Counted from the stretch's first letter, positions 1-64,000 are shown. The stretch is 64,000 bases of DNA from Bacteroidia bacterium (GCA_965216465.1 CBDCFW010000003.1:1-64000), one strand, 5' to 3'. Numbers and translations: made by a program. The notes: generated by a model not told the origin, from the sequence alone.

Positions 1-418
1 ATAGTTTAAGGCTTGGTTATTTTTGGTAAAGTGTTCACCAACTTTACGTGCTAAAACTGCACCAAATATGAGAGCAAGGCCCCAGTTTACAAAGGCAACA
101 GCTATTGTAGAAAAGCAGACCAGAAAAGCGGCTTGAGCATTATTTTAATTGGCTGAAGTAGTGAGTTAGTAATTTGATTGAAGAAGTTGCTTAGTGCAAG
201 TACATGGCCCAATACAAGCATTAACATCATTTGAAAAGGCAAAAGCCAGTAGGCCTTCATTCCACAGACCTTTTTGCCACGACATGAATGCTTCACCTGG
301 ATCATCAGACAAGGTCATAACCAGTAACATGGTCAATATGGTTAAGATTATGGCTATACTAAAAAGGCGAGGGAAGCAAGCTTCTAAACCAATTGGAATA
401 TCGTTCGGTAAATTTCAT
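1..418 (-). pseudogene. atoE: Short-chain fatty acid transporter (AtoE/TIGR00366-like), 5' part, with ~3 homopolymer frameshifts; runs off window start
   Basis: ATG at 418 overlaps the GAF gene stop. Stitched frames read MKFTERYSNWFRSLLPSPF/SIAIILT...GLLAFAF/QMMLMLVLGHVLALS.../NAQAAFLVCFSTIAVAFVNWGLALIFGAVLARKVG. Shifts fall in A/T runs near 361-365, 234-237 and 143-146. Confidence 0.7.
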
Positions 419-855
419 AACAGCTCTACAAGCTTCTCTAGATACTTTTTGTCGGTGTTGTCAAATTCACCAAAGTTAGTGCTGTCTATGTCAAGAACGG
501 CGTAAACCTCGTTGTTTTTCGCACAGGGTACAACAATCTCCGAATTACTCAAAGCACTGCATGCTATATGACCAGGAAACTGATGTACATCATCAACTAC
601 TTGAGTTTGCTTTGTTTCCCATGCTTTACCGCAAACCCCTTTTCCAAATCCAATGGTGGTGCATGCAATGGGTCCGTTAAAAGGACCTAAAATCAATTGG
701 TTGTTAACTACGCGATAAAAGCCTGTCCAATGATGTTCAAAGTAATCTTGAATCAACCTTGTGACATTTGCCATGTTGGCAATTGTATCAACATTAGAAT
801 CGATAAGTGCTTCTGCATCTCGAAGCAAGTTTTGATATTTTTCTTCTTTACTCAA
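415..855 (-). CDS. msrC: GAF-domain protein, free methionine-R-sulfoxide reductase-like
   Basis: WTGFY...LGPFNGPIACTTIGFGKGVCG...VDDVHQFPGHIACS..SNSEIVVP...LDIDS motifs. Confidence 0.85.
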   Translation of the reverse strand: MSKEEKYQNLLRDAEALIDSNVDTIANMANVTRLIQDYFEHHWTGFYRVVNNQLILGPFNGPIACTTIGFGKGVCGKAWETKQTQVVDDVHQFPGHIACSALSNSEIVVPCAKNNEVYAVLDIDSTNFGEFDNTDKKYLEKLVELL

Positions 856-935
856 TTGATTACAATATTATTACATCAAACGAATAATAGAATCATACAG
901 GCATCGTTAATTTTGTAGTAATACTATATACTATT

Positions 936-1022
936 ATGAAGTCTGCACACTTAAAAATACTCCTGATAGTCTTGCTGATCAACACAGCATTTCTTATTGG
1001 ATTAATGCTTTTTCTAAAATAA
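936..1022 (+). CDS. Putative 28-aa single-TM small protein (MKSAHLKILLIVLLINTAFLIGLMLFLK)
   Basis: Short ORF fills the intergenic gap, follows an AT-rich leader, and is one hydrophobic helix flanked by Lys; absent from the ORF track. Confidence 0.4.
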   Translation: MKSAHLKILLIVLLINTAFLIGLMLFLK

Positions 1023-1044
1023 GCGTGCTTTTTAGCTGAAAATT

Positions 1045-2481
1045 CTATTCCCCAGCTTGATCGCTTTTCTTGAGAATTACGTATCCCCAAGGACCTAATT
1101 CCGATTCGGCATACTCTTTATCGGATTCAAAATGATTGTCACTTTCAATCACATTATAATTTGTGGTCAGATCGATTTCGTGCCCTTCAATTACCCAATT
1201 CTTTGCTGAACAATTCACGATAATTCGATACTCACTATTCGCTCCTCGGTCAATAATTGCAAGATCTTTGTTTTCGTATTCTTCATCAATTTTAATAGCA
1301 CTATGAACAGAGAAAGCAGAATCTTCTTTGATTTCGTTTAAACGTTTGTAAAACGCAAAATAGCTATCAGCACCTTCTTTGTTCCAGTTAATTGAATCTT
1401 TCTCAAAGAACTTTAATCGGTGATTAAGTCCGGCCTCTTGCCCAGAATAGATGAGCGGCATTCCTCGTAAGGCATAAGATAAAACGGCCATTGCTTTCCA
1501 CGATTCTCCAAGTCGTTCATTTATGGTTCCGTTCCAGCTGTTTTCATCGTGATTAGTTATAAAATTCATGGCAAAGACATGGTCTCCATTCAGACTGTCT
1601 TTGTTCTTCATTACGCGAGAAATTTCCGTAGTGTTTACTTCTCCCTTAAACAACTTGTTAAATACGTGATGCATTTCCCAACCATAGTACGCATCAAACG
1701 CTTTATCAAATTGACTAGGTTGGTGAGCTTCACTTTCAGCTAACATAAATAGTTTTTTTACTTGCTCTAGGCTGTCTCTAGCCTGTTCCCAAAAATCAGT
1801 TGGAACTTCCATGGCAACATCGCATCGAAATCCATCGATATCGCATTCCTTGACCCAAAACGACATGTCGCTTATCATGGCTAAACGCATATCTGCATTG
1901 TCGTAATTGAGGTCCGCTACATCTGTCCAACCAAAAGAGACACCATTCTCATCACTAGGATCAATAATGTTTCCTGAGCTATCTGTTGTATGCCAACCTT
2001 CATTGTTAATCCATTCGTGGTCCCAAGCCGTGTGGTTAGCGACCCAATCTAAAATAACTTTTAATCCGAGCTCATGAGCTTCATCAACAACAGCTTTAAA
2101 ATCGTCAAGTGATCCATACCTCGGGTTTACCTTGGTGTAATCTTGAATAGAGTAGGGGCTTCCCCAAAAGCGGTCGTAATCTGGATTTGGCAAATCAGAA
2201 ACAAAGGTGTCGCCAGTTGCCTTTCTGTTCTTTTCTCCAATAGCTTGAATTGGCATAAACCAAAGCACATCTACACCTAATTCCTTTAGTCTTGGAAGGT
2301 CTTTTTTAAATGCTTCTAAGTTACCCTCTGCTGTATGTTGTCTTAAATTAACTTCGTAAATGGTAGCATTTGCGATCCATTCTGAAGGGGGTATTACTTC
2401 TTTTACGTCGTTGTCTTGAGCTTCTTTCGACTCGCTTTGACAAGCACAAAAAAGAATAATTATTGCTAAGTATTTTTTCAT
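1045..2481 (-). CDS. GH13 alpha-amylase family lipoprotein
   Basis: Lipobox-like LFCAC; DWVANH, GFRCDVA, MLAESE and FITNHDE GH13 regions. Confidence 0.9.
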   Translation of the reverse strand: MKKYLAIIILFCACQSESKEAQDNDVKEVIPPSEWIANATIYEVNLRQHTAEGNLEAFKKDLPRLKELGVDVLWFMPIQAIGEKNRKATGDTFVSDLPNPDYDRFWGSPYSIQDYTKVNPRYGSLDDFKAVVDEAHELGLKVILDWVANHTAWDHEWINNEGWHTTDSSGNIIDPSDENGVSFGWTDVADLNYDNADMRLAMISDMSFWVKECDIDGFRCDVAMEVPTDFWEQARDSLEQVKKLFMLAESEAHQPSQFDKAFDAYYGWEMHHVFNKLFKGEVNTTEISRVMKNKDSLNGDHVFAMNFITNHDENSWNGTINERLGESWKAMAVLSYALRGMPLIYSGQEAGLNHRLKFFEKDSINWNKEGADSYFAFYKRLNEIKEDSAFSVHSAIKIDEEYENKDLAIIDRGANSEYRIIVNCSAKNWVIEGHEIDLTTNYNVIESDNHFESDKEYAESELGPWGYVILKKSDQAGE

Positions 2482-2485
2482 TGGT

Positions 2486-4783
2486 TTATGACTTTGTTAC
2501 GGTGAAGCTGTATCCATCAGCGGTTAGATTGAATATCAACTCTCCTTTAATTTGTTGTTTAACGTTGCTTTCGTTAGGTCCTTTATTGATCATCATGGTC
2601 ACCTCGTTATCAAAATACTTTCTTCTGATAATCAAGATGTTCTCTTCTACATGAAGTATTTCGGTACTACCATAAGATAGAGCTAGGTTTTCATTTCTCA
2701 ATTGAATGAGCTCTTGAAGTTTTGCTTTCAATTTGGCTTCTTCTTTGGTGATGTTTTCAAAACGCATCATGTCTCTACAACCTGGATCGTCACCTCCTGC
2801 CATTCCGAGCTCATCACCATAATACACCACTGGAATTCCAGGCAGCATAAAGTTGTAGGCATGAAAGAGAGCAAGCTTCTTATATGCTGCTGAATCGCTT
2901 ACAACAAGATCTTGCTTCCAACCAACTCTTTTTTGTTCGTTACGTGGGAGGTTTGTATTCACAGAACCATCTGCAATGCTTACAAATCTTGGCTTATCGT
3001 GATTTCCAGAAATATTGGCCATCAAATGGTGATGTCCGTATGATTCTAAACTTTCTTTTAGTTTTTGACTCAGGTTTACCAAGCTTCCATCTTTTGCAAA
3101 AGCTTCTATTCCTGCATCGTACATATTGAAGTCGAATTGACCATCTAACAGGCCTGAACCCACAAAGCTTTGTACCAGATCATAATCTCCATAGGTTTCT
3201 CCAAGCTGATAAAATTTCTTTCCTTTTTTGGCAGAAATCTCTTTTACTTTCAACGTAAGCTCCCTCCAGAAATTCAGCGGAATATGCTTCGTCGCATCGT
3301 GGCGAATGCCATCAAAATCATATGTTTCAAGCCAAAATGCTGCAGAGTCGACCATTACACTTGCAACGCGTGGACTTTCTAAGTTTAGGGTAGGTAAGAA
3401 GGTATCAAACCAAGTGGTTAAACGATGCTCGTCCCACAATTCAGTATTCATTCTACCATCCGGTAAATACAGTGGTGTTGCCCAATTTTGATTCTTCTGA
3501 TAAATGGGGTGCTCTTCATGAACGTGATTTGCGACATAATCGAGCAATACACTGATTCCATTTTTATGTGCTACAGCGAGCAATTCTTCAACGTCGTTCG
3601 AGTTTCCAAGTCTATAGTCTACTTGGGTAGATGAAATTGGCCAATAACCATGGTAACCGCTATATTTTGTGTCTGGATCTTTAAACTGGCCCCAAGCTCC
3701 TTCCGGATTAGTAGTGATCGGAGAAATCCAAATGGTATTGATTCCTAAATCAGCAAAATAACCCTCTCTGATTTTTGCGGTAACTCCCTTAATATCACCG
3801 CCTTGATATTGAGCTTTTTTAAGCACTCCTTCGGGATGGTCAGTTACATTGTTTGTTTCATCACCATCGTAAAACCGATCTAAAAAGGTGAAATATATAA
3901 TGCTACTATGCCAATCGTTATTGTTCAAATTGCTGGCGTCGGCGATTACTTTACCCTTCTTTAAAGGGATGAGCAGGTCGTTTGAAGACAGAGCTGTTCC
4001 AGATCCATAAACGCGAATGTGTGAGCGTGCCTCATATTTAGCAAAAGCGGGTATTTCAATCGAAAAAGTGTCAGCAGATTGGTGGACTTCAAGTTTGAAA
4101 TTTTCCCAATAGGCATAAATATTGTCAATGTTTTTAGCCAATAGCTTAATCTGCTTTTTGTCAAAACTATGTGTTATGAGTTGAGGAGTTGATGATGGAG
4201 CAATTGACATGTTCAGCACATTATTGTAGCCTCCCATGTTGTTGCTTATCTCGACAGGATTGTTTGGATCGGAGATTTCGTTGCCATCAGCTACAATCTT
4301 GTATTGGTACTTACGTGCTGGAGCAAAGAGTACAGCTTGCCATGAAGTATCTGTTTTTGATAGCACTAACTCATCTGCATTCCAACTGTTAAATTCTCCT
4401 TTAATGCGTACATCTTCATATTCTTGGTCAAACTTGAGATTGAAGATATGGGCTAAAATGTTCGGTCTGCGAATAGGAATGCTATAAGGCAAGCCTTCTG
4501 CAAAGATGGTAATGTTGCTCACTGGCGGAACCCCTTTTCCTTCTACGAGAAACAAAAAATCATCGACTGTTGAGGTTTGAATATCATGGTCACATTTTAT
4601 AGAATCAATTTTAATCCCAGTGGGGAAATAATCCGATAAGATAATACGCACTGTATCTTGGTTAAGTAAGATAGGACTGGCCAATCCCATCAGTTTAGAA
4701 TCTTTCGGTGATGTGCCCGGACCAGAACATCCAATGCCAAGAATTATAATTAATATGAACGATAATATAGTGTTATACCTCAT
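2486..4783 (-). CDS. GH13 alpha-amylase/neopullulanase-like lipoprotein with CBM48/E-set domain
   Basis: Lipobox GIGC; GEFNSW...YKIVADG E-set module; YHGYW, DYVANH, GIRHDATKH, GET, GNHD. Confidence 0.88.
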   Translation of the reverse strand: MRYNTILSFILIIILGIGCSGPGTSPKDSKLMGLASPILLNQDTVRIILSDYFPTGIKIDSIKCDHDIQTSTVDDFLFLVEGKGVPPVSNITIFAEGLPYSIPIRRPNILAHIFNLKFDQEYEDVRIKGEFNSWNADELVLSKTDTSWQAVLFAPARKYQYKIVADGNEISDPNNPVEISNNMGGYNNVLNMSIAPSSTPQLITHSFDKKQIKLLAKNIDNIYAYWENFKLEVHQSADTFSIEIPAFAKYEARSHIRVYGSGTALSSNDLLIPLKKGKVIADASNLNNNDWHSSIIYFTFLDRFYDGDETNNVTDHPEGVLKKAQYQGGDIKGVTAKIREGYFADLGINTIWISPITTNPEGAWGQFKDPDTKYSGYHGYWPISSTQVDYRLGNSNDVEELLAVAHKNGISVLLDYVANHVHEEHPIYQKNQNWATPLYLPDGRMNTELWDEHRLTTWFDTFLPTLNLESPRVASVMVDSAAFWLETYDFDGIRHDATKHIPLNFWRELTLKVKEISAKKGKKFYQLGETYGDYDLVQSFVGSGLLDGQFDFNMYDAGIEAFAKDGSLVNLSQKLKESLESYGHHHLMANISGNHDKPRFVSIADGSVNTNLPRNEQKRVGWKQDLVVSDSAAYKKLALFHAYNFMLPGIPVVYYGDELGMAGGDDPGCRDMMRFENITKEEAKLKAKLQELIQLRNENLALSYGSTEILHVEENILIIRRKYFDNEVTMMINKGPNESNVKQQIKGELIFNLTADGYSFTVTKS

Positions 4784-4810
4784 GGTGCTACGAATATGCG
4801 AAATTTTTCT

Positions 4811-4829
4811 TAGTGTTATTTTGACACTA
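4811..4829. promoter_or_regulatory. NrtR-family operator TAGTGTTATTTTGACACTA upstream of GH13 2486..4783
   Basis: Palindrome with GT-N7-AC core, matching three other copies in the locus. Confidence 0.8.
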
Positions 4830-4857
4830 AGCTATTTTTTTATAGTGAACGGAAAAT

Positions 4858-7074
4858 TTATACGATTTGAATTCCGTCGTGGTCAATTTTTACCTTTTTT
4901 ACTTCTCCTCTAAATCGAATTTTAAATTCAAAGCTTTTCCAATTTTCGGGCAAGAATGGACTAAATTCTAAATTGCCATCTTTTACACGCATTCCTGCAA
5001 AACCTTTCACAATACTCATCCATGTTCCTGCCATACTGGTAATATGGAGCCCATCGCGAGTATCATTGTTGTAATCGTCTAGGTCAAGCCTTGATGTTCT
5101 TAAATAGAACTCATACGCACGCTTTTCATCACCCAGTTTTGATGCCAAAATACTGTGAACACAAGGCGAGAGTGAAGATTCATGAACTGTTAACGGTTCA
5201 TAAAAGTCGTAATGTTTACGGTGTGTCTCTAAATCGAACTCATCTTCAAAGAAATAGAAACCTTGAAGTGTATCGGCCTGCTTAATGTAGCAACTTCTTA
5301 AAATTTTGTCCCAACTCCAATGTTCTACAATAGGTCGCTGTGATTCAGGAAGCTCACTAACCGGTATCAACTCTTTGTCAAGAAATCCATCTTGTTGCAG
5401 AAATACACCATGCTTCTCAGAATAGGGGTAGTACATTTTAGACGAAACGTCTTCCCACAAGTCTAGTTCTGAAGCCTGAAATGCTGTTGCCTCTGTAATG
5501 CGTTCAAAATCTTCGGGATGATTTGCCTCGGTCCATTCGATTTGCTCTTTGGCATAATCAAGGCACCAAGCTGCAATTTTATTCGTATACCAATTGTTGT
5601 TTACGTTGTTTTCAAACTCGTTTGGCCCAGTAACCCCAAGCATCACGTATTTTTCCTTAGCTGAACTCCAGTTAACACGCTGTGCCCAGAATCGAGCTAT
5701 ACCAATTAGCACTTCAAGTCCATATTCAACAATATAGTGTTGATCGCCCGTGTAGTTAATGTAATCGTAAATAGCGTAAGCAATTGCCCCATTACGATGA
5801 ATTTCTTCGAAAGTGATTTCCCATTCATTATGGCATTCTTCACCGTTCATTGTAACCATAGGGTAGAGGGCAGCTCCATCCGTGAAACCGAGCTTTTCTG
5901 CATTTTCAATGGCCTTGTTAAGATGTTTGTATCTGTATACCAGTAGGTTGCGTGCTACACTCTGGTCAGCAGTTGCAAGATAGAATGGCAAACAATAAGC
6001 TTCGGTATCCCAATACGTAGATCCTCCATATTTCTCACCGGTAAAACCTTTAGGGCCTATGTTTAATCTTTCATCTTGACCGGTGTAGGTGCAATTCATT
6101 TGAAAGATGTTGTAACGAATAGCTTGTTGAGCTGCAACATCTCCTTCTATTACAATATCACTTTCATTCCATTTATTTGCCCATGCTTGTTTATGAGCTG
6201 AAAGCAGGTCTTCAAAAGTATTTTCTTCGACGTCGTTTAGTCGTTCTTTTAACTCATCGCGAAGTTTCTTTTTACCGAAATCTAATGAAGAAAGGATGAT
6301 TGCCTTTTTAATAATCTGAACTTGATCTCCGGCTCGAACATCGATAGACAATCCAATTTCTGAAAACTTCTTGGTAGTGTTACTGGTTTGAAAATCAACA
6401 GGTTGTTGGTTGATTAAAACCTGTGTGTGGGTCGAAACACCTACATGAAACTTGGTTTTCTTTGTTTCAGCTATGAGCAGATTCTTATTGGCTTTTGCTG
6501 CGGTTCTAACTCCAACCCAAAATTTTTCATCGTAGTTTGAATCTTCGTTTTTAATCTTTCCATCAATGAATGAAGAAAGGTTTAAAGAACTGTCTTTATC
6601 GAATTGAAGTGTGTAGTGTATCGCAGCAAGTTGATCATCATCAAGACTGCAAAAACGAGAAGTAGTTATTTCTACACCTGTTCCATCCGACATAGAAGCT
6701 GAAACTTCTCTATTTAGGACAGCAGACTTCATGTCTAACACACGTTTGAACGACTTGACTTCACTTTGATTCAGGTCTAATAGTTGGTCATTTACCTGAA
6801 TCGAGAGGCCCAACCAATTTGGGGCATTAAGTACTTTAGCAAAGTACTCTGGGTAACCGTTTTTCCACCATCCGACACGCGTTTTATCTGGATAGTAAAC
6901 GCCAGCAACATAATTTCCACTTAGACTATCGCCAGAATAGTCTTCTTCAAAATTGCCACGTTGTCCAAATTTACCGTTTCCTAGACTGAATATACTTTCT
7001 GAAACACGATTTAAATTAGGATCAAAACCCTCTTCGATAATTAACCAAGGGTCGTGCTTAATGTAGTTTTTCAT
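4858..7074 (-). CDS. GH65 maltose phosphorylase
   Basis: SESIFSLGNG, GPKGFTGEKYGGSTYWDTE, GVTGPNEFE, IKQAD, TVHESSLS; adjacent to pgmB. Confidence 0.92.
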   Translation of the reverse strand: MKNYIKHDPWLIIEEGFDPNLNRVSESIFSLGNGKFGQRGNFEEDYSGDSLSGNYVAGVYYPDKTRVGWWKNGYPEYFAKVLNAPNWLGLSIQVNDQLLDLNQSEVKSFKRVLDMKSAVLNREVSASMSDGTGVEITTSRFCSLDDDQLAAIHYTLQFDKDSSLNLSSFIDGKIKNEDSNYDEKFWVGVRTAAKANKNLLIAETKKTKFHVGVSTHTQVLINQQPVDFQTSNTTKKFSEIGLSIDVRAGDQVQIIKKAIILSSLDFGKKKLRDELKERLNDVEENTFEDLLSAHKQAWANKWNESDIVIEGDVAAQQAIRYNIFQMNCTYTGQDERLNIGPKGFTGEKYGGSTYWDTEAYCLPFYLATADQSVARNLLVYRYKHLNKAIENAEKLGFTDGAALYPMVTMNGEECHNEWEITFEEIHRNGAIAYAIYDYINYTGDQHYIVEYGLEVLIGIARFWAQRVNWSSAKEKYVMLGVTGPNEFENNVNNNWYTNKIAAWCLDYAKEQIEWTEANHPEDFERITEATAFQASELDLWEDVSSKMYYPYSEKHGVFLQQDGFLDKELIPVSELPESQRPIVEHWSWDKILRSCYIKQADTLQGFYFFEDEFDLETHRKHYDFYEPLTVHESSLSPCVHSILASKLGDEKRAYEFYLRTSRLDLDDYNNDTRDGLHITSMAGTWMSIVKGFAGMRVKDGNLEFSPFLPENWKSFEFKIRFRGEVKKVKIDHDGIQIV

Positions 7075-7081
7075 GAATTAC

Positions 7082-7735
7082 TTAATCGAATAAGCTTTTA
7101 AAGTCTTTGAGTGATGCCTCTTTCCAGTTCTTAATGGTCATGTTGGCTCCTTTAAGCCCTTTATCTTCGCCAAAGAACACGGTTTTCATACCGGCTTTCT
7201 TTGCAGCAGTTAGGCCTGCTTGTGAATCTTCTATAACCAGGCATTCAGATGGGTCAACATGCAGTTTTTCAGCCGCGAGTAGAAAGATATCTGGTTCAGG
7301 TTTTGAATTTGGAGTCATACCCCCGTCTACAATAGCATGAAATTCAAGTACAAGGTCAAGTTTGTCGATAATTCGTATCGCATTTCTGCTCGAAGAACCG
7401 ATGCCTACCTTAATTCCTTCTTGCTTTGCTAAATTGTTAAATTCAATAAATCCATCAAACACCTCGTTTGGGTCCATTCCATCGATGTACTCCAAATACA
7501 TTTTGTTTTTCTGGGTGAGGTAGCTTTGTTTATCTGCTTCAGAAATCCGCGAACCACTCCATTTGATGATTTTTTCTAGTGATTCTTTACGACCGACTCC
7601 TTTTAATTTTTGGTTTTGCTTTGAAGTAAGATTGTACTCCAGTTGATCAGCAACCCATTTCCAGGATTCGTAATGATATTTGGCTGTATCGGTTATAACA
7701 CCGTCTAGATCATAAATGCACGCTTTCAGACTCAT
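7082..7735 (-). CDS. pgmB: Beta-phosphoglucomutase (HAD)
   Basis: DLDGVITDTA, SSSRNA, KPEPDIF, VIEDSQAG; next to GH65. Confidence 0.88.
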   Translation of the reverse strand: MSLKACIYDLDGVITDTAKYHYESWKWVADQLEYNLTSKQNQKLKGVGRKESLEKIIKWSGSRISEADKQSYLTQKNKMYLEYIDGMDPNEVFDGFIEFNNLAKQEGIKVGIGSSSRNAIRIIDKLDLVLEFHAIVDGGMTPNSKPEPDIFLLAAEKLHVDPSECLVIEDSQAGLTAAKKAGMKTVFFGEDKGLKGANMTIKNWKEASLKDFKSLFD

Positions 7736-8591
7736 CGAATTGGTATATTTTTTTATAATGGTAGTCAGCCAAAGGCTCTACTGGTCGTTTTTCTATTTTT
7801 CCGACGGTAAATCTATGATTTATTGCAACTTCTTGCAACACTTCGCGGAAATAATACGCAATCGACCCAACAAAATGTACCGGAACCGTTCTAAACTCAT
7901 TGAAACACCAGATGTGCGTTGCCGCAAAGCGAGCAATACCTTGATAAATCATTTCCTTAAAATAGGAGTGATCTTGATTTGCACTGGCAAATCGCATAAA
8001 GCTTGCTAAATATACATTGGCGTTTGGTTTGTTATAGACAGCTTCAAATATTTTTTCTTTGGTTAGCTCATATTGATCCCCAAATTTATCTGCAAGTTCT
8101 TCAGGCATACGGTCATATAACCAATCAGAAAGCATAATCTTGCCAAAGTAAGAGCCGCTTCCCTCATCCCCTAAAATATAACCTAAGGCAGGTATTTCCT
8201 CACGTATTGATGTACCATCCGAATAGCAAGAGTTAGACCCTGTACCTAAAATACAAGTGATTCCTGCATCGTCATTTGCCGTGGCCAAAGACGCACCGGT
8301 TAAGTCGTGATCAACAACAATGGTCTCAGCATTAACAAAAACCTTTCGCAGTGCACGCTCTACTATTGCATTACGTTCAATGCTCGAGCATCCTGCCCCA
8401 TAGAATAGTACGTGCGATATTTGTTCTCTATTGAGTTGTATTATGTCGTTCTCCAGAAGTTTTTCTTCTATCAACTCTTCACTATGGAAGAAGGGGTTGA
8501 AACCCATGGTAGAAGTCTTCTGCCTATTATTATCTTTATCAACGTGAAGCCAATCACATTTTGTAGATCCACTATCTGCTACTAATATCAT
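7710..8591 (-). CDS. BadF/NagK-type sugar kinase (probable glucose/GlcNAc kinase)
   Basis: ADSGSTK, FYGAGC, ILGTGSNS, LGYILGDEGSG, FVGSIA. Confidence 0.8.
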   Translation of the reverse strand: MILVADSGSTKCDWLHVDKDNNRQKTSTMGFNPFFHSEELIEEKLLENDIIQLNREQISHVLFYGAGCSSIERNAIVERALRKVFVNAETIVVDHDLTGASLATANDDAGITCILGTGSNSCYSDGTSIREEIPALGYILGDEGSGSYFGKIMLSDWLYDRMPEELADKFGDQYELTKEKIFEAVYNKPNANVYLASFMRFASANQDHSYFKEMIYQGIARFAATHIWCFNEFRTVPVHFVGSIAYYFREVLQEVAINHRFTVGKIEKRPVEPLADYHYKKIYQFDESESVHL

Positions 8592-8619
8592 CTGAGTTGC
8601 CAGCTATTTCTAGCAAACT

Positions 8620-8638
8620 TAGTGTAAAAATTACACTT
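8620..8638. promoter_or_regulatory. NrtR-family operator TAGTGTAAAAATTACACTT in the divergent kinase/regulator promoter
   Basis: Palindrome with GT-N7-AC core; abuts the TAAGTTTG -7 element (minus strand, 8614-8621). Confidence 0.8.
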
Positions 8639-8686
8639 TGAAAAAAAAGCTTACTTTTACACCAACGACAAAGTCAAAAAAAATAC

Positions 8687-9433
8687 ATGAGAACAAAGTT
8701 TCAAAGTCAGACAAATCCCAATATATCAGTCGATTGCGTGGTGTTTGGGTTTGATGGAACTTCGATTAAAGTACTGCTCATTGAACGCTCGAGCAGAGAT
8801 AATTTACAAATCGATGATGATACACGTGTTCTTCCTGGAGATTTGATTTTGGATAACGAAGATTTAGACGATGCAGCTTCTCGAGTTTTAAATGATCTTA
8901 CCGGATTGGAAGACATTTATCTAGAACAAATCGGTGCGTTTGGAAACCCTGACCGATTGTCTAAGGCCTTGGATAAGAAGTGGTTAGAGGCGGTGCGTTT
9001 GGAGCCTCAAGCGCGTGTAATTACCATAGGCTATTTTGCTTTAATTAACATCGCCGATTACAGCGTTAAGCCAGCTGGATTTGCCAAATATGCCGAGTGG
9101 CACGACGTTTTTGAAGTTGGTGAGCTCGGATTTGATCACAATCAAATATTGGATGCCGGAATAAACGGCCTTCGAAACAAGTTATATCGAGAGCCAATTG
9201 GATTTCAATTGCTGCCACCGATGTTCTCCCTTCATCAACTGTACACGCTATACAAAGGAATTTTACATTCTGATTTGGATAGAAGAAACTTTAGAAGAAA
9301 GATGTTAAAAACTGGATTTATAAAAGAAACAGACCACTACCAAGAAGGCGTTCCGCATAAGCCGGCCCGCTTGTACACCTTTGCTAAAGAAGTGTTCGAC
9401 AGCCCTGAGAATAAGAAATTTAAATTTTATTGA
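8687..9433 (+). CDS. NrtR/AraR-family transcriptional regulator (degenerate Nudix + wHTH)
   Basis: SVDCVVFGF, LPG...E...A.RVL.DLTGL degenerate Nudix box, GFDHNQI, DRRNFRRK, HKPARLY. Confidence 0.88.
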   Translation: MRTKFQSQTNPNISVDCVVFGFDGTSIKVLLIERSSRDNLQIDDDTRVLPGDLILDNEDLDDAASRVLNDLTGLEDIYLEQIGAFGNPDRLSKALDKKWLEAVRLEPQARVITIGYFALINIADYSVKPAGFAKYAEWHDVFEVGELGFDHNQILDAGINGLRNKLYREPIGFQLLPPMFSLHQLYTLYKGILHSDLDRRNFRRKMLKTGFIKETDHYQEGVPHKPARLYTFAKEVFDSPENKKFKFY

Positions 9434-9434
9434 T

Positions 9435-10799
9435 ATGAGTCTTAAACCAAAATTAAGTACAGCACAGATCTGGTATTTATCGCTAGGTTTTTTAGGTATT
9501 CAAGGTGGGTTTGCATTGCAAAATGGTAATGCCAGTAGGATCCTTCAAAATCTGGGTGCAGATGTTCATCAACTTTCGTGGTTTTGGTTAGTGGCTCCGT
9601 TTACGGGGTTGCTAGTGCAGCCGATAATTGGTCATTTTAGCGATAAAACGTGGACCAAACTGGGGAGAAGAAAGCCGTTTTTCTTAGCCGGTGCAATTTG
9701 TGCTGCTATTGGATTGTTATTGCTTCCCAATGCGAACAATATAATTTCAGACTCTGGAGGTGCATTGTTCGGTGTATCTATTGTTTTGTGGTTTGCTGGA
9801 CTGTTTCTGGCATTTATGGATGCGAGTTTTAACATTGCCATGGAGCCTTTCAGGGCGTTGGTGGGCGATATGTTGCCCAAAAGTCAAAGCACTAAAGGGT
9901 TTACCGTTCAAACCGTTTTAATTGGAATTGGTGCAGTTTTAGGATCATGGATGCCTTGGATTTTGACCAATTGGTTTGGAGTAGCAAATGTTGCCCCAGA
10001 AGGTTCTGTACCTCCAAGTGTACTTTGGTCTTTTTATATCGGTGCATTTGTCCTGGTGTCAACGATAGTAATTACAATTGTTAAGACACGCGAATACTCA
10101 CCAAAAGAGTTCGAAGAATATAATGGTGTTAAACCTGTTGAACAGTCAAAGTTGAGTGATATTTTAAAAGATTTTTCGACTATGCCTGTTCGCATGAAGC
10201 GTTTGGGGCTAGTTCAATTCTTTTCTTGGTTTGGATTATTTACGATGTGGGTCTTTACGACATCTTCAGTGGCTACGCACCACTTTGGATTAGATCCATC
10301 AGATAGCAGTTCTGCAGTATATAATCATGCTGGAAACTGGGTAACCTTTATTTTCGGTGTTTATAATGGAGTATCGGCTATTTATGCCTTGTGCTTAAAT
10401 TACTTTGTAAAAGCCACCTCCCGCAAATTTGTTCATATCTTCTCCTTAGTAGCAGGTGGAATAGGATTAATGTCAATGCAACTTATATCGGATCCCTACA
10501 TGCTGTGGATTCCGATGATAGGAGTAGGGCTAGCTTGGGGAAGTATTCTTTCGATTCCTTATGCCTTATTGGTTGACAAACTCCCACCACAAAAAATGGG
10601 TGTGTATATGGGATTGTTTAACTTCTTCATTGTAGCGCCACAGCTTGTAAATGGTGTAATTGGTGGATTTATAGTTAAACACGTGTTTAACCAATATGCA
10701 ATCAATTACGTTATGATTGGAGGGCTTTTCTTTATACTAGCGGCAATTGCTACCCTTCGCATTCAAGAACCCATGTGGAACGAATCGAAAGGAGAGTGA
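9435..10799 (+). CDS. MFS sugar (maltose/sucrose-type) transporter
   Basis: LGFLGIQ.GF.LQ, QPIIGHFSD.TW..LGRRKPF, MGVYMGLFNFFIV; likely ATG at 9435 rather than the track's 9381. Confidence 0.88.
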   Translation: MSLKPKLSTAQIWYLSLGFLGIQGGFALQNGNASRILQNLGADVHQLSWFWLVAPFTGLLVQPIIGHFSDKTWTKLGRRKPFFLAGAICAAIGLLLLPNANNIISDSGGALFGVSIVLWFAGLFLAFMDASFNIAMEPFRALVGDMLPKSQSTKGFTVQTVLIGIGAVLGSWMPWILTNWFGVANVAPEGSVPPSVLWSFYIGAFVLVSTIVITIVKTREYSPKEFEEYNGVKPVEQSKLSDILKDFSTMPVRMKRLGLVQFFSWFGLFTMWVFTTSSVATHHFGLDPSDSSSAVYNHAGNWVTFIFGVYNGVSAIYALCLNYFVKATSRKFVHIFSLVAGGIGLMSMQLISDPYMLWIPMIGVGLAWGSILSIPYALLVDKLPPQKMGVYMGLFNFFIVAPQLVNGVIGGFIVKHVFNQYAINYVMIGGLFFILAAIATLRIQEPMWNESKGE

Positions 10800-10805
10800 G
10801 AATGT

Positions 10806-12455
10806 TTATTGTTTCACGATTTTAATAATTTCTGAACCTTTATCCGATTTCAATTCTAAATAATAGGGACCAGCCATAATACCATCCATGTTTAACGAAT
10901 TTTTGTTTGGATTAAGAACACCATTCTTTATTACTCTGCCAGTTAAATCCATTATACAATATACCTCATAATTCGAATCGTTAATAATTACTAACTGGTT
11001 GTTTATAGGGTTTGGATAAGTATTTAAGTAGTGTTCATTTATGTTTTCAAGAATTGGGTCTGCAGTTAAATTTATACTAGAGTCGACATTAGGTAACATG
11101 GGGTCCGTATAAGGATAATTGGATTGATTGACCGGTATAAACTTATTACTAGAAACGCAGACGTTGTCATCAAGCCTAGCTATGACTCGTGTATTTGGAT
11201 CTGCTCCTGGAAAGTCGTAAAGCTGCGGATAGTCAACTGATCGCAAGGAACTTGCCTTGAATCCTGATTTAAATACAATGCTCTTATCTGCAATGAATTC
11301 ATAAAAGGCAAAATCGGGAATCTCGACATTCCCGTTGATAGTTATGGTGTTGCCAATTTTATAATGGTACAGAGGTTTTGCATAAAAGTCTCGAGATAAT
11401 GTTGGCCCTAGGTCTGCATCGGAAGTAATTATTTGATCTGAACAACTTCCTTTAACCGAATGTCTAAAATAATCGATTTCCATAGACAATGGAAGTTCGT
11501 CAATTGTCTCTAAATCAATATCATTGCTTGTATGTGAATTTAGCTTTGTTGCAAAAATCATACTCATAAACGCATCTACTGGGAAATATTTAGATTTATT
11601 TCGCTTGCTAGCTGCCCCCAATTGATGACATTCAAGACCTTGACCGCTGCTAACACTTCGATACCTATATATGGTTCGATAGTTAACACCGTTTATTATA
11701 AACTCGATTTTATACGGAGTGTAAATCATTGTATAGGTCTGAAACGAAGAGTGGAAATTATTACTGAACAAGACACTGTCAATACATTCAAATTGGTTAA
11801 GATGAGAATTATCGGAGGTGCAAGTGCTAAATTCTTCATTGTAGTGACTGTTAAACTTTGGTCTATTGAATATTCGGTTTTCATAAGCCAATCTAGCAGC
11901 ATCGTACGCTGTTTGGTTAGGATAATCCCATCGATTTGGAACACATTCTTTGCTGTTTATTGCAAAAAATTCAAAAATGTCAATTTCGTCAAAGCATCTG
12001 TCACCTGAATATAACCAAGCAGCAGGCCAAAGGCCAACACCAATTGGTGTCTTGCATCGAACTTCATATTTCCCATAGCCAAATCTTTGATGAGAATTTA
12101 AATAAGCACTAGCAAACTTATATGTGTCATTATTATATTGAAAGGGGGTTATTTCATCTATACTAAGTGTTATAGTACCTCCACTTACATCATAGAGTGA
12201 AGCCAGATGACTATCCCAAATTCCTGCCATGTATAGCTGTGTTTCAGCTTTATAATTATCAGGACCGTACGATTGCCCTTTTCTCCATTTTGATTGGTCA
12301 AGAGCTGAGCCGTTAAAATCATCAAAGAAAATTTCTATATAGTCTTCATCATTTAAGCAAGTCATTGAATTATCATCAACTTTTATATCTGCACATTGTT
12401 GAGCAACCGCTAAATAGCATAGAAGAACCACTGGGAGCAATGAAACAATTCTCAT
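10806..12455 (-). CDS. Secreted GH16 glycoside hydrolase with T9SS C-terminal domain
   Basis: FFDDFNG, GYGKYEVR, WPAAWL...EIDIFE catalytic motif; YPNP...G.YYLEL...KIVKQ CTD. Confidence 0.8.
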   Translation of the reverse strand: MRIVSLLPVVLLCYLAVAQQCADIKVDDNSMTCLNDEDYIEIFFDDFNGSALDQSKWRKGQSYGPDNYKAETQLYMAGIWDSHLASLYDVSGGTITLSIDEITPFQYNNDTYKFASAYLNSHQRFGYGKYEVRCKTPIGVGLWPAAWLYSGDRCFDEIDIFEFFAINSKECVPNRWDYPNQTAYDAARLAYENRIFNRPKFNSHYNEEFSTCTSDNSHLNQFECIDSVLFSNNFHSSFQTYTMIYTPYKIEFIINGVNYRTIYRYRSVSSGQGLECHQLGAASKRNKSKYFPVDAFMSMIFATKLNSHTSNDIDLETIDELPLSMEIDYFRHSVKGSCSDQIITSDADLGPTLSRDFYAKPLYHYKIGNTITINGNVEIPDFAFYEFIADKSIVFKSGFKASSLRSVDYPQLYDFPGADPNTRVIARLDDNVCVSSNKFIPVNQSNYPYTDPMLPNVDSSINLTADPILENINEHYLNTYPNPINNQLVIINDSNYEVYCIMDLTGRVIKNGVLNPNKNSLNMDGIMAGPYYLELKSDKGSEIIKIVKQ

Positions 12456-13523
12456 AACTGACTTTCAAGTTCTTCAATTCTATTATTTAACTCAACGATG
12501 TATAAAGTAAGCTCTTCAATTTTTTCTAGCATTTGAAGCTGAAGCTCACCAATATTAATTGCACCAGCCTCACTAATTTCAGCTGCAGATGGAACATTGG
12601 GGAGATGTTTATATTTTTTGATAAACTCGTTTAGTTCTTGAATACTGGGCAACTGATAATCACCATCAAAGACATAATCAGGGAAAGTTCCTTCTGGTGC
12701 TACTTCTAGCTCTGTGCACCACACTTTACCGGTCTTATCTACTCTGAAAATATCACCAACTTGGTCTAAGTGAACCCGAATTAAATGGTATTTTTCGTTT
12801 GAACTCACTGGAGGAGTCCGAGGGTAGGAGTTGATTACAATCCCCCCATGCCTTTCAATAACAAACATTTCACGAGAATTGCTTGAACCAAGGTCTTCAA
12901 AAATCTTAAATGGCTTGAATGCTTCAAATTGAGGGGCGACTAAGGGCTCATCCTTTACTTTTATCCAAGTTGAGCCATCTCCGGCAATATTAAATCTTAC
13001 TCCACTGTTCGGGTTGCGAACTTGAAACGCGTGTGAGTTTATATAATTGATTTCTATTTCTTGTGCTACTGAATATGGTGATGTAACATTATGAACTACT
13101 CTAAATGAATTTACATGACCGGCCAAGCTTGCATTGTTAAACACACTAAATTTATATAAGTCATTCGAGGTGTTAGTTGTACCAATTCTTAGCTTTCCAG
13201 GAATATATACCGTACTTAAACCAGTTTGAAAAATATTTTGACTTTCATTTGCAAAAACCCCATCAAAATTTTTATGAACGAAATATGTATTTTTTTCCGC
13301 CAATTACGGTATTTTTAATGTCATTGTAGGAATGAAAACCGAATACATTTTGATTTCCATCAAAAGCAGATAAATAAAAATCAAGATTACCAGAATTTGA
13401 AGTCAAATAATCACTCATATTTATCCCATAATGAACATTTGAGTTGGTGTTAGGTGGACTTATCTGAGAAAAACAATTGGACGAGAAAAACAATAGTAAA
13501 AGTAATAAGGAATAAGTTTTCAT
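12452..13523 (-). CDS. Secreted tail-fibre-like protein with C-terminal PDYVF...HLP chaperone/coiled-coil domain; split by a frameshift at the T7 run 13290-13296
   Basis: 13272..13523 supplies the signal peptide; deleting one base of the run gives ...GGKNTYF, in frame with 12452..13303 ending PDYVFDGDYQL...HLPNVPSAAEI...LEKIEELTLY. Confidence 0.65.
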
Positions 13524-13552
13524 ACTCCAATTGTAATAAAAAAAAATGAAAT

Positions 13553-13584
13553 AAAAAAGGAAGGCCGTAAACGACCTCCCTTTT
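13553..13584 (-). terminator. Rho-independent terminator of the susCDE operon
   Basis: AAAAGGGAGGTCG-TTTA-CGGCCTTCC-TTTTTT on the minus strand. Confidence 0.75.
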
Positions 13585-13606
13585 GAAACCTAATAATTAA
13601 ATGTAA

Positions 13607-14833
13607 TTATTTTTTAGTTGTTGTAAGAGTTTGTGACTCGGTTGACGCATCAATGGTCAAAGTCATATCGTATACTGCATCTTGCACTGTACCTTCAAAG
13701 TTGCCATCTGGTGTAGTCCCCTGAAATTCGCCAGCACCATCACCATCAACAGTTACGTCGTTGTAACCGATAATTGTGTTATCCCAAGTTTGACCTTCTC
13801 TAATTTTAAAAGATTTACTATGGTCAACAGGATCTGTTGTTATTTTAACATCTGCATAAGTCCATGTAAACACCGTGCCATTAACAGCTGGCTTAGAAAG
13901 CATAATAGTACTATTCCAATCGTGTTCATTCGCACCATTGTAAATCCCAGAGCCAACAAGACCTAACTCAATATCAGTCCAGTCTTTAGTAGGAAGGTCA
14001 CCAGTTCTAGTTAAAGTAGCAGTGATGTCTTCACCTGCAGTCCAAGTTACTGTGATGTCATAGAACCCGCTTTCACCTAAAGTGATGTTGTCACCACCAG
14101 CTTCAAGCATATCAATAGTACCACCTCTGTTAGTGTTTACTTTAATTCCTTTATCGTTACCAGCTCCGTTATCGTAAGTAGTATCGATTTCAACTTTCCA
14201 CCCACTTGAGTATCTAAATTTGTAATCACCTAAAGTTAATGCAACGTCAGATGCAGAGAAAGTCATTGAAGATTGATCGAAAGCAGAAGCGTCTAACTTC
14301 GTGTCAGAAGACCATCCACCTGGAGTAGCTCCACCGATAATACCCCAGAAATCAACTGGTACGATAACCGCTTTTCCTACTTCAGTATCGATAACAACGT
14401 GGTAAAGACCATCTGCAGGTACCGTAAATGCAGTAGCAGTTTCTTCAATTCCACCTCTTTGGAAAGTTACTTGAGGTTCGTCGTTCGTACCTTGAGTTAC
14501 GTCTGCAAAATCAGCAGAAGGACCCCAAGTATGTCTGTGAGAACCTTCAACATGAACGATGTTAAATCCTTCAGCACCAGCTTTTAATGCTACGTAGATT
14601 TCCATTAACTCAGCACGGTCAGCCTGACCAACCTCGTTTTTAGTTGATTTTAAAGTTGCTTTAACGTCGAAGTCAGAGTATGCACTAGCACCACCTTGGA
14701 TGTAGTATCCGTCTTCAACTGGAGTTTCTGTTGGTTCCGTTGGTTCGTCTTTACAAGAGTAAAGCGAAATAACGCCAAACACAGCAGCGATTAAAGCTAC
14801 TCTCTTAGTTGTTCTTAATAATAAATGTTTCAT
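13607..14833 (-). CDS. SusE/SusF-like outer-membrane starch-binding lipoprotein
   Basis: Lipobox LYSC; WGIIGGATPGGW, YKFR, FKIR repeats; follows susD. Confidence 0.8.
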   Translation of the reverse strand: MKHLLLRTTKRVALIAAVFGVISLYSCKDEPTEPTETPVEDGYYIQGGASAYSDFDVKATLKSTKNEVGQADRAELMEIYVALKAGAEGFNIVHVEGSHRHTWGPSADFADVTQGTNDEPQVTFQRGGIEETATAFTVPADGLYHVVIDTEVGKAVIVPVDFWGIIGGATPGGWSSDTKLDASAFDQSSMTFSASDVALTLGDYKFRYSSGWKVEIDTTYDNGAGNDKGIKVNTNRGGTIDMLEAGGDNITLGESGFYDITVTWTAGEDITATLTRTGDLPTKDWTDIELGLVGSGIYNGANEHDWNSTIMLSKPAVNGTVFTWTYADVKITTDPVDHSKSFKIREGQTWDNTIIGYNDVTVDGDGAGEFQGTTPDGNFEGTVQDAVYDMTLTIDASTESQTLTTTKK

Positions 14834-14869
14834 TGTTTTGTTGTTTATAATATTATTTAGTTGTATTAA

Positions 14870-16342
14870 TTAAAGTCCTAGGTTAGGGTTCGCATCTATC
14901 GCCCATTGTGGAATAGGGAAGGTATAGCGATCAGCAGTTGAAGTTGACTTCTCCCACCAAGAGTCGGTAAATTTACCAAATCGAATTAAATCTTGTCTAC
15001 GATGTCCTTCACAGAACATTTCTCTTCCTCGTTCTGCCAATAACATATCAAGCGTAAAGCCACTGATGTTACTCGCTTTTGCACGTGAACGAACCTCTTG
15101 AATATATGAATCTCCATTGCCACCTTGACGAATAACACATTCCGCTTTCATCAATAAGATGTCTGCATAGCGGAAAAGTGGGAAATCGTTATTTAGATTT
15201 TCTCCAATTCCTGGTTCTATCTCATACTTTCCAATTCGTGCTCCTGAGTTTCTTATTTCGTCTAAGGTATTAGAAGCGTCAAGTCTTAGTTTGTCGATGT
15301 ATGGATTGATAACAAGGTCAACCTCAGCGGTCTTATCGTAAATCTTAGCACCGTTGCTTTCGTATTGTTGTCCTACAATAAATCCAGCTTTACGCTCATC
15401 TTGAGCTTCAAATGTGTTGTAATGATCTTCTACTGCAGCAAATCCATTCCATGGTCCAACAGGCATGTCATAAGTTAAGTTATGCTGGTAGTGAAGTGTA
15501 CGCATGTGCAGTCTAAATCCTTTTAAATCAAACTCATCAAAAGGAATAGTAAAGATATTCTCTGGCGACTTATCGTTTGCGAATGAGAAAGGAGCTAAAG
15601 CGTTTGCTTCTAAAGTATAAACTCCAAGGTTCATAACACTATCGCAATAATCTTCAGCTTTTTTCCATTCAGGAGTTCCAGTATATACTTCAGCATTTAA
15701 ATACAGTTTTGCTAGTAAGGTCATTGCCATTCCTTTAGATACCGCATAGTTGTTGGTATTTACTGGAAGCACAGGAATACTCTCTTCAAGCTCAGCTACG
15801 CAGAAGTTATAAATGTTTGCTCTGGTTTCTTTTTCTGGGAATTCAGGAGCATCAAAGAAGCTTGTAATCAAAGGGACATCCCCATAATTATCAATTAACA
15901 GGTAGTAATAAAATGCTCTCAGCGATTTAAGTTTTGCAATTACAACTGCAGCACTTGGGTCATCTTTACTTGGTAATAATCCGTCGATTGCTCGATTTGC
16001 TTCAAACACTCCGTCGTACATGTGAGACCACATAGAGTTAACAGCGTCGGTATTGTTATCCCATTCATGGGTGTGTAATACTCTCCATTTTCCACCATCA
16101 TCCCAGTCAGTCAAACGCACTGGGAAAACAATTTCGTCACTTGTGACTTCTTGAGCCCAGAACCACCATCCTGCGTCATCAACCAGGTCGGCAAGCTCTT
16201 GATAGGTTGGAATTACAACCAAAGCAGCTTGTCCTTCATTCTCAGGGAAGTTACCTTCTGGTATCTTGTCATACAGCTTATCATCATACTTTAAACAAGA
16301 TGTAGCTGTTAAAACGATGAATATGTATAATAATTTCTTCAT
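14870..16342 (-). CDS. susD: SusD/RagB lipoprotein
   Basis: Lipobox ATSC; LRAFYY..L.D.YGDVP, LAKLYLNAEVY, RYADILLM.AE, ERGREM..EG.RRQDLIRF. Confidence 0.92.
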   Translation of the reverse strand: MKKLLYIFIVLTATSCLKYDDKLYDKIPEGNFPENEGQAALVVIPTYQELADLVDDAGWWFWAQEVTSDEIVFPVRLTDWDDGGKWRVLHTHEWDNNTDAVNSMWSHMYDGVFEANRAIDGLLPSKDDPSAAVVIAKLKSLRAFYYYLLIDNYGDVPLITSFFDAPEFPEKETRANIYNFCVAELEESIPVLPVNTNNYAVSKGMAMTLLAKLYLNAEVYTGTPEWKKAEDYCDSVMNLGVYTLEANALAPFSFANDKSPENIFTIPFDEFDLKGFRLHMRTLHYQHNLTYDMPVGPWNGFAAVEDHYNTFEAQDERKAGFIVGQQYESNGAKIYDKTAEVDLVINPYIDKLRLDASNTLDEIRNSGARIGKYEIEPGIGENLNNDFPLFRYADILLMKAECVIRQGGNGDSYIQEVRSRAKASNISGFTLDMLLAERGREMFCEGHRRQDLIRFGKFTDSWWEKSTSTADRYTFPIPQWAIDANPNLGL

Positions 16343-16353
16343 TTCTAATTCAA

Positions 16354-19335
16354 TTAAAAGCTTGCATTAAGTCCAAATGTTATACTTCGTGTACGAGGAT
16401 ATACGTCGTACTGATCTCTTCCAAATTCAAATCCAGAGTAATTCAACTCAGGATCCAATCCAGAGTAGCCTGTAATTAACAATAAGTTGTTACCGTTAAG
16501 ATATACTCTTAAATTTTTAATTTTGTCTTTAACCGGGATATTGTACCCAACCGACATGTTATCTAACTTAAGGAATGATCCATTTTCAAGGTAGTAAGAG
16601 CTCACAATTGGACTCGTTTGAAGACCTCTGTCGTATTCATCTAATGCTTCTTCTAACACGTTTAGAGATGGAAGGTCAGCTGGGTTACTGAAAATCATTC
16701 GTGTAACGTTATACACTTGATGACCTACAACAGCTCTGAACGAGAAGCTCACGTCAAATCCATTTTTAAACTCAAAGTAGTTTGACCATCCAGCAATAAA
16801 ATCTGGTTGTGCACTTCCTACCGCTCTTCTTTCAGCCTTGGTTACATCTCTAGTTACACCGCCAGCAGCAGTATAGAATAAGAACTGGCCTTTGCCATCA
16901 GAGGTTAAGCCTGCATATTCAGGCAAGAAGAAAGTTCCAATCTCGTAGCCCGGAACAATTTTCTGAGTCCAGTTTTCACCTCCAACCAATCCACGGCCAT
17001 CAACAAATAATGTTCTAATCTCATCAAGGTCATGATTCTCACTTGAAAGAGTAACTGTTTTTTGTTTGTTATGAGCAAAAGTTAAAACAGACTTCCATTT
17101 CATCTTTTCATTGTTAATGATAAATGATTGAATAGTAGCTTCAATACCGTTATTCTGCAATTCACCTGCATTGGCGTAAATATATCTTGCCTTATTTGGA
17201 GGAACTGGAAGTTCGTATTTATAAATAAGGTCTGAAGTTGTTTTACGGTAGTACTCGATAGATCCTGAGATCTTATTCTTCCATAATCCAAAGTCAACTC
17301 CAATATTTAACTCACCGTTTTGCTCCCATTTCAAATCTGGGTTTTCTACGATATCGCCATTTCTTTCAAAGGAGATAACCGTTTCACCAGTTTCTGGATC
17401 GATAGCGGTACCTGCAGGAACATAGCTCACGCGGTCTACATTATTCGGAATGCTTTGATTTCCTGTTACACCATATCCAACTCTTAATCTTAGGTCAGAT
17501 ATAGTACTGTATTTTGCAATAAATGCTTCTTTCTTCAAGTTCCAAGCTGCTGAAACCGCTGGGAACCAACCCCATTCGTTGTTATCACCGAAACGACTTG
17601 AATAATCTCTTCTTACTGATAAAGTTAGGAAGTAGTGCTTGTCGAAGTCGTACATTGAACGAGCAAAAAGCGAAATAAATCCACTTGCATCTTTGTATGA
17701 AGTGATACTTCCTGGTTCAAGGTCAAGTAACACCTGAAGGTTGTTTGATTGAACAAAGTTCGATTGTGCATTTTTACCTTCAGCCTTAAAACCGTCATAG
17801 TTATCAACTTGGTAGGAGTGACCCGCCATTACATTGATATTGTGTTTTTCTTTGAAAGTTTTGATGTAGTTCAGTTTTTCTTCAATTAATAAAGATTCTC
17901 TGTTTTTATATTCTCGTCGTCCTAATCCTTGTGTATTGTTTGCCGCTGCAAAACTTGGTTCGAAGTAGAATGATTCCTCGTCATCTCGAATGTAAGCCAT
18001 ATTCACGCTGGCGTTTAGGCCATCGATGATTTGGTAATCAATTCCAAAGTTACCTAACAATCTTTTAGCATCTCTTTGATTTTGGAATTGTTCAATGATG
18101 GCAACTGGATTGTTGTATTGGAAGTTTCTGTCGGTTTCAAAGTAGTCTCCGCTTTCCGTATAAACAGGATCTAATGGACTTCTTCTCATCGCTTGATAGA
18201 TAACATTATTTGGATTATCTCCATCACCGTACGTAATGTAATCGTTCTTTTCGATGGTGGTCGACAATCGTGCGTTAAGCGTTAACTTGTCATTAAGCGC
18301 CTTTTGAGTGATGTTCAAACGACCAATGTATCTATCCTTGTCGGTTCCTTTAATTACACCAGCAATGCTATTTGAAGAGAACGAAGCTCTATAACTAGTA
18401 TTGGCGTCCATTCCTGAAAATGCTAGAGTGTGTTGAGATGAAACACCTGTGCGGTAGATTTCGTCCATCCAATCAACATTTCCTCCATTATCGGTTAAAA
18501 TGATAGAGGTATCTTGAGCTGCAAATTCTTTTATTTGGTCAGCGTCTAGAAAGTTAAGGCGGTTCGCAACTCTATCCAGTGAAACAAAGCTGCTATATTC
18601 TACAGCAAAAGTTTCAGCCATGCTTCCTCCACTTTTAATTCCAGAGTTTTTAGTGGTAATTATAATTACCCCGTTTGCAGCACGCGAACCATAAATTGCG
18701 GCGGATGCTGCATCTTTTAAGACGTTAAATGACTCAATATCGTCAGGATTGATGGTCGTAGGATCTACACCAACAACTCCATCCACAACATATAAAGGTC
18801 CTGTACCTGAGGTTAAACCAGCTGCACCGCGAATGTTTACGCTGAAACCTGCATTAGGATCACCTCCTTGCTTAGAAACATTAACCCCTGCTGCTTTTCC
18901 TTGTAACCCTTGAATAGGGTCAGTTAAACGACCTTTATTCAGTTCTTCAGCAGATACTTGGGTTACTGCTCCGGTCTTGTCCGATTTTTTTTGCACGGAA
19001 TATCCAATTACTAAAACTTCATCCAGTTTGTCTTCAGCAGTAAGCTGAATGTCAAAATAGGTTTGATTACCAATTTCAAATGTTCTAGAAGTGTATCCGA
19101 TGTACGATACTTTGAAGTTCTTAGCTCCTTCGTTAACCTTCATCGTAAATTCACCCTTCTCGTCGGTTATAGCTCCGCCCGGAACCTCAACTGTAGTTAA
19201 GTAAGCCCCAACCAACGGCTCTCCATTTTCTGAATCGGTTACCTTACCTTTTATCTGTGCAAAGGCAACTGAAGAATATGCCAAGAACAGAACCGATAAA
19301 AAGTGTTTTGAGTATTGCAGTAATGTTTTTTTCAT
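16354..19335 (-). CDS. susC: SusC TonB-dependent transporter
   Basis: LQGKAAGV, IRG, PLYVVDG, DIESFNVLKDAASAAIYGSRAANGVIIITTK, NPDLKWE, C-terminal F. Confidence 0.95.
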   Translation of the reverse strand: MKKTLLQYSKHFLSVLFLAYSSVAFAQIKGKVTDSENGEPLVGAYLTTVEVPGGAITDEKGEFTMKVNEGAKNFKVSYIGYTSRTFEIGNQTYFDIQLTAEDKLDEVLVIGYSVQKKSDKTGAVTQVSAEELNKGRLTDPIQGLQGKAAGVNVSKQGGDPNAGFSVNIRGAAGLTSGTGPLYVVDGVVGVDPTTINPDDIESFNVLKDAASAAIYGSRAANGVIIITTKNSGIKSGGSMAETFAVEYSSFVSLDRVANRLNFLDADQIKEFAAQDTSIILTDNGGNVDWMDEIYRTGVSSQHTLAFSGMDANTSYRASFSSNSIAGVIKGTDKDRYIGRLNITQKALNDKLTLNARLSTTIEKNDYITYGDGDNPNNVIYQAMRRSPLDPVYTESGDYFETDRNFQYNNPVAIIEQFQNQRDAKRLLGNFGIDYQIIDGLNASVNMAYIRDDEESFYFEPSFAAANNTQGLGRREYKNRESLLIEEKLNYIKTFKEKHNINVMAGHSYQVDNYDGFKAEGKNAQSNFVQSNNLQVLLDLEPGSITSYKDASGFISLFARSMYDFDKHYFLTLSVRRDYSSRFGDNNEWGWFPAVSAAWNLKKEAFIAKYSTISDLRLRVGYGVTGNQSIPNNVDRVSYVPAGTAIDPETGETVISFERNGDIVENPDLKWEQNGELNIGVDFGLWKNKISGSIEYYRKTTSDLIYKYELPVPPNKARYIYANAGELQNNGIEATIQSFIINNEKMKWKSVLTFAHNKQKTVTLSSENHDLDEIRTLFVDGRGLVGGENWTQKIVPGYEIGTFFLPEYAGLTSDGKGQFLFYTAAGGVTRDVTKAERRAVGSAQPDFIAGWSNYFEFKNGFDVSFSFRAVVGHQVYNVTRMIFSNPADLPSLNVLEEALDEYDRGLQTSPIVSSYYLENGSFLKLDNMSVGYNIPVKDKIKNLRVYLNGNNLLLITGYSGLDPELNYSGFEFGRDQYDVYPRTRSITFGLNASF

Positions 19336-19368
19336 ATAAAACTTTAGCTAGTCTTAAAAAATATTAAG

Positions 19369-19387
19369 TAGTGTTAAAATGACACTA
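19369..19387. promoter_or_regulatory. NrtR-family operator TAGTGTTAAAATGACACTA at the susC promoter
   Basis: Palindrome just downstream of the TATATTTG -7 element (minus strand), a repressor position. Confidence 0.82.
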
Positions 19388-19466
19388 TGATACGAACAAA
19401 TATAGGATTGTTACTGAGCTTTTATCAATTTATTATGTAAAAATTATCATTGCTAATGAACCTACT

Positions 19467-19485
19467 TAGTGTCATTTTAACGCTA
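19467..19485. promoter_or_regulatory. NrtR-family operator TAGTGTCATTTTAACGCTA upstream of the secreted amylase
   Basis: Near-exact reverse complement of the 19369 site; lies at the -33 region of the plus-strand promoter. Confidence 0.78.
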
Positions 19486-19537
19486 TATTGAATTTTCGGG
19501 TGTAAATTGCGGCCAAATATTTATTAAGTTTACACAA

Positions 19538-22288
19538 GTGAAACGTTCGATACTACTAGCTTTTATAGGCATTTACGTCGCATTTGGTGCTGCATATAGT
19601 GCCGTTGTTGAAACCCAACCTGTTTTTCCGAATGCAAGTGGAAAAGTTGATATTTTTTTTAATGCAGACCAAGGAAGTGGTGGCTTAGCCAACTTCACAG
19701 GAACGGTTTATTTGCATATTGGTGTAATTACCAGCAATAGCAATTCTCCGTCAGATTGGAAGTATGTTCAGGGTAATTGGGGGACAAGTGATGCACCTGA
19801 GGCAACACGTCTTAGTGCCAATCGATATCAATTTACCATTAACGACATTCGAACTTTTTTTGATGTACCCGAATCGGAAGCCATTTTAAAACTAGCCATG
19901 GTTTTTAGAAACGAAGATGGTTCTAAATCTGGGAGAGCCTCGAATGGAGGAGATATATTCGTCGATCTTTTTGACAATAGTTTTCAGGCGAAGATCATCA
20001 ACCCCTCAAATAACTTCATCGCGAAGCTTAACGATTCAATTCATATTAATGGAGTTGCTAATCAGCAAGCAGACCTGAGTCTCTCGCTTAATGGCAATCC
20101 CATTCAAACCGCAAGCGACTCATTAATTGCCTACTCCTTTAAAGCAACCGTGCCTGGAAACTATGAAGTCGTTCTCAAGGCAAAAGTGAACAACGATAGT
20201 ATTCAAGATACCATCAACTTTGTTATAAATCCTGCGAAGCAAACCCTTGCATTACCTGCTGGAGTAAAACTAGGGATTAATTACGATTCACCCAGCCAAA
20301 TTACCCTAGCGATTTATGCTCCTTACAAAGAGTTTATTTATGTAGTAGGTGATTTCAATGATTGGAAGGTAGATACCAACTATTTTATGAAATGGTCCAA
20401 CCCAAACACTTTTTGGCTTACCATTTCTGGTTTAACTCCTGGTGAATCCTATGCATTTCAATACTTTGTAGACGGTAAGATTTATGTTGCTGATCCTTAT
20501 AGTGAATTAATTCTTGACCCCAATAATGATGGTTGGATATCAGAAGAGACTTTTCCTGATTTACATCCCTATCCTGTAGGAAAAGCCAATGGCGTTGCCA
20601 CATTAATAGAAATGGATAGACCTGCCTTCAATTGGCAGGTTACCGACTTTACTCCAGCAGAGGTAAGCAAGCTGAACATATACGAATTATTGGTTCGCGA
20701 CTTTGTTGCAACCCACAACTATCAAACTTTGACCGACACGCTTGACTATCTCGAAAATATGGGAATTAACGCAATTGAATTGATGCCCATTAACGAGTTT
20801 GAAGGAAATGAGAGCTGGGGATATAATCCTTCCTTTCACATGGCGTTAGACAAATATTATGGTACTCCTGAAGCATTTAAGACATTTGTAGATGAATGCC
20901 ATAGCCGTGGAATTGCTGTTTTTCTCGATGTGGTTTACAATCACGCATTTAGTCAGAGTCCGTTATGTCAGTTGTATTGGAATTCTCAAGAATTTAGACC
21001 AGCAGGAAATAGTCCATATGCTAACATAACCGCCAAGCATGATTTTAATGTGGGCTATGATTTAAATCATGAAAGTCCGGCGGTGCAACTGTTCATTAAG
21101 CAGGTGATGACTTACTGGCTTACAGAATATAAGGTTGATGGTTTTAGGTTTGACTTATCTAAAGGTTTTACCCAGAAAAATACATTAGGAGATGTGGGAG
21201 AATGGGGAAAATACGATGCAACTCGTGTAGCGAATCTTACCCGTATATACGACGAGGTAAAAGCAGTAAATCCTGATGCTTATGTAATTCTTGAGCATTT
21301 TGCAGACAACGCAGAAGAGAAAATTCTTTCTCAATACGGGTGTCTATTATGGGGCAATTTGAACCACGAATGCTTAGAAGGAGCTATGGGTTATTCGAGT
21401 AATTTTAGTTCGGCTGATTATAAAAATAGGGGCTGGGAAGACCCTCATTTAGTGGCGTTTTCTGAAAGTCATGATGAAGAGCGCATGATGTATAAAAACC
21501 TGAGTTTTGGTAAAGTTGACGGTAATTACAGTGTTAAGGACTTCAATACTGCCTTAGATCGAATCGAGTTGAACTGGGTCGTGTTTGGCTGTATTCCAGG
21601 ACCAAAGATGATTTGGCAATTTGGTGAGTTGGGCTACGATTACCCGATCAATCACAACGGAAGAACGGGAAATAAGCCCATCAAGTGGGAGTATAATGCA
21701 GCTAGTAACCGTCACGATGTTTACGAGGTATATGCAGAAATAAATAAGCTTCGATCTACCTACGATGTTTTTAGCACGACAGATTATGCAGTTAATGTAA
21801 ATACTTCAGTAAAGCGTGTTCACCTCAACAGCAGTACTTTAAATGTGCTTTCTGTTGGTAATTTTGGCACTCAAGAAGCTAAAGTTGAGGCTAATTTTCA
21901 ACATACAGGGATGTGGTACAACTACTTCACTAACGACAGCTTAAATGTGACCGATGTAAACCAAGAACTTGATCTTGAAGCAGGAGAATATCAGTTGTGG
22001 ATTGACAGTGCGTTTAACAACAATTTTAGTATTGGATCCGTTCAATCTCACGGACTAAGATTTAAACTCTATCCTAATCCTACAGAAGGCAAGCTTTTTA
22101 TATTATCAGATATAGCTTTTGACCAAATTGTAATTCAAGAGTTATCAGGAAAAGAAATTGATCGGATTAATACTTCTGTTAAAACCTCTTATCTGGAAAT
22201 TGATACAGCAAATCTTGAAGCAGGAGCTTACTTTATCACGCTAAAGACTGATAACAACTTCAGCACCCGTAAATTTTTGAAATACTAA
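19538..22288 (+). CDS. Secreted GH13 alpha-amylase/pullulanase-like enzyme with CBM modules and T9SS CTD
   Basis: Signal peptide; VVGDFNDW, IELMPINEF..N.SWGYNP, DVVYNH, GFRFDLSKG, ESHDEER; YPNP...GAYF...KFLKY. Confidence 0.9.
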   Translation: MKRSILLAFIGIYVAFGAAYSAVVETQPVFPNASGKVDIFFNADQGSGGLANFTGTVYLHIGVITSNSNSPSDWKYVQGNWGTSDAPEATRLSANRYQFTINDIRTFFDVPESEAILKLAMVFRNEDGSKSGRASNGGDIFVDLFDNSFQAKIINPSNNFIAKLNDSIHINGVANQQADLSLSLNGNPIQTASDSLIAYSFKATVPGNYEVVLKAKVNNDSIQDTINFVINPAKQTLALPAGVKLGINYDSPSQITLAIYAPYKEFIYVVGDFNDWKVDTNYFMKWSNPNTFWLTISGLTPGESYAFQYFVDGKIYVADPYSELILDPNNDGWISEETFPDLHPYPVGKANGVATLIEMDRPAFNWQVTDFTPAEVSKLNIYELLVRDFVATHNYQTLTDTLDYLENMGINAIELMPINEFEGNESWGYNPSFHMALDKYYGTPEAFKTFVDECHSRGIAVFLDVVYNHAFSQSPLCQLYWNSQEFRPAGNSPYANITAKHDFNVGYDLNHESPAVQLFIKQVMTYWLTEYKVDGFRFDLSKGFTQKNTLGDVGEWGKYDATRVANLTRIYDEVKAVNPDAYVILEHFADNAEEKILSQYGCLLWGNLNHECLEGAMGYSSNFSSADYKNRGWEDPHLVAFSESHDEERMMYKNLSFGKVDGNYSVKDFNTALDRIELNWVVFGCIPGPKMIWQFGELGYDYPINHNGRTGNKPIKWEYNAASNRHDVYEVYAEINKLRSTYDVFSTTDYAVNVNTSVKRVHLNSSTLNVLSVGNFGTQEAKVEANFQHTGMWYNYFTNDSLNVTDVNQELDLEAGEYQLWIDSAFNNNFSIGSVQSHGLRFKLYPNPTEGKLFILSDIAFDQIVIQELSGKEIDRINTSVKTSYLEIDTANLEAGAYFITLKTDNNFSTRKFLKY

Positions 22289-22756
22289 TTACGGTTTAGG
22301 AATTAGGCAGGGATTGCAGTCGAAGTGCAGTGTGTCTGAAACCTCCTTAGTATCTTCAGTTATTTCAAACCTCCCAATTGCTTGGTTGTACCACCTGGCA
22401 TTACATTCAGGGTCCATAACCGTTGGGTCTGGTTTGTATAACTCATCATTACTTAACTTCTTTCCTACAAAAACATAGTAGAACCCAGGGGTAAAACCGG
22501 CCTTGTTTGCTGATCCGTTCGAGAATTCTAATTCAATACCGTCATCAGTACGATCAGGAGATTGATGCACAAAAATTGAACGATTCATAGGTTTAGGAGT
22601 TCTCATTTCCTTGATCATTTGTTCGTCGGGTGCAGCACCCCCACAATAAGATTCAGTAGAAGCGAAGTTGAATTGAATTCCGCGATTAACTACTTTTTTA
22701 GTACACGATGCAATTGATAAAGCCAATAATATGAAGAATGGAATCGTTTTTTTCAC
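22289..22756 (-). CDS. Hypothetical lipoprotein
   Basis: Lipobox IASC; YCGGA motif. Confidence 0.65.
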   Translation of the reverse strand: MKKTIPFFILLALSIASCTKKVVNRGIQFNFASTESYCGGAAPDEQMIKEMRTPKPMNRSIFVHQSPDRTDDGIELEFSNGSANKAGFTPGFYYVFVGKKLSNDELYKPDPTVMDPECNARWYNQAIGRFEITEDTKEVSDTLHFDCNPCLIPKP

Positions 22757-22793
22757 AAAGCAAATATAGTCTAAGGAGCTATATATGAAAGCC

Positions 22794-23879
22794 CTAGTTC
22801 AGAGAATTAAATATTTGGCTAGCAACTTGATTTGAAGGCTTAATGTCACCCAAAATCGCCCTAAGCTTTTTGTATTCATTGAGCATTAAACTGCGTTCAT
22901 CCGATTCTTGAATAAGAGTTTTCATTTCGGTACGTAAACGTTCTGGATTAAAGTCGTGTTGAATAAGTTCCGTGATGCAGGCTTTATCTAAAATCAAATT
23001 AACAAGTGAGATGTACTTTGACTTTACCAGACGTTTTCCAATTGCATAAGTAATTGGGCTCATTTTGTAGCACACGACCTGGGGAACTCCCATGAGTGCA
23101 GTTTCTAGCGTTGCTGTGCCTGAGGTCACAAGGGCAACCTTCGAGCGATTAAGCAATCCGTACATGTCTCCTTTAATGAGCTCAAAGTCTTCTCCAAATT
23201 GGCTATAGAATGAGGCATCAAAACCGGGAGCCTGAGCAATTAAGATTGAATAATTCTGGTACTCCTTTACTGCTTCCAACATAACTGGCAAAGCAGTAGA
23301 AATTTCTTGAGCTCTACTTCCGGGTAATAAGGCTATGGTTTGATCGCTTGATGTTGAAGGATTCGCTTGTAAGTAGTTATCAACTGCTTCCTTACTAGGA
23401 TTTCCAACATAAATTGACCCTACGTTTCTAGCCTTGAAAAATTCTTTCTCGAAGGGTAGGATAGAGTAGAGCTTGGTCACATATTTTCGAATAAGCTCTA
23501 CACGACTTTCTTTCCAAGCCCAAACCTTTGGTGAAATGTAGTAATGAACTGGAATATTATGCTCTGAAGCGAACTTGGCAATTTTGAAATTGAAGCCCGG
23601 ATAGTCTACAAGAATCACGGCGTCTGGTTTCCAAGCTAGAATGTCTTGTTTTACAAGGCTCAGATTTCGTGCTATTTTTCGTAGGTTTTTGAGCACTTCC
23701 CAAAATCCCATAATCGCCATTTCTTTTTGGTGAAGTAGTAGATCTTGACCAGCATTTTGTGATTGGTCACCACCCATTCCTCGAAATTCAGCGTTCATAT
23801 CAAGTTTATTTAATTCGGAGATAACATGAGATGCATGTTGGTCGCCAGAAGTTTCGCCTGATATGATGTAGTATTTCAT
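22794..23879 (-). CDS. lpxB: Lipid-A-disaccharide synthase
   Basis: GETSGD, VDYPGFN, YISPKVWAW, LLPGSRAQE, SGTATLE. Confidence 0.95.
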   Translation of the reverse strand: MKYYIISGETSGDQHASHVISELNKLDMNAEFRGMGGDQSQNAGQDLLLHQKEMAIMGFWEVLKNLRKIARNLSLVKQDILAWKPDAVILVDYPGFNFKIAKFASEHNIPVHYYISPKVWAWKESRVELIRKYVTKLYSILPFEKEFFKARNVGSIYVGNPSKEAVDNYLQANPSTSSDQTIALLPGSRAQEISTALPVMLEAVKEYQNYSILIAQAPGFDASFYSQFGEDFELIKGDMYGLLNRSKVALVTSGTATLETALMGVPQVVCYKMSPITYAIGKRLVKSKYISLVNLILDKACITELIQHDFNPERLRTEMKTLIQESDERSLMLNEYKKLRAILGDIKPSNQVASQIFNSLN

Positions 23880-24163
23880 TTAAACGTTAAATATCCAATT
23901 ATAAGGCCAATTATAATAGTAGAAAAGACAATGCCTCTTGCAGACTTTAGCTTATTGGCATTGATAAACAAGAAGAATGGAGCAAGGTTTATTAATGCTG
24001 CAATTTTTAACCACGGCGAAATAATTCCAGTTGTAAAACCTGTTCTTAGAAATGTACCAAACGAAAGGTGCTCAAACTCATAAACATTAATTCCAAAGAG
24101 TATGGTTAAAGGTCCTAAGAAACCAATAATGATACCTAAAATGATGCTATTGTAGTTTTTCAT
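23876..24163 (-). CDS. Conserved membrane protein
   Basis: Three hydrophobic segments; NL.PFF.F...ARG motif; sits between surE and lpxB. Confidence 0.65.
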   Translation of the reverse strand: MKNYNSIILGIIIGFLGPLTILFGINVYEFEHLSFGTFLRTGFTTGIISPWLKIAALINLAPFFLFINANKLKSARGIVFSTIIIGLIIGYLTFK

Positions 24164-24165
24164 AT

Positions 24166-24939
24166 TCAGAGATCCCAAGAGTTTAACGTGCCAATTGCGT
24201 GATGTGCTGTTAAGTCAAATTGAACAGGAACTACAGAAACGTAATTGTTTGCTAGGGCCCATTCGTCTGTATCTTCGCCTTTGTCCATGTTGTTGAATTT
24301 TCCAGTTAACCAGAAATAGTTTCTTCCATATGGATCTTCACGTTGGTCAAACTCTTCAACCCATTTTGCTCGTGCCTGACGGCAGATTTTAATTCCTTTT
24401 AAATCTTCTTGACTACCTTTTGGTATGTTTACGTTGAGTAGTGTATCGTCTGGCAATCCATGTTCAATCACGTTTGAAGCCACTTTATGCATAACATCTT
24501 TAGAAGCCGTGAAATCTGCATCCCAGCTGTAATCAAGCAAAGAGAATCCAATAGCCGTAATGCCTTCAATGGCACCTTCAACAGCAGCACTCATCGTACC
24601 TGAGTAAATAACATTGATAGATGAATTGGAACCGTGATTTACACCAGAAACAAGCAAGTCAGGCTTACGGTGCAATACTTTGTCTACCGCCAACTTTACA
24701 CAATCGGCAGGAGTTCCACTGCATTGATAACTTTCAACCTCGTCACCAAACTGATGATTTTTATCAAGTCGTAGTGGTTTGTTGATGGTTATAGCGTGTC
24801 CCATTCCGCTCTGCGGGCTATCTGGAGCTACAACTACAACTTTTCCAAGCTTTTTCATGACTTCAACTGTTGCTGCGATTCCAGGAGCTGTGATTCCGTC
24901 GTCGTTCGTTACCAGTATCAAAGGAAGATCTTTACTCAT
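24166..24939 (-). CDS. surE: 5'/3'-nucleotidase SurE
   Basis: LVTNDDG, APDSPQSG, GTPADCV, SGVNHG.N, YSGT. Confidence 0.95.
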   Translation of the reverse strand: MSKDLPLILVTNDDGITAPGIAATVEVMKKLGKVVVVAPDSPQSGMGHAITINKPLRLDKNHQFGDEVESYQCSGTPADCVKLAVDKVLHRKPDLLVSGVNHGSNSSINVIYSGTMSAAVEGAIEGITAIGFSLLDYSWDADFTASKDVMHKVASNVIEHGLPDDTLLNVNIPKGSQEDLKGIKICRQARAKWVEEFDQREDPYGRNYFWLTGKFNNMDKGEDTDEWALANNYVSVVPVQFDLTAHHAIGTLNSWDL

Positions 24940-25046
24940 AGGTTCGGCGAAGGTAAAATTAAATTCAAATCGGCAATTAAATCTCTAGGTGAAATTTAAA
25001 TTAAGCTTGTGTTTGTATTTGACTTTGTAAACATAAATTTGCTCTG

Positions 25047-26708
25047 ATGATTACCAATCTGAAGGTTAAGAATTACGCCCTGATTTCTGATGTAGAATTG
25101 AGTTTTAATTCAGGAATGAATATTATTACTGGAGAAACAGGTGCAGGTAAGTCTATTTTGATTGGAGCTCTTGGTCTTGCTTTGGGCAAACGTGCTGACA
25201 CATCTGTACTTAGAAGCAAGGAAGCAAAATGCATAATAGAAGCGGTGTTTAACATCGAGAATCTAAATCTTAAACCCTTCTTCGAAAACAATAATTTAGA
25301 CTACGAGCATGAAACTATTCTCCGTAGGGAGATTGCTACGAATGGTAAGAGCAGAGCGTTCATTAACGATACGCCAGTTACGCTTAAAGAACTGGAAAGT
25401 ATTGGAAGTCAGTTGATTGAGATTCATTCTCAGCACGATAACCTTCAGTTGTTTAAGCGTGATTTTCAGTTTTATTGTCTTGATGTAATGGCTGGTACGT
25501 TAACTGAAAGTAGAACTTATCAGCAGAGTTATGCCGATTTTCTAGAAAATATTAAGCAGCTAGAATCTTTAAAGAAAGAGGAGGCCGATTTAGCCAAGGA
25601 ATCAGATTTTAATCAATTTCTATTTGATGAATTGCAAAGTGCCCAGTTGGCCAATGTGAATGAAAAATCACTTTACAATGAACAGGAACTTCTAGAAAAT
25701 GCAGAAGATTTAATTCGTGGATTTGGGGAAGCTGATCAATTGTTCAGCGGAAGCGAATATTCAATAATAGAACAGCTTCAAAGTTTGAGTCAACTGTTGT
25801 CATCTTTTAATACACAGTTAACAAATGAACTTGCTGAACGTGTGAAGTCGGTTTTAATTGAACTTCAAGATGTAGCAGGTGAAGTGAGTTCCGCAGCTGC
25901 GGAAGTCGAAGTCAATCCAGAAAGATTAGAAGAAATTAATAATCAATTGGGTTATCTATTTAACCTGAAATCGAAGCATCGTGCTGAAAACGTTGATGAG
26001 CTGATTGCTATTCAAAACCAGCTAGAAGAAAAGCTTAGTGCAAGCCATAATTTAGATGCACAAATACAAAAGCTAGAAGCTGTATGTACGGAGCAGGAAA
26101 AAACGTTGTTTGAATTGGGAAATGTATTGAACAGAAACCGAAAAAAACATATCCCGGCCTTAGAAAAAGAGCTGACCGAGGTACTGGCCCAATTGGGTAT
26201 GCAACATTCTAGAGTTCAATTTGCATTATCAAGCAGTGGTGAATTATCACTTTACGGTATAAATGACTTAAAGATTCTGTTGTCTTCTGACAAAGGCGTG
26301 TCGTTTGGTGACTTGAAGAAGTCTGCATCAGGAGGGGAGTTAGCTAGAATAAACTTGAGCATAAAGAGTCAAATTGCAAAACATACGCATAGCCAGATGC
26401 CTTGTTCCATCTTCGATGAGATTGATACAGGAGTAAGTGGAGAAATTGCACGTAAAGTAGGCAGTTTAATGGTCGAAATGGGAGAGGAGCAGCAAGTAAT
26501 TGTTATTACTCATTTGCCTCAAATAGCGTCACTCGGAAATAATCACCTCTTTGTTTATAAATTAGAAAACAATGACAGCGTAGAAACAGCAGTTAAGTCA
26601 CTTTCTGGTGACGAGCGAATAAACGAGATTGCCAAAATGATTAGTGGCGATAACTTGACTGAGCATGCTGTAGAGCAAAGCAAGCAACTGCTTAATCCAC
26701 TCAGCTGA
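25047..26708 (+). CDS. recN: DNA repair protein RecN
   Basis: TGETGAGKS, ASGGELAR, FDEIDTGVSG, VITHLPQIA. Confidence 0.95.
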   Translation: MITNLKVKNYALISDVELSFNSGMNIITGETGAGKSILIGALGLALGKRADTSVLRSKEAKCIIEAVFNIENLNLKPFFENNNLDYEHETILRREIATNGKSRAFINDTPVTLKELESIGSQLIEIHSQHDNLQLFKRDFQFYCLDVMAGTLTESRTYQQSYADFLENIKQLESLKKEEADLAKESDFNQFLFDELQSAQLANVNEKSLYNEQELLENAEDLIRGFGEADQLFSGSEYSIIEQLQSLSQLLSSFNTQLTNELAERVKSVLIELQDVAGEVSSAAAEVEVNPERLEEINNQLGYLFNLKSKHRAENVDELIAIQNQLEEKLSASHNLDAQIQKLEAVCTEQEKTLFELGNVLNRNRKKHIPALEKELTEVLAQLGMQHSRVQFALSSSGELSLYGINDLKILLSSDKGVSFGDLKKSASGGELARINLSIKSQIAKHTHSQMPCSIFDEIDTGVSGEIARKVGSLMVEMGEEQQVIVITHLPQIASLGNNHLFVYKLENNDSVETAVKSLSGDERINEIAKMISGDNLTEHAVEQSKQLLNPLS

Positions 26709-27969
26709 TGTAATCGAGAATGCGTTCCATGCGCATTCCACGGCTTCCCTTTATTAAGAATGCTGCATTTGTAAGTGCTTGGTCCTGAAGGAATTTGCCC
26801 ATTTCTTCAATCGATTCGAAGGTTGTAATACCACATTGCTCAGAAACGGCATTGAAATGATCACCTAACAAGCAAACATGGTCAAACTTGAATGCCTCAA
26901 TCCACTGAAGCAGCTCAAAATGCTCTTGGTCTGCATGTTCACCCATTTCAAACATATCGCCTAGTACTAAGACCTTTGTTTCGTGTTCCATTTTGCTAAA
27001 GTTGGAGATGGCTTTTTGCATGCTACTGGGATTCGCATTGTATGCATCCAACCAAATAAGATTTCCATCGGCTTCTATAATCTGAGACCTGTTGTTATCC
27101 GCTTCATAGTTATTTATAGCCCGTGCAATTTGGTCGATCGGAACCTCAAAGTGTTCACCTATACTTAGTGCAACAAGGATGTTGTCTAAGTTATAATCTC
27201 CCATCAAGCTAGAAGAGAAAGTCTGGTCTTTATAGTTAAATTTGATGGATGGAACTAAGTGTTCAATGTTAACATTATTCTTGCTGTAAGTTTGTTTATT
27301 TGTAAGGGCACGACTCATTCTCGTCAACCACTCATCGTCTTGATTTACAAATACATAGCCGTTGTTTTTTAGGAGATAGTGGTAAGTTTCACTTTCTTCT
27401 TTAGCCACTGCTTCTAAGGTCCCAAAGCCTTCCAAATGTTCTTTGCCGATGTTTGTTATCAATCCGAAATTGATTTCAGCAAGTTCACAAAGTTCAGCAA
27501 TTTCGCCTGGACTGTTAGTTCCCAACTCAATGATTGCAATCTCGCAATCTATTGGCATGTTTAGCAGTGTTATAGGAACCCCAATGTGATTGTTAAAATT
27601 TCCTGCAGTGCAATGTGTTTTATACTTTTGGCTAAGTACATCGTACATCAAGTTTTTAGTTGTAGTTTTACCATTGCTACCAGCAACTCCAATTACCGGA
27701 ATGTCAAAACACCTTCGATGAAAGTTTGCAAGCTTTTGGAAGAAGGTCAATACATCCTCAACTTTAACTAAGCGAGGGTCATCGCCACAATCTTCATCGA
27801 CCACAGCATATTTCGCTCCTTTTTCCAAGGCATCAACAGCAAATTTGTTTCCATTGAAATTTTCACCTTTCAGAGCGAAAAAAATGCAGCCATCTTCAAT
27901 TTTTCGACTGTCGGTAGTGAATTTGAAGTCACATTCTATAAAGAGATTGTAAAATTTAGCGATATCCAC
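26701..27969 (-). CDS. murF: UDP-MurNAc-tripeptide--D-Ala-D-Ala ligase
   Basis: TDSR, GSNGKTTTK, GNFNNHIGVP, DAYNANPSS, LGDMFEMG, KGSRGM. Confidence 0.95.
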   Translation of the reverse strand: MDIAKFYNLFIECDFKFTTDSRKIEDGCIFFALKGENFNGNKFAVDALEKGAKYAVVDEDCGDDPRLVKVEDVLTFFQKLANFHRRCFDIPVIGVAGSNGKTTTKNLMYDVLSQKYKTHCTAGNFNNHIGVPITLLNMPIDCEIAIIELGTNSPGEIAELCELAEINFGLITNIGKEHLEGFGTLEAVAKEESETYHYLLKNNGYVFVNQDDEWLTRMSRALTNKQTYSKNNVNIEHLVPSIKFNYKDQTFSSSLMGDYNLDNILVALSIGEHFEVPIDQIARAINNYEADNNRSQIIEADGNLIWLDAYNANPSSMQKAISNFSKMEHETKVLVLGDMFEMGEHADQEHFELLQWIEAFKFDHVCLLGDHFNAVSEQCGITTFESIEEMGKFLQDQALTNAAFLIKGSRGMRMERILDYIS

Positions 27970-28032
27970 AGATCTTGGGCTTTTATATGCAACAAATGTG
28001 ATAATTTAGTAGTCTATTACAAAAGTATATCT

Positions 28033-30315
28033 ATGAAAAAAGTCCTCATACTGTCTATTATTATGGCATTAGCCATGTCCAGCTTTGCACAGCTGTACAA
28101 GTTGTCATTTGATCCTGTTATAAGAACAACCAATGGCGAAGTGTTAGAATTAGCACTTGCTGGAGGTCTAAATCAGCCACAATTCTCTAACATGGATTTT
28201 AACAACGATGGTATGGATGACCTGTTTGTTTTTGATAGAACTGGGGCCAAAATTTTAGTTTTCATCAACGAATCAGATGAGAATGGTGTTGCATATCGCT
28301 ACGATCCAAATTATGAAGAATTCTTCCCTAAAGGAACAGAATACATGATACTGAAGGATTACAACGACGATGAAAAACCTGATTTATGGACTTACAGTGG
28401 AGACTCTGTAGTGCTATACAAAAATTTCACGACGAGTTACCCTGACTTCAGACAGAATACAGATATCTATGCTTTAGATAGTGTGAACTATGTAAGTTGG
28501 AATCCATTTCGAAGAATATCTCATGTTCAAGGTTGTTTACCAGGCATCGAAGATCTTGATAATGATGGTGATATTGATATTGTAACCAATTTAAATTCTT
28601 CAGGATCTGCAATGATTCTGTTTCTCAACAGCACAGCTGACTCAGGAAAAGCTTTGGATGATATCTCGTATGTAATTCCAGACAAGTGCTATGGAGGTAT
28701 AGATGAGTGGAATGGGTACTTGACCATTAATTCTCCATGTCAATTCCGTGAACGCTATTTGAAGAATAAAAAGAAGCACTTTGCCACCAAGACGATGCTG
28801 TTTTTTGATGAAGATGGCGATGGAGATATGGATTTATTGTATGGAAGTTCGGAAAGAGAAACGAATCCAGTTTATTTCTTTAAGAATGGAAAAGTTGAGC
28901 TTGGAGATTATTACAAAGACACGTTTATTAGCATTGATACTGCATTCTTTTCATCTTCGGTTGAACCGCTGATTCCAGTTGCACCGGCCATGTCTTATGT
29001 TGATGTAGATGGAGATGGGAATAAGGATTTAATTCTAAGCACAAACGAAGCAGTAAAAACTTCTTACGCTATTAGAGAAACCAACAATGTATTGTACTTT
29101 AGAAATAAGGAAACTACAAGTGACCCCAATTTTGAATTTCAGTCGAATACCTTCTTAAACGGAGAAATGGTAGACTTAGGAGGTCATAATGCTCCTACGT
29201 TTGCTGACTTGGATGGAGACAACGACTTGGATATGGTGATTGCTACAAGTGGTAATCATTTCATTTCTGGTGACACAGCAGATTATTTGGTGTATTATGA
29301 GAATATTGGAAGCAGCACAGACCCAGATTATAAGCTTGTAGACAATGACTTTTTATCGCTCAAAGCGAAGAAGTATGTTGACATGGTAGTCACTTTCGCT
29401 GATGTAAATAGCAATGGGCTACTTGATATGTATATTGGTAAAGACGATGGAACAATTGCACATTACCGTAATATTGGGAGTAAGTCAAACCCAAGCTATC
29501 AATTGGTTACGGAAACTTTAGGGGCGATCGACGTAGGACAAAATGCAACTCCATTATTCTATGATTTGAATGAAGATGGAAAGCTTGATTTGATTAGTGG
29601 AAATTACGACGGTTCTTTGTATTACTATGAGAATACAGGTACTATTCCTTCTCCTACGTTCACTTTTGTAACGGATACTTTGGGAGGAATTCATATCAAT
29701 GAGATTCTTTCAGTTCGATTCTTGGGACCAAACGGATGGATTGATTCGCTGATGCCTCAAGCATGGGGCTTTTCTGCACCAACAATTTGTAAATTTAACG
29801 ACTCGGTTACCTACATTGGCGTGGGTGGAGACGAAGGAAGAGTGAGACTTTTTGAGATTGACGACGATATCACTGCCCGTTTTGTTCAAACAATGGACTA
29901 CATGCTAAATCCATTCAATCAAGAAGATTATATCAAAGATTTCGGTGAAAGAATACACCCAACAGGAGCTGATTTGAATGGAGACGGCATTACAGATTTG
30001 ATGGTGGGAAATTCTAGAGGAGGGATAAACTATTTAGAGGGAGTTGATACTGCAACAATCTCCGTGGTTCAACCAAAACTAGAAAAGTTCTATATCGCAC
30101 CAAACCCAAGCTCAGGTAGCTTTAAGGTGTTTGTAAATTCGAATAGCGTTCACCAGTTTAAGGTGGTGGATCTCAGCGGAAGAGTTGTAAAATCAGGAAA
30201 TATATTTAACGAACAAGCTGTGCAAATTTCAGGCTTGTCGAATGGGATCTATTTTGTTCAACTTTCAAGTGATGACCTGCAGTATGCCCCAGAAAGGCTA
30301 GTCTTAGTTAAATAA
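28033..30315 (+). CDS. FG-GAP/VCBS-repeat beta-propeller protein with T9SS CTD
   Basis: AGGLNQPQFS, many DxDxDGDxD repeats, PNPS...G.YFV CTD. Confidence 0.85.
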   Translation: MKKVLILSIIMALAMSSFAQLYKLSFDPVIRTTNGEVLELALAGGLNQPQFSNMDFNNDGMDDLFVFDRTGAKILVFINESDENGVAYRYDPNYEEFFPKGTEYMILKDYNDDEKPDLWTYSGDSVVLYKNFTTSYPDFRQNTDIYALDSVNYVSWNPFRRISHVQGCLPGIEDLDNDGDIDIVTNLNSSGSAMILFLNSTADSGKALDDISYVIPDKCYGGIDEWNGYLTINSPCQFRERYLKNKKKHFATKTMLFFDEDGDGDMDLLYGSSERETNPVYFFKNGKVELGDYYKDTFISIDTAFFSSSVEPLIPVAPAMSYVDVDGDGNKDLILSTNEAVKTSYAIRETNNVLYFRNKETTSDPNFEFQSNTFLNGEMVDLGGHNAPTFADLDGDNDLDMVIATSGNHFISGDTADYLVYYENIGSSTDPDYKLVDNDFLSLKAKKYVDMVVTFADVNSNGLLDMYIGKDDGTIAHYRNIGSKSNPSYQLVTETLGAIDVGQNATPLFYDLNEDGKLDLISGNYDGSLYYYENTGTIPSPTFTFVTDTLGGIHINEILSVRFLGPNGWIDSLMPQAWGFSAPTICKFNDSVTYIGVGGDEGRVRLFEIDDDITARFVQTMDYMLNPFNQEDYIKDFGERIHPTGADLNGDGITDLMVGNSRGGINYLEGVDTATISVVQPKLEKFYIAPNPSSGSFKVFVNSNSVHQFKVVDLSGRVVKSGNIFNEQAVQISGLSNGIYFVQLSSDDLQYAPERLVLVK

Positions 30316-30361
30316 AGTTCAGGATTTCATTTTCTCCATTTTATTTGCACCAAATTAGACT

Positions 30362-31597
30362 TTGGCAAATTTGCAATTAGAAACTAAGGTGGTGGTTATA
30401 GGTGCAGGTCCTGCGGGAAGCAGTGCATCACTTTATCTGTCTAAATTTAATATTCCGCACGTTGTAGTCGACAAGGCTACATTCCCGAGAGACAAGATTT
30501 GTGGAGACGCTCTCAGCGGAAAAGTAGTAAATCAACTTAAGAAACTCGATCCAAGTTGGATCAGTGAACTCAAAGCTTCTGATCAAGAATTTACGCCAAG
30601 CTGGGGCGTTGTTTTCTCAGCTCCTGATGGAAATGAAGTTGCAATTCCGTTCAAACATAAGCCCGATGAAGCTAGTCATAGTCCTGGGTTCATTTCTAAA
30701 AGAATAGATTTTGATAATTTTTTATTTCAAAAATTAGCATCTCCTAAAGCTACAATTTTGCAAGGAGAAAGTGTTAGAGATGTTGAAATTGAAGCAGAGG
30801 GTGTTAAGGTAATTACAGAAAAGCACACCATATCAGCTGACGTAGTAATTGCATCGGATGGAACCAATTCTCTCGTATCAAAGAAATTCTTAAACTATCA
30901 ATTGGAGCGTCAGCATCATTGTGCGGGATTAAGAGCTTATTATGATGGTGTAACTGAATTGAATGAAGAAGGTTTTATAGAGTTACACTTTGTAAAAGAG
31001 TCATTGCCAGGATATTTCTGGATTTTTCCCTTACCAAATGGACAAGCCAATGTGGGTATTGGCATGCTAAGCAAGTATGTGAGTAAGAACAAGGTAAACT
31101 TGAAGAAACTCATGCAGGAGGTGATTGAAAGTGACAAATTTAAACAGCGCTTTGCAAATGCTGAATTGCTGGGAGGCATCCAAGGTTGGGGTCTTCCATT
31201 GGGGTCAAAGCAACGACCGATTAGTGGAACGCGTTTTATGGTTGCCGGAGATGCCGCTTCTTTAATTGATCCATTTACGGGTGAAGGAATAGGAAATGCG
31301 ATGTTTAGTGGAAAATGGGCTGCAGAACAAGCTCAAAAAGCATTAGAGCACTCAAACTTCAGTGGCTCCTTCCTAAAGGAGTATGATAAAACGGTCTACA
31401 AAAAACTTGGTAGCGAGTTGAAGGTTAGTACAGTCATGCAAAAGTTAATCAAATACCCGTGGTTATTCAACTGGATGATTCGTAAGATCAAACGAAATCA
31501 AGAGCTTCGACAAACCATTACGTTTATGTTCGATGATGTGGACTTGAGGAAGAAGTTTAGTAATCCGTTGTTCTATTTACGAATTCTATTCAGGTAG
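30362..31597 (+). CDS. Geranylgeranyl reductase family FAD oxidoreductase
   Basis: GAGPAG, FPRDKICGD, GYFWIFP, GDAASLIDPFTGEGI. Confidence 0.85.
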   Translation: MANLQLETKVVVIGAGPAGSSASLYLSKFNIPHVVVDKATFPRDKICGDALSGKVVNQLKKLDPSWISELKASDQEFTPSWGVVFSAPDGNEVAIPFKHKPDEASHSPGFISKRIDFDNFLFQKLASPKATILQGESVRDVEIEAEGVKVITEKHTISADVVIASDGTNSLVSKKFLNYQLERQHHCAGLRAYYDGVTELNEEGFIELHFVKESLPGYFWIFPLPNGQANVGIGMLSKYVSKNKVNLKKLMQEVIESDKFKQRFANAELLGGIQGWGLPLGSKQRPISGTRFMVAGDAASLIDPFTGEGIGNAMFSGKWAAEQAQKALEHSNFSGSFLKEYDKTVYKKLGSELKVSTVMQKLIKYPWLFNWMIRKIKRNQELRQTITFMFDDVDLRKKFSNPLFYLRILFR

Positions 31598-31714
31598 GTG
31601 ATATTTTCTGTTAAACAGGCATTTAAAATGTTCTTCCATCTTGACGTCCAGATTCTGCAAGAATCGAGAATCACATGAAATTAACACGAAGAAAGGATAG
31701 AGAAAGTATGTTCG

Positions 31715-32047
31715 CTAAAAGTTCAAGGTCCTGCCTTTAGTTAGCAATTCTTTTGCCTCTTTCCAGCTAGGAATTTTGTCAGATTCGTAGGAGTAGAGGT
31801 GAATCTCCTTGGCTATATCCTTGCTCATCCTCATAGCTTCAAGGTGAGCTCCAGACGTGGCAAACTTTTTCATTGAATCTTCTGAATTCCAAGCCGATAT
31901 GGTGTAATGGGTGGTCCAGAAACCGCGACTCTTATACTTAATACAATCAGATTTTTTGAGCTGTTTCACGATATACATTGCTCTTCGCGATAAAGCGAAA
32001 AACTTAAGTGGCCCTTTAAGCTCAATCGATGTAACAGATATGATCAT
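31715..32047 (-). CDS. DUF3291/ABM-like small protein
   Basis: TISAW...M..F...GAH.EAM pattern. Confidence 0.6.
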   Translation of the reverse strand: MIISVTSIELKGPLKFFALSRRAMYIVKQLKKSDCIKYKSRGFWTTHYTISAWNSEDSMKKFATSGAHLEAMRMSKDIAKEIHLYSYESDKIPSWKEAKELLTKGRTLNF

Positions 32048-32451
32048 TAGTCTTCGGGAGGTACTTCAATGTTCAATTGGTTAATAACAACAAGCGGTCC
32101 TCCGCAATACGAATTGTGGCAGCTTCTGCACGCGTCTATTGAAGCGTTGTAGTAATAAAGTTGAGAGTCTCCTCTTTCAATGCCTTTAAGGGCACTCAAA
32201 TAGGGATTGGTTAGCGATTGAAACACATCTTCTTTGTGCTCGTCTCGCGTAGCTTCTTTGTGCTTCAGGTCCCAAAACGAAGCAGGAATACTGTCTATAG
32301 TCTCTCCGTTTTCTAATTTCGTTTTCGCTTCCTTACTGAAATTTTCCATATCGCGCATCAAAATTGATAATTCCGATGGGTCATACATGTCCGCATTTTG
32401 GGAACATGCAAACGCAGATACAGCAATTAGAAAAACAATTAGATATTTCAT
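32047..32451 (-). CDS. Mono-heme cytochrome c-like lipoprotein
   Basis: Lipobox AFAC; C-terminal CRSCH. Confidence 0.65.
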   Translation of the reverse strand: MKYLIVFLIAVSAFACSQNADMYDPSELSILMRDMENFSKEAKTKLENGETIDSIPASFWDLKHKEATRDEHKEDVFQSLTNPYLSALKGIERGDSQLYYYNASIDACRSCHNSYCGGPLVVINQLNIEVPPED

Positions 32452-32894
32452 TTGATAACTACTCCGTTAGCAGTAAAGCTTAGCTTAACTAGTGGGTCGG
32501 TAATCGCAGCAATTTCTTCTTCAGTTTGCTCAGCGTCTCTAGCATATTCTTGCTGTTCAGCAACTGACAAAGTATCAACGTAGGCCCAACCCTGCATTGT
32601 AGCATTATAGCCAGCACTGTTCATGGGAACAAAGAATCCGTAGTCTTTAAACTTAACAATCATATCTTGACCACCGGCATCCATGCTCATCCAACATCCT
32701 TTTGCTTGACATGCTGCTTTGATTTCACCATTAACAGTTGCAAAAACTGAATCTTTACCTTGGAGTTGTCCAACAAGATCAGCCGCAGTGATGCTTTCAG
32801 TTTCGGTCCAAGAAGTGTCACCATAATCGCCAGCCACAGAAGAACATCCAAAGCCGAAGATTACTAAAACAAGAAGGTATAGTGTATTTTTCAT
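32448..32894 (-). CDS. DUF4920-family lipoprotein
   Basis: CQAKGCWM...VKFKDYGFFVP. Confidence 0.8.
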   Translation of the reverse strand: MKNTLYLLVLVIFGFGCSSVAGDYGDTSWTETESITAADLVGQLQGKDSVFATVNGEIKAACQAKGCWMSMDAGGQDMIVKFKDYGFFVPMNSAGYNATMQGWAYVDTLSVAEQQEYARDAEQTEEEIAAITDPLVKLSFTANGVVIK

Positions 32895-32900
32895 GTGTAT

Positions 32901-33503
32901 TTATACAGATTTATATGATTGCAAATTTACCTTTTCTTGGCAGAATTGGTATTCAATTTCTTGATTTGAGGCAACAATAACCATGTCGTTTTGCCAATAC
33001 TTTTCTATCATGGCATTGTACCATACCGAATTGGCGTTATCAAAGTTTGTGCAAGGTTCGTCAAGAAGAAGGGCAGAAGTATTAGTGAACAACGCTAGGC
33101 TTAACTTAACCTTGTTCTTCAACCCAGACGAAAGGTTGCTGTATTTCTTATTCAAGAAATTGCTGAGGTTTGCCTCTTTTACTTGCTCAGAAATTGGTAT
33201 TCGAGGTTGTTTAAACTTAAAGTGGAGCTGAAATAACTCTTCTACAGTGAAATCATCTAAAAGGTGCATTTCAGGGCTGCAAAAACTGATCGCAGCTTCG
33301 CTAGTGGTTTCAGGAGAGAATGAAATTTGTCCTTTAGTCGGAGCTAGAACACCACCAATGATCTTTAATAAAGTACTCTTTCCAGATGAATTCGGTCCGA
33401 GTAATGCGTACTTTTTAGGGTGTTCAAATGTGAAATCAAAGTCTTTGAATAAAACTTCTTGATTAAACCGTTTGGCAACTCCTTTGCACGCTATGGTTTT
33501 CAT
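32901..33503 (-). CDS. ABC transporter ATP-binding protein
   Basis: GPNSSGKST, LSSG, LLLDEP. Confidence 0.85.
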   Translation of the reverse strand: MKTIACKGVAKRFNQEVLFKDFDFTFEHPKKYALLGPNSSGKSTLLKIIGGVLAPTKGQISFSPETTSEAAISFCSPEMHLLDDFTVEELFQLHFKFKQPRIPISEQVKEANLSNFLNKKYSNLSSGLKNKVKLSLALFTNTSALLLDEPCTNFDNANSVWYNAMIEKYWQNDMVIVASNQEIEYQFCQEKVNLQSYKSV

Positions 33504-34285
33504 TACCGTGATAGGTATCCTTTCATAACACCTCTATCAGAAGCACGAATGAAGCTGATAATTTCATCACGCTCTTGCGTTGCAGGCATTTCGGTTTCAA
33601 TTTTGGCCAACGCCTTAGCATTGTTCAATCCACGTAGATACATGTTTCTATAGATCTCCTGAATTTCTGCAATTTTTTCGGAAGAGAATCCTCTTCTTCT
33701 CAGACCTATACTGTTTACACCTTCATAACTCAATGGCTCACGAGCTGCTTTAGTATATGGTGGAACATCTTTACGAACCAAAGATCCTCCAGATATCATC
33801 ACGTGCGATCCAATCTTAACAAACTGGTGTACAGCACTTAAACCACCTAAAATTGCGTGGTCTCCGACAACTACATGACCTGCTAATTGAACGGCGTTAG
33901 CCAGAATCACATTATCTCCAAGTACACAATCATGTGCAATATGAGCGTAGGCCATAATTAAACAGTTGTTGCCAACTTTAGTTGTACCTCTATCACTAGT
34001 ACCTCTGTTTATAGTTACACATTCACGTATGGTAACGTTATCTCCAATTTCAACTAAACTTTTTTCTCCGTCAAATTTTAAATCTTGAGGAATCGCAGAA
34101 ATTACAGCTCCAGGAAAAATTCGACAATTCTTGCCAATTCGAGCTCCTTCCATAATAGTAACATTGGACCCAATCCAAGTTCCTTCTCCAATTTCTACAT
34201 CTTTATGAATCGTAACAAAAGGCTCAATTACTACATTATCAGCAATTTTTGCCCCGGGGTTAACATATGCTAAGGGTTGAATCAT
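33503..34285 (-). CDS. lpxA: UDP-GlcNAc O-acyltransferase
   Basis: Hexapeptide repeats, PQDLKF, HIAHDC, HQF, GLRRRGF. Confidence 0.95.
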   Translation of the reverse strand: MIQPLAYVNPGAKIADNVVIEPFVTIHKDVEIGEGTWIGSNVTIMEGARIGKNCRIFPGAVISAIPQDLKFDGEKSLVEIGDNVTIRECVTINRGTSDRGTTKVGNNCLIMAYAHIAHDCVLGDNVILANAVQLAGHVVVGDHAILGGLSAVHQFVKIGSHVMISGGSLVRKDVPPYTKAAREPLSYEGVNSIGLRRRGFSSEKIAEIQEIYRNMYLRGLNNAKALAKIETEMPATQERDEIISFIRASDRGVMKGYLSR

Positions 34286-34286
34286 T

Positions 34287-35690
34287 TTATTTGTTTTCTA
34301 CTATTTGGGCCATCATTAAAGCTTCACAAACCATTTTATTTCCTACGAAAGCTTCTCCTTTCATCATGCAAAGACCGCGTCGTACAGGGGCAGTAAGTGC
34401 CATTCTTATAATTAGTGTATCGCCAGGTACAACTTTATCCTTAAACTTGGCATTTTCAATTTTTACAAAGTACGTACTCCATTTTTCAGGATTCTCTTTG
34501 TCGTTAAGAACCAAAACACCACCAGCTTGAGCCATTGCTTCAAGTTGAAGAACACCTGGCATGATGGGCTCTTCTGGGAAATGCCCTTGGAAAAAGTATT
34601 GGTCTCCTGTAATATTTTTAATCGCCACCACTTCATTGTCGGTAAGCTTTACCACTTTGTCAACCAATAAAAATGGATGCTTATGTGGTAAGATTTTAGC
34701 TATTTCTTGGTGGTTGTAAAGTGGAGTTGTATTTGGGTCGTAAGCTGGAATGTTTGCTCCTAACTTCGCTTCTTTTTTAGATTTTTCGTATGCACGCTTA
34801 ATCAATTTCGCAAATTCTACATTTGCTTTGTGTCCTGGTCGAGCTGCCATTACCTGAGCTCGAATTGGCACACCTGCCAAAGCAAGATCACCAACCATAT
34901 CAAGCAATTTGTGACGTGCTGGCTCATTTTGGAATCGAAGTTCTACGTTGTTAAGAATTCCTTCTTTTCTAACTTCAACTTTGTCTTTGTTAAAGAGCTT
35001 AGCAAGTTTATCCATCTCCTCATCTTCAATCTTTCTATCTACAATTACGATGGCATTGTTAAGGTCTCCACCTTTAATTAAATCGTTGTCAAGAAGCATT
35101 TCTAATTCATGTAGGAAGCAGAATGTTCTACAGCTTGAAATTTCTTCTGTAAACTCTCCAAGGTTTACTATCGAGGCATGTTGAGACCCAAGGACAGGAG
35201 AATTATAGTCAACCATTACGGTTAAGCGATAATCGTCTGCAGGAAGAGCCATCATTTCAACACCTTCGCCATCTGAGTAGTTAATTCTGCTTGGAATTTC
35301 GAAGTATTCGCGCTCTTTCTTTTGCTCTTGAATACCTGTTGATTTAAGTAGGTCGATAAACGGTTTAGAACTACCATCCATGATTGGCGTTTCTGGTCCG
35401 TTTAGCTTAATCAATACATTATCGATTTCAAGTCCAGCCAAAGCGGCGAGCACGTGCTCTACGGTATTTACCCGAGCACCATTGTCTTCAATGGTTGTAC
35501 CTCTTGAAGTGTCAACAACCAAGTCGCAGTCGGCTTTTACCTTTGGTTGACCTTCGATGTCTACACGTTGAAACACATATCCATGATCTTCAGGAGCAGG
35601 TTCAAACGTCAGTGTAACTTCCATTCCGGTGTGTAGTCCAACACCAGAAATGCTTACTTCACTTTTAATTGTGGTTTGGAGCTTATCCAT
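34287..35690 (-). CDS. lpxC: Bifunctional LpxC/FabZ
   Basis: GVGLHTG, TVEHVLAA, HKLLD; C-terminal LPH..PFLLVD, GHFP..PIMPGV. Confidence 0.95.
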   Translation of the reverse strand: MDKLQTTIKSEVSISGVGLHTGMEVTLTFEPAPEDHGYVFQRVDIEGQPKVKADCDLVVDTSRGTTIEDNGARVNTVEHVLAALAGLEIDNVLIKLNGPETPIMDGSSKPFIDLLKSTGIQEQKKEREYFEIPSRINYSDGEGVEMMALPADDYRLTVMVDYNSPVLGSQHASIVNLGEFTEEISSCRTFCFLHELEMLLDNDLIKGGDLNNAIVIVDRKIEDEEMDKLAKLFNKDKVEVRKEGILNNVELRFQNEPARHKLLDMVGDLALAGVPIRAQVMAARPGHKANVEFAKLIKRAYEKSKKEAKLGANIPAYDPNTTPLYNHQEIAKILPHKHPFLLVDKVVKLTDNEVVAIKNITGDQYFFQGHFPEEPIMPGVLQLEAMAQAGGVLVLNDKENPEKWSTYFVKIENAKFKDKVVPGDTLIIRMALTAPVRRGLCMMKGEAFVGNKMVCEALMMAQIVENK

Positions 35691-36723
35691 TTACAGATTT
35701 ATTTTCTTTTGTTATTTCTTCTAGATTTCGAACTCTTTTTTCAAGCTCAGGTAAGTTTCTATAGACCACCTGTGCCTTTAGCGAATCTTTTACAGGCATA
35801 TGAGGTGTTCCTGTTATTTTTAGGCCTTCTTCCTTAATGTTATTTGAAATTCCGCTCTGTGCACCGATTTGTGTTTTATTGGCAATAGTTACATGGCCTA
35901 CAATACCAGCTTGTCCTGCAATTACACAATTTTCACCAACTTTAGTACTTCCTGCTATGGCTACTTGTCCGGCAATTACAGAGTTTTTACCTATTTCAAC
36001 ACCATGAGCAATTTGAATCAGATTATCCAATCGACATCCGTCGTGAATAATAGTGCTTCCCATGTTTGCACGATCAATGCTACAATTTGACCCGATTTCT
36101 ACTTCGTTACCCACTACAACATTTCCTATTTGAGGAATCTTAATGTAAGTTCCATTGGGTAGCGGGGCGTGACCGAAGCCATCCGAACCAATTACAGTTC
36201 CACTATGAATAAGGCAATCGTTACCAATTTTAGTGTTGTAGTATATTGAAACATTGGAGTGTATTGTTGTATTTGAACCTATCTCAGAGTTTTCATAAAT
36301 ACAGGTATTAGCGAAAACCTTTGAATTGTCACCTAAGGTCACATGGTTTCCTATATAGGCATGTGCACCGATATGACAATTCTCTCCAATTTTAGCAGTT
36401 GGTTCTATTACCGCAGTTGGATGAATTCCAGCGTTTGGATCTTTGTAATCAAAAAACTGAATCAGCATCTGACAAAATGCAACATATGGGTGGTCGCAAC
36501 GTATTGCCGTTACATCTTCTGGAATCGGATTTATTTCTTTGCTTACTAAAACAATTCCAGCTTTAGTCGTCTGAAGAAAATTCTGATACTTTTTGTTAGA
36601 GATAAAGCATAAATGGTGGGGGAGAGCTTCTTCAATTTTAGCCACCGAAGTAACTTCAATAGACTCGTCTCCTACAACTGTACCATTTATAAGTTCTGCT
36701 ATTTTAGCTGCGGTAAGTTTCAA
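35683..36723 (-). CDS. lpxD: UDP-3-O-acylglucosamine N-acyltransferase
   Basis: IGSDGFG, IPQIG.V, DNLIQIAH; hexapeptide repeats. Confidence 0.95.
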   Translation of the reverse strand: MKLTAAKIAELINGTVVGDESIEVTSVAKIEEALPHHLCFISNKKYQNFLQTTKAGIVLVSKEINPIPEDVTAIRCDHPYVAFCQMLIQFFDYKDPNAGIHPTAVIEPTAKIGENCHIGAHAYIGNHVTLGDNSKVFANTCIYENSEIGSNTTIHSNVSIYYNTKIGNDCLIHSGTVIGSDGFGHAPLPNGTYIKIPQIGNVVVGNEVEIGSNCSIDRANMGSTIIHDGCRLDNLIQIAHGVEIGKNSVIAGQVAIAGSTKVGENCVIAGQAGIVGHVTIANKTQIGAQSGISNNIKEEGLKITGTPHMPVKDSLKAQVVYRNLPELEKRVRNLEEITKENKSVNG

Positions 36724-36740
36724 TAGGCGGCAAAATTAAG

Positions 36741-37952
36741 CTATTTAGGATAGCTAATAAAATATTTAATTTGAGGCTTGCTTTCCTTTGACAGATTATA
36801 AATTTCAGAGGTATCAGCAAGGTCTTTTAAACTTCCATTCTTCATATTAATCTTTAGAGGGTCACCCGTAGAGGTATAGGTGCTGTTGGATAACTTTCCT
36901 GTAACCACAAAGTGCTGAGCGCCAGTGCTATCTATTTCAAAAGCCTCCATAACACGCTCAGTTTTTTCAGAAACTACTGATTCTGAGAAAGGCTCATCCG
37001 CTATAATGATTTTAGGTAGATTTCGATTGATTAGCATGGTACAAAGCATAGATAAAGCCGCATCTTCGCTATGCTGCCATACTTTAATAGCACTGATAAT
37101 ATCGCTATCGTCTAAACTACAGAAATTTTCAAGCACTTGGTCGTTCATATCGGCTCGTGTAAAGTTTTGCTCTAAAAAGTATTGTAAAAAGGGACTAGCA
37201 AACAAGCTTTCACCATTTTGAACCAAGTACTTTGCTCGCTTAAGAATATTTAGCATTAATCGGTCAGCTGCTATTGATGCTTTATGAAGATATACTTGCC
37301 AGTACATAAATCGACGAGCAAGAAGAAATTTCTCTACCGAATAAATTCCTTTTTCATCCAATACCAACTCATCATCTTTAACATTAAGCATCTGAATAAT
37401 GCGTTCGATACCAACCATACCTTCTGATACTCCAGAGTAAAAGCTGTCTCGTCTTAAGTAATCCAATCTATCCATATCGAGTTGGCTTGATACCAGCTGA
37501 TGAAAAAACTTGCGGCCGTATTTATTTTCAAAAATTTCAATGGCCAAATTCAATCGACCATTCATCTTCTTGTTGATTTTGTGCATCAATACACTCGAAA
37601 GGTCTTCGTGATTAAGTCCGATAAATATGGAGTTCTCAAGACTATGTGAAAAAGGCCCATGTCCTATATCATGAAGCAAAATTGCCAGAAGAACTGCTTC
37701 TTCTTCGGCTAAACTAATTTCAATGTCTTTTGACCTCAACGTCTCAACAGCAGTTTGCATCAGGTGCATGGCACCAATGGCATGATGAAATCGTGTGTGA
37801 AGAGCCCCAGGATACACCAAATGGGCAAGCCCCAGTTGCTTAATTCGTCTCAGTCGTTGAAACTCCGGAAGTTGGATACAATCAAATATGATGTCGTGAT
37901 GTATGGTGATGAAACCATAGATCGGATCGTTTATAATTTTCTTTTTATTCAA
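36741..37952 (-). CDS. HD-domain phosphohydrolase (dNTPase-like)
   Basis: QRLRRIKQLG, HTRFHH, LLHDIGHGPFSH, DMDRLDYL. Confidence 0.9.
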   Translation of the reverse strand: MNKKKIINDPIYGFITIHHDIIFDCIQLPEFQRLRRIKQLGLAHLVYPGALHTRFHHAIGAMHLMQTAVETLRSKDIEISLAEEEAVLLAILLHDIGHGPFSHSLENSIFIGLNHEDLSSVLMHKINKKMNGRLNLAIEIFENKYGRKFFHQLVSSQLDMDRLDYLRRDSFYSGVSEGMVGIERIIQMLNVKDDELVLDEKGIYSVEKFLLARRFMYWQVYLHKASIAADRLMLNILKRAKYLVQNGESLFASPFLQYFLEQNFTRADMNDQVLENFCSLDDSDIISAIKVWQHSEDAALSMLCTMLINRNLPKIIIADEPFSESVVSEKTERVMEAFEIDSTGAQHFVVTGKLSNSTYTSTGDPLKINMKNGSLKDLADTSEIYNLSKESKPQIKYFISYPK

Positions 37953-38067
37953 AGATGAAATAAAATGTTGTTTTAAGAGTTGAATTATATGTGATTTGCA
38001 AATAATAGTTCAACACGTTAAACCGCAAAGTTTAAAGAAATAAATTGAATTTACGAGAACAGAATAT

Positions 38068-39627
38068 ATGAATGAAATAAAAATATTATGGGCTGATGAT
38101 GAGATAGAACATCTCAAATCACACCTGTTTTTTTTAGAGGAGAAGGGGTATAAATTGAGCACGGTTACCAACGGTCTTGACGCCATCGAGCGGGTAAAAA
38201 AGGAACACTTTGATTTGGTATTCTTGGATGAAAACATGCCTGGAATTTCCGGACTAGAAGCTCTAAAAGCAATAAAAGAGATAGAAAGCAATACGCCTGT
38301 GGTGATGATTACCAAGAGCGAGGAAGAGCAAATTATGGAGGATGCCATAGGTTCAAAAATTGCCGACTACTTGATTAAACCGGTTAATCCAAGACAAATT
38401 TTGCTGACTATCAAGAAGTTAACCGATAACAAACGATTGGTTACAGAAAGTGTAACGCAGCGCTATCAACAAGATTTTAGAAATATAGGAATGGCTTTCA
38501 TGGATCATATCGATTGGTCACGATGGAAAGACCTTTACAAGAAGCTTGTTTATTGGGAAACAGAAATGGATAGCTCCAACGAAACTGGTATGGAGGAAAT
38601 TCTCAAAACCCAGAAGGCAGATGGCAATAGAGAATTCACCAAATACATAGAGAAGAACTACCTGAGCTTTATCCAATACAACAATTCGGACGAAGATGCA
38701 CCCATCATGTCGCACAATTTGATGGCCAAAGGAATTTTACCTCAAAAAGTACAGGGACAACCGTTCTTTTTATTGGTGCTCGATAATTTACGTTTTGACC
38801 AATGGAAGACCATTCAAAATGAGATCAGCAATTACTACAGAACAGTAAATGAGGATTTGTATTTAAGCATATTGCCAACAACTACTCAGTACGCTAGAAA
38901 TGCTATTTTTAGTGGATTGATGCCGATGGATATCGAAAAGAGATTTGGCAATAAGTGGAGCAACGATGAAGATGAAGGAGGGAAAAATAATCATGAGGAA
39001 TTCTTCTTAAACGACTTATTTAAACGTTTAAGAACGGGTTACGAGTCCAAATACCTAAAGGTTACCAATTTGAATAATGCTAAGAATATGGTAGAGCAAC
39101 TTCCTAATTTGATAAAAGAAGAATTTGTCACCATAGTATATAACTTCATCGATACGTTGTCTCATGCACGAACCGATTCTAAGATTATGAGAGAATTGGC
39201 AGAAGATGAGGCTGCATATCGAAAATTAACCTTGAGCTGGTTTCAACATTCACCACTTTTAGATGCAATTAAGTATTTAGCATCAAAGGGTATCAAGCTT
39301 GTGATAACTACCGATCATGGATCTGTTAGAGTGGATAATCCTGTTAAGATTGTTGGCGATAAGAATACCACAACAAACTTGAGGTATAAAACGGGCAAGC
39401 GTTTAAATTATAATGCTAAAGAAGTATTCGAGGTTGGTAAACCACATGAGGCCATGCTTCCACAGAATAATGTGAGCAGCAAGTTTGTATTTTGTAAGGA
39501 GAATGACTTCTTTGTTTATCCCAACAACTTAAATCACTATGCCAAGTATTATATGGATACCTTTCAACACGGAGGTATTTCAATGGAGGAGATGATAATC
39601 CCTCTGATTACCTTGGAAGCTAAGTAA
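38068..39627 (+). CDS. porX: Response regulator with PglZ domain (PorX)
   Basis: REC domain (WADDE, LDENMPG) plus PglZ (LPTTTQYARNAIF, TTDHG, QHGGIS); HD-porX-tsaE synteny. Confidence 0.9.
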   Translation: MNEIKILWADDEIEHLKSHLFFLEEKGYKLSTVTNGLDAIERVKKEHFDLVFLDENMPGISGLEALKAIKEIESNTPVVMITKSEEEQIMEDAIGSKIADYLIKPVNPRQILLTIKKLTDNKRLVTESVTQRYQQDFRNIGMAFMDHIDWSRWKDLYKKLVYWETEMDSSNETGMEEILKTQKADGNREFTKYIEKNYLSFIQYNNSDEDAPIMSHNLMAKGILPQKVQGQPFFLLVLDNLRFDQWKTIQNEISNYYRTVNEDLYLSILPTTTQYARNAIFSGLMPMDIEKRFGNKWSNDEDEGGKNNHEEFFLNDLFKRLRTGYESKYLKVTNLNNAKNMVEQLPNLIKEEFVTIVYNFIDTLSHARTDSKIMRELAEDEAAYRKLTLSWFQHSPLLDAIKYLASKGIKLVITTDHGSVRVDNPVKIVGDKNTTTNLRYKTGKRLNYNAKEVFEVGKPHEAMLPQNNVSSKFVFCKENDFFVYPNNLNHYAKYYMDTFQHGGISMEEMIIPLITLEAK

Positions 39628-40055
39628 TGCAAGAAAAGTTAATTATCTGCTCGCTTGAGGATCTCCGGAATGTTTCAGAGCTGGTTAGTGCTTTTATACA
39701 ATCTACAGGTCGTAATGTTGTGTTACTAAATGGTGATTTAGGAACTGGCAAAACGTCATTTGTAAAGGACTTTGTCAAGTTAAAAACTGGACTAGATCAA
39801 GCCGATAGCCCAACTTTTTCTTTGGTAAACGACTATGATTATAATCAAGGAATTATTCATCACTTTGATTTGTATCGAATTGATAGTCAGGAGGAAATCG
39901 AAGATATCGGATTTTGGGACTACATCGAATCGGGCAATCCTTGCTTTATTGAGTGGCCGGATAAAATTGCACACATATTGCCGGAGGAGAAACTATTAAA
40001 TATCTCGATTGAACTAAATTTGAACCAGTGCAGAGAATTTTCAGTCTCATATTAG
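39627..40055 (+). CDS. tsaE: tRNA threonylcarbamoyladenosine biosynthesis ATPase
   Basis: GDLGTGKT, SPTFSLVN.Y, HFDLYR, IEWP. Confidence 0.93.
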   Translation: MQEKLIICSLEDLRNVSELVSAFIQSTGRNVVLLNGDLGTGKTSFVKDFVKLKTGLDQADSPTFSLVNDYDYNQGIIHHFDLYRIDSQEEIEDIGFWDYIESGNPCFIEWPDKIAHILPEEKLLNISIELNLNQCREFSVSY

Positions 40056-41173
40056 CTGCTGGTTTTGGGTTAACATCATTTTCTCAGGTTTATCAAGATT
40101 CGCTTGCTGCAAAAGTGAACCAAGTAGATTCAGTTTTTGAGCAGGTTTTTGCGTACGAAAGCTTTGGGCCAAAGCCGATCGGAAGTGACTCTTTAGAACA
40201 GGTAAGAGCTTGGTTGACTGAGAAGTACACGCAGTATGGGTATACGGTAAGTTATGATACTTTCTCCCGTGGTCAGATAGAATGTTATAATGTAATAATT
40301 GAGAAAAAAGGTGATGATTCAACCAAGTGGGTGATAGTTGGTGCTCATTACGATTCGGTTGATGATGGGCCTGGAGCTAATGACAACGGAACAGGAGTTG
40401 TGGCAACGCTTCAGATTGCAAAAATTATCAAATCAATAAGCACAAAGCATAGTGTGCGAATTATCAATTTTTCTGCGGAAGAAACAGGGTTCAATGGAAG
40501 TTCACATTACGTATCAAATACGCTGGATACCACTGATAATGTGTTACTTATGATAAATCTTGATCAGCTTGGCGGAACGGCAAATGCAGATAATTCGAAA
40601 ATTGTTTGCGAACGAGACGAAGACGATAACCCCATTGAAAACAATCAAGCATCTCATTTGAGTACAGATACATTAGCACGATTAGTAGCTTTGTACACCG
40701 ACCTAACTCCAACGCTCGATAGAGCCTTTTCGAGTGATTATGTCCCATTTGAAAATGCGGGTTATGTAATTACAGGCTTGTATCAAGAGAGCGATTATCC
40801 ATTTTATCACACGGCAAATGATGTGACATCAAACATTGACATAGAAGCTACTACAGAAGTAATTAAAGGAGCAACAGCTGCGGTTTTACATTTCAGTGGA
40901 ATGAAAGGGCTGAGTTCAATCAAACCTGTTGCAAGAGCACAAGCCAAAATTTATCCCAATCCAACTTCCAATAGTTTTATGATAAAGACTGATCAGAACG
41001 AAGCTGTAATGATTGAGTACTACAATCAATTGGGTCAAATGGTGATGAGAAAGAAAGTAATTACAAATACTTCTATTTCTGTAACCGAACTGATGTGGGG
41101 GAGTTACACACTTCAAATTTCTGGATTGAACGATGAATATTTAACACGTGCAAGGCTTATTATTGCACCCTGA
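40028..41173 (+). CDS. M28 aminopeptidase with T9SS CTD
   Basis: GAHYDS, GANDNGTG, AEETG, SDY, YHT; YPNP CTD. Confidence 0.88.
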   Translation: MQRIFSLILAAGFGLTSFSQVYQDSLAAKVNQVDSVFEQVFAYESFGPKPIGSDSLEQVRAWLTEKYTQYGYTVSYDTFSRGQIECYNVIIEKKGDDSTKWVIVGAHYDSVDDGPGANDNGTGVVATLQIAKIIKSISTKHSVRIINFSAEETGFNGSSHYVSNTLDTTDNVLLMINLDQLGGTANADNSKIVCERDEDDNPIENNQASHLSTDTLARLVALYTDLTPTLDRAFSSDYVPFENAGYVITGLYQESDYPFYHTANDVTSNIDIEATTEVIKGATAAVLHFSGMKGLSSIKPVARAQAKIYPNPTSNSFMIKTDQNEAVMIEYYNQLGQMVMRKKVITNTSISVTELMWGSYTLQISGLNDEYLTRARLIIAP

Positions 41174-41176
41174 AAA

Positions 41177-42544
41177 ATGAAGTATTTCTGTTGGGGAGCA
41201 GCACGTCAGGTTACCGGGAGTATGCATCTACTGCGTTTCGAAACCGGGTTTTCAATGCTTATTGATTGTGGAATTGATTATGAAGATAAATCAAACAAAA
41301 CGATTAATGCTGTTTTTCCTTTTGAGCCCAGCGAAATTGATGTTTTAGTGTTGACTCATGCACACATTGATCACAGTGGCAATATTCCCAATCTAGTACG
41401 TCAAGGATTTAAAGGCGAAGTAATTTGTACAGAACCAACTGCCTATCTTTTAGATAAGTTATGGACTGATTCTGTGGGAATTATGAATGCGGATAGTAAG
41501 CGTAAGGATAGGGTGAAACTGTATGGTTATAAGGATGTTAGAGATGCTTGTGAGCGAATATTAACACTGCCTTTTTATAAGGAGTTTTCTGTACATGATG
41601 ATGTCTCAATAGAACTTTTCGAGGCGGGTCACATTATTGGTGCCGCCAGCGTTTCTGTTAAATATAAAGAAGGACGAAAGGAGAAGAGAATCGGATTCAC
41701 TGGAGACCTTGGTAATCCAGGATCAACCTTAATTGTTGACTCCAATGTCATGCCTAAGCTAGACTATTTGGTGACGGAAACAACGTATGGAAACAGACTG
41801 CATAAAGAGACTCGCTCGGCAGAAGATGTGCTTTACGAACAAGTTTACGAATCGTGTGTCAAAAATAACGGGAGATTAATTATTCCTGCATTCAGTGTAG
41901 GAAGAACTCAAGCTATTTTGTTTACACTCAAGAAGCTTTTTAAGTCTAAAAAGTTACCACCTATTAGAGTTTTTGCAGACAGTCCATTGGCGTTAGCAAG
42001 TACAAATATTCATAATCGATTCAGCGACTTTCTGAATTTGGAAGCTCGTTCGTATGCTAAAGATCAAGGCAGCTTATTCGATTTTAAAAGCTTGCAACTG
42101 GTTGAGGATGAAGAAGATGTAGAAGAAATGGATTACTATCAAGATGCCTGTATTATAGTTTCTTCTGCCGGAATGTTAGAAGGAGGGAGAATACAGCAAC
42201 ATGTAAGTGATCACATTCAAAATCCCAAGTGCACAATACTTATCGCAGGTTTCTGTTCGCCAGGCACGTTGGGTGAGAAGTTGCTATCTGGGGCCACAAT
42301 GTTAAAGATAAAGGGCAAGGAGAAGTATGTTTATGCTAATATTCTACAGACTGATGTATTTAGTGCACATCCAGATGCAAATGGGTTGAAGGAGTATTTA
42401 AATGAGTCGGACCATTCGGCATTAAAGAAAATCATATTTGTTCATGGAGAGGAAGAGTCTATGGAGCTGCTTAAGGCTGACTTACCCTCAGCATTGGCTG
42501 AAAAGGTTCAAATTCCTGAACGAGGAGAAGAGTTTAATCTTTAG
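41177..42544 (+). CDS. MBL-fold beta-CASP hydrolase
   Basis: THAHIDHSG, AGHIIG, TGDLG, ETTYG, PAFSVGR, FSAH, VHGE. Confidence 0.9.
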   Translation: MKYFCWGAARQVTGSMHLLRFETGFSMLIDCGIDYEDKSNKTINAVFPFEPSEIDVLVLTHAHIDHSGNIPNLVRQGFKGEVICTEPTAYLLDKLWTDSVGIMNADSKRKDRVKLYGYKDVRDACERILTLPFYKEFSVHDDVSIELFEAGHIIGAASVSVKYKEGRKEKRIGFTGDLGNPGSTLIVDSNVMPKLDYLVTETTYGNRLHKETRSAEDVLYEQVYESCVKNNGRLIIPAFSVGRTQAILFTLKKLFKSKKLPPIRVFADSPLALASTNIHNRFSDFLNLEARSYAKDQGSLFDFKSLQLVEDEEDVEEMDYYQDACIIVSSAGMLEGGRIQQHVSDHIQNPKCTILIAGFCSPGTLGEKLLSGATMLKIKGKEKYVYANILQTDVFSAHPDANGLKEYLNESDHSALKKIIFVHGEEESMELLKADLPSALAEKVQIPERGEEFNL

Positions 42545-42561
42545 GTTCAAATCTTGAATGC

Positions 42562-42688
42562 AAAATATCGAGTGACTATCTACTTAACTGCAAATATGAT
42601 GAGATAAGATTGTAGTGCTGAGATAGCCACCCAATATTTTAACTAACCTTATTAATTTATAAACCGCCGCACGATCTCTCATTGCGAC
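42562..42688 (-). ncRNA. Predicted sRNA-1 (~127 nt): 5' hairpin, AU-rich linker, 20-bp 3' stem
   Basis: Own box and -7 element (TTAGTTCG, 42693-42700). Stems 42666-42688 and 42562-42581/42621-42640, whose mismatches are all G-U pairs only on the minus strand. No ORF. Confidence 0.6.
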
Positions 42689-42721
42689 ACTGCGAACTAA
42701 GCTAAGAACGAACGCTTAATT

Positions 42722-42741
42722 TGTAGTAAATCATTGATTTT
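42722..42741 (-). promoter_or_regulatory. Upstream activator box, copy 1 (AAAATCAATGATTTACTACA)
   Basis: 29 nt between box and end of the -7 element, as in three other copies. Confidence 0.75.
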
Positions 42742-42780
42742 TATGAAGTAGAACTTTTTATGTCTGATTGTAGATGTGAA

Positions 42781-42872
42781 GTTGAGAAGCTAGCCTTCGA
42801 GATCATAACTCCCTTACGTTAGAATGTTCGGCTAGCCCCCAACATCGTACTAATAACTACTATACTTAATGT
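42781..42872 (-). ncRNA. Predicted sRNA-2 (~92+ nt): single-stranded 5' seed plus long hairpin
   Basis: Own box and GACATTTG -7 element directly after a terminator; stem GTTGGGGGCTAGCC/GGCTAGCTTCTCAAC (42781-42843) with minus-strand G-U pairs. Confidence 0.6.
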
Positions 42873-42906
42873 ATCTTCAAATGTCAGATTCTTGAATGAC
42901 TTAAAA

Positions 42907-42926
42907 TGTAGTAAATTGTTGATTAT
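42907..42926 (-). promoter_or_regulatory. Upstream activator box, copy 2 (ATAATCAACAATTTACTACA)
   Basis: 29 nt to the end of GACATTTG. Confidence 0.75.
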
Positions 42927-42933
42927 TAGGCAT

Positions 42934-42963
42934 AAAAAAAGGCTTTGGAAGTCCAAAGCCTTT
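42934..42963 (-). terminator. Rho-independent terminator of the 45809-42983 operon
   Basis: GGCTTTGG-ACTT-CCAAAGCC followed by T7 on the minus strand. Confidence 0.85.
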
Positions 42964-42982
42964 AATTTCTTGTTGCGATCGT

Positions 42983-44155
42983 TTAATCTTGTTTAACAAA
43001 TGGCAACATTTGTGAAGCTTGACGCGGAACGTCAATCTTCAGGTAATACATTCCGTGACTCAAGTCGGAAGTGTTTACGGTATAGGTGTTTCCAGATTTT
43101 ATTTGCGTCTGTATATCAACAATCTTAACAGGTTGACCAAGTGTGTTTTGTATTGAAATGATAGGGTCGTGAACGAGCAATAAGTTAGAGGCGTCATTGA
43201 TTTTAAACTTAAGCTCATATGTTACTACAGTCGGGAAGACCTCAATTTGAACACCGTCAATTGTTCGGTCTAAAATTGCAATACGATGGTATTCATGGCT
43301 TTCGTCAAAGTCAACTTGTTTCAAGCGATAGAATACTTGATTGATGCCATGCAGGTTTTTGTCCTGAAAGCTATATTGAAGTATTTGATTTGAGTTACCG
43401 TTGGGTGCAGCACTCTTCACAACCCCAATTTTCTCAAAAAATGTTCCATCTAAACTCCGTTCAACTTCAAAGTGTTGGTTGTTGATTTCAGTAGCTGTTG
43501 ACCAATAAACCAGAGCCTCAGTTTCTGAGGTCCACCTAGCATCAAAGCTTAAAAGTTTAACTGGCAATGGAATCGTGTCTGAAGACTGCGTTAAATTGTA
43601 CGACGTAAATATTGTTGAAGGATTAGGTCTCATGGTTATGTTGGGTATAAAACCATTAACGGTCATGGTGCTGTCAAATCCTGTTGGTCCAACTCCGTTA
43701 ACGGCTTGAAGCATTCTAACAGTGGCTCCAGCAGTTGGATTCGAAAACTTTAATTTGTATATCGTATCAATGGTACCTGCGGTGGAAACATTTCCAAAAT
43801 CCGTTGGTCCGTTAATGGTATAATCGATAAATGCCAAATTATCCGGATTAGATCCCATCCCACCAGCTACAGTGGCTGCATCAAATGAATTACCTAAGTT
43901 CCATGTTCCTTGCACATCGGTTTTAGTTATTGTGCCTAAATCTTCGTCGTACCACAACGATATTCTTGAATTATTGGTAACTCTCATCCCTGTTGCTGCT
44001 GGGTTTGCTGGCCATTCAAGGTAAACAGCAACTTCATCAAAGTTAGTGCCTATTGGAACCATTTTGACTTCTGGAGCTTGGGAATAAACTCTTGATCCAG
44101 CTAGGCATAAAAGGCTCATAAAAACGATTTTACTTATTCTCATTTTAATTTTCAT
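42983..44155 (-). CDS. T9SS cargo protein: N-terminal beta-rich (possibly cohesin-like) domain, LPV-type Ig domain and CTD
   Basis: Signal peptide; LPVKLLSFDA..W.TATEINN..FEVERS.DG...FYRLKQVDFD; G.YYLKI...FVK CTD. Confidence 0.8.
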   Translation of the reverse strand: MKIKMRISKIVFMSLLCLAGSRVYSQAPEVKMVPIGTNFDEVAVYLEWPANPAATGMRVTNNSRISLWYDEDLGTITKTDVQGTWNLGNSFDAATVAGGMGSNPDNLAFIDYTINGPTDFGNVSTAGTIDTIYKLKFSNPTAGATVRMLQAVNGVGPTGFDSTMTVNGFIPNITMRPNPSTIFTSYNLTQSSDTIPLPVKLLSFDARWTSETEALVYWSTATEINNQHFEVERSLDGTFFEKIGVVKSAAPNGNSNQILQYSFQDKNLHGINQVFYRLKQVDFDESHEYHRIAILDRTIDGVQIEVFPTVVTYELKFKINDASNLLLVHDPIISIQNTLGQPVKIVDIQTQIKSGNTYTVNTSDLSHGMYYLKIDVPRQASQMLPFVKQD

Positions 44156-44183
44156 TTTGCGTGTTGATTTATATTTTGTTTGA

Positions 44184-45809
44184 TTATGGTAATTGTTGTG
44201 TTAAACCTGAAAAACCTTGTGAACCTCCAAAGAAGGTGTTTGAGGGATGACTTAAAATGACATTCAGAATCTCAGTGACATCATTATCTGTTCCTTCATA
44301 TTTTACATCTCCATCCATATTAATGTCGCTCATAGAATAGACTCCCGAATAATTAAACCCTTGAGATCCACCCAAAAATGTATTGCCAGGTGCTGCCAGA
44401 ACGATATTCAAGATTTCTGTAACGTCATTTCCGGAGCCTTCATAGAGTATAGATTCATCGTAGTTTACATCTCCAACCCACATGGCGTTTACGCCAGACT
44501 GACTTGCTGCAGCATTTGTACCAAATAGCGATACTGTACTGAAATCAAGTGATTTCCCTGACGATGTGAGTTGAATCGGATTTGCGGCCATTATACCAAA
44601 GTGGTTACGATGACGTACAGATACATAAACAGAATCGCTAACAGGACTCGAGAAACAAAGAGCACTGGTGCCGTCTGTGCTCACAATGTCTCCATCTCGC
44701 TGAATTAATGCCGACTGAGTTTCGAGAACTGTACTGCTGTTTGAAGTGTCTCGAAGTTCGATCATAACCCAATCTACTATAGCGTCGTTGCCAGTAACGC
44801 TCAATACGGTAGTTGTAGTTGTCTCACCACCACCATTTCCAGCATGAGAAAAGGCTGTGAGGGAAGTATAGGGCTCAGTAAGCGGAATTAAATTGTTGGA
44901 CCGCAGATGATCTGACATTGTAGTTCCAGAGCCGCTAATAAGTGCACCTTGCAAATAAGCCTTCGCCGATAAGCAAACATCTCCAATTTCTGCTAGGGCA
45001 TACACTTCAAAGGTGTTTGGAATAAGAGCAGCATCGGTAGAAATGGTTCCTGAATCTACAATTGATGAGCTTCCTGCAAAAGAAAGTGTACTCTGACCAG
45101 CAAGCATGGCTGTGGCATCTACTGTAGATTCAATTTGAACCCATTTTGATCCGTCCCAACCTACGATAGTTAAGTTTTGAATATTTCCTGAGGTAAAGGT
45201 GTTCATGTCGTCTGACAAGTTCCACGAAAGGGTAATTATTGCACTGTTTGAGCTGTTAATGTCCCAGTATCCTGAATTGTTCACACTTCCTATGCCGTCT
45301 TCAACACTGTCTGTATTAAATGTAGATCCTCCTGGTAGAGCTCCATAATCTATACCATCAATTCGGTCGGTTATGGCCATTGTTGGATCGGCATTGTAAT
45401 AAGCTACATTAGCATCTCCACCAACGCTGCTTAAGCCAACTGGATTATAAGTTCCATTATCTCCAACGGGAAAAACAAAGCCTCCTGTGTGATAACATCT
45501 AACATAGCCATCAACATGTGCGTTAGTATTTGCATTTTGCCATGATCCTGTGGTCGTAAAACTTAAGTAGCCAGGAACACTAGAATCTCGATCTGTTCCG
45601 ACAAGTCCAGAGTAGATGCCAGAGCCTGTTGTGAAGTTGTGTTCTCCAAAAATGGCCATTTCACCGCCTTTGGTAATATTAATTGAGGCAAAGGAGCCAG
45701 ATTGTCCAAATGTGCTTGTACTAACTAAGGTTAACACACAGACGGCCATCCCAGCTAGCAATTTTCTTATACCATAAAAATCGCTTAGTAGTTTGTTTGT
45801 TTCTTTCAT
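44184..45809 (-). CDS. Secreted adhesin-like protein with a duplicated dockerin-like Ca-binding C-terminal module; no T9SS CTD seen
   Basis: Signal peptide; VDGYV..FPVGD..YWDI domain; YLQGAL...VDWV.IELRD...RHRNH; two 40-aa DxNxD repeats. Confidence 0.75.
   Translation of the reverse strand: MKETNKLLSDFYGIRKLLAGMAVCVLTLVSTSTFGQSGSFASINITKGGEMAIFGEHNFTTGSGIYSGLVGTDRDSSVPGYLSFTTTGSWQNANTNAHVDGYVRCYHTGGFVFPVGDNGTYNPVGLSSVGGDANVAYYNADPTMAITDRIDGIDYGALPGGSTFNTDSVEDGIGSVNNSGYWDINSSNSAIITLSWNLSDDMNTFTSGNIQNLTIVGWDGSKWVQIESTVDATAMLAGQSTLSFAGSSSIVDSGTISTDAALIPNTFEVYALAEIGDVCLSAKAYLQGALISGSGTTMSDHLRSNNLIPLTEPYTSLTAFSHAGNGGGETTTTTVLSVTGNDAIVDWVMIELRDTSNSSTVLETQSALIQRDGDIVSTDGTSALCFSSPVSDSVYVSVRHRNHFGIMAANPIQLTSSGKSLDFSTVSLFGTNAAASQSGVNAMWVGDVNYDESILYEGSGNDVTEILNIVLAAPGNTFLGGSQGFNYSGVYSMSDINMDGDVKYEGTDNDVTEILNVILSHPSNTFFGGSQGFSGLTQQLP
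44211..44474 (-). repeat. Two 120-bp intragenic repeats (44355-44474 and 44211-44330) encoding dockerin-like halves
   Basis: GDVNYDESILYEGSGNDVTEILNIVLAAPGNTFLGGSQGF versus SDINMDGDVKYEGTDNDVTEILNVILSHPSNTFFGGSQGF. Confidence 0.85.
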
Positions 45810-45947
45810 TCAAATTGTATTTAATGTAGTTAATAAATAGTACTCTGATTTTCACAGCAATTGGTCGAACCTTATGCATTGTGGCCGAACCCAATTGGTC
45901 TCATCGAGTAATCAACGGCAAAAGTGTATCGCGAGAAACAGTCGATT

Positions 45948-45967
45948 TGTAGTAAATCGTTGATTTT
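45948..45967 (-). promoter_or_regulatory. Upstream activator box, copy 3 (AAAATCAACGATTTACTACA) for the secreted-protein operon
   Basis: 29 nt to the end of CACTTTTG. Confidence 0.78.
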
Positions 45968-46008
45968 GAAGAAAAGAGAAAAATTTTAAAATAAAAGCGG
46001 GTATGAGC

Positions 46009-46659
46009 TTAGTGAATTAGGTCGTTCTCGATTCCAAACAGGGTTAATTCTACCATATTGTTAACATTCAGCTTTTGAAATATGCGGTGACGATATGTGC
46101 CAATCGTAGAAGAATGGATGTTCAACTCATCTCCTACGTCTTTCGATGTATAACCATTGATGTAAAGTAACATAACCTCCATTTCTCGGGTGGTCAACTT
46201 GTCTAAAAGTTCATTACTTGTAGTTGAGATTGAAGATGACAATTTAGACACCAACTGTGTACAAACATATTTTCGACCTTCAAGAACTTCTCTTATGGCA
46301 TAAATAATATCCTCGAAAGGGGCATTTTTAGATATGTAACCCTTGGCTCCAGCTTTTATCAGTCGAATCGCAAAGGCCTCAGCAGGATACATTGACATTA
46401 TCAATACCTTTAAGTCGGGATAGGTCTCCAGAATTCTACTAATGCCTGTAATAGGGTTGCTATGCTCCATCTTTAGATCAGCCACCAACAAGTCATATTT
46501 TTTTTGGCTGAGCTTCTGCATGGTCTCTTCATAGCTACTTACGCCGTCAATTTTAGACATCGAATTGATGCTTCTAAGACGCTGAATGAGGCCTTGACGA
46601 ATTATTTCATGATCGTCAGCAATTAAAAAGTGTAGTGGTTGGTCCTGATCATTTAACAT
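46009..46659 (-). CDS. NarL/LuxR-family response regulator (GacA/UvrY-like)
   Basis: IADDH, DLKM, SMYP..FAIRLIKAGAKGYISK; LTTREMEV...STIGTYRHRIFQKL HTH. Confidence 0.9.
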   Translation of the reverse strand: MLNDQDQPLHFLIADDHEIIRQGLIQRLRSINSMSKIDGVSSYEETMQKLSQKKYDLLVADLKMEHSNPITGISRILETYPDLKVLIMSMYPAEAFAIRLIKAGAKGYISKNAPFEDIIYAIREVLEGRKYVCTQLVSKLSSSISTTSNELLDKLTTREMEVMLLYINGYTSKDVGDELNIHSSTIGTYRHRIFQKLNVNNMVELTLFGIENDLIH

Positions 46660-46710
46660 AAGTATAGACTAAATAATACTGCAAATTGAAGCCTATTATC
46701 TCAATTTTCT

Positions 46711-46730
46711 TGTAGTAAATCATTGAGATT
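46711..46730 (-). promoter_or_regulatory. Upstream activator box, copy 4 (AATCTCAATGATTTACTACA) for the response regulator gene
   Basis: 29 nt to the end of TCAATTTG. Confidence 0.75.
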
Positions 46731-46777
46731 TAGGGGTTATATAGCAAATCATAACCTCAATTTAAGTGATTTGTTTG

Positions 46778-46797
46778 AAAATCAATAATTTACTACA
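46778..46797 (+). promoter_or_regulatory. Upstream activator box, copy 5 (AAAATCAATAATTTACTACA), divergent
   Basis: 28 nt to the end of CTTAATTG; precedes the 46844 ORF. Confidence 0.72.
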
Positions 46798-46843
46798 AAT
46801 CGATTGAGCGACTAAACCTTAATTGCGGTTAAAAGAAGTAGCC

Positions 46844-47077
46844 ATGCTTGAAACTAAGGAGATTAACTATAAGCCGGAGTCCTTGTCTTCAAAATCGATT
46901 GGTATTCAGTCCTATGCAGACCGTAGAGTCAAACTTAGCAGGCGTGTGAATCGGGATTATACCGTGCTTAGGATCATTTTCAAACCCAAGAATTTAATCC
47001 TCATTGTCGTATTTATGAATCTGGTCGTATTAGACACTTTAATTCAATCATTTAAACGAAAGAAGAAAACTAGATGA
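46844..47077 (+). CDS. Small basic membrane protein (77 aa)
   Basis: ATG at 46844 after the boxed promoter; one hydrophobic helix; 4-nt overlap with the next ORF. Confidence 0.5.
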   Translation: MLETKEINYKPESLSSKSIGIQSYADRRVKLSRRVNRDYTVLRIIFKPKNLILIVVFMNLVVLDTLIQSFKRKKKTR

Positions 47078-47346
47078 AAACTAATTCTACAGAAACTATA
47101 GATCAACGCAAATATTTGTATACCTCTTTGTTTCGAAGAAAACTGGTATGCGAATTTGTTCCATGGCAAACAGAATCTCAATTAACATTAGCTACACCAG
47201 ATGGTGAAGAAGTCTTGTCGCTAGCAATAGCATCAAATACACGCCGTATTGCGCTTGAATTGGATCAACTCAATCCTGGGTTTTATCGATTAAGCCTTGG
47301 AGTAGTAGGAGTTGCCACAATTTCGCAATCCGTAGTGCTTTTTTAA
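47074..47346 (+). CDS. Small protein resembling a stand-alone T9SS CTD/Ig fold
   Basis: L.L.TPDG.EV...I.L.LDQLNPGFYRL.L......QSVV pattern; no signal peptide. Confidence 0.5.
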   Translation: MKTNSTETIDQRKYLYTSLFRRKLVCEFVPWQTESQLTLATPDGEEVLSLAIASNTRRIALELDQLNPGFYRLSLGVVGVATISQSVVLF

Positions 47347-47464
47347 TTTGCAGTTGATTTATATCTCATTTGAGATTTTCTATATGCTTCTTTAATAAAA
47401 ATTATAAGAATGAGCATCTAAATATATACAGATGCAAGGCTCAAACAGCAGAACTTTGTAATGA

Positions 47465-47608
47465 AAATTATAGCCTTAGCTTGGGGGCGGAAGAAGAAAT
47501 TATCAATGGGTTAATATGTTTCTCGTTCCCCCTAGTGAGCCCAGCATATGGATGTAAGTTCCTCAGATATTAACCATTGTATCATTGTAAGGTGACTGGG
47601 CTGTTTTT
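47465..47608 (+). ncRNA. Predicted two-hairpin structured RNA with inter-hairpin complementarity and a U-tract
   Basis: Stems 47480-47535 and 47538-47602 followed by TTTTT; 47504-47517 is complementary to 47567-47579; candidate -7 element GAACTTTG at 47451-47458. Confidence 0.45.
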
Positions 47609-47715
47609 CAACCACATATATCAAATAATTGGCATTTTTTAACATCTTTTTTGATGTTTCTTTATATAGATTTGTATATACAATTAAATACAAAACTGTT
47701 ACAAATTTGACCTGT

Positions 47716-48024
47716 ATGTCATTCGATCCCAACCATAATCACTCAATCACATTAACGGAAGCCGGTAATATGACTGAGGCCTTTAGAGTATCCAATCCAA
47801 CAGAAAAGATTGGAGGCTTTTTTGGTAAGAAAGCAATTCAAGATATTTTGGACCAAACCGATTGTGTAGGTTTGAAATTTTACTTTGCACGAAATAATGG
47901 TGACCTTACTTTGGTTGTTTGTGGTGCCAAAGCCAATCAAGACGATCTATATAATGGAGAACTCGCCGAATTTTCTTACGTCGACCCACCTTACAGTAGC
48001 TCATCCAATCCGTTGAATAGCTAA
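47716..48024 (+). CDS. Small cytoplasmic protein (102 aa) heading the membrane protein-HK-RR operon
   Basis: ATG at 47716 after TAGATTTG; I...A......F...GGFFG...I..IL.Q..CVG...Y.....L.LV.......D....DPP pattern. Confidence 0.75.
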   Translation: MSFDPNHNHSITLTEAGNMTEAFRVSNPTEKIGGFFGKKAIQDILDQTDCVGLKFYFARNNGDLTLVVCGAKANQDDLYNGELAEFSYVDPPYSSSSNPLNS

Positions 48025-48027
48025 CCA

Positions 48028-48687
48028 ATGGAAGATTACTACTTGAGTGTTAGGATTATAACCTATAGCTTGTTGATCCTTGTTTCATTATTTCGATTGC
48101 TGCAAGAACGCACTCGAGTAGTAATCTTGATTTTGATTTATGCACAGATTTGTCTACTGACTGACTTTCTTGATGTTGTATACATTTCATCAAATCTTGA
48201 ATTGTATTCAATTTTTAATTTGTGTCGAATCTTAATTATCTATTTTTTAATATCTCCTCAATTTTCAAATAGACTTATTCTTTATCTTAGCTTCGGTTTT
48301 TTTGTACTCATTACGGGACTTGCATTTCTAGGAACGTATAATTTTGAGTTCCTAAATTCTCATACGATTTATACTTCGAACTATGGATTTTTAGATACTT
48401 ATGAAAATAACTTACTTCTGCTGATACAAACCGTGGTCGTATTGCCTCTGTTATTTTTTGCGGTATATAAAGCAATAGCAACACCCACTACAAAATCACA
48501 GGTAAGATATTATGCAACCTGCTTTGCTTTTATCTTATCTTATGCCGGAATGCTGTTTAGTACGATTTTAGGAAATTTTATAATTCTTGATTTTAAGCTT
48601 TTTATTGAAATTTCAACTTTGATACTATACACAGTCTTTTTACTTTCGAATGGATTTCTACTTGGGGGACTTTTATGGAAGAAATAA
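48028..48687 (+). CDS. Polytopic (~6-7 TM) membrane protein, putative detached sensor subunit
   Basis: Hydrophobic throughout; 3' end overlaps the kinase start. Confidence 0.75.
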   Translation: MEDYYLSVRIITYSLLILVSLFRLLQERTRVVILILIYAQICLLTDFLDVVYISSNLELYSIFNLCRILIIYFLISPQFSNRLILYLSFGFFVLITGLAFLGTYNFEFLNSHTIYTSNYGFLDTYENNLLLLIQTVVVLPLLFFAVYKAIATPTTKSQVRYYATCFAFILSYAGMLFSTILGNFIILDFKLFIEISTLILYTVFLLSNGFLLGGLLWKK

Positions 48688-49421
48688 AACTGGCGGTTTA
48701 CTTGGGTTCGTTCTTGTTGCTGGCAATATTGCTAGTAACTGTGCTTATAATCCTTTTTGCTCAAAAAAAGAAACGAGAAGCCCTCCTCCAACTAAAAGAT
48801 AGTGAAATCGAACATCAAAAAGAGCTAGCCATCAACAATATCCAAGCTCATGAAGATGAACGTCAGCATATTGGCCAAGAATTGCACGACGATCTCGGGC
48901 AGCAGCTTGCATCTGTAAAAATGCAAATGGAATCTGGCGTAATCAGCAATGACCTATCAAAAGTGGAATTAGCGATGGATAACATGTCTCAAGCCATTTC
49001 TAAGGTGTCAAACATCTCCAGACTGCTTTATCCTGTAGTGCTTAAGAAGTTCGGCCTAGTAAAAGCTTTAGAGCATTTGACAGCCAATACAGAAGCAGAT
49101 ATTACGTTGGCCATCCACGACGAAATATCAAAAATTGAAGATTACAATATGCATTTGCATATCTATCGTATATATCAAGAACTAATTTCCAATAGTATAA
49201 AACATAGTAAGAGTACATCGATTCAAATGAAATTATCCAAAGAAAGCGAAGGATATTTGCTGAGCTATTCCGATGATGGAGTAGGGTTTGACTATGAAAA
49301 CTCAAACTATGGTCTTGGTTTGCACAATATAAAAATCAGAGTTGACAGCATCGGAGGTAATCTTGAAATTAAAACAGCCCCTGATGAAGGCTTTAACTGC
49401 ACAATAACATTTAATCCATGA
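48675..49421 (+). CDS. HisKA_3 sensor histidine kinase with one N-terminal TM and no sensor domain
   Basis: EDERQHIGQELHDDLGQ, YRIYQELISNSIKH, DDGVGF, GLGL.NI..R. Confidence 0.92.
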   Translation: MEEIKLAVYLGSFLLLAILLVTVLIILFAQKKKREALLQLKDSEIEHQKELAINNIQAHEDERQHIGQELHDDLGQQLASVKMQMESGVISNDLSKVELAMDNMSQAISKVSNISRLLYPVVLKKFGLVKALEHLTANTEADITLAIHDEISKIEDYNMHLHIYRIYQELISNSIKHSKSTSIQMKLSKESEGYLLSYSDDGVGFDYENSNYGLGLHNIKIRVDSIGGNLEIKTAPDEGFNCTITFNP

Positions 49422-50059
49422 ACACAACAACCATTTGTATAGCAGATGACCACGAAATAGTTAGAGAGGGATTTGTTACCCTACTGAATTCTTTTGATGA
49501 ATTAGAAGTGCTTTTTGATACTTCTAATGGACAAGAGTTGCTAGACCGGCTGAAAAACTCAGCCCTGCCTGATGTTATTTTACTTGATGTTGATATGCCC
49601 ATATTAGACGGCGTTGAGACCTTGAAGGCATTAAGGTCAGCCTATGGAGACAAAGTAAAGGTGCTTGGCTTATCGATGCACGAAGAATACTTTATTGTTC
49701 AAAATCTATTGGAACTTGGTGCGAATGGATTTATATCTAAATCTGCATCGGCCAAACAAGTAAAGAATGCAATTTTAACCGTAATGGAATATGATTTCTT
49801 TTTAAGTCCTCAAATGTCGAAGTCATTATTTGGAAGTAAGTTCAAAGACAGTGCAGGCTGTGCTGAACTTTCAAAAGTAGAAGAAGAAATAGTGGTGTTG
49901 ATTTGTAACCAATTGAATAACAAGCAAATAGCTGCAGAATTGAAGCTTTCTCCAAACACGGTAAATGCCTACCGAACCAAAATATTAGAAAAAACGGAAG
50001 CGACCAATGCCGCAGGACTAGTTGTTTACGCTATCCGTAATGGTCTCTTCAAGGTCTGA
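49418..50059 (+). CDS. NarL/LuxR-family response regulator (cognate of the kinase)
   Basis: IADDH, LLDVDMP..DG, LSMH, GANGFISK; IAAELKLSPNTVNAYRTKILEK. Confidence 0.92.
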   Translation: MNTTTICIADDHEIVREGFVTLLNSFDELEVLFDTSNGQELLDRLKNSALPDVILLDVDMPILDGVETLKALRSAYGDKVKVLGLSMHEEYFIVQNLLELGANGFISKSASAKQVKNAILTVMEYDFFLSPQMSKSLFGSKFKDSAGCAELSKVEEEIVVLICNQLNNKQIAAELKLSPNTVNAYRTKILEKTEATNAAGLVVYAIRNGLFKV

Positions 50060-51742
50060 GTTTCTGTATAGCTTTTTAAGCTTTCCATTCCTTTTATAAG
50101 CAAAGTATTGGTCTGAATAGGCCATCCTAGCAAGCTCTGCATCATTTGGTAGTTTCATATATTGCACCTGATCTTTTTTAGGAGTTAATCGTACTTTATC
50201 TCCACCCTTAATTACAATATCTATTGGAAGCTTAAAGTTGTTTTCAGTCTTTGCCCAGCGGTAGTATATGCCATCATCAGCAAGTGTGTATTCCAATTCA
50301 GGAACATTTCTGTTGTATAAATACTGATCGAAAAACCAGCGAAGATCTTCACCGCACTTTTTATTCGCATAGGCTATAAAGTCTTCACTGTCAACTAAAT
50401 CGTATTTGTTTTCTTCGTAAAACCCACTTAGAATAGACCAAAACAGCGTGTCGTTATCGATGTAGCTTCGGAGTGTGTTTAGCATCCAGGCACCTTTGGT
50501 GTAAACATCACCATCTCGAAAATCAAAGTACCGGAGTCCTTCAGGACCGACTAATGGACGCTTATTCTTGATGGTAATACGGTACATCCATAGATAGTTG
50601 TCGTATGCATCTTTGCCCGATTTGTGCTCTACATACATGGCTTCGCTGTAAGTGGTTATGCCTTCTTGAAGCCATACATGAGCTAGGTCACGAGCAGTTA
50701 CAGAGTTTCCCCACCATTCGTGGCCGGTTTCGTGCAAAACGATGTAATCGAAGCCTTGGCCTTTGTTCTTGTATCCGCTACCATAGGCAATAGCACTTTG
50801 GTGTTCCATGCCTTCATAAGGTGCCTCTACCATACGATACACATCACGTTGCCAAGGGTAGTTTCCAAAAGTGGTTTCAAAGAAGTGTATTTGTTCTTTA
50901 GCTTGTTTGAAGTGTTTTCGTGCTTTTTTCTCGTTGTATGATAGCACATAATGGCTAATCTTCACCTTATTGCCTGAGGCACTTTGTAAGGTGTCGGTGA
51001 GCTCAACAAAGTCACCCACATATAGGGTTATGTTGTAGGTGTTAATGGGGTAGGATACGCGGTAACAGTAGGTCCAAGAATTGGGATTGTGTTGAATTTT
51101 GGTTTGCACGCCATTGGCAACTCCTACCAAACCTTTTGGAACGGTTAGGTGAATAATGGTCTCATCGGCTTCGTCGGAGGTGTGATCTTTACAGGGAAAC
51201 CAAAGGCTAGCACCATTGGTCTCGCAGGCAACACCTACCCATGGATTTTCATTTTCGTCTTCCTTCCAAACAAAGCCACCGTCCCAAGGTGGTTTTTTAG
51301 CCTTATTGGGTTGGCCTTTGTATTCTACCTTCAGCATAAAGTCGTGTGCAGCTGGAATTGTATTCTTAAAGATGACTTTTATCGCTCCGTAAGTTCGGTA
51401 ATAATGTACCGGGTTTGATTGGTTTTCATTCGTGATTGACACCAATTCCATGTTTTCATAAAGGTCAATTTGAATGGTGTCGGTTTCTGTAATGGTAGTT
51501 GCGTGAATTTCAACACTTCCTGCAATCGCTTGAGTTTCAGGAAGAACTTCAAGGTCGAGCTTGTATTTAGTTACGTCGTAGCATGACTTGTGGTTGTTAA
51601 GCTCTCCAAGCAAGAGAAGCTTCTCAGTTTTTTTAGGGTATTTGCCTGCAATTTTGGCATTCTTGACCCTAAAATCGATGGCACAGCTAGAAAACAGCAA
51701 TGCAGTTGCCAGGATAAGGTTAGTTAGTTTAAAGGTTTTCAT
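50018..51742 (-). CDS. M1 family aminopeptidase (lipoprotein)
   Basis: Lipobox FSSC; GMEHQ, HETGHEWWGN..18..E. Confidence 0.9.
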   Translation of the reverse strand: MKTFKLTNLILATALLFSSCAIDFRVKNAKIAGKYPKKTEKLLLLGELNNHKSCYDVTKYKLDLEVLPETQAIAGSVEIHATTITETDTIQIDLYENMELVSITNENQSNPVHYYRTYGAIKVIFKNTIPAAHDFMLKVEYKGQPNKAKKPPWDGGFVWKEDENENPWVGVACETNGASLWFPCKDHTSDEADETIIHLTVPKGLVGVANGVQTKIQHNPNSWTYCYRVSYPINTYNITLYVGDFVELTDTLQSASGNKVKISHYVLSYNEKKARKHFKQAKEQIHFFETTFGNYPWQRDVYRMVEAPYEGMEHQSAIAYGSGYKNKGQGFDYIVLHETGHEWWGNSVTARDLAHVWLQEGITTYSEAMYVEHKSGKDAYDNYLWMYRITIKNKRPLVGPEGLRYFDFRDGDVYTKGAWMLNTLRSYIDNDTLFWSILSGFYEENKYDLVDSEDFIAYANKKCGEDLRWFFDQYLYNRNVPELEYTLADDGIYYRWAKTENNFKLPIDIVIKGGDKVRLTPKKDQVQYMKLPNDAELARMAYSDQYFAYKRNGKLKKLYRNSDLEETITDSVNN

Positions 51743-51842
51743 GTTCAACGAATATAAAGTTTATCGAGAAAATGAAGGCAAACATATTCACATGCGTAGT
51801 CCAAAAGAGTGGTATATTTGTTTGACCATAAAGAAAGAAAAT

Positions 51843-52340
51843 ATGCTTAGCGAAACAATAAATAGAAAACTACAAGAACAAGTAAAAATGGAAGCCTTTT
51901 CGTCGCAGTCTTACTTAGCAATGGCCTGCTGGGCTGATGCTAATGGATTTGAAGGAGCAGCTTCATTTTTGTATGCACACTCTGACGAGGAAAGAATGCA
52001 CATGCTGAAATTGGTGAAGTACATCAATGAGCGAGGAAGTCAGACCATTATTTCTGGGTTGGATGCTCCTGCAAGTGAATATGAGTCATTGAAACAGGTA
52101 TTTCAAACGGTGCTTGACCATGAGATCAAGGTGACTAAAAGCATTAATGACATTATCGACGCGTGTGTTCTGGAGAAAGATCACATTACGAACAACTTCA
52201 TGCAGTGGTATGTATCGGAGCAGATGGAAGAGGAGATGCTTGCTCGCCAACTGATTGATAAGTTAAACATCATCAACGACGACCCAACAGGCTTGTACAT
52301 CTTCGATCGCGAGTTGACGGGTAATATTCCGAAGGAGTAG
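51843..52340 (+). CDS. ftnA: Ferritin
   Basis: E..SS..YL.MA.W, EE..H, HE..VT..I, FMQWYV.EQ.EEE; ATG at 51843. Confidence 0.92.
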   Translation: MLSETINRKLQEQVKMEAFSSQSYLAMACWADANGFEGAASFLYAHSDEERMHMLKLVKYINERGSQTIISGLDAPASEYESLKQVFQTVLDHEIKVTKSINDIIDACVLEKDHITNNFMQWYVSEQMEEEMLARQLIDKLNIINDDPTGLYIFDRELTGNIPKE

Positions 52341-52376
52341 GTGGAGATAGGTTAAACCGCGCTTAACTGTTAATAG

Positions 52377-52655
52377 ATGATTTCTGAAGAAGAGCTAATT
52401 AACATTGAAAATATCTGGAAGAATACGTCTCCTGGGCCTTGGAAAGCGTTTATTGAAGGTCGAGATCATGATTCAGGTTCAGATTTTATTATGACCGGAC
52501 CAGAGGGCTCAAGAGGTGAAGATTTGGAGATTTATGGAGGCAGAAAAGATGACTATGATTTTATCGCGAATGCTAAACAAGATATTCCAAGACTGATTGC
52601 AGAAATCCGAAGATTACGCCGGTTGATAGAAGAATTGGATTCTACTTTACGTTAG
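52377..52655 (+). CDS. Hypothetical small protein (T.PGPW...DFIA.A.QDIPRL..E..RL type)
   Basis: Compact ORF with a recognisable PGPW/DFIA motif; function unknown. Confidence 0.65.
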   Translation: MISEEELINIENIWKNTSPGPWKAFIEGRDHDSGSDFIMTGPEGSRGEDLEIYGGRKDDYDFIANAKQDIPRLIAEIRRLRRLIEELDSTLR

Positions 52656-52696
52656 TTTGTGAAAGAATTTTGCTATTGGCATCTACTATTGAAAGC

Positions 52697-52996
52697 TCAT
52701 GAGTCAATAGAATTATTGTTTTGGTCTTGGTAAAAATCATCAGAAAAGCTGCCATTGTAGTAATCGGACTTCATAAGGTTCATGAGGTCTGTTCCGCAAT
52801 ACGGGCAGAATCTAATTAACATCAAAATTGGTGAATTATGTCCCATTGCTATACCAGAAGAAATGACCACTCTGCTAGGAATATTATCTTTATCTGAACT
52901 TTTTAACACTTTGATGTTGAAGGTGTTGTGTTTGCTGGTGCCAATCATTCCCTCAAAATTCTCACAGCAAAAATTGTAGACTTTCATAGATTTCAA
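52697..52996 (-). CDS. Small Cys-rich protein (CC...I.FCPYCG; DUF6980-like)
   Basis: FCCENF and IRFCPYCG motifs. Confidence 0.55.
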   Translation of the reverse strand: MKSMKVYNFCCENFEGMIGTSKHNTFNIKVLKSSDKDNIPSRVVISSGIAMGHNSPILMLIRFCPYCGTDLMNLMKSDYYNGSFSDDFYQDQNNNSIDS

Positions 52997-53178
52997 ATTT
53001 ATAACGATTGCTTTTGTATGCTAAATTGATGTTTTGATTTTCTTATACAATTGATATACAATTTCCTGTTGATGATCAACAGGAAAAGTACTTTTTCTTT
53101 GGTAATGGAGGTTTGGTTGATAAAGAGACTTTTCCTATATTTTGAAATTCTTTAGAAGGAACCAAAAAAAAAAAGATT

Positions 53179-53541
53179 TTGCATTTGCCTAAAAACACTG
53201 AAGATAAAGAATTTATTCGTTCTGCGAATGAATATACCACAGAAGAAATCGTTAATAATGCAATGGAGTTGCTCGAATGGGCACAAGATGCGCACTGGGG
53301 TGTATTTCCGAAAGTCATTGAAATGTTGCTTCCCTGCTTAGATAATATTCAAGCTGAAATTTTTAAAGTGGTTTCTGGCAGTGACAAAGAGTGGGCTTAT
53401 ACTGTTTTGGTTTATTTGTTTGATATTCCTCCAAAGGATATAAGCGAAGACTATATAAAATTTTTCAAGTCTCGTTTAGCCATTGAACAAGACGCTAACA
53501 TTCGTGAATTATTATCGAACTTATTAAACAAGCAAGCGTAA
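53179..53541 (+). CDS. DUF5071-like helical protein
   Basis: LPKN..D, LLEW.QD.HW.V...V...L, D.EW.Y pattern. Confidence 0.6.
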   Translation: MHLPKNTEDKEFIRSANEYTTEEIVNNAMELLEWAQDAHWGVFPKVIEMLLPCLDNIQAEIFKVVSGSDKEWAYTVLVYLFDIPPKDISEDYIKFFKSRLAIEQDANIRELLSNLLNKQA

Positions 53542-53586
53542 TATTGCATTGTGCTTGGCCGTGAATATCAATCCAATAAGAAATTA

Positions 53587-54291
53587 ATGATAGACGCCGT
53601 CGTATTCTATACGATGGCCTATACTTCTGGTCTTCAAAACCTCATGATGAGAAAAGGAACTAAGTTTAAACTTAGCGCTTGGAGCGAACCTGAGGATGAT
53701 CCTTTGCAAATTTGGATTGCAAATGAAGATTTATTTGTGGAAGATAATGTAGAGCTGAAATCATATGTTGATTCTCCAAAATATGATGGTTTCTGCGGGA
53801 TGATTCGTAAAGCTGACCTAATGTCGAATTGTAGCGATCTTACGGATTTTTCTAATGCGGTTTATTTTTATTCTTCTCAAGAAGAAAATGGCTACTTATC
53901 TAATTTCTCATATCACGGTTTTACACTTGATGAAAAGTATTACAAGACAGTAGAACATTTCTTTCAAGCTCAAAAGTTTGAAGATGAAGCCATGGTAAAA
54001 CGGATTATTGATGCTGAATCCCCTAAGAAGGCTTCTGAACTAGGAAGGTCGCGATCAGCCAAGCTCAGGGCGGATTGGGAAGAGGTCAAAACTGACTTGA
54101 TGCAAAGGGCTGTGATGGCTAAGTTCGAACAACACAAAAATTTAAAATCGATGCTTTTGGAGACTGGGGATCGGTTTATCATTGAGAATTCTCCATTTGA
54201 TGAGTTTTGGGGAATTGGAAAATTAGGAAATGGACATAACCAGTTGGGCTTTGTTTTAATGCGTGTCAGAGAACTGCTACGTCAAAATTAA
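53587..54291 (+). CDS. NADAR (YbiA-like) protein with extra N-terminal domain
   Basis: YLSNF, YKTVEHFFQAQKF, R.DW..VK..M, KF.QH..L...LL.TG, E.SP.D.FWG.G..G.G.N.LG..LM.VR. Confidence 0.85.
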   Translation: MIDAVVFYTMAYTSGLQNLMMRKGTKFKLSAWSEPEDDPLQIWIANEDLFVEDNVELKSYVDSPKYDGFCGMIRKADLMSNCSDLTDFSNAVYFYSSQEENGYLSNFSYHGFTLDEKYYKTVEHFFQAQKFEDEAMVKRIIDAESPKKASELGRSRSAKLRADWEEVKTDLMQRAVMAKFEQHKNLKSMLLETGDRFIIENSPFDEFWGIGKLGNGHNQLGFVLMRVRELLRQN

Positions 54292-54349
54292 AATGATCGC
54301 TATGGTATTAGATTAGGCCACCCAGCTGACCTTCAATCATTTTTAAAGG

Positions 54350-55240
54350 CTATTTCTCTACTTTTCTTGTCAAGGTGTATTGATAACGGTTTGTCATCTT
54401 GCTTACCTCAAAATATAAATAATCCTGTGCTGAAGAATCTACATTAAAGAAATAGTGTGTCGAATCAATGGAATTATATATACTGCCATATTCTGTGCTT
54501 TCAAAATTTATGAAATAGTCTCCACTAAGCCCTACTGAACTTTCGAATTGTATTTTAGTCGAGTCTATTATTAGGGTGATGGTGTCTCTAATTTGAAGAC
54601 TGTCGGTGTCAAGTTTTTCTACACGTCCATTCCAAACCCCAATCAATTCTTTTCGCATCTCTTTACCTTTTTCTCTTGCGTGTTTATACCGGTAAACTTC
54701 AATGTAAGGTAGCTTAAAGAAGGAAATCTTGATAAACATAACAAGCATTGCGATAATTCCAACCTTGATATATTTAAAACGCTTAATGCTCAGCAAGCTA
54801 AAGATTAGATACAAGCGAAGAACGATTGAGCCTAAATCAAATAGGACAATGAGGCCATCAGTAGCCCCACCAAATCCAATCGCATAGCCTCCTTTTACAA
54901 TCATCAATTTCGCAATCCAGTAAATGGTTTCGGTTGAGAGTAAAAAGATTTTTATGCTCTTACGATTTGAAAGTAAACCACTTAATAGCAGAATAAAGGA
55001 GATGGAAGAGTATAGAATATTCTGGTTTTCAAGAATAGGCTCATGAAAAACGATACAACCTCCAGCTTGCGTGTAGTCTAACCTAAATAGAAATCCAATA
55101 AGCGTTAGAGCCAATAAAAGCTTAAAGATGTTGTTGTCATTTATTGGAAACCATTTGTTGTTCTTGCCTATCTTTTTATGGAAAAGAAACAAGACTGTAA
55201 AAAGCAATATTGAACAAATAATGAGAGTTCCCATTTTCAC
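54350..55240 (-). CDS. Hypothetical membrane protein
   Basis: ~6 TM segments plus a soluble C-terminal domain. Confidence 0.65.
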   Translation of the reverse strand: MKMGTLIICSILLFTVLFLFHKKIGKNNKWFPINDNNIFKLLLALTLIGFLFRLDYTQAGGCIVFHEPILENQNILYSSISFILLLSGLLSNRKSIKIFLLSTETIYWIAKLMIVKGGYAIGFGGATDGLIVLFDLGSIVLRLYLIFSLLSIKRFKYIKVGIIAMLVMFIKISFFKLPYIEVYRYKHAREKGKEMRKELIGVWNGRVEKLDTDSLQIRDTITLIIDSTKIQFESSVGLSGDYFINFESTEYGSIYNSIDSTHYFFNVDSSAQDYLYFEVSKMTNRYQYTLTRKVEK

Positions 55241-55290
55241 AAATATATTTGTTCTAAGCTTCTCACTCAGCTAATGCTGTGTTGCTTTGT

Positions 55291-56007
55291 CTATGAAAGG
55301 GGATTTGTTGCAACATCCCGCTCTCTTATATTCTCGCTGGTAAAAATCTTATGAAGGTAGTTTCCTAAAGGAATGCTGTCGGTTTTAAATTCGTTGTCTT
55401 TATCGCCATTGTAATTGGCATCTCCAGAAATTGTGTATCTGTAAATCACATTGATGTATGAGTCTTCCTTAATACTAGACTTTTTTATTAAGAGATAACT
55501 CGTATTGCTGGTTGCATCAGAATCAAAGCTCTTGATATAAACATTTGAATTAAACTTAAAATAATCAATAGGAAAGCTGTTTGAGTGAATGAGCAAACGC
55601 ACCAAGTTTGAGTTGTAGGTGTTGGTGTCAATTGTTACGACTACGGATGAAAGTTGATTGATATCTAAACTATCCTTAGAAATTGTGCTTGAACAGCATT
55701 TAGATCCCTTTGGTATGTGAGTCATAAATTTACGGCCATTGCTGTACCAGATAACCTCCTTAATACAAAGATGCTCATCTATCATTAACCATTTACCTAT
55801 TTTCTTATCTGTACCTTGTTCGGTATATCCAATCTCCATTGCACCACTGCTGGTATACAACACATTCTTAATAAGGGTGGTAGAATCTGAATGTATTTTA
55901 AAAGACCCATTAAAACTTGGACCAAGTTCAATTGTAGAGTCAGCCATGTTTGTCAGACAACTTTGAAAAATCAAGATGCAAAATAGAGATAAGTAGGTCG
56001 CTTTCAT
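55291..56007 (-). CDS. Hypothetical lipoprotein
   Basis: MKATYLSLFCILIFQSC lipobox; start probably 56007. Confidence 0.6.
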   Translation of the reverse strand: MKATYLSLFCILIFQSCLTNMADSTIELGPSFNGSFKIHSDSTTLIKNVLYTSSGAMEIGYTEQGTDKKIGKWLMIDEHLCIKEVIWYSNGRKFMTHIPKGSKCCSSTISKDSLDINQLSSVVVTIDTNTYNSNLVRLLIHSNSFPIDYFKFNSNVYIKSFDSDATSNTSYLLIKKSSIKEDSYINVIYRYTISGDANYNGDKDNEFKTDSIPLGNYLHKIFTSENIRERDVATNPLS

Positions 56008-56053
56008 TTTTAATGTTGGTTTAGTTTCACCTTGTCTTGTAAATTTAATTTTC

Positions 56054-56662
56054 TTATAAGTTGTTAATCCATAAGTCTTTATACTCTGATTTGTATTGGG
56101 TGTCATTTTTAAATTTAGCAAATAACTCATATAGTCCTTCTCCAGTCGATTCATCTTTCATTTGGATGATTATATCTGGATGAGTTTTGTTAATCCATTC
56201 ATAAAACTTTGCTACTATCCTAAATTGTATGTTTTCGCATTTTAGATACGATTTTGAAAAATTGTCAAGCGTATCTGCTATAATACTGCAAATCTTATCA
56301 CCCTCAAATTTGTAATTATATTGATACGGAACGCGTGAACAGGCAAATTCGCTGAATATGTTTGATTGATCCTCCACGGTTAAAACATTTCCATTTCTTA
56401 AAGCTTCACTACTTACGATTACTGATTTGGCATTGATTGACATGGCAAATTGAATTTGTCCTCTAAATGTTAGCTTATCTAGCTTTTCATCGCCCTCAAC
56501 AACAATTGAGTCAGTTATAAGGCTCATTATGGTGTTGATGTCTTTGGCATTTAAAGCTTGGTTGTACTGATGTACAATTTCTAATCTATTTTCAGAGTCC
56601 TCAGAACATTGATAAAGAAAGGTAGCCAAGATAGCAAGTGTCATAAATTTTAAGAGCTTCAT
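56054..56662 (-). CDS. Hypothetical lipoprotein, NTF2/SnoaL-like
   Basis: LYQC lipobox; Y..A.N..D...I..L..D and Y.F...KI patterns. Confidence 0.6.
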   Translation of the reverse strand: MKLLKFMTLAILATFLYQCSEDSENRLEIVHQYNQALNAKDINTIMSLITDSIVVEGDEKLDKLTFRGQIQFAMSINAKSVIVSSEALRNGNVLTVEDQSNIFSEFACSRVPYQYNYKFEGDKICSIIADTLDNFSKSYLKCENIQFRIVAKFYEWINKTHPDIIIQMKDESTGEGLYELFAKFKNDTQYKSEYKDLWINNL

Positions 56663-56717
56663 ATTCATTAAGTTTCAAATGTAATTATAATTAATATGGA
56701 ACTTAAAACGTCATTCT

Positions 56718-57167
56718 TCATTCTGCTAAACTATAAACATCCATTCGGTAATACCAATTTTCATTAATGTGTTGACAAGACTCAAAACCATGAAAATCTT
56801 TGAGATAGAGACTGTCTTTGCTTGAGTAGATGAGGTACTCAACAGTTCTCTTAGTCAGTGGACTTCCAGTCTCTTTAATAAATGTTACGGTAGAATCTGA
56901 AGTGTATTCTAGTCTTTCAATATTTCTTGACCTTAAGAAAGCTTTTTGTTCTTGATTTAACTCAGGTGATACGTTTGGTGTTGGATACTTGTTGTAAATA
57001 AGAAGATGGTCGGATGAAGTGTCGTTAATCAATTTCTGATGGTTTTGAATCAGATACTTTACAAGGGCATTGTATTGACTTTGATGACTAGAATATTCAT
57101 CCTCCATGCTTGAGTTGCAAGCTACCAAACAGAAAGTTAAAACAGCATAAAAAAATCCTTTCTTCAT
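56718..57167 (-). CDS. Hypothetical lipoprotein
   Basis: LVAC lipobox; C-terminal I.ENWYY. Confidence 0.65.
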   Translation of the reverse strand: MKKGFFYAVLTFCLVACNSSMEDEYSSHQSQYNALVKYLIQNHQKLINDTSSDHLLIYNKYPTPNVSPELNQEQKAFLRSRNIERLEYTSDSTVTFIKETGSPLTKRTVEYLIYSSKDSLYLKDFHGFESCQHINENWYYRMDVYSLAE

Positions 57168-57174
57168 TTCAGAA

Positions 57175-57474
57175 TTAAAATAAACTCATCAGTGCCAAAA
57201 GTAATATTACCACATTGAATAGCACCACAACCCACTTGAAACGATACCATTTGGTAAACAAAGCTACTTGAAGTGCGACAAATGACAGGATCGCTATTAC
57301 CAACCGAATGGTTCGGTTTAGAGCAATTTCGCGTTCAATTCTTTCTAAAGAATCATGGTCAATTATTTCAACGGATTCTGTGGCGGTAGGGGGATTGTAA
57401 ATGTATGCTACAAGTACCACGATTGCTGCAGAAATAAGGAGGTGTAGGTTTCTTGTGCGGTACATGTGTGCCAA
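57175..57474 (-). CDS. Hypothetical membrane protein
   Basis: Three hydrophobic helices; start uncertain. Confidence 0.5.
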   Translation of the reverse strand: MAHMYRTRNLHLLISAAIVVLVAYIYNPPTATESVEIIDHDSLERIEREIALNRTIRLVIAILSFVALQVALFTKWYRFKWVVVLFNVVILLLALMSLF

Positions 57475-57552
57475 AGTAAAGAGAATAGCGATAACAAAAA
57501 AAGACCGAATTCAATTTTTGAAAGTTAAGAATGCCGTATTATCTTGGCACTC

Positions 57553-58007
57553 ATGGCTATAATTCTTGGTGAAGCTCAATGTGTAGCGTGCTCTAAGCCA
57601 ATCTCAGAAAATGATTTGGTGATGTTTCCAGCATTTACAGGTAACACACTAGACCTTTCTATCAACTTTCTGATGGAGCAGCTCATCGTTCATGTCTAAA
57701 GAAATTTGAGAATGCGCGAGTTATTATGGATCTTATTGCCGACGATACGCCATTGCCGCCCTCAAAACAAAACTGTGTTGTGGATGGGAAGACGTTCACA
57801 TCATTGGACGAGTATATCAATTTTGGTCTAATTACTTCGGATAAGAGCGAGCCACTCTACGCCTATAATTTCACCACAATCAAACGGCAAAATGTAAGTC
57901 GTTGGGATGACCTTGAGAATTTTGTTGAGATGTTAAAAGATTTGATTATTCGTAAAAAGTATTTGGCTAATGGCGATGGTATTCTGGGGGTGTTGAAAGG
58001 TGTCTAA
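57553..58007 (+). pseudogene. Cys/His-rich hypothetical protein frameshifted near 57654
   Basis: MAIILGEAQCVACSKPI...FPAFTGNTLD joins (P)FYQLSDGAAHRSCLKK...MDLIA (ORF 57726..58007) if one base is added. Confidence 0.55.
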
Positions 58008-58352
58008 GGTTAAGAAAGTTTGACAAGTTGAAGATTACTGATAACTCCTCTTTAGGCTTGAATATGTCTACTTACATCAGCAAGATTACTATCCTTTTGG
58101 GATGCACATCCAAAACGGATAGCTTTTAAATTCAATGCAATGCTAAAAACTGTAATTAAGAAGTAATTTCACCCTAATTATATGGTGATTTCAAAAACCT
58201 GCTTTTCCACCTTATGATTCAAATTCCTCAACGTCCCCTTAGTGCAACGGGAGAGGTTGAGGGAGTTGAGAAAAAAATCGGTTCAGCTACCTTATGCACA
58301 CAATTAGAACGGTGCACCATTGTTAATAATTGGTAGACCGTATTGGTTAAAG

Positions 58353-58628
58353 TCAAGAAATAAAAGTTGCTAGTACTCCTAATGTTAGCAATACAATTGC
58401 AACTTCAAGTGCAATTTTTGTACGTTTGGAATATTGAGATTTTCTTATAAATAAATCAATCAACCATAGAAAAATCCCTAAAGCTATGTACACGTGAACG
58501 AGGTAAGTTGCCCAAGCTCCCATTACTATTTCTATTAGCATCCAAAGCCCATAGAGCACTAGCAGTAAAGATAATAATGAAAGTGGGGATTGATAGAATT
58601 TCCTGTAATCGTTAAGCTTTCTTTTCAT
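58353..58628 (-). CDS. Small membrane protein
   Basis: Three TM segments. Confidence 0.6.
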   Translation of the reverse strand: MKRKLNDYRKFYQSPLSLLSLLLVLYGLWMLIEIVMGAWATYLVHVYIALGIFLWLIDLFIRKSQYSKRTKIALEVAIVLLTLGVLATFIS

Positions 58629-59033
58629 ATTCTATGATTCTGGAGCGTTTTTTATTTCAATAAAGTCAATTCGCACCCAAAATGGAACGGTAATGTGCAA
58701 ATATATTCCATGTTTTACGCTCAACATTCGATTTATTCCCAGTTTGTTCGTTGAGGTCGCAGATTGCGTAGTTCTAATGTAGTAGCTGGAGGTTGTACTG
58801 CCGAAACCTCAATAGATTAGGTAGTTTATATTGACTTAGGTCCATTGAAATTGCGGTAGCTTAGACGAAATGTTGATATCTACAGATCTAACGTTCGGTT
58901 TGTTCAACGTTACAACAGAGGCTCTTAATTGCTGTCAATAGAGTTTTAGTCTTACATATGCATAAAACAGAATATATTAAGTCTATGAAAGCGTGTCATT
59001 AAAGTGTAGGCCCTCAGTCGGAACAATATAACT

Positions 59034-59068
59034 AAAAAAGCCTGCCAATCTTCTGATTAACAGGCTTT
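59034..59068 (-). terminator. Terminator after tRNA-Leu
   Basis: AAAGCCTG...CAGGCTTTTTT on the minus strand. Confidence 0.6.
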
Positions 59069-59084
59069 AATGATTTAACTCATG

Positions 59085-59168
59085 TGCTCCGGGCGGGACT
59101 TGAACCCGCACGGCCCAAAGGCCACAGGATTTTAAGTCCTGCGTGTCTACCAATTCCACCACCAGAGC
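59085..59168 (-). tRNA. tRNA-Leu (UAA)
   Basis: GCTCTGG/CCGGAGC acceptor stem, CTTAAAA anticodon loop, long variable arm, GGTTCAAGTCC. Confidence 0.95.
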
Positions 59169-59221
59169 CTCTCCGGACCGTAAGCGTCCGGAAATAAAAA
59201 AAGGGGAACCCCCTTTTTTAG

Positions 59222-59294
59222 AGCGAAAGACGAGATTCGAACTCGCGACCCTCACCTTGGCAAGGTGATGCTCTACCAGCTGAGCTACTTTCGC
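59222..59294 (-). tRNA. tRNA-Gly (GCC)
   Basis: GCGAAAG/CTTTCGC acceptor stem, TTGCCAA anticodon loop, GTTCGAATC. Confidence 0.95.
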
Positions 59295-59376
59295 TTATTG
59301 GTTATTTAAAGAACGTTTTTTCCTTTAAAAGCGGGTGCAAAAATAATAGGTTAATCAACTATTGCAAACCTAGCTT

Positions 59377-59985
59377 TTAATTATTTTTAATAAATTTTAT
59401 AAAATACTCCGAACCCTGTCGCGGTCCAATACTATTTCTGCAGTCTTCCAACTTTGCAATATCAAATTTGCCCTCAAAAAGACGACGGTATTCCGCTTCA
59501 CTTCCCCCAAAAGGAGGGCCATCAAACTTCTCAAAATTAAACATCACCCCAGCCAGTATACCTCCCGGTTTAAGCACCTCCGACATCTTCTTTACATATT
59601 CGGGACGCAGTTTGGGATCTAAAGCACAGAAAAAAGTTTGCTCCAATATTAAATCAAATTGCTGATCTAGCTTAAAGAAGTCGCCCACTAAGTAATGATC
59701 TTCAGGGAAATCCTCAACTCGGTTTAAGAAATTACCTTTAGCTAAGTTCGATAAATCCATGCCGTAAACTTGCTTGTATCCCTTCTTCCATAAATCTTCC
59801 ATCTCGTAGCCGTTACCGAGTCCAGGAATTAAAATTTTAGCGTCTTTTGACACGCCAGATAATACGAATTCAATTAAAGCAGGATTTGAGTAACCGATGT
59901 CCCAACCCGTTTGCTCGGTCTCATAACGTTGATTCCAGTAGTCTGCGTTTAACTTAGTGATCAACTCCACCTTTTTTTGGTCCAT
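59377..59985 (-). CDS. Thiopurine S-methyltransferase-family SAM methyltransferase
   Basis: YW..RY...TGWD.G, LIPG.G.G.E, EQTFFCAL, GPPFG. Confidence 0.85.
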   Translation of the reverse strand: MDQKKVELITKLNADYWNQRYETEQTGWDIGYSNPALIEFVLSGVSKDAKILIPGLGNGYEMEDLWKKGYKQVYGMDLSNLAKGNFLNRVEDFPEDHYLVGDFFKLDQQFDLILEQTFFCALDPKLRPEYVKKMSEVLKPGGILAGVMFNFEKFDGPPFGGSEAEYRRLFEGKFDIAKLEDCRNSIGPRQGSEYFIKFIKNN

Positions 59986-60862
59986 CCGATTTTATTTCCA
60001 AAGGCTTTTTCTTTACCGGCTCTGGAGCGGTAGTCGGTTCAGGTTTCTTGTCCGAAATTTGATCACTCGGAGCTGGACTGGTATCTCGATATCTTGTATT
60101 TCTAGGTTCAGGAGATGTGGTTTCAGCATTAATCGGACGATTGTAATGCTTGAACAACTCAAATCGTACACCTAAATTTATCAAAAGAATGTCGGTCTTT
60201 ACAGTTGAGTAGTTGTAATACACTTCATTGCCTCCGGTAGACTGTGTAACATCTTTTAAAGGCTGTGCCGCACCAATATCACCAAAGGTGTAGGTCACAC
60301 TGCTCTCTAATGAAACATTGTCGCTCATTCTGTAAGAGAGACCAACACTGCCACCATAATGCATGCGTTGCGTATGAACGATTCGGTTATCGTACGTGAC
60401 ACTCTCTAAGTCAGGATTTAATTCTGGATTATTAGCGGTCAATGTATTGTTCGTTGAATAATTGCGATGCCCAAACAACAAACTCGCATATGGAATTACT
60501 TTTCTATCTAAGCCAAAATTCACCCTTCCTTCTAAGAACAAACCGTACATGTTGTTATGAACTTTTAGCGTGCCATCATCCGGAACAGGCGTGGCCAGTG
60601 CAACGTCAAAAGACTTTGATTGCATATTGGCAAAGTCCATGCGAACACCCAATTGAAAGTTATTTTGTGATTTGTAGGGGAATCTTCGCGATAAATAGGA
60701 CAGGTTAAGTCCAATTCCCTCGTCATATTCAATGTCTTTTAACTCGCTTTGTGGACACGCAGCATGTAAGCCAATGCCCAAATTTCCACGATTAACGGAG
60801 GTTTGTGCATACGAAACGGTGGTTAATCCGCTGATGCACAGTGCAAGTAGTAACTTCTTCAT
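59954..60862 (-). CDS. Outer-membrane beta-barrel protein with Pro-rich tail
   Basis: Signal peptide; amphipathic beta strands (PYASLLFG, GGSVGLSY, NLGVRF). Confidence 0.65.
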   Translation of the reverse strand: MKKLLLALCISGLTTVSYAQTSVNRGNLGIGLHAACPQSELKDIEYDEGIGLNLSYLSRRFPYKSQNNFQLGVRMDFANMQSKSFDVALATPVPDDGTLKVHNNMYGLFLEGRVNFGLDRKVIPYASLLFGHRNYSTNNTLTANNPELNPDLESVTYDNRIVHTQRMHYGGSVGLSYRMSDNVSLESSVTYTFGDIGAAQPLKDVTQSTGGNEVYYNYSTVKTDILLINLGVRFELFKHYNRPINAETTSPEPRNTRYRDTSPAPSDQISDKKPEPTTAPEPVKKKPLEIKSDGPKKGGVDH

Positions 60863-60890
60863 ATTCCTAAGATATTCAAATATAATACCA

Positions 60891-61217
60891 CTATTTCAAT
60901 TTGGGGTTGGATTGATGCCTATCTGCATCGCGAACTGACTTTTTCTTGAGGTTGTCCAACAACGATTGTTGAAGGTCAATTTCGCATTGATTGGCAAGGC
61001 AGAGCAGAACAAAAAGCACATCAGCCATCTCATCACCTAAGTCAACAGCTTTGTCTGATTCTTTGTACGACTGCTCACCATATTTACGCGACATGATTCG
61101 CGCTACTTCACCAACTTCCTCCATTAAAATGGCGGTGTTGGTTAGCTCGTTAAAATACCTAACGCCGGTGGTGTTAATCCACTGATCGACGGTGACTTGT
61201 GCCTCTGAAATTGTCAT
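60891..61217 (-). CDS. MazG-like nucleotide pyrophosphohydrolase
   Basis: EEVGEVAR...GEQS.K...E.ADVLF..CLANQ. Confidence 0.88.
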   Translation of the reverse strand: MTISEAQVTVDQWINTTGVRYFNELTNTAILMEEVGEVARIMSRKYGEQSYKESDKAVDLGDEMADVLFVLLCLANQCEIDLQQSLLDNLKKKSVRDADRHQSNPKLK

Positions 61218-61274
61218 AGGCAAATATCGAAATATAATTGAAAATTGGCATTACGAGAGTGGATAAACCCCCTT

Positions 61275-61318
61275 ATTAACCCGAGCATTAACTCGAGCAT
61301 TAACCCGAGCATTAACCC
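61275..61318. repeat. 12-bp tandem repeat ATTAACYCGAGC, ~3.7 copies
   Basis: ATTAACCCGAGC ATTAACTCGAGC ATTAACCCGAGC ATTAACCC. Confidence 0.85.
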
Positions 61319-61323
61319 CCCCC

Positions 61324-63764
61324 TTAGAAGCTCCAGGTGTTTTTGTTTTGGTTATACGGCTCAATTGAGAATTTGAAACCACTTCTAAAGCCTTGGTTGG
61401 TTGATTGAGATACTACGTAGTATATACCCAATCGCAGTCTTTCTTTACCAATCTTGAAAATACGATTCACGCCACCAAACAGTTCACCGTATTGGTAGTT
61501 GCGTTCTGGAACCCAAAGGTAGCCACCGCCTGCCATGGTTTTGATTTCCAACTGTTTAATGCCAGGAATCTTACTGGTTATAAATCCATTGAACTGATGC
61601 ACATAATGCGATTCTAAGAATCCACTAAAAACAGGGAAGGTGCTGTCTATCAGCTGATATCCAAACATAGGAGGGAGGAAGAAGTAAGGATCTCCTCCGC
61701 GTTGGTATCGGTAATCCATTACCCGCAAGAGCGAGGTATCTAAAAAGTTCCATAGGTAACGTTGTATTCCGACGTCCCCATAATTCCTACATTAAACAGC
61801 TGACGCACAGATAATTCTAGTCTCGAGTACTTGGTGCTTGAACCTCCAACTCCTGGAATAGCCTGCTTGTACAGCAACCCAAAGGTTGGATACTTACTTC
61901 CAATTACAATCTTTTCTTTTGGCTCTTGAATGTAAAGCTGTTTAGGGGTGTAGGTAATGCCTAAAGTACCTTCAAACGTGGAGTGGTCATCAAAAAGCGT
62001 AGGTTTATTGTCTAAAAAGAAAGAATCTCCCGAAGGTGCAAATTCAAAGTCTCCTAAGTCTCTTCGTTGCAGGTATTGACCTCCTGTTGTAAGGTAAAAG
62101 CCATTAAACAACTCGGTGGTATGATAGAGGTATACATGAGATTGTTCAAAGAAGTTACTGCGGCGAAAAACATCAGCAAACGTTGCAAAATTATTTACAA
62201 AGTCGAAGTATCGGCCTGCGTTGAACCTGATGTATGATAGCTTTTTGGGATTGTACTTGTAGTTGACACTCAGGTTTCCTTTAATGTCACCGTTCCGGAA
62301 TCCATAGTTTAAAAATGGCGACACGTTAATGGTTCGCCTCGTGCTGTCGAACTTCTTGAAGTAGTTAAACGAGTAACGCACCCGCCATCCACCTATGGCT
62401 AAAGGATCTATTAACGAAACTGCTGGATTAAAATCCCAGTTAACTTTTTTGTCGCGATTGATATATCCAAAACCGGTCCATAAAAGTTTTAATGGGGTAA
62501 TACGGTTGGCAATTGAGTCAATAGAGTCTAAGTAATGCTCAGATGTAATAATGCGGTATATACTGTCCTTATATTCAATAAACTCACGCTCTTTATCTGT
62601 TAAAGGTACAGGTCGAATTTCAGCCCAAAACGAAGTGTCTTTTTCGTAGGCATCTTCTTTGGTAACGCCAATTTCAGCATTGAAAAACTTCTTAGAATAG
62701 GTAGAGTCAAACACATAATTATCGTATTTGGCAATGCAGTTTCCGATAGCAGTGCTTTTTCCTGTCTTTATTTTCCAATCAAACTCTTGATGCTCTAAAA
62801 CCCATTTTGACTGTTCGAACATATACTCTTGTTTGATGTTGAATTTGTCGTAAACAATCAATGAATTCTTACTCACCGATAGGTCAACACTCTTAAGGAT
62901 AAATAGGCTGTCCCATACTTCAATGGTTCCACTAAACAAAGCATTTCCAAGCTTTCGGGGGCTAACTTTTATGGTATAGACCTTTAGCTCGTTTTCGTAA
63001 CGAGACCCTAAAAGTTTGAATTTGTAGCCCATTATAGCATTGTTGCTCAAGGGTGAGATGTAAGAATTGTCTCCCAAGTCGCGCACAACAATTAGATTTT
63101 GAAGAAAATCAAAATCAACCGTAGTCGTGGTTCGCATGAACAAACTGCGTTGGTTTCCAAGCTTTTTTGCGGCAATTTTTTCCTCCTTGATTTTATTCGG
63201 CATGCTGCGATGTTGCACAAAGTCAGCTTCAAACAGATTTAAGTTTGGTACGCTATCATTCGCAAATGGGTCTTCGTCTTCGTCTTTGTCTTTTTTTGGT
63301 TTGTCGGTTTTAACAACAATGTTTTCTTCTACACTCTTAACATAAATATCGCACTTCTGGGTTTGAAATTGATTCCGATATTTTTCCTTGTTTTCGATTA
63401 CCTTTTTTAAAATTTCATAAGAATAATCGCGGCGTTTATTCGAAACCTCAACGGCTTCAATCTCCTCATCTTTAGGCACTAAGGTTACGTTGAGGACTGT
63501 TTTTTTGGTGAAGACCTGTTCGATAGTCTTGGTTTCGTACCCAACATAAGTGAAATGAAGCCTGTTTAATCCTTCAGGTAATAGCAACTCGTATTGACCT
63601 TTGTCGTTCGTAACCGCACCGCCGCCTGTGTTTTGAACTCGAATAATGGCTCCTATAATGGGTTCTCCTGCTTGATCAACTACATATCCTTGAACAAGGT
63701 GCACATCTTGTGCTTGGATGGCAAGTGAGCAAAAAATCAGCAGTATAGTAAACAGTTTCTTCAA
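61324..63764 (-). CDS. CarboxypepD_reg-like + DUF5686-type outer-membrane protein, split by a frameshift at the A5 run 61742-61746
   Basis: G.V.D..GEP.IGA...TN..G.Y...YVGY N-terminal domain; one extra T gives ...GTFLDTSLLRVMDY, joining ORF 61324..61728. Confidence 0.75.
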
Positions 63765-63929
63765 GTTAATATGATTCTAACGACCAGTTAGATAATATGT
63801 TACAATGGTAAAGGCAAAATGGATAATTTTTTAACTATTTCGATAAAATGAGATGTTATCCAGTTGTTGGTGAATTGTGGTCCAAAAAATAAATGACCAA
63901 TCCAACTAAAAGCTACATTTGCAAGCTGA

Positions 63930-64000
63930 ATGAAGAAGGTAATTCTGTTGATTTTAGACGGCTGGGGAATTGGTAAAAATGACCATTCCGATGCCATATT
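63930..64000 (+). CDS. gpmI: 2,3-BPG-independent phosphoglycerate mutase, N-terminus (partial)
   Basis: MKKVILLILDGWGIGKNDHSDAI; TACATTTG -7 element at 63914-63921. Confidence 0.85.
   Translation, partial: MKKVILLILDGWGIGKNDHSDAI

Follow-up and report, generated by a model that had tools for sequence, protein, structure and literature searches.

When two-component genes, repeated promoter boxes and non-coding hairpins lie side by side in a Bacteroidia genome, the question arises of whether they form one circuit and what this circuit would control. We have analyzed a stretch of 64,000 nucleotides from a Bacteroidia bacterium (the window), in which the parts of a candidate circuit are all present at 42545..50059, at the positions listed in Table 1; gene starts and C-terminal domain (CTD) labels are home-made. 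The four-gene operon of a preliminary description (102-aa protein, polytopic protein, one-TM HisKA_3 kinase and NarL regulator) was found as claimed, and so were a second NarL regulator on the opposite strand (RR2, 46659-46009) and a secreted-protein operon preceded by box 3 (45809-42983, minus strand, encoding the 541-aa and 390-aa proteins). The 541-aa protein belongs to no Pfam or NCBIfam family, the Por_Secre_tail match of the 390-aa protein is at cut-off, and the 90-aa ORF scores 10 bits with a home-made CTD profile and has no match in a Pfam search.

Table 1. Features of the locus, in coordinates of the window.
Feature	Position	Strand	Remarks
RNA1	42548..42690	-	predicted trans-acting sRNA, boxed; ends inferred
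RNA1 seed, 26 nt	42638..42663	-	identical to G000 C6:144110-144135
Box 1	42693..42737 (box 42722-42737; -7 core TTCG 42693-42696)	-	predicted RNA1 promoter
RNA2	42745..42874	-	boxed non-coding hairpin, predicted; may read through into RNA1
Box 2	42878..42922 (box 42907-42922; -7 core TTTG 42878-42881)	-	upstream of RNA2
Intrinsic terminator, bidirectional	42938..42963		ends secreted operon, just ahead of box 2
390-aa T9SS cargo protein	42983..44155	-	signal-like N-terminus, type A C-terminal domain
541-aa protein	44184..45809	-	signal-like N-terminus; first gene of boxed secreted operon
Box 3	45919..45963 (box 45948-45963; -7 core TTTG 45919-45922)	-	upstream of secreted operon
RR2	46009..46659	-	orphan NarL-family response regulator
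Box 4	46682..46726 (box 46711-46726; -7 core TTTG 46682-46685)	-	predicted RR2 promoter
Box 5	46782..46826 (box 46782-46797)	+	TTG one base short of usual spacing
Small ORF, ~76 aa	46846..47077	+	putative gene; hydrophobic stretch at C-terminus; no family
90-aa ORF	47074..47346	+	weak likeness to stand-alone T9SS C-terminal domain; no signal peptide
Sensor-operon promoter	47667..47674	+	complete -7 element TAGATTTG, unboxed
102-aa protein	47716..48024	+	first gene of sensor operon
7TM protein	48028..48687	+	stand-alone, GPCR/rhodopsin-type helix arrangement; divergent positional family member
One-TM HisKA_3 kinase	48675..49421	+	HisKA_3 + HATPase_c, His71; no external sensor domain
RR1	49418..50059	+	NarL-family response regulator, cognate of cassette

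The reading that we propose, with a probability of roughly one half, is that a boxed NarL regulon and RNA1 switch sets of type IX secretion (T9SS) cargo, with the sensor cassette as the likely input. Binding of the box, an asymmetric site centered near -41.5, by a phosphorylated NarL-family regulator of the locus, whichever this may be, would activate transcription from weak housekeeping-sigma promoters and turn on three T9SS-cargo operons, RR2, a BetR-like HTH gene and RNA1. The AU-rich seed of RNA1 would pair with start-codon regions of different T9SS cargo mRNAs, most likely lowering their translation, and the net outcome would be a switch between sets of secreted or surface proteins. RNA1 may be a box-controlled copy of the seed of RNA3, an older sRNA that has no box. 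The kinase-to-box link would most likely start at the cassette, where the 7TM and the small cytoplasmic protein would set the activity of the one-TM kinase and thereby the phosphorylation of RR1.

The box is a 16-bp core, TCAAYRATTTACTACA when read along transcription, with five copies in the locus and nine in the genome, and a looser pattern, TGTAGTAA-N4-TTGA, recovers the identical nine copies. An order-4 Markov model gives 0.03 expected copies for this motif, which was picked after being seen; all nine copies are intergenic, in a genome that is ~92% coding. The pattern xT[TC]G is found exactly at +26..29 in seven of the nine (background 0.036; p ~2e-7 after 60 offsets), and the box in these 7/9 copies is exactly 25 nt ahead of a predicted -7 core, which is the position of a class II activator. 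Only 2/9 boxed promoters have a -7 element with a complete TAnn half, and behind the box at C6:1192550 a -7 core is missing from the expected position. Five boxes at a fixed distance from -7 promoters had been described; the five copies stand, with the distance off by one base at box 46782. Feedback on the cassette via this box 5 would need a read-through of ~900 nt. Three T9SS-cargo operons, RR2, two non-coding hairpins and a BetR-domain gene lie downstream of the boxes genome-wide, and in two boxed operons, paralogues that count as one observation, ATG is found 4 nt past the -7 core and coincides with the predicted start.

In its right half, TTACTACA, the box is similar to the corresponding half of the UvrY site, TGTAAG-N6-CTTACA (18 bp), which lies at a different position, and the available text on UvrY describes binding to less symmetric sites as well (PMC4682653). 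TTWCTACA-N25-YTYG occurs 20 times in the genome vs 3 times at N21, and the occurrences include the promoter of RR3, a paralogue of RR2, which also holds a perfect TGTAG-N8-CTACA palindrome. Half-site spacing was not enriched (14 vs 14) in G014, a genome with both regulator types. It is very unlikely that the box serves something other than a response regulator, either as an upstream element for an alternative sigma factor or as an IHF/HU-like site combined with the half-site of another factor, e.g., the boxed BetR-like HTH protein. The site is indeed not palindromic, sigma factors too typically have fixed spacing to an element downstream, a BetR-domain gene lies behind one box, and the left part of the box fits the IHF consensus, WATCAA-N4-TTR, in 5/9 copies. 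However, with 538 matches in the genome this loose IHF-like pattern cannot explain the specificity of a 9-copy box, the half-site is also found at a NarL gene as part of an inverted repeat of 18 bp, and the element downstream of the box is the -7 core of housekeeping promoters (PMC7366714).

Both RR1 and RR2 are composed of REC and GerE domains, and they were rejected as UvrY/GacA equivalogs because of their scores with the UvrY model NF007018 (111 and 133 bits, respectively; cut-off, 280). RR1 has an altered recognition helix together with loss of the family GTA-N4-TAC site, a palindrome found upstream in 10/20 same-class relatives and absent upstream of the operon here. RR2 belongs to a clade separate from the cassette regulators. 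Two observations on this clade count against the proposed reading: none of the 40 cassettes that were placed or scored has a member of it as a neighbor, and RR2 in G014 adjoins another kinase, on another contig. Since RR2 and RR3 (C6:1108143) form one clade with support of 100/99 and their promoters both carry the half-site at equal spacing, it is possible, though we do not expect it, that RR2/RR3, served by another kinase or a small phosphodonor, are the owners of the box regulon and of RNA1, and that the cassette is an independent, patchy neighbor. Consistent with this, the sensor operon has its own unboxed promoter, and only one of the other 27 genomes in the genus was found to have the cassette, on a different contig from the RR2 orthologue. 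On the other hand, box 5 is oriented to two small ORFs and the sensor operon with no terminator found between it and the cassette, and the helix change of RR1 coincides with the lost site. Moreover, the recognition helices of RR2 and RR3 differ, and no kinase gene adjoins either of them in this genome.

The cassette assigned as the input in our proposed reading recurs in the phylum, as a synteny search suggested earlier has revealed. It was found in 55/401 sampled phylum genomes, the present genome counted; the 7TM gene is directly behind the small-protein gene in 40/40 loci fetched, and same-class loci contain the kinase in 20/20 cases and a NarL regulator in 19/20. In other classes the small-protein and 7TM pair precedes longer one-TM signaling proteins. 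The 102-aa protein is a soluble alpha+beta member of an unnamed CPPxC family, with DPPYS in place of CPPxC and no match to a known fold. The best 50 VIA matches of the predicted 7TM fold are GPCRs, GPCR-like designs or rhodopsins, the best one having Z 13.6 (Z ~13 being borderline for helical bundles), rmsd 4.0 and 207 aligned; Foldseek gave nothing at E<=0.001, and no PDB sequence match was found. Since a conserved Lys within TM7 is absent, no retinal is expected. Because the window 7TM has -6 bits with its own family profile, which is below scoring, and keeps 4/22 conserved columns, it may have been re-specified or may be in decay. The kinase (248 aa) has HisKA_3 and HATPase_c only, without a receiver or HPt.

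LiaFSR/VraTSR and UhpABC are accessory-protein two-component systems, and the cassette is similar to them in combining a HisKA_3 kinase that has no external sensor with a NarL regulator and a membrane protein encoded alongside; it differs in its accessory proteins, a GPCR-shaped 7TM whose family is uncatalogued and a small soluble protein whose fold has no match. NCBIfam matches of the window to LiaS and UhpB are only sub-threshold, and LiaF or UhpC homology (Pfam, NCBIfam) was found neither for the 7TM nor for 40 relatives. Gene overlap and synteny suggest that the 7TM may control the kinase as an accessory protein. Sensory rhodopsin-Htr, as far as presented in the available text (PMC13466386), is alike in that a stand-alone 7TM receptor signals to a separate membrane-anchored transducer, and differs in having the TM7 lysine and a chemotaxis transducer, where the partner here is a kinase.

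The receptor-like 7TM fold would also suit peptide quorum sensing, with the small protein as pheromone precursor, the 7TM as sensor and the sRNAs titrating a CsrA-type protein; autoinduction would be possible through box 5, and relatives of the 102-aa protein have a hydrophobic N-terminus in 23/150 and a paired-cysteine motif at the end in 117/150. This is highly improbable, because the 102-aa protein starts behind the 47667 promoter without a signal peptide, lacks the CPPxC cysteines and is predicted as a stable folded domain (pLDDT 93), because the 40 cassette loci have no recurrent gene for processing or export, and because CsrA and Hfq were not found and GGA by inspection is absent in RNA1 and present once in RNA2. 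The case for the density or peptide sensing suggested earlier is weak in view of the protein's properties, and agr/ComQXPA-type quorum sensing was rejected for the missing signal peptide and processing gene.

RNA1 is predicted to fold into a short 5' hairpin, a mostly unpaired AU-rich seed and a 20-bp stem (17 Watson-Crick and 3 G-U pairs) closing a long loop, with z -3.8 (-3.81; 0/200 shuffles) on the predicted strand. Its 26-nt seed recurs identically in RNA3. In two related genomes, G024 and G447, this second sRNA is found in synteny and retains TAnnTTTG, a terminator and, within the seed, an invariant block of 12 nt. Both hairpins of the preliminary description are present and boxed, and RNA1 folds well; RNA2 folds marginally (z -1.9; opposite strand, -2.8), has no terminator found, and gave no significant result when its 5' segment was compared with targets (77/300 shuffles), and is not supported as a regulator. 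Thus, from the multiple sRNAs proposed, RNA1 is retained. The seed pattern was found in just one of 300 other class genomes.

The seed complement (at least 10 nt) is present in 22 of 2768 start regions, and eight of the 22 belong to CTD genes, which number 168 of 2768 overall (6% background; p 2e-5; 0/300 shuffled seeds). The total of seed-matched start regions is not above that of shuffled seeds (19/60 reach it), and only the CTD share is enriched. The enrichment is found among signal-peptide genes (p 2e-4) and after collapsing paralogues (p 6e-4), and is maximal in seed windows of RNA1. The RNA1 seed is thus complementary to the predicted translation-initiation regions of T9SS cargo genes, including those of 3966-, 3211- and 1217-aa proteins, and one target site is retained in a similar CTD gene of G024. 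It is quite improbable that the hairpins are terminator-like or leader remnants, or in the case of RNA1 the mRNA of a 32-codon ORF, with the seed match reflecting an ordinary AU-rich Bacteroidota leader. Such leaders are common, total matches equal shuffles and RNA2 prefers the opposite strand; no Rfam match was found for the window at E<=5 nor at gathering level for the RNA3 loci, and no RNA1 or RNA2 orthologue was found at this locus. FopS is stated as deposited in Rfam in the available text of PMC11697453, and the Rfam copy searched may or may not hold this model. Against a non-regulatory origin, the 26-nt identity is with a syntenic unit having promoter and terminator in three genomes, the G-U pairs of RNA1 favor the boxed strand, and the CTD enrichment is strand-specific (opposite-strand seed control, 0/7 CTD genes).

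For the regulon and RNA1 as we read them, known systems supply partial models. LuxO-Qrr comprises Hfq-dependent sRNAs under a sigma-54 activator; identity with it was rejected, since Hfq was not found in the 100% complete genome and the regulators are REC + GerE. CsrA (PF02599) also had no match there (control positive in 3/14), and RNA1 therefore reads as FopS/GibS-like base-pairing and not as GacA-Rsm. Accordingly, the earlier proposal of two-component-to-sRNA control of T9SS output keeps its NarL-type regulon and boxed sRNA, gains the seed-to-cargo complementarity as new evidence, and loses its GacA-Rsm/LuxO-Qrr mechanism, which the UvrY scores also contradict. As far as described in the available text (PMC4682653), BarA-UvrY/GacS-GacA shares with the proposed regulon a NarL-family regulator and sRNA targets, and the right half of the box resembles the TACA-ending half of its 18-bp site; its UvrY site is near -183 and the box near -41, its CsrB-type sRNAs sequester CsrA, and its kinase is a hybrid, in contrast to the one-TM HisKA_3 kinase here.

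FopS/GibS are base-pairing sRNAs of Bacteroides thetaiotaomicron acting on surface-protein mRNAs, with RbpB, in the available part of PMC11697453. According to it, they are multi-copy sRNAs with a shared single-stranded seed near start codons of surface-protein mRNAs, and paralogues are under different promoters; here too, a single-stranded seed complementary to surface-mRNA start regions is predicted in silico, and the genome has two RRM proteins. Compared by description, targets are SusC transporters there and predicted T9SS cargo here, and FopS/GibS consist of seed and terminator, whereas RNA1 has a long stem, a large loop and a regulator-type box. Rfp18 of Flavobacterium is similar as a Bacteroidota sRNA for which pairing of one region with several mRNAs of secreted proteases and adhesins is predicted; in the text available, its deletion altered two mRNAs and lowered the targets, i.e., positive control, and a two-component box is not mentioned (PMC9723704). 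With both as precedents, the claim that Bacteroidota have none holds in part.

A stronger reading, which we consider unlikely, joins everything into a single pathway, in which a non-retinal GPCR-fold receptor and a new-fold small protein would signal through the one-TM kinase to the box, possibly bound by an RR1-RR2 heterodimer, with positive feedback on the receptor operon; one T9SS cargo set would be turned on and a recently captured sRNA seed would silence giant cargo proteins. If true, type IX secretion cargo would be switched by a route from receptor to sRNA, and an old sRNA seed would have been rewired to a new signal. The exact box was found in 0/40 relatives and as just 8 scattered single matches in GTDB, 0 at a cassette. 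Co-occurrence with the cassette, for which a search had been suggested earlier, was not borne out: box, RR2 and RNA1 were found beside it in this genome only, conservation of the whole circuit as a unit is not supported, and breadth is limited by box and RNA1 being found in this genome only.

In the literature found, T9SS control concerns secretion components (PorXY-SigP) and one flavobacterial sRNA on secreted proteases. PorXY-SigP of Porphyromonas gingivalis reportedly exerts two-component control of T9SS secretion components via an ECF sigma; a two-component system is likewise upstream of T9SS output in our reading, but boxed and seed-matched genes are cargo. Since operator, candidate regulators, sRNA seed and cargo targets are in one genome, cargo selection is directly testable, and, if the kinase-to-box link holds, the 7TM-kinase cassette, which is widespread and uncharacterised, would have its first read-out in the boxed promoters. 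The stretch is spanned by one contig with 0 differences in two public runs of one study, which is possibly the source of its DNA.

The features described at this locus are real, and they suggest, from sequence, that a two-component system controls an sRNA here, with an uncharacterised receptor module and a set of seed targets open to testing; the arrangement would be specific to this genome. In the proposed circuit, a signal would be passed through the 7TM and 102-aa proteins to the one-TM kinase and the NarL regulator RR1, which follow in this gene order. A NarL-type regulator would then activate the boxed promoters, as the site architecture suggests; boxed cargo operons would rise, and the boxed hairpin RNA1, complementary to other cargo, would lower its translation. 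The link from kinase to box is the weakest step, with a probability of about 0.45. Coordinates are collected in the table.

Features of the locus and related loci in the source genome (contigs C3 and C6) and in the related genome G014
Feature	Location	Strand	Remarks
Cassette	47716-50059	+	102-aa protein, 219-aa 7TM protein, 248-aa kinase, RR1
RR2	46659-46009	-	orphan NarL regulator
Boxed operon	45809-42983	-	secreted proteins
Leader hairpin	45860-45900	-	in boxed operon leader
90-aa ORF	47074-47346	+	behind box 5
RNA1	42690-42548	-	boxed hairpin
RNA1 seed	42638-42663	-	26 nt, identical to C6:144110-144135
ORF in RNA1	42682-42584	-	32 codons, ATG
RNA2	42874-42745	-	boxed hairpin
RNA2 5' 30 nt	42845-42874	-	pairs with C6:144125-144180 of RNA3
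RNA3	C6:144095-144232	+	unannotated sRNA downstream of sirtuin-like gene; loci L113, L114, L115
RR3	C6:1107868-1108814		orphan RR2 paralogue, divergent from 413-aa secreted protein; half-site at both promoters, 25-nt spacing
Paralogous boxed operons	C3:230333 and C3:281566	-	cysteine-rich 303-308-aa secreted protein, then CTD proteins
Third seed copy	C3:291497-291514		18 nt; minus-strand complement directly before terminator
Region at G014 cassette	L094:10300-10650		apparent tRNA gene next to the cassette

All ORFs of the preliminary description were borne out as described, and the window was confirmed, at the DNA level, by three public contig sets from one study; no RNA run was among the public runs listed as containing it. 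Pfam assigned HisKA_3 and HATPase_c to the kinase, REC and GerE to each of RR1 and RR2, and Por_Secre_tail to the 390-aa protein, and no Pfam domain to the 102-aa, 219-aa and 541-aa proteins. Within the cassette operon of four genes, each stop codon abuts or overlaps the next start codon.

The box core, TCAAYRATTTACTACA in the transcription direction, has nine copies in the 3.23-Mb genome, and five of these are at the locus, as had been claimed; a genome scan that tolerated one mismatch, or left four positions free, gave no extra copy. All nine lie outside genes by our own calls, which take up about 92% of its length. The fixed distance to a -7 element, also claimed before, holds for seven copies, with xT[TC]G exactly 26-29 nt downstream, and fails for two, the motif being one base short in one and missing in the other. 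This spacing and the Bacteroidota -7 consensus TAnnTTTG, as given in PMC7366714, imply an 18-bp site that spans about -50 to -33 and has its centre near -41.5. The TA half of the -7 element is found in only two of the nine boxed promoters. A centre near -41.5 is the class II activator position, and the scarce TA half would fit activator-dependent promoters. Elsewhere in the genome, two boxes stand before paralogous operons. The downstream genes of these operons have T9SS-type C-termini, and the ATG of each operon lies 4 nt past the -7 core, their transcripts probably being leaderless mRNAs; another box is upstream of a BetR-domain gene and another between an M23 peptidase gene and a small gene. 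The 90-aa ORF behind box 5, which points towards the cassette, resembles a lone T9SS C-terminal domain (CTD) without a signal peptide and could interfere with, or tune, secretion. The leader of the boxed operon (about 105 nt) contains a direct repeat inside an imperfect hairpin whose folding is not significant (z -1.3).

The right half of the box alone is enriched genome-wide at the same spacing (20 at N25 vs 3 at N21), and no such enrichment was detected in four relatives. The preliminary description had looked to co-occurrence of the box in other Bacteroidota, and this was not found: the box is in none of 40 relatives, two-mismatch counts equal controls in three congeners, and the eight GTDB matches are each single copies without the cassette. 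Across 40 cassette loci, no box PWM score exceeded 14, vs 27-36 for true boxes. A divergent half-site pair in G014 falls inside a CDS and was rejected.

The right half of the box resembles the UvrY site reported in PMC4682653, which argues for a NarL-type binder. In a tree of 28 NarL-type proteins, RR1 groups with regulators of cassettes, apart from a clade (100/99) made up of RR2, RR3 and a protein from G014; the motif filter dropped some neighbours, e.g., the divergent regulators of cassette loci L048 and L050, which score higher against RR1 than against RR2. In favour of RR2 and RR3, the promoters of both carry the site, and a perfect 18-bp inverted repeat lies between the two half-sites beside RR3. 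RR1 is the only one of the three with an adjacent kinase, which speaks for RR1. Of the 20 same-class cassette loci (L040-L059), 10 have GTA-N4-TAC palindromes in the 250 nt before the small gene, with 15 matches at spacer 4 vs 1-3 at other spacers, and through these palindromes the typical cassette regulator likely controls its own operon; our first guess of GTA-N5-TAC was wrong. At the window cassette, neither this site nor the recognition helix has its usual form, and we counted this for RR1. Relatives of RR2 in metagenomes and other genomes are mostly behind kinase genes or without a box, and do not assign the box. In our judgement, RR2, alone or with RR3, is tentatively preferred as the binder; RR1 is rather unlikely, and an RR1-RR2 pair and other factors are each improbable.

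Of the tandem sRNAs claimed earlier, RNA1 is the supported candidate and RNA2 is weak. On the boxed strand, RNA1 is predicted to form a 20-bp stem that includes three G-U pairs (z -3.8), and its largely unpaired seed is shared with RNA3, where TAACTTTG lies upstream and a strong terminator follows. RNA3 is syntenic in the related genomes G024 and G447 (three genomes of two genera in all), which keep its promoter, its terminator and a seed block of 12 invariant nt, and its conserved upstream element is different from the box; other weak matches among 66 family genomes were not convincing. For RNA2, the fold is weak (z -1.9), no terminator was found, and target matches were not significant. RNA1 and RNA2 have a common 17-nt arm motif, and 94 of 1000 shuffles align equally well, leaving paralogy unsupported. 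The ORF inside RNA1, noticed by eye, is not kept in RNA3. Pairing of the RNA2 5' end with RNA3 (-17.6 kcal/mol, equalled by 0.23% of 12000 random windows) could make RNA2 a sponge, weakly so after several comparisons. The third seed copy, set among small phage-like ORFs (by eye), forms a duplex of -23.6 kcal/mol and is a possible sponge of RNA1 and RNA3.

A seed complement of at least 10 nt is present in 22 of 2768 predicted start regions, including 8 CTD genes vs a background of 168/2768 (p 2e-5), with gene starts and CTD labels taken from our own scripts. None of 300 shuffled seeds reached 8 CTD genes, and the opposite strand gave 0/7. The enrichment persisted within signal-peptide genes only (p 2e-4) and with paralogues collapsed (p 6e-4), and the CTD signal is strongest in the windows that cover the RNA1 and RNA3 seeds. 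In an independent ranking of leader 7-mers by CTD enrichment, CTAACCT, which is part of the seed complement, comes second (5 vs 2). Total seed matches are no more than for shuffles, which counts against targeting. The best sites are directly before the ATG of cargo genes of 3211, 3966, 1217 and 154 aa, and a site is kept in a similar 162-aa CTD gene of G024, as one of six pattern matches there; Pfam confirmed the CTD for this gene and for one target of the source genome. The boxed operon's own leaders pair weakly with the seed, which fits a switch and proves nothing.

Since neither CsrA nor Hfq was found in the genome and two RRM proteins are present, base pairing is the likely mode rather than protein titration. 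The analogies to GacA-Rsm and LuxO-Qrr did not extend to membership, and the locus also falls outside the peptide quorum systems that a possible peptide response had suggested. Lowered translation is proposed because pairing covers the start region and by analogy with FopS; the proposed mode resembles FopS/GibS (PMC11697453) and the target kind is that of Rfp18 (PMC9723704), and either the FopS or the Rfp18 sequence could change the family assignment of RNA1. Searches of open-access text found no description of the cassette, nor of an sRNA that is boxed for a two-component system and directed at T9SS cargo.

The small-protein family has 637 representatives at an E-value of at most 0.001, with matches in 55 of 401 phylum genomes, window genome included. 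The synteny proposed earlier was checked in 40 regions fetched from 87 other matches, mostly the best-scoring. All 40 have a 5-7TM protein of about 206-246 aa directly behind the small protein; among the 20 same-class loci, a one-TM kinase comes next in every one and a NarL regulator is present in 19. Loci of other classes often have a longer one-TM protein as their third gene. Of 27 further genomes of the genus, a single one carries the cassette. Accessory-protein systems include LiaFSR and UhpABC, which the cassette input resembles; its layout resembles that of the sensory rhodopsin-transducer pairs described in PMC13466386.

The model of the 102-aa protein is confident (pLDDT 93), and a fold search gave nothing above Z 3.9, which does not by itself prove a new fold. 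Among 150 relatives, 117 have a C-terminal cysteine pair and 23 a hydrophobic N-terminus, neither being present in the window protein, and 45 exceed 190 aa, mostly as tandem double domains. The model of the window 7TM protein (pLDDT 83) can be superposed over its full length on GPCRs and rhodopsins (best Z 13.6, rmsd 4.0, 207 residues), borderline for a helical bundle, with no significant Foldseek match. The protein is very divergent, having no score against the family profile and keeping 4 of 22 conserved columns, and a protein search retrieved only itself. Profile searches of both families against Pfam and PDB gave nothing consistent; the Atlas offered unnamed Bacteroidota clusters and nothing else, apart from a weak lead to HisKA_7TM (0.79). 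Complex prediction of the two proteins scored 0.00, neither for nor against. Some cassettes have extra tandem 7TM genes (L045, L073, L060). In the cassette of the congener G014, a 141-aa ORF separates the kinase gene from the regulator gene; next to this cassette lies what by eye resembles a tRNA gene whose 3' end is duplicated, which suggests an integration site.
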